From IMG/VR virus record IMGVR_UViG_3300026768_000034, positions 1-5,170 of that record: a DNA stretch of 5,170 nt; one strand, given 5' to 3'. Under the pieces are notes generated by a model. The model was given only the letters and a program-made list of their open reading frames with translations. It was not told the origin of the DNA and ran no database searches. The position numbers were made by a program, and so were the translations under genes. Below are positions 1 to 5,170 of the stretch, piece by piece (positions within the stretch are counted from its first letter, which is position 1; the number at the start of each line of letters is the position of its first letter).

Positions 1-81
1 GGTATGAATGGGGCAATGCCCCGTGACTCTGGTGAAGCCCAACGGCTGAGGATTGATATTAAATATTATGAAATCCTATGA
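1..81 (+). CDS. tnpB: C-terminal tail of a TnpB (IS607/IS200-605 superfamily OrfB, ISC1904-like), 5'-truncated by the window
   Basis: Frame 1 is open from base 1 to TGA at 79-81 and reads GMNGAMPRDSGEAQRLRIDIKYYEIL*. From memory this closely resembles the C-terminus of Sulfolobales IS607-type TnpBs (...RRGMN..RD.GEAQ.LRIDIKY.EI.). Not database-checked, and the RuvC/Zn-finger core lies outside the window. Confidence 0.7.
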   Translation, partial: GMNGAMPRDSGEAQRLRIDIKYYEIL

Positions 82-93
82 AGCCCAAACCCC
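1..93 (+). mobile_element. Right end of an IS607-like (tnpB-bearing) insertion sequence; boundary approximate (~93)
   Basis: tnpB tail followed by AGCCCAAACCCC. There is a 10-bp direct repeat TGAAGCCCAA (33-42, 79-88), TATGAA occurs three times (3-8, 67-72, 77-82), and GGGGCA-A-TGCCCC forms an inverted repeat (10-22). Short direct repeats rather than terminal IRs are typical of IS607 ends. Confidence 0.55.
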
Positions 94-105
94 GAGTCGC
101 TTCTC

Positions 106-117
106 AAACATCTGTTT
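106..117. repeat. Palindromic 12-mer AAACA-TC-TGTTT, copy 1 (15-nt identity 103-117 with 3230-3244)
   Basis: Read directly: ctcAAACATCTGTTT. Confidence 0.85.
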
Positions 118-126
118 AAGAAACGC

Positions 127-136
127 TTTCTTTTTT
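127..136 (+). terminator. Oligo-T tract, possible archaeal terminator of the tnpB/reRNA transcript (overlaps the next TATA box)
   Basis: TTTCTTTTTT at 127-136, with a further T5 at 142-146. Confidence 0.35.
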
Positions 137-140
137 AAAC
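133..140 (+). promoter_or_regulatory. Archaeal TATA box for a leaderless transcript of the + strand operon
   Basis: TTTTAAAC lies at -30 to -23 relative to ATG 163, the canonical spacing for leaderless Sulfolobales mRNAs. No SD precedes ATG 163. Confidence 0.6.
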
Positions 141-162
141 CTTTTTGCGGGAAGTTAAAGAC

Positions 163-450
163 ATGAAGCCAGAGTGTAAAGTCCTTTTGAAAGCGTTCGA
201 AAGTATTTCCTCTATTCAAAGTAAATACGATGAAGATTTCCCTGAAATGCTGTCATACATGTACCTTGTGCTGAAAGGTTACTGGAGGGTTAACGATGAC
301 GGAGAAACTGAGGAAGTAAAAAGACCACCGTTCACGACTATATCCCTCCTTAAAGTCATGAGGGCAATAACGGAAAAAGTCAGGAACGGTACCCCAATCG
401 AAGAAATCATAAGCGAAAAGGAACTGTGCGGGGACGTCGAGGAGGTATGA
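163..450 (+). CDS. Hypothetical protein, 95 aa (MKPECK...)
   Basis: The ORF track starts at TTG 145, but ATG 163 fits the TATA spacing. The stop overlaps the next start (ATGA, 447-450). Confidence 0.75.
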   Translation: MKPECKVLLKAFESISSIQSKYDEDFPEMLSYMYLVLKGYWRVNDDGETEEVKRPPFTTISLLKVMRAITEKVRNGTPIEEIISEKELCGDVEEV

Positions 451-860
451 CAGCAGTAAACCAAACCGTAATAAATGCGTTACCTCCGTTTTCCTACACC
501 CAGGTCTTTCTGGTCGACCTCGCAGGTGGGTTCATTATACTGACAATAATTGAGCTGTTTATGCTGAGAAACAGTAGCTTAACCCATCTACGGCTAGCAC
601 TGCCGTTTCTAACGTTTTCGATAGGCTTTACTCTAATTTCCCTATACCTTTCTCCTTACGTCACATATAACCCAGTATACACTACACCGTTCAACGTAAC
701 GTACAGGATCACGCCCTACAGCACAGATGGGGCTGTTCTCTTGTACATCAGCATCGCAGTCCTTGCCATGGCTATAGCGTACTTTATTTATGCGTTTGCG
801 GTCGACGTACTGCACATTTCCTTTGGCAGTAGTAAGGACGGCGATTATTTCATACCTTAA
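447..860 (+). CDS. Hypothetical membrane protein, 137 aa, ~3 TM helices
   Basis: ATG 447 in an ATGA overlap preceded by GAGGAGG. Three hydrophobic segments (VFLVDLAGGFIILTIIELFML; LALPFLTFSIGFTLISLYL; AVLLYISIAVLAMAIAYFIYAFAV), a Y/T/P-rich loop, and sequons NQT, NSS and NVT. Confidence 0.8.
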   Translation: MTAVNQTVINALPPFSYTQVFLVDLAGGFIILTIIELFMLRNSSLTHLRLALPFLTFSIGFTLISLYLSPYVTYNPVYTTPFNVTYRITPYSTDGAVLLYISIAVLAMAIAYFIYAFAVDVLHISFGSSKDGDYFIP

Positions 861-862
861 GG

Positions 863-1465
863 GTGATACCAGTGTTACCGTTTAAGAACCTGACATTGTT
901 TAAGAAGAAAAAACCGTCACCAACCGTCTATAAGAATTACGACGCGTTATTATTTTTGCCCCCAGCCCTAGTCAGCATTGATAAAAAAACGAAGGTAATA
1001 GAAAAAAATGGTGTACATGTCGCGATAATGTACTCGGAAACCAGCGGTGTTTCTGTAATGATGGATTTGCCCGTCGACTTCTTGAAAGTATACTATAAAA
1101 TGACTACACAAGTAAACCAAGGGAACCCGAGCGACAGGATAGTCTATTTTGCAATAGTTTACATTTCTCCGAAAGAGTATGCAAGAAAGAGAGAGAAAAT
1201 ACTAAGGATGGGCGTGAACGCTAAAAGGAAGTTTTTCGTCTTCCCAAGGTGGGTCTGGCTCGTCTTGGAACGTTCTAACGATGCACTGAACTATTTCGTT
1301 ATAAACAAATTTGAAGATGATGAACCTACCAACTACTCGAAGGAATTTGACACGTTCGGTGCCGTTGGGCTTACCTACAATAATTACTTTATTTTTGCTA
1401 GTGTCGCGAGGAAGGACTATATAAATTCTGTAAATAAACGGAGATCTCTCGGTCTCTGGTGGTGA
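863..1465 (+). CDS. Hypothetical basic protein, ~197-200 aa
   Basis: Long ORF starting 2 nt after the upstream stop. The true start may be the in-frame GTG 872, since GGGTGA (861-866) is SD-like 5 nt before it. Lys/Arg-rich, with no recognised motif. Confidence 0.8.
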   Translation: MIPVLPFKNLTLFKKKKPSPTVYKNYDALLFLPPALVSIDKKTKVIEKNGVHVAIMYSETSGVSVMMDLPVDFLKVYYKMTTQVNQGNPSDRIVYFAIVYISPKEYARKREKILRMGVNAKRKFFVFPRWVWLVLERSNDALNYFVINKFEDDEPTNYSKEFDTFGAVGLTYNNYFIFASVARKDYINSVNKRRSLGLWW

Positions 1466-1469
1466 AATA

Positions 1470-1991
1470 ATGTCCCTCTCATATTTACAATCACTCGTCG
1501 GGAAAAACGTGATATTATTCAACTACCTACGTAATGTGTTCAAGAATAAGATATACAAAATAGTCGAAAGTGAGGGTGAATACACTCTTCATGTCGATAT
1601 GGGGATACCTAGCAGGTTACAGCACAGGATTACTTACCCTGGGATTTACTTCATTACGGACGTAATGATACAGGGTACTAACTATGTAATTTATCTGAGA
1701 AAACAGGTCGACCTAAAGAAGTTTGCACTGGTAAGCTCGGTAACGACTTCTGAATACTACATTTCTTCGTACCGTAAAATACAGTACAAAACCGATAAAG
1801 GGTATACGTTTGACGCTTTAGAATTCGATATAGGAGGGTTCAAGCACCTTACGTTTAACTATAATAAGTGTATTATAGCGAAAGTGAAAAAGACTGGTCA
1901 TAAGCGTACTGCTATATGCTTAGGTGATAGTGTGCTTATACAAGATATAAACGAGATTACGTGCAATTGTGAGTGGTTTAAGGTCGAATAA
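1470..1991 (+). CDS. Hypothetical protein, 173 aa, basic and probably beta-rich
   Basis: ATG preceded by the SD GGTGA (1461-1465), with a 4-nt gap from the previous gene. Cys residues cluster near the C-terminus, including CNC. Confidence 0.8.
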   Translation: MSLSYLQSLVGKNVILFNYLRNVFKNKIYKIVESEGEYTLHVDMGIPSRLQHRITYPGIYFITDVMIQGTNYVIYLRKQVDLKKFALVSSVTTSEYYISSYRKIQYKTDKGYTFDALEFDIGGFKHLTFNYNKCIIAKVKKTGHKRTAICLGDSVLIQDINEITCNCEWFKVE

Positions 1992-1999
1992 AGAGGTGG

Positions 2000-2662
2000 T
2001 TGGCAACGGTATATACTAAAAAAGAAAACGAAATCCCTACTCCTGAGCAGATCCAGTTCGTTGTATACAAAGACGTATGCATGCAGAACAACAGCTTTGC
2101 GTATCCTACCTTAGCCATAGAGAGGCTGAACACTATAATGCTTACCTACTACAGCGACGAGGTAGAAGAGCTATGGAGGGAATTAGTCCTAAAAAGATAT
2201 GAGAATGCCACGTCTGAGGACGAACTAAGGCAAATACTAAAGATCGGTTGCGATATTATGTTCATCGTCATGAACGCGTCTGGTGAAGATGTTAAGTCGT
2301 TGGTAACGAAAATACTGAACAGCACAGGGAAAAAACATCTGTTTTATGTTAACGAGGAGGCACTTGTGGCTGAAAGTTCGTATCTCATAGACGTGTTGAC
2401 AAAATTCGTTAACCCCAACGGGTTCGACGTGTTGACTGTTCTGAGCATACTAAAGGACGTGCAAATTAGGACGGCTACTATGATTAGTAGTATTAAGGGG
2501 ACGTCGCTATACCAGACGCTTGTCAGCGAATTAGGCATAGATGAAAATACTATTGAGAAAAAATGCACGGCGAAGTACTATAGAGAATGCGTAACCGAGA
2601 AGAAAACGCAATTGTTGAAAGCGTTGCAGTTTATCAGGATGAATATAAATATTCCGCGTTAG
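2000..2662 (+). CDS. Hypothetical protein, 220 aa, probably alpha-helical
   Basis: TTG start preceded by GAGGTG (1993-1998), 8 nt after the previous stop. Last gene of the + operon. The start is uncertain. Confidence 0.8.
   Translation: MATVYTKKENEIPTPEQIQFVVYKDVCMQNNSFAYPTLAIERLNTIMLTYYSDEVEELWRELVLKRYENATSEDELRQILKIGCDIMFIVMNASGEDVKSLVTKILNSTGKKHLFYVNEEALVAESSYLIDVLTKFVNPNGFDVLTVLSILKDVQIRTATMISSIKGTSLYQTLVSELGIDENTIEKKCTAKYYRECVTEKKTQLLKALQFIRMNINIPR
2333..2344. repeat. Palindromic 12-mer AAACA-TC-TGTTT, copy 2 (extends to AAAACA-TC-TGTTTT, 2332-2345), intragenic
   Basis: Read directly, within the KKHLF codons of the 220-aa ORF. Confidence 0.8.
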
Positions 2663-2671
2663 AACTAACCT

Positions 2672-2680
2672 AAAAAAGAA
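2672..2680 (-). terminator. Oligo-T terminator of the - strand transcript in the 19-bp convergent gap
   Basis: The minus strand reads TTCTTTTTT just after the TAA of the 83-aa gene. Confidence 0.55.
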
Positions 2681-2681
2681 T

Positions 2682-2933
2682 TTACCATGTATTTACATTT
2701 ACATTTAGTTTTTTGAGCAATTCGTCCAAGAGGTCTTTATCCATCATTAAAACGTCTGCAATATCATCAAGGTATTCTTTCACTATTTTTTCCAAATCAC
2801 TACGATTAAACTGGACATCACCAACATCAACGTCAACATAACCCCTGAAGTCGTCGCATACGATCCCTTCATGCTCGTCGTAATCACATATGTCCTCTAT
2901 TTTGCTGTATTTTATGAACACTGGGACTTTCAT
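2682..2933 (-). CDS. Small acidic hypothetical protein, 83 aa (anti-defence/DNA-mimic candidate)
   Basis: ATG directly abuts the upstream TAA. About 21 D/E versus about 10 K/R by manual count. Confidence 0.8.
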   Translation of the reverse strand: MKVPVFIKYSKIEDICDYDEHEGIVCDDFRGYVDVDVGDVQFNRSDLEKIVKEYLDDIADVLMMDKDLLDELLKKLNVNVNTW

Positions 2934-3188
2934 TTAGCTCACGTCGACGACTACTAGCCTGTCACCTTCTAACCTAGCTTTTATTGTGAACACTGGCTCG
3001 TTCCTGCCGTATACTTTAATCAGTAGTGTGTTGTCGTCAATGATAAAGTAGTCATAGTCATCCCACGTCCTCATGTGTTCGTTTAGGAATTTTTCTATTA
3101 AGTTCTGGACAACATCCCAATCTAGCTTTAACAGACCTGTCCTATGGAAAATGCTTTCTTCTTCGTCATTCGAAAATTCCTGAGCCAT
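2934..3188 (-). CDS. Small acidic hypothetical protein, 84 aa (MAQEFSNDEEE...; 87 aa if GTG 3197 is used)
   Basis: ATG 3188 preceded by GTGGT, or a leaderless GTG 3197. About 18 D/E versus about 9 K/R. First gene behind its own TATA box. Confidence 0.8.
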   Translation of the reverse strand: MAQEFSNDEEESIFHRTGLLKLDWDVVQNLIEKFLNEHMRTWDDYDYFIIDDNTLLIKVYGRNEPVFTIKARLEGDRLVVVDVS

Positions 3189-3219
3189 TTTGACCACTAT
3201 ATAATACTATCAAAAACCG

Positions 3220-3227
3220 ATATATAA
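3220..3227 (-). promoter_or_regulatory. Archaeal TATA box driving the two small acidic genes
   Basis: The minus strand reads TTATATAT at -30 to -23 from GTG 3197, in the only sizeable intergenic gap of the - strand block. Confidence 0.6.
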
Positions 3228-3230
3228 GCC

Positions 3231-3920
3231 TCAAACATCTGTTTGTGAGTGCGGAACAGGATCTATTATAATTACGGAACATATCGTGGCGTTTTGTGCA
3301 TATATAACTAGGGTATTATCGCATATGTACGATTTTACTTCTCCGCCATTATGTACCACTGTTATGCTTCCATTTAGTGGGTAGTATAACGTCTGTTCTA
3401 TCAGTGCTGTCCCGTTTACCGTGATTTTTCCCTTCTGCACTGTTACATGCCCGTTATATAGTATCTGCCAGCCGTATTCCGATACCCCATACGACGAGTT
3501 GTATAATACAGTAAAATTAGGGTTTACGATCGGGTATATTATGCCTGCAGGGGCGAACCCGCTTATAGCTAATACAGCAGTTTGAGTGCCGTACAAGTAG
3601 AACGTAATTACATAGGGAGATTGCTGTGAAATAGCAACAGTAGGGTCTGGTGCTGTAACGTTTACTATAATACGGTCGTGTGACTTTAGGATTATTACGT
3701 TCGGGTACCAACGGTGGCTATTAACTGTCACTACTAATTCGTATGTTTTATTGGTAGGGTTTTGTATGCATACCGTTAGTACGTTGTACTTATTTATTCC
3801 TCCTATATCATAAAAACCCAATACCTTTGCGTGCAAAAACGGGTGATAGAAAAAAATAGAAAACGTGAAAAGAGATAGTATTATAACTGCTAATATTAGT
3901 ACGGTTTCAAACTTTTCCAT
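3231..3920 (-). CDS. Membrane-anchored extracellular (glyco)protein, ~229 aa
   Basis: Probable start is ATG 3920 (MEKFETVLILAVIILSLFTFSIFFY, a signal anchor) after GGTGGTGGGAG; the ORF track extends to 3953. Beta-rich V/T/N/Y composition and 7 N-X-S/T sequons (NKT, NVT, NFT, NSS, NGT, NGS, NAT). Confidence 0.8.
   Translation of the reverse strand: MEKFETVLILAVIILSLFTFSIFFYHPFLHAKVLGFYDIGGINKYNVLTVCIQNPTNKTYELVVTVNSHRWYPNVIILKSHDRIIVNVTAPDPTVAISQQSPYVITFYLYGTQTAVLAISGFAPAGIIYPIVNPNFTVLYNSSYGVSEYGWQILYNGHVTVQKGKITVNGTALIEQTLYYPLNGSITVVHNGGEVKSYICDNTLVIYAQNATICSVIIIDPVPHSQTDV
3233..3244. repeat. Palindromic 12-mer AAACA-TC-TGTTT, copy 3, 5 bp upstream of the - strand TATA box
   Basis: Read directly. 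Overlaps the last codons (QTDV*) of the 229-aa ORF. Confidence 0.85.
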
Positions 3921-4956
3921 CTCCCACCACCCATTCTGCATATTGTAACGCAAAATAAAACGTGAAATAATCTAAATCTCTATAGGAGAATATCCAAATC
4001 AACGCTGGGAGACCCCAAGCTAATTCTTTCCTATTATTATATAATAGGATTAATGCGAAAAGAGACACTTCAAGTACGGTATACACGAATGAGGGGATAG
4101 GTAAGCCGAACGCGGTAAGGAGTGAAAACGAAACGCCTTGCTGTGCAACTGGTTGCGTAATAGTTATAACGGACGCAAGGTACTGCTTTGAAATGAAGGG
4201 TATTGATGAAAGCAGTAGCGGTAGCACAAATTCTGCTATCTTTCTAAGTTTCTGTCTCTCAAATTTAATTAGGAGAATGGCTATCAGTATCGCGAACTGC
4301 TTTACGTCTGCAGAGATCCCCAGGAGCAAGTATCTTAACCTCTCATTAAGTAGGGCAAGAAACGCAATGGAATATGCGAAAAGGTCTAGTTCCTGCCCTG
4401 ACGCAAAATCATATGAAAGTGCGGGAAATAGGAAAAAGGATGCGATGAAAGCGTTTTCGTGTCTTTTGATGAAGGAATACGTGAAAGCCAAAACAGCTGT
4501 TATTACGTCTACTGTTTCAAGGTTGTGCAGAACTGCGACACTGATGAACGACAACGGGGGGTAAATATAGACTGACGGCATAAATGAGTTTGACGTAGTG
4601 CCAGTCACAACGTTATACGGGACGTGATATATGGAAAACGCTTTAGCCATTGAGTAAAGGTACGGGTTTTTTCCGTCTAGGAACAATTGCGACGCGTATA
4701 ATATTATTGCTTCCTCATCCGTCAGGATGGGTAACCCCGTCACTATATTCGCTACAGCTGTAATAGTCGCGATAGCAAAAGCCGAAACAATGAGTATCCT
4801 TTGCCTCACGAATATAGAGAGCATGCCTAAGGCGACGACGAGGAATGCGGAAGGCAGTAAATACGGTTTTCCGTCACCTAAAAACGCCGTCCCTATACTG
4901 GTTAAACCTAGCCCTGCCAAAAACCACGATATATTATCTTTCAATTTTTCTTCCAT
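3907..4956 (-). CDS. Polytopic membrane protein, putative GT-C-fold glycosyltransferase (GT87/DUF2029-like), 349 aa
   Basis: About 10 hydrophobic segments. A loop carries the acidic TDEE motif followed by LDGKNPY and YIYPPLS, and ISADVKQ has the conserved Lys. This motif order is typical of GT87-like lipid-linked-sugar transferases. ATG 4956 is preceded by GGGTG (alternative start GTG 4965). Confidence 0.7.
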   Translation of the reverse strand: MEEKLKDNISWFLAGLGLTSIGTAFLGDGKPYLLPSAFLVVALGMLSIFVRQRILIVSAFAIATITAVANIVTGLPILTDEEAIILYASQLFLDGKNPYLYSMAKAFSIYHVPYNVVTGTTSNSFMPSVYIYPPLSFISVAVLHNLETVDVITAVLAFTYSFIKRHENAFIASFFLFPALSYDFASGQELDLFAYSIAFLALLNERLRYLLLGISADVKQFAILIAILLIKFERQKLRKIAEFVLPLLLSSIPFISKQYLASVITITQPVAQQGVSFSLLTAFGLPIPSFVYTVLEVSLFALILLYNNRKELAWGLPALIWIFSYRDLDYFTFYFALQYAEWVVGDGKV

Positions 4957-4968
4957 AGCCAACACCCG

Positions 4969-5169
4969 CTATAATTTGTCCGTGTTTATCGGGGTGATAC
5001 CTAACGTCTGTGCTATTTCGAGCGGAGACAGCATCTCTACCCTCATTTTCGACGTGCTTACTCCCGCGACTTCCATTATACTCCTTTCAAACGCTAACAA
5101 AAGTAATATCACTAGTTTATGTGCCTCATTAAGCTTAGCTATTATATCGTCATAATTCGCATCGCTTGA
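4969..5169 (-). CDS. C-terminal 66 aa of a hypothetical protein, 5'-truncated by the window (not in ORF track)
   Basis: Open frame from the window edge: SSDANYDDIIAKLNEAHKLVILLLLAFERSIMEVAGVSTSKMRVEMLSPLEIAQTLGITPINTDKL*. Its TAG (4971-4969) lies just before the GT-C gene start, consistent with an operon. Confidence 0.7.
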   Translation of the reverse strand, partial: SSDANYDDIIAKLNEAHKLVILLLLAFERSIMEVAGVSTSKMRVEMLSPLEIAQTLGITPINTDKL

Positions 5170-5170
5170 T

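What the first reader, a model, noticed from the sequence alone, without database searches (positions are those of the whole stretch)
106..3244. Palindromic 12-mer AAACA-TC-TGTTT occurs three times, next to both promoters in the window
Seen: exact copies at 106-117, 2333-2344 and 3233-3244, all in the same orientation. A 10/12 variant, AAACAGCTGTTA, lies at 4491-4502. Copy 1 is 15 bp upstream of the + operon TATA box, and copy 3 is 5 bp upstream of the TATA box of the acidic gene pair, next to or overlapping the BRE. Three exact copies of one 12-mer in 5 kb are unlikely by chance. Inference: an operator for a dimeric regulator (e.g. RHH or wHTH) co-controlling the two convergent units. Neither promoter has a purine-rich BRE, so an activator that recruits TFB/TBP is plausible. 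The intragenic copy could instead indicate a parS-like, packaging or roadblock site.
Basis: partly seen in the sequence, partly recalled or inferred. Interest (0 to 1): 0.7.

Follow-up and report, generated by a model that had tools for sequence, protein, structure and literature searches.

The report
Promoter palindrome shared across monocaudavirus genomes
The repeated 12-mer is real: it is one of about 30 copies per genome of a conserved palindrome that sits in the promoters of Sulfolobus monocaudaviruses, most likely the docking site of a still unidentified dimeric gene regulator.

Summary
The window is a relative (83-86% identity) of Sulfolobus monocaudaviruses SMV1, SMV3 and SMV4. In those genomes AAACA-NN-TGTTT occurs 28-31 times against about 0.3 expected. 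It is the only enriched palindrome of its type. About 60% of copies lie in the 12% of the genome that is non-coding.

All three window sites are conserved at the same positions in every relative. The arms are invariant; the centre varies (GC, TA, GA/TC). So the half-site is AAACA[G/T], and the shared TC and "same orientation" are coincidence.

Intergenic arms show 0/160 and 2/150 changes where flanks have diverged 14-21%. Sites lie between TATA and start codon, over the TATA box, or 0-38 nt upstream of it. Both window promoters are of the upstream type. ATV carries a related core (ACAGCTGT, 51 copies). In SMV2, a close protein-level relative, the motif has decayed.

Best reading: operator sites of a genome-wide dimeric regulator, not a private link between two units. 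The binder and the direction of regulation are unknown. I found no description of the motif in the searchable literature.

The parts
106..117 (.). Copy 1, AAACATCTGTTT (context CTC-motif-AAG). It lies 13 nt upstream of the TATA box of the + operon.
   Evidence: The orthologous site is conserved in SMV1 (TA centre), SMV4 (TA), SMV3 (TC) and L052 (GA) within otherwise variable intergenic DNA.
131..139 (+). TATA box TTTTTTAAA of the five-gene + operon. The first ATG is at 163, so the transcript is near-leaderless.
   Evidence: Sequence; conserved in all relatives; TATA 31 nt before the ATG.
163..2662 (+). Operon of five genes (163-450, 447-860, 863-1465, 1470-1991, 2000-2662), homologues of SMV1 gp32 to gp28. 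None has a recognisable domain.
2333..2344 (.). Copy 2, inside the gp28-like gene, in frame as AAA CAT CTG TTT (K H L F).
   Evidence: Identical in the window, L052, SMV1, SMV3 and SMV4. SMV2 has AAA CCG TTG TTC. As a class, genic copies are only weakly more conserved than their flanks.
3233..3244 (.). Copy 3 (context CTC-motif-GTG). It lies 5 nt upstream of the TATA box of the acidic gene pair on the - strand and overlaps the 3' end of gene 3231..3920(-).
   Evidence: The orthologous site is AAACAGCTGTTT in SMV1, SMV3, SMV4 and L052.
3220..3227 (-). TATA box TTATATAT of the acidic gene pair (genes 3188..2934 and 2933..2682; an alternative GTG start is at 3197).
4491..4502 (.). One-mismatch variant AAACAGCTGTTA (TAACAGCTGTTT on the other strand), inside the transporter-like gene.
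   Evidence: The same variant is in the homologous genes of SMV1 (32570) and SMV4 (29031). One-mismatch variants number 19-22 per genome against about 6 expected.
1..92 (+). End of an IS200/IS605-type element (the C-terminal codons of a tnpB-like ORF stop at 79-81). It is inserted 13 nt upstream of copy 1.
   Evidence: 96% identity to ATSV 26163-26237 at the 3' end of transposase E429. Homology with L052 starts at window position 92; L052 has CTTTAAAAAG there instead.

Best explanation
The 12-mer is the window's share of a genome-wide cis-regulatory element of Sulfolobus monocaudaviruses. It is a 12-bp dyad made of two half-sites AAACA[G/T] placed head to head (AAACAKMTGTTT, weakly extended to cTc...gAg).

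Inferred: the element is bound as double-stranded DNA by a dimeric sequence-specific protein that controls transcription initiation at some 15-20 viral promoters.

[quoted passage not shown] Where it overlaps the TATA box, it covers that element. In both cases the bound protein would keep TBP/TFB/RNA polymerase off the promoter. Where the site lies upstream of the TATA box, as at both window promoters, the same protein could either occlude the BRE or help recruit TFB/TBP.

Shown here: the dyad, its enrichment, its single spacing, its promoter location and its selective conservation.

Inferred only: protein binding, the identity of the protein (viral or host) and the sign of regulation.
For: Enrichment: 28 copies in SMV1, 31 in SMV3, 30 in SMV4 and 27 in SMV1a, against about 0.3 expected from a 3rd-order Markov model (maximum 3).

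Specificity: of 1024 possible 5-nt arms with a 2-nt gap it is the only enriched one (the next best has 4 copies), and only gap = 2 occurs. The centre is restricted to GC, TA and GA/TC.

Location: about 17 of 28 SMV1 copies are intergenic in a genome that is 88% coding. Positions are stereotyped. One class is TATA, 6-10 nt, motif, 10-14 nt, ATG (MCP gp03, gp05, gp06, gp11). A second class has TTTTT|AAACAGCTGTTT|GAGAG overlapping the TATA box (gp09, gp16). A third class lies 0-38 nt upstream of a TATA box that is 29-33 nt from the ATG.

Conservation: for sites chosen in SMV1, intergenic arms show 0/160 mismatches in SMV4 (flanks 14.4%, p = 4e-11) and 2/150 in SMV3 (flanks 20.6%, p = 3e-12). All three window sites are conserved islands.

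Distribution: in IMG/VR, only SMV-like contigs carry more than one copy. In SMV2 the motif has decayed at orthologous promoters although its proteins are 60-90% identical. This is what loss of a cognate binder would produce.

DNA-level action: most sites lie upstream of the predicted transcription start, so the element acts as DNA, not RNA. For archaeal promoter geometry (melting 12 bp upstream of the TSS, Inr T(A/G)) see PMC7289017. Archaeal viral RHH regulators typically bind over the TSS or promoter elements (PMC5569661).
Against: No binding protein is identified and none is encoded in the window.

The only recognisable DNA-binding protein shared by SMV1-4 is the tandem-RHH protein gp50. 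It keeps its ribbon residues in SMV2, where the motif decays.

Transcription start sites are not mapped, so positions relative to the TSS are inferred from TATA-like boxes and start codons.

The motif's position relative to the TATA box is heterogeneous.

The roughly 11 genic copies per genome are far above chance yet only weakly conserved beyond their coding context (7.8% vs 12.9%, p = 0.2; 8.9% vs 17.6%, p = 0.03). They are unexplained.

The match between site position and expression time is based on 8 genes and is not significant (class P: 3 of 5 early; class D: 0 of 3 early; PMC12199143, PMC10681719).
Confidence: 0.75

Rival explanations
1. Same kind of site, but bound by a host (Sulfolobales) transcription factor that the viruses exploit rather than by a viral protein. 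Flank differences between viruses would reflect the host's version of the factor.
For: ATV (Acidianus host) has a related core, ACAGCTGT with A/T-rich flanks: 51 copies against about 4.5 expected, many in intergenic regions. ATSV is mildly enriched (23 copies against about 4). No small DNA-binding protein shared by ATV and the SMVs was detectable. SMV2 has a higher G+C content (43.6% vs 38.4%), which would fit a different host.
Against: No host genome could be examined. No known Sulfolobales factor with this site was found in the literature searched. The aCcr1-box is a different sequence.
Confidence: 0.3
2. A virus-specific core-promoter element read by the basal machinery (an initiator or melting-region element, like the GTC motif downstream of TATA in rudiviruses), not an operator.
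For: In the commonest class the motif fills the AT-rich stretch between TATA and the predicted start. The G that follows TGTTT could be +1 (PMC7289017; GTC motif in PMC5569661). The genes with this arrangement include the most highly expressed ones (gp03 MCP; PMC12199143).
Against: Both arms are equally invariant, so the symmetry is strict. The position relative to TATA varies from 10 nt downstream to 38 nt upstream. There are copies midway between divergent TATA boxes and copies inside genes. None of this is expected of a directional core element.
Confidence: 0.1
3. A DNA-level site unrelated to transcription: parS-like partition, genome compaction or packaging, or a recombination or transposon target.
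For: Many dispersed copies, including genic ones. IS200/605 or MITE ends abut or lie near copies (window position 92; SMV1 27062, 22403, 48442; SMV4 21063).
Against: No ParB is annotated in the SMVs. The sequence differs from parS. The stereotyped distances to TATA and ATG, and the much stronger conservation of intergenic copies than of genic ones, point to promoters. IS ends lie at varying distances from the motif, and both features are confined to the scarce non-coding DNA anyway.
Confidence: 0.07
4. An RNA hairpin (terminator or processing signal), a mobile repeat, or a chance repeat.
For: Copy 3 sits at the 3' end of a gene. The extended dyad could form a 7-8 bp stem.
Against: Most copies lie upstream of the predicted start sites. 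There is no T-run. The flanks of the copies are unrelated, so these are not copies of a mobile repeat. There are no Rfam hits. Chance is excluded.
Confidence: 0.03

Closest known systems
Operators of archaeal viral regulators (SSV1 F55, SIRV1 SvtR, AFV6 AvtR; reviewed in PMC5569661)
   Same: Short symmetric or repeated sites that overlap the TATA box or TSS of viral promoters and are read by small dimeric proteins that act by promoter occlusion.
   Different: Those regulators have a few sites each. Here one motif marks about 30 sites per genome, including most structural-gene promoters, and the binder is unknown.
Stoperators of mycobacteriophages L5/Bxb1 (from my own knowledge)
   Same: About 30 copies of one short repressor site spread over a viral genome, mostly in short intergenic regions, giving global control from a single protein.
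   Different: Stoperators are asymmetric and orientation-biased and block elongation. This motif is a dyad and sits at initiation regions. The hosts are bacterial versus archaeal.
aCcr1-box of Sulfolobales and viral aCcr1 homologues (PMC9976878)
   Same: A small palindrome between TATA and start codon, bound by an RHH dimer, with homologues encoded by ATV and SMV3.
   Different: The sequence differs (A(T/G)G(A)TA(G)A(T/G)TACN, 9 bp). Its targets are host cell-division genes. SMV1 has the AAACA-NN-TGTTT motif, but that paper reports no aCcr1 homologue for it.
Dual regulators SurR and TrmBL1/Tgr of Thermococcales (from my own knowledge)
   Same: One palindromic site represses when downstream of TATA and activates when upstream. 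This matches the two position classes seen here.
   Different: A different motif, cellular regulons, and a known wHTH or TrmB protein. Here this is only a working model.
GTC motif downstream of TATA in SIRV1/SIRV2 promoters (PMC5569661)
   Same: A virus-wide extra promoter element just downstream of the TATA box.
   Different: It is a trinucleotide and not a dyad. It has a fixed position, with no upstream or genic copies.

Membership tests
Dimeric transcription-factor operator | Dyad symmetry with fixed half-site spacing | tested here: met
   Arms AAACA/TGTTT with gap 2 only (28 copies; at most 1 for any other gap from 0 to 8). The centre is limited to K-M. Flanks are weakly symmetric.
Dimeric transcription-factor operator | Over-representation and concentration in promoter regions | tested here: met
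   28-31 copies per genome against about 0.3 expected. About 60% lie in the 12% non-coding DNA. Distances to TATA and ATG are stereotyped.
Dimeric transcription-factor operator | Purifying selection at orthologous sites | tested here: met
   Intergenic arms show 0/160 and 2/150 mismatches against 14-21% in flanks. Window sites.
Dimeric transcription-factor operator | A protein that binds the site specifically and changes transcription | not testable with these tools
   Candidates only. gp50 is a tandem RHH. gp33 is a small basic protein.
parS/ParB partition site | A ParB encoded by the element, few clustered sites, parS-type sequence | tested here: not met
   No ParB is annotated in SMV1, SMV3 or SMV4. 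About 30 sites are dispersed over the genome. The arm order is the opposite of parS.
aCcr1-box | 9-bp consensus A(T/G)G(A)TA(G)A(T/G)TACN | tested here: not met
   The sequence differs.
Mobile repeat (MITE/REP) | Copies share extended flanking sequence | tested here: not met
   The flanks of the window copies are unrelated. Only 12-18 bp are shared.
Restriction/modification target | Short palindrome, normally avoided in viral genomes | tested here: not met
   The motif is about 90-fold over-represented, and its conserved A/T flanks extend beyond CANNTG.
AbrB/SpoVT-type swapped-hairpin DNA binder (for candidate gp33) | Profile or fold match to the family | tested here: not met
   No Pfam, NCBIfam or PDB sequence match. 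The AlphaFold model (pLDDT 73, pTM 0.36) has strand-strand-helix-strand-strand order. Foldseek finds nothing in the PDB (best E = 0.7) and only its own family in BFVD.

The most novel reading that the evidence does not exclude
Bicaudaviruses of the ATV/SMV lineage run most of their gene expression through one palindromic master site (core ACAKMTGT). A single small dimeric protein, possibly the uncharacterised basic gp33 family, would shut off the virion genes whose site lies between TATA and start, and switch on middle/late genes whose site lies upstream of TATA. The gp33 family has no detectable fold relatives. In SMV2, where the motif has decayed, it has become a fused tandem of two diverged domains. 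This would be an archaeal counterpart of the phage 'stoperator' network, built on a new DNA-binding fold.
Probability: 0.2. Interest if true: 0.75.

Novelty: new member of a known kind. Interest (0 to 1): 0.55.

Why it matters
Gene regulation in large spindle-shaped archaeal viruses is almost unknown. SMV1 is now a laboratory model for chronic infection, CRISPR and Argonaute evasion and host cell enlargement, and published time courses describe a 'complicated gene regulation pattern' without a cis element to explain it.

A single, easily mutated 12-bp site at most structural-gene promoters gives a direct handle. It can be used as bait to fish out the regulator. It predicts which genes are co-controlled. 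It also supplies a compact operator for genetic tools that work at high temperature.

The decay of the motif in SMV2 and its variant form in ATV offer a natural experiment on how a regulator and its sites evolve together.

Tried and rejected
It says nothing about hosts.
- Phyletic profiling for a binder: the SMV1 proteins present in SMV3 and SMV4 but absent from SMV2 are gp01, gp02 and gp44. gp01 and gp02 are an acidic tandem duplicate. gp44 is a published Phd-like antitoxin. None looks like the regulator.
- gp50 (tandem RHH): its ribbon residues are unchanged in SMV2, so it does not explain the decay there.
- gp33: there is no family or fold match. An IMG/VR search found only single-domain relatives, so there is no independent test of the covariation.
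- Pfam, PHROGs and NCBIfam on all window ORFs found no DNA-binding domain.
- Rfam found nothing. The sigma-70 and terminator scan is irrelevant for an archaeal virus.
- Literature: five searches and six papers gave no description of this motif. The motif logos for SMV3 and SMV4 in PMC11065993 are figures that are not held and might include it. The original SMV1, SMV2-4 and ATV genome papers are not in the library.
- Negative controls: STSV2 (0 copies) and ATSV (2 copies).


Full report
**Observation.** The window holds AAACATCTGTTT at 106-117, 2333-2344 and 3233-3244, and AAACAGCTGTTA at 4491-4502. No dinucleotide-preserving shuffle of the window produced a single AAACANNTGTTT. Only the arms are palindromic; the centre TC is not. 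The flanks of the copies are unrelated, so these are not copies of a longer repeat.

Copy 1 ends 13 nt before TTTTTTAAA (131-139), which lies 24 nt before the ATG at 163. Copy 3 is 5 nt upstream of TTATATAT (3227-3220, - strand), which serves the two small acidic genes (pI 4.4 and 4.2). It also overlaps the last codons and the stop of gene 3231..3920(-). These are the only two promoter-bearing gaps in the window.

**What the window is.** It is 83-86% identical over nearly its whole length to Sulfolobus monocaudaviruses SMV1, SMV3 and SMV4 (Bicaudaviridae). It is 99.7% identical to IMG/VR contig 3300027931_000035 and 93.8% to locus L052. The genes correspond to SMV1 gp32-gp28 on the + strand and gp27, gp26 and the end of gp25 on the - strand. 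None has a Pfam, NCBIfam or named PHROG family.

**The motif is genome-wide.** AAACANNTGTTT occurs 28 times in SMV1, 27 in SMV1a, 31 in SMV3 and 30 in SMV4. A 3rd-order Markov model gives about 0.3, with a maximum of 3. Among all 1024 five-base arms with a 2-nt gap it is the only enriched one (the next has 4 copies), and with these arms only gap 2 occurs.

The centre is GC (12-14 copies), TA (8-11) or GA/TC (3-5). The half-site is therefore AAACA[G/T], and the window's TC centre is simply a G-type half-site joined to a T-type one. Flanks lean to cTc...gAg. One-mismatch variants number 19-22 per genome against about 6 expected. The window's 4491 variant recurs in the homologous genes of SMV1 and SMV4. 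In IMG/VR, every contig with more than one copy is SMV-like, and single hits are unrelated.

**Conservation.** All three window sites are present at the orthologous positions in SMV1, SMV3, SMV4 and L052. The arms are unchanged; the centres differ. The identity of the three window copies, and their 'orientation', are therefore coincidence.

I took the SMV1 sites as given and asked what the other genomes have there. Intergenic arms have 0/160 mismatches in SMV4 (flanks 14.4%; p = 4e-11) and 2/150 in SMV3 (flanks 20.6%; p = 3e-12). Genic arms are only weakly better conserved than their surroundings (7.8% vs 12.9%, p = 0.2; 8.9% vs 17.6%, p = 0.03).

Copy 2 (K-H-L-F) is identical in five genomes, whereas SMV2 has AAA CCG TTG TTC. 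On its own this does not prove DNA-level selection.

**Where the sites sit.** About 17 of the 28 SMV1 copies are intergenic, although 88% of the genome is coding. Oriented by the downstream gene, three arrangements recur and are conserved between genomes.

- P1: TATA, 6-10 nt, motif, 10-14 nt, ATG. Examples are the major capsid protein gp03, gp05, gp06, gp11 and gp13. With the usual archaeal geometry the motif covers about -12 to -1, the initially melted region, and the following G is a likely +1 (PMC7289017).
- P2: TTTTT|AAACAGCTGTTT|GAGAG..ATG, where the TATA box overlaps the left arm. Examples are gp09 and gp16.
- D: the motif lies 0-38 nt upstream of a TATA box that is itself 29-33 nt from the ATG. 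Examples are gp04, gp10, gp24, gp25, gp32, gp38, gp45 and gp46.

Both window promoters are class D. In L052, SMV3 and SMV4, copy 1 lies midway between two divergent TATA boxes, 15 nt and 13 nt away. In the window the left one has been cut off by an inserted IS element.

**Expression data from the literature.** In SMV1/SMV1a, gp05, gp06 and gp09 (class P) are early. gp03 and gp11 (class P) are full-time/late. gp04 and gp38 (class D) are middle/late. gp24-gp23 (class D) are full-time/late (PMC12199143; PMC10681719).

This fits, but does not establish, a dual regulator that represses from sites at or after the TATA box and activates from sites before it. SurR and TrmBL1 work this way in Thermococcales (my own knowledge). 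The sample is eight genes.

**Range.** ATV has no AAACANNTGTTT. It does have 51 copies of the core ACAKMTGT, almost all ACAGCTGT with A/T-rich flanks, against about 4.5 expected. Many are intergenic and upstream of TATA boxes. ATSV is mildly enriched for the core (23 copies) and has 2 full copies. STSV2 has none.

SMV2 is the informative case. Its proteins are 60-90% identical to those of SMV1, including the window's genes. Yet it keeps only 3 perfect copies plus 15 one-mismatch copies, and the orthologous promoters carry eroded versions with no new consensus. That is the pattern expected when the constraint, meaning the binder or its specificity, is lost.

**Who binds?** This is not resolved.

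- The only recognisable DNA-binding protein shared by SMV1-4 is gp50. It has two ribbon-helix-helix motifs in one chain (Pfam RHH_1 E = 1e-8; PHROG 'transcriptional repressor'). Its ribbon residues are unchanged in SMV2.
- The proteins missing from SMV2 (gp01, gp02, gp44) do not look like regulators.
- gp33 is a lead. It is 65 aa with pI 10.1. It is a single domain in SMV1, SMV3, SMV4 and about 30 metagenomic relatives, but a fused tandem of two diverged domains in SMV2.
- The gp33 model (pLDDT 73, pTM 0.36) has strand-strand-helix-strand-strand order. It has no Pfam, PDB or Foldseek relative outside its own family. Its role is therefore conjecture.
- A host factor is equally open. ATV shares the core motif but has no gp33 homologue, and host genomes could not be examined.

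**Rivals.**
- A directional core-promoter element is unlikely because of the strict symmetry and the variable placement.
- parS-like, packaging or transposon-target roles do not fit the promoter geometry or the absence of ParB.
- RNA roles are unlikely because most copies lie upstream of the predicted starts, and there are no Rfam hits.
- The roughly 11 genic copies per genome remain unexplained. They may be occupied decoys, roadblocks or looping partners.

**Comparison and novelty.** In kind, this is an operator network like those of other archaeal viral regulators (PMC5569661). In scale it resembles mycobacteriophage stoperators. It is not the aCcr1-box.

I found no description of the motif in the searchable literature. 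PMC11065993 reports virus-specific regulatory consensus sequences for SMV2-4 and, for SMV2, 'inverted repeats overlapping the BRE' with a proposed leucine-zipper repressor. Its logos are figures that I could not read, so partial overlap cannot be excluded. The original genome papers are not in the library.

**Verdict.** It is a new member of a known kind, of moderate to good interest to archaeal virology.

Noticed in passing
window 1-92: The 3' end of an IS200/IS605-type element. A tnpB-like ORF ends at 79-81, and bases 19-93 are 96% identical to ATSV next to transposase E429. It is inserted 13 nt upstream of copy 1. In L052, SMV3 and SMV4 the same place holds the TATA box of a divergent gene, so in this virus the insertion has separated the palindrome from its left-hand promoter.
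   Followed up: partly
L056+L180 (ATV, whole genome): ATV has its own version of the element: ACAGCTGT flanked by A/T runs (for example TTAAAA-ACAGCTGT-CTTAAG). There are 51 copies of ACAKMTGT against about 4.5 expected. About 17 of the 39 copies in the first 50 kb are intergenic, mostly upstream of TATA boxes.
   Followed up: partly
L177 36942-37349 (- strand), SMV2 gp40: The small basic protein gp33 of SMV1, SMV3 and SMV4 (64-69 aa, one domain) is a fused tandem of two diverged domains (136 aa) in SMV2. SMV2 is the one close relative in which the palindrome has decayed.
   Followed up: partly
window 2682-3188 (- strand): Two adjacent small acidic proteins (83 and 84 aa; pI 4.2 and 4.4; PHROGs 17634 and 25804, function unknown). 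They are present in SMV3 and SMV4. In SMV1 they are absent, and a MITE (SMN2) lies beside the conserved palindrome. This is an accessory module, possibly anti-defence.
   Followed up: no
window 3263-3273 (+ strand): A TATA-like TATTATAATTA lies 19 nt to the right of copy 3 and points into the antisense of the membrane-protein gene, with no ORF behind it. In SMV3 a divergent gene starts on that side. It may be a relic or an antisense promoter.
   Followed up: no
L004 (SMV1) 27062, 22403, 48442; L005 (SMV4) 21063: Ends of IS200/605 or MITE copies abut or lie within about 30 nt of palindrome copies. In SMV1 the annotated IS ends on the first base of a copy. This may only reflect that both features are confined to the scarce non-coding DNA.
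   Followed up: no
L004 (SMV1) 48050-48370: gp50 carries two ribbon-helix-helix motifs in one chain (a covalent pseudo-dimer, as in AFV6 AvtR by my recollection). It is annotated only as 'RHH-3 domain'.
   Followed up: partly
L004 (SMV1) 1-620 and 48700-48775: gp01 and gp02 are a tandem duplication of about 277 bp, and gp02 is a frameshifted copy of gp01. The family is present in SMV3, SMV4 and ATSV but not in SMV2 or ATV.
   Followed up: no
L004 (SMV1) 37656; L005 (SMV4) 38529: A palindrome copy lies inside the SSV-type integrase gene. In SMV4, where the gene is annotated as split, the copy is 12 nt upstream of the start of the C-terminal part.
   Followed up: no

What the first reader, a model, noticed from the sequence alone, without database searches (positions are those of the whole stretch)
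2682..3227. Stand-alone two-gene cassette of small, highly acidic proteins: anti-CRISPR/anti-defence candidates
Seen: 84- and 83-aa proteins with net charge of about -9 and -11, coupled stop-to-start (TAA-ATG), with their own TATA box, adjacent palindrome and T-tract terminator. They contrast with the basic or membrane proteins nearby. Established: many Acrs and anti-restriction proteins (e.g. AcrID1, Ocr) are small, acidic nucleic-acid mimics expressed from dedicated early promoters. I do not recognise either protein as AcrID1, AcrIII-1 or AcrIIIB1, so they could be new families. The function is inference.
Basis: partly seen in the sequence, partly recalled or inferred. Interest (0 to 1): 0.6.

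Follow-up and report, generated by a model that had tools for sequence, protein, structure and literature searches.

The report
Mobile two-gene acidic-protein cassette, Sulfolobus virus
Two small, very acidic proteins of a Sulfolobus tailed-spindle virus form a real, self-contained, gain-and-loss gene cassette that also travels on Sulfolobales plasmids and other viruses; an anti-defence role is plausible but unproven, and both protein families were already catalogued as 'unknown function'.

Summary
On the minus strand lie an 84-aa ORF (3188..2934, net charge -9) and an 83-aa ORF (2933..2682, net charge -11), joined TAA|ATG. They have their own TATA box, an adjacent palindrome and a T6 tract. 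Both are real genes: dN/dS is 0.35 and 0.24, and an RNA-library contig spans the junction.

The window is a fragment of an SMV-like bicaudavirus. The proteins are not new families: they belong to PHROG 25804 / arCOG09874 and PHROG 17634 / arCOG09859, both of unknown function.

The pair is a discrete accessory module:
- SMV3 and SMV4 carry both genes; SMV2 carries only the 83-aa gene; SMV1 has neither.
- Hot-spring populations hold variants lacking gp84 or the whole cassette.
- The same abutting pair sits in integrated SSV-integrase plasmids of Stygiolobus. Single members occur in SSV10/11, ATSV and plasmid pHEN7.

A distant gp84 relative, rod-shaped-virus SRV ORF97b, is a published predicted anti-defence gene (ADG.19). 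The direct SMV2/3/4 homologues were not flagged in that screen.

There is no similarity to AcrID1, DUF1874 or any solved structure. The palindrome is a genome-wide SMV motif, not specific to the cassette.

Verdict: an anti-defence or host-directed inhibitor role is the best guess (about 0.4), and it is unproven.

The parts
2934..3188 (-). gp84: 84-aa acidic protein (net -9) of PHROG 25804 / arCOG09874. It has a disordered acidic N-terminal tail (about residues 1-17), then one helix packed on a four-stranded curved sheet.
   Evidence: ORF; charge; PHROG E 1.4e-42; homologues; AF2 pLDDT 78 with H24-38 and E44-49/54-60/67-74/77-83; dN/dS 0.35.
2682..2933 (-). gp83: 83-aa acidic protein (net -11) of PHROG 17634 / arCOG09859. 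The N-terminal part is a hairpin with two invariant Cys (C16, C26). The C-terminal part is an acidic helical region.
   Evidence: ORF; charge; PHROG E 5.1e-35; invariant columns; AF2 pLDDT 65; only 22 representative clusters among 1.84 billion proteins; dN/dS 0.24.
2931..2942 (-). Coupling junction GTGAGC-TAA-ATG. The last two codons of gp84 (Val-Ser) form a GTGAG Shine-Dalgarno-like box 4 nt before the gp83 ATG. A similar GTGAGC box precedes the gp84 ATG in relatives. The two boxes are the end points of the natural precise deletion of gp84.
   Evidence: Sequence; abutting stop|start kept in all paired loci, including distant plasmid versions; gp83-only loci read ...TAGTGTGAGCTAAATG under the same promoter; population joint 2942->3200.
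3219..3232 (-). Core promoter GAGGCTTATATATC (BRE-proximal bases plus TATA box), 32-39 nt upstream of the gp84 ATG.
   Evidence: Sequence; conserved as GAGGTTTATATA in 13 bicaudaviral loci including ATSV. The relatives' AGGTTTATATA equals the 3' 11 nt of the strong-promoter consensus quoted in PMC11065993 Supplementary Data 2. The window has one change.
3233..3244 (.). 12-bp palindrome, matching AAACAGCTGTTT at 11 of 12 positions, directly 5' of the BRE. It overlaps the stop codon of the upstream 240-aa ORF. Probably the operator of a virus-wide regulator.
   Evidence: Genome-wide counts: SMV4 30, SMV3 33, SMV1 25, SMV2 11 sites with at most 1 mismatch, against 0-1 for the control. In SMV1 it is the surviving boundary of the cassette deletion.
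2669..2681 (-). Terminator-like ATTC-TTTTTT-AGG directly after the gp83 stop (T6 at 2672-2677).
   Evidence: Sequence; ATTCTTTTTT conserved after the stop in 8 of 14 related loci.
2658..2669 (.). Short inverted repeat GTTAG-AA-CTAAC in the 19-nt gap between the convergent genes. It overlaps the stop codon of the 220-aa ORF.
   Evidence: Read from the sequence. Too short to be called by the repeat finder. Significance unknown.

Best explanation
The region is a self-contained, horizontally mobile accessory cassette of a Sulfolobus monocaudavirus-like virus.

Shown or well supported:
- It has one promoter, made of a palindromic operator, a BRE and a TATA box.
- It has a short leader and two translationally coupled genes. 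The gp83 ribosome-binding box GTGAG lies inside the last codons of gp84.
- It ends in a T-tract terminator.
- It encodes two small, soluble, strongly acidic proteins with no DNA-binding or enzymatic signature.

Inferred:
- Both proteins most likely act on host proteins rather than on the virus's own machinery. The same genes work in bicaudaviruses, fuselloviruses, a rudivirus (distantly), a cryptic pRN plasmid and integrated plasmids. These elements share neither replication proteins nor virion proteins.
- The most likely mechanism is stoichiometric binding and inhibition of a host factor that threatens any incoming DNA element, that is, an anti-defence function.
- gp84 would contribute an inhibitor-like alpha+beta cone plus a flexible acidic tail. 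gp83 would contribute an acidic helical surface. Either could work as a protein decoy or nucleic-acid mimic.
- Each gene occurs alone in some elements, so they are probably two independent or additive inhibitors, not an obligate heterodimer.

My probability for the anti-defence function is about 0.4. The cassette anatomy itself is about 0.9.
For: Real, selected, expressed genes
- dN/dS is 0.24-0.35.
- The promoter is conserved.
- A 440-nt contig from a metatranscriptome library lies on 2704-3143, across the junction.

Coupling
- Stop and start abut in every paired locus, including versions about 45% identical.
- The GTGAGC box sits at both gene starts.

Accessory and mobile
- SMV1 lacks the cassette and keeps only the palindrome.
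- SMV2 and four contigs have gp83 alone under the same promoter.
- ATSV and SSV10/11 have gp84 alone.
- Population joints remove gp84 precisely, or the whole cassette.
- The pair occurs in integrated plasmids of Stygiolobus. In S. islandicus Y.N.15.51 a 59-aa gene lies between the two members. In S. acidocaldarius only gp84 was detected.
- gp83 occurs in pHEN7.

Acidity is conserved family-wide.

Fold and family searches
- The gp84 fold is a helix plus a four-stranded cone. Matches are weak (NTF2, VirB8, cystatin, BLIP-like and immunity proteins; Z up to 7.4) and there is no catalytic family.
- Nothing was found in Pfam, NCBIfam or PADLOC.

Link to anti-defence
- The distant homologue SRV ORF97b (hhalign 94.8%, E 5e-8; PHROG 25804 E 1e-3) is ADG.19 in PMC11065993. 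A 97-aa SRV protein, probably the same one, is BFVD rank 2 with TM 0.59.
- In relatives the core promoter matches 11 nt of the strong early/housekeeping consensus.
Against: - No experiment bears on function.
- The direct SMV2/3/4 homologues are not among the motif-predicted ADGs of PMC11065993.
- The cassette's operator palindrome is shared with about 15 SMV4 promoters. A one-mismatch variant also lies at both major-capsid-protein promoters. Early expression therefore cannot be inferred.
- In integrated plasmids and pHEN7 the genes lie beside copG-rep. This would suit a replication or maintenance role.
- There is no similarity to AcrID1 (hhalign prob below 1%; Foldseek TM 0.34) or to any solved structure.
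- Acidity alone is weak evidence: SMV4 has other equally acidic small proteins.
- The RNA-library contig could derive from contaminating DNA (caveat stated).
Confidence: 0.4

Rival explanations
1. The pair is a maintenance, replication-control or regulatory accessory of Sulfolobales plasmids, for example an anti-repressor of CopG/AbrB-type regulators or a binder of a host replication or chromatin factor. Viruses picked it up secondarily.
For: - In integrated SSV-integrase plasmids and IMG/VR contig L025 the order is ~107-aa gene, gp84 family, gp83 family, CopG/RHH, ~128-aa basic protein, ~650-aa Rep.
- In pHEN7 a 98-aa gene plus the gp83-family gene lie divergent from copG-repA.
- In SSV10/11 the gp84 gene lies between an RHH gene and the Rep-like 643-aa gene.
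- Supplementary Data 5 of PMC11065993 comments 'likely a viral/plasmid protein' and names CopG and MazE/AbrB as the usual neighbours.
Against: - In SMVs the cassette stands without any plasmid Rep or CopG neighbour, and it is dispensable (SMV1).
- An intergenic gap of 55-168 nt usually separates the pair from copG-rep.
- In pRN1 only the orf56/orf904 operon is needed for replication (PMC4234260). That paper did not test these families.
- Neither protein has a DNA-binding fold.
Confidence: 0.28
2. The proteins take over the host in a way unrelated to immunity, for example by modulating the cell cycle, transcription or the membrane in favour of chronic carriage.
For: - The genes are accessory and spread across element types.
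- They sit between membrane-protein genes in SMVs.
- Other SMV and plasmid small proteins, such as ZapB-like and aCcr1-like ones, have such roles.
Against: There is no similarity to any cell-cycle or transcription factor, and no specific evidence.
Confidence: 0.17
3. The pair is a type II toxin-antitoxin or addiction pair.
For: - Two small coupled genes on mobile elements, next to MazE/AbrB and RHH genes.
- Weak Foldseek rows to BrnT and RelE (E 0.18-0.24).
Against: - Each gene occurs alone in complete genomes: gp83 alone in SMV2, gp84 alone in ATSV and SSV10/11.
- Both proteins are acidic.
- There is no toxin or antitoxin family match.
- The BrnT and RelE rows are not significant.
Confidence: 0.05
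4. The proteins are virion or assembly components.
For: The palindrome, in a one-mismatch form, also occurs at the capsid gene promoters.
Against: - The families occur on the plasmid pHEN7 and in integrated plasmids.
- The cassette is absent from SMV1, a fully infectious virus.
- There are no transmembrane or structural-protein features.
Confidence: 0.05

Closest known systems
SRV ORF97b (N617_gp33), predicted anti-defence gene family ADG.19 (Bhoobalan-Chitty et al. 2024, PMC11065993)
   Same: It is a distant homologue of gp84: hhalign 94.8% probability and 32% identity over 56 columns, and a PHROG 25804 match. A 97-aa SRV protein, probably the same one, is BFVD Foldseek rank 2. It is small and acidic (-5), and it is a single accessory gene.
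   Different: ADG.19 is only a prediction from a regulatory motif. SRV is a rudivirus. ORF97b has no gp83 partner, and its promoter motif differs from the cassette's.
AcrID1 (SIRV3 gp02) and other archaeal Acrs (AcrIII-1/DUF1874, AcrIIIB1)
   Same: Small, acidic, accessory proteins of Sulfolobales viruses, with their own promoters and a patchy distribution.
   Different: There is no sequence or profile similarity, and the fold match is not significant (6exp: rank 42, E 1.0, TM 0.34). There is no DUF1874 hit. No inhibition data exist. Unlike known archaeal Acrs, these families are also common on plasmids.
DNA-mimic anti-restriction or anti-CRISPR proteins (Ocr, ArdA, AcrF2, AcrIIA4): my own knowledge, not tested
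   Same: High density of Asp and Glu (21-25% of residues) and small size.
   Different: No structural resemblance was found. A charge pattern that mimics DNA could not be evaluated with these tools.
Accessory module arCOG08377 - arCOG09874 - arCOG09859 of pRN-type and SSV-integrase plasmids (pHEN7, integrated elements)
   Same: gp84 and gp83 are members of the last two families. The gene order and the abutting stop|start are identical.
   Different: The viral cassette lacks the first (~105-aa) gene and the neighbouring copG-rep. The bicaudaviral gp84 has an extra acidic N-terminal tail of about 17 residues.

Membership tests
PHROG 25804 / arCOG09874 (gp84) and PHROG 17634 / arCOG09859 (gp83) | Significant profile match over the full length | tested here: met
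   PHROG E 1.4e-42 (residues 4-87 of the 87-aa form) and 5.1e-35 (residues 1-80). The arCOG assignment follows from the SMV2/3/4 orthologues listed in Supplementary Data 5 of PMC11065993.
AcrID1 | Sequence or profile homology to SIRV3 gp02 | tested here: not met
   hhalign probability 0.3% (gp84 profile) and 0.6% (gp83 profile). The PDB sequence search did not return 6EXP.
AcrID1 | Fold like PDB 6EXP | tested here: not met
   Foldseek lists 6exp_F at rank 42 with E 1.0 and TM 0.34 for the gp84 model. The gp83 model was too uncertain to test (pLDDT 65, best Z 3.2).
AcrID1 | Binds and inhibits Cas10d | not testable with these tools
   Needs biochemistry or an interference assay.
AcrIII-1 (viral ring nuclease, DUF1874) | DUF1874 domain | tested here: not met
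   No Pfam family at E <= 1 for either protein.
AcrIIIB1 / AcrIIIB2 / AcrIA (SIFV2 gp15) | Homology to the founding proteins | not tested
   The founding sequences were not fetched. Both proteins fall in other PHROGs of unknown function.
Regulatory-motif-defined ADGs (PMC11065993) | Virus-specific early regulatory consensus upstream of the gene | tested here: not met
   SMV2 gp27, SMV3 gp36/37 and SMV4 gp28/29 are absent from Supplementary Data 1. SMV4 ADG-type promoters carry a different palindrome (CTAACTAGTTAG...TTTATATA). A distant homologue, SRV gp33, is listed as ADG.19.
Regulatory-motif-defined ADGs (PMC11065993) | Accessory gene, not conserved among close relatives | tested here: met
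   Presence or absence differs among SMV1-4 and within populations.
DNA-mimic proteins | Strong net negative charge conserved in the family | tested here: met
   gp83 family carries -5 to -17 in all members. gp84 family averages -7.7 and -5.7 for its long and short forms.
DNA-mimic proteins | Surface carboxylates spaced like DNA phosphates; binding to a DNA-binding protein | not testable with these tools
Type II toxin-antitoxin pair | Obligate co-occurrence of both genes, and a recognisable toxin or antitoxin fold | tested here: not met
   Each gene occurs alone in complete genomes. No TA family was found in Pfam, NCBIfam or PADLOC.

The most novel reading that the evidence does not exclude
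arCOG09874 and arCOG09859 are a pan-mobilome pair of anti-defence proteins of the Sulfolobales. Tailed-spindle viruses, fuselloviruses, a rudivirus and small plasmids would all use them to neutralise one host system that attacks any incoming DNA (CRISPR-Cas, pAgo or a still unknown system). They would move between elements as a promoter-to-terminator cassette whose boundary is the SMV palindrome. This would be the first anti-defence family known to be shared by archaeal viruses and plasmids.
Probability: 0.25. Interest if true: 0.65.

Novelty: new member of a known kind. Interest (0 to 1): 0.4.

Why it matters
Few archaeal anti-defence proteins have been validated, and none is known from the tailed-spindle SMV group apart from a borrowed antitoxin and AcrIII-1 homologues.

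This cassette is a clean test object:
- It is small and self-contained.
- It is naturally absent from the laboratory virus SMV1 and present in its close relatives, so a knock-in gives a direct gain-of-function test.
- It is shared with plasmids, which would point to a defence that acts on all foreign DNA.

If it proves to be a plasmid-maintenance module instead, it would still assign a role to two widespread 'unknown function' families of the Sulfolobales mobilome.

The genome-wide palindrome found on the way defines a probable SMV regulon that has not been described in the literature I could search.

Tried and rejected
- Complex prediction on gp84 + gp83 gave 'no answer' (score 0.00). It is not evidence either way.
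- The genome-contig scan with the gp83 alignment returned only two spurious bacterial loci, because the patterns were too specific. Host copies were instead reached through the search for homologous proteins and the look-up of encoding contigs.
- Foldseek against the PDB found no match at E <= 0.001 for gp84.
- VIA-wide gave Z up to 7.4 for gp84 (generic NTF2/cystatin-like) and Z up to 3.2 for gp83.
- The ESM Atlas returned only generic NTF2-like shapes or the protein's own cluster.
- Pfam, NCBIfam and PADLOC returned nothing. The weak PIP49_N rows are Cys/Asp composition.
- The PDB sequence search gave only de novo designed TIM-barrel hits for gp83, judged compositional.
- gp84 and gp83 are not paralogues (hhalign 0.4%).
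- tblastn of gp84 against plasmids found no match.
- Literature searches for the palindrome and for the arCOG numbers found nothing relevant.
- The SSV10 mutagenesis paper (PMC6080066) was opened but not used, because its SSV10 may not be the record MK054236.
- The sigma-70 promoter scanner was not used, because it does not model archaeal promoters.
- The TA-pair and virion-protein readings were considered and rejected (see rivals).
Full report
**What the window is.** The 5170-bp window is a complete IMG/VR contig. It is 83-86% identical in DNA to Sulfolobus monocaudaviruses SMV4, SMV1/SMV1a and SMV3, which are tailed spindle viruses of the Bicaudaviridae. Parts of it occur in hot-spring metagenomes from 20 studies. 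All larger ORFs match PHROG families of these viruses. The layout is a five-gene plus-strand operon (145-2662) converging on four minus-strand genes. Those four are a 352-aa and a 240-aa membrane protein, followed by the two small ORFs of the finding.

**The observation.** Both ORFs lie on the minus strand. gp84 runs 3188..2934 and gp83 runs 2933..2682.
- Net charges are -9 and -11, with pI 4.44 and 4.22.
- The junction reads GTG AGC TAA ATG.
- Upstream, on the minus strand, the order is: the palindrome (3244..3233, 11 of 12 matches to AAACAGCTGTTT), then GAGG, a TATA box (CTTATATAT), about 30 nt, and the ATG.
- Downstream, four bases after the stop, lies a T6 tract. It is followed by a 5-bp-arm inverted repeat in the 19-nt gap to the convergent gene.
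- The neighbours include basic (+13, +7) and hydrophobic proteins.

The description is therefore confirmed.

**The genes are real and form one unit.**
- Word searches found 22 gp84 and 32 gp83 homologues. A profile search found 120 for gp84.
- An exhaustive profile search of 1.84 billion representatives found only 22 clusters for gp83, nearly all stand-alone proteins of 80-100 aa. The family is real but narrow.
- Median pairwise dN/dS among ten SMV-like loci is 0.35 (gp84) and 0.24 (gp83).
- In every locus that has both genes, the stop of the first abuts the start of the second. This holds even in versions only about 45-50% identical from plasmid-like elements.
- The last codons of gp84 (Val-Ser, GTGAGC) form a GTGAG box 4 nt before the gp83 ATG. 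In most relatives a similar GTGAGC box precedes the gp84 ATG. I read this as the ribosome-binding box of each gene, and hence translational coupling. This is inference.
- The 65 nt upstream of gp84 are conserved in 13 bicaudaviral loci, including Acidianus tailed spindle virus. ATTCTTTTTT follows the gp83 stop in 8 of 14 loci.
- A 440-nt contig from a metatranscriptome library lies on 2704-3143, across the gene junction, with 15 differences. This is compatible with a bicistronic RNA. Contigs cannot prove a single transcript, and DNA carry-over is possible.

**The cassette is accessory and mobile.**
- SMV4 (gp28/29) and SMV3 (gp36/37) have both genes at the same place.
- SMV2 has only the gp83 homologue, gp27.
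- SMV1 and SMV1a have neither. The slot holds a MITE, and only the palindrome with its left flank survives. One deletion end point therefore lies at the palindrome.
- Four IMG/VR contigs carry gp83 alone. Three of them have the same palindrome-TATA promoter and leader as the full cassette (L031-L033).
- One metagenome contig joins 2942 to 3200, which reproduces exactly that gp83-only form. Other contigs jump from 2662/2663 to 3393, lacking or replacing the whole cassette.
- ATSV (D85b) and the fuselloviruses SSV10/SSV11 carry gp84 alone.
- Plasmid pHEN7 carries gp83 downstream of an unrelated 98-aa gene, divergent from copG-repA.
- In Stygiolobus chromosomes the abutting pair sits inside roughly 7-kb elements with an SSV-type integrase. 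The order is ~107-aa gene, gp84 family, gp83 family, RHH/CopG, ~128-aa basic protein, ~650-aa replication protein.
- In the S. islandicus Y.N.15.51 element a 59-aa gene lies between the two members. In S. acidocaldarius only the gp84 member was detected.
- Supplementary Data 5 of Bhoobalan-Chitty et al. 2024 (PMC11065993) places the SMV orthologues in arCOG09874 and arCOG09859. It names arCOG09859 as the conserved neighbour of arCOG09874 and comments 'likely a viral/plasmid protein'.

**The proteins.**
- *gp84.* AF2 with 18 sequences gives pLDDT 78. The model has a disordered acidic tail (about residues 1-17, present only in bicaudaviral versions), one helix and a four-stranded antiparallel sheet. 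Foldseek finds nothing significant in the PDB. An exhaustive structural search gives Z up to 7.4 to NTF2-like, VirB8-like, cystatin-like, BLIP-like and colicin-immunity folds, which is the level expected for a common arrangement. The Atlas gives the same picture.
- *gp83.* The model is uncertain (pLDDT 65). It shows an N-terminal hairpin carrying the two invariant cysteines (C16, C26) and three short acidic helices. It has no structural match.
- Neither protein matches Pfam, NCBIfam, PADLOC or any solved structure.
- They are not paralogues.
- Acidity is a conserved family property: gp83 family -5 to -17, gp84 family mean -7.7 (long form) and -5.7 (short form). In SMV4 the two proteins rank third and fourth most acidic of 26 small proteins, so the property is marked but not unique.

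**Link to anti-defence.**
- Foldseek against viral models ranked a 97-aa Stygiolobus rod-shaped virus protein second (TM 0.59).
- SRV ORF97b (gp33), probably that protein, aligns with the gp84 profile at 94.8% probability (E 5e-8, 32% identity over 56 columns). It also hits PHROG 25804 (E 1e-3).
- This gene is ADG.19, a predicted anti-defence gene, in PMC11065993.
- Against this, that paper's ADG lists for SMV2, SMV3 and SMV4 do not contain the direct homologues.
- AcrID1 is unrelated by profile comparison (probability below 1%).

**The promoter and the palindrome.**
- In relatives the core promoter AGGTTTATATA equals the last 11 nt of the strong-promoter consensus GAAATAGAAAGKTTTATATA quoted in the paper's supplement. 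The window has one change.
- The palindrome is not a private operator. With at most one mismatch it occurs 30, 33, 25 and 11 times in SMV4, SMV3, SMV1 and SMV2, against 0-1 for a reversed control. In the window it occurs 4 times at that cut-off. With up to two mismatches there are 5 sites, against 0.34 expected.
- In SMV4, 15 of 29 sites lie within 120 nt upstream of a start codon.
- A one-mismatch variant (AAACATATGTTT) lies at both major-capsid-protein promoters. At those and several other SMV4 promoters the motif lies downstream of the TATA box, near the expected transcription start.
- At the cassette, and at the window's own five-gene operon (106-117), it lies directly upstream of the TATA box.
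- SMV4 promoters of published ADGs carry a different palindrome (CTAACTAGTTAG).
- The cassette thus belongs to a large virus-wide regulon. Its timing cannot be read from the sequence.

**Interpretation.**
- *Shown:* this is a promoter-to-terminator two-gene cassette under purifying selection, gained and lost as a unit or gene by gene. It is shared among element types that have no replication or virion genes in common.
- *Inferred:* its products act on the host. The best single guess is stoichiometric inhibition of a host defence component by protein binding or mimicry (probability about 0.4).
- Each gene occurs alone in complete genomes. This argues against an obligate complex and against a toxin-antitoxin pair.
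- The main rival is a plasmid maintenance or regulatory role (about 0.28), supported by the constant neighbourhood of copG-rep in plasmids. A further rival is host takeover unrelated to immunity (about 0.17).
- A structure-based binding test of gp84 with gp83 gave no verdict and is not used.

**Novelty and score.** The genes were already annotated as hypothetical proteins and grouped in PHROG and arCOG families of unknown function. The anti-defence idea is plausible and cheaply testable, but unproven. If true it would add new families to a known kind. I score interest at 0.4.

Noticed in passing
window 106-117, 2333-2344, 3233-3244, 4491-4502; SMV4 record (L046), 29 sites: The 12-bp palindrome AAACAGCTGTTT, often followed by GAG, is strongly over-represented in SMV genomes. 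With at most 1 mismatch there are 30 (SMV4), 33 (SMV3), 25 (SMV1) and 11 (SMV2) sites, only 2 in ATSV, and 0-1 for the control. About half the SMV4 sites lie within 120 nt upstream of start codons, and a one-mismatch variant lies at both major-capsid-protein promoters. The motif sits either just after or just before the TATA box. It is probably the operator of a virus-wide regulator. I found no description of it in the searchable literature.
   Followed up: partly
window 19-93: This stretch is 96% identical to a segment of Acidianus tailed spindle virus annotated as transposase/hypothetical. In metagenome and metatranscriptome contigs its depth is 100-1000 times that of the rest of the window. 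Many different sequences continue beyond position 93. It looks like the end of a high-copy mobile element (MITE or IS) at the contig edge.
   Followed up: no
L001 (SMV1) 5541-6036, corresponding to window 2663-3230: In SMV1 the cassette slot holds MITE-SMN2. Only the palindrome with its left flank (TTCCGCTCTCACAAACAGCTGTTTG) remains, with no TATA box and no gene remnants. One deletion boundary therefore coincides with the palindrome.
   Followed up: yes
window 2942/3200 and 2662-2663/3393 (metagenome contigs X1, X2): Natural variants coexist in the same hot-spring populations. One is a precise loss of gp84 between two GTGAGC boxes. Another lacks or replaces the whole cassette. A third replaces gp83 by a diverged 234-nt version.
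   Followed up: partly
SMV4 gp40, gp58 (CopG) and gp39 promoters (L046 about 36090-36800 and 45984-46080): A second promoter class shares CTAAC[T/C]AGTT[A/G]GGCAGAAAATTTA[T/A]ATA, an inverted repeat overlapping the BRE. gp40 is a published ADG (ADG.72), so this is probably the ADG motif described for SMV2 in PMC11065993.
   Followed up: no
SMV4 gp28, gp55, gp56 (L046 30554, 44645, 44994): Three unrelated small SMV4 proteins start with M-A/S-Q-E-F/W followed by a polar acidic stretch. All three have a palindrome match (at most one mismatch) upstream. This may be a shared 5' gene end or N-terminal motif, or coincidence.
   Followed up: no
L025 3085-4596; L044/L045 5681-9200; L011 (pHEN7) 875-1410: A ~100-107-aa protein (arCOG08377; weak PHROG 30244 match) precedes the gp84/gp83 families in plasmid-type elements. 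It is absent from the viral cassette. A ~125-170-aa basic protein always precedes the ~650-aa Rep. Both are of unknown function.
   Followed up: no
L019, L024, L029, L035 (IMG/VR contigs), directly after the gp83 homologue: In some SMV-like contigs the T-tract is replaced by a third small gene (70 aa, starting MI[A/T]KYPEHL) that begins 5 nt after the gp83 stop. It is followed by a large convergent nucleotidyltransferase-like ORF.
   Followed up: no
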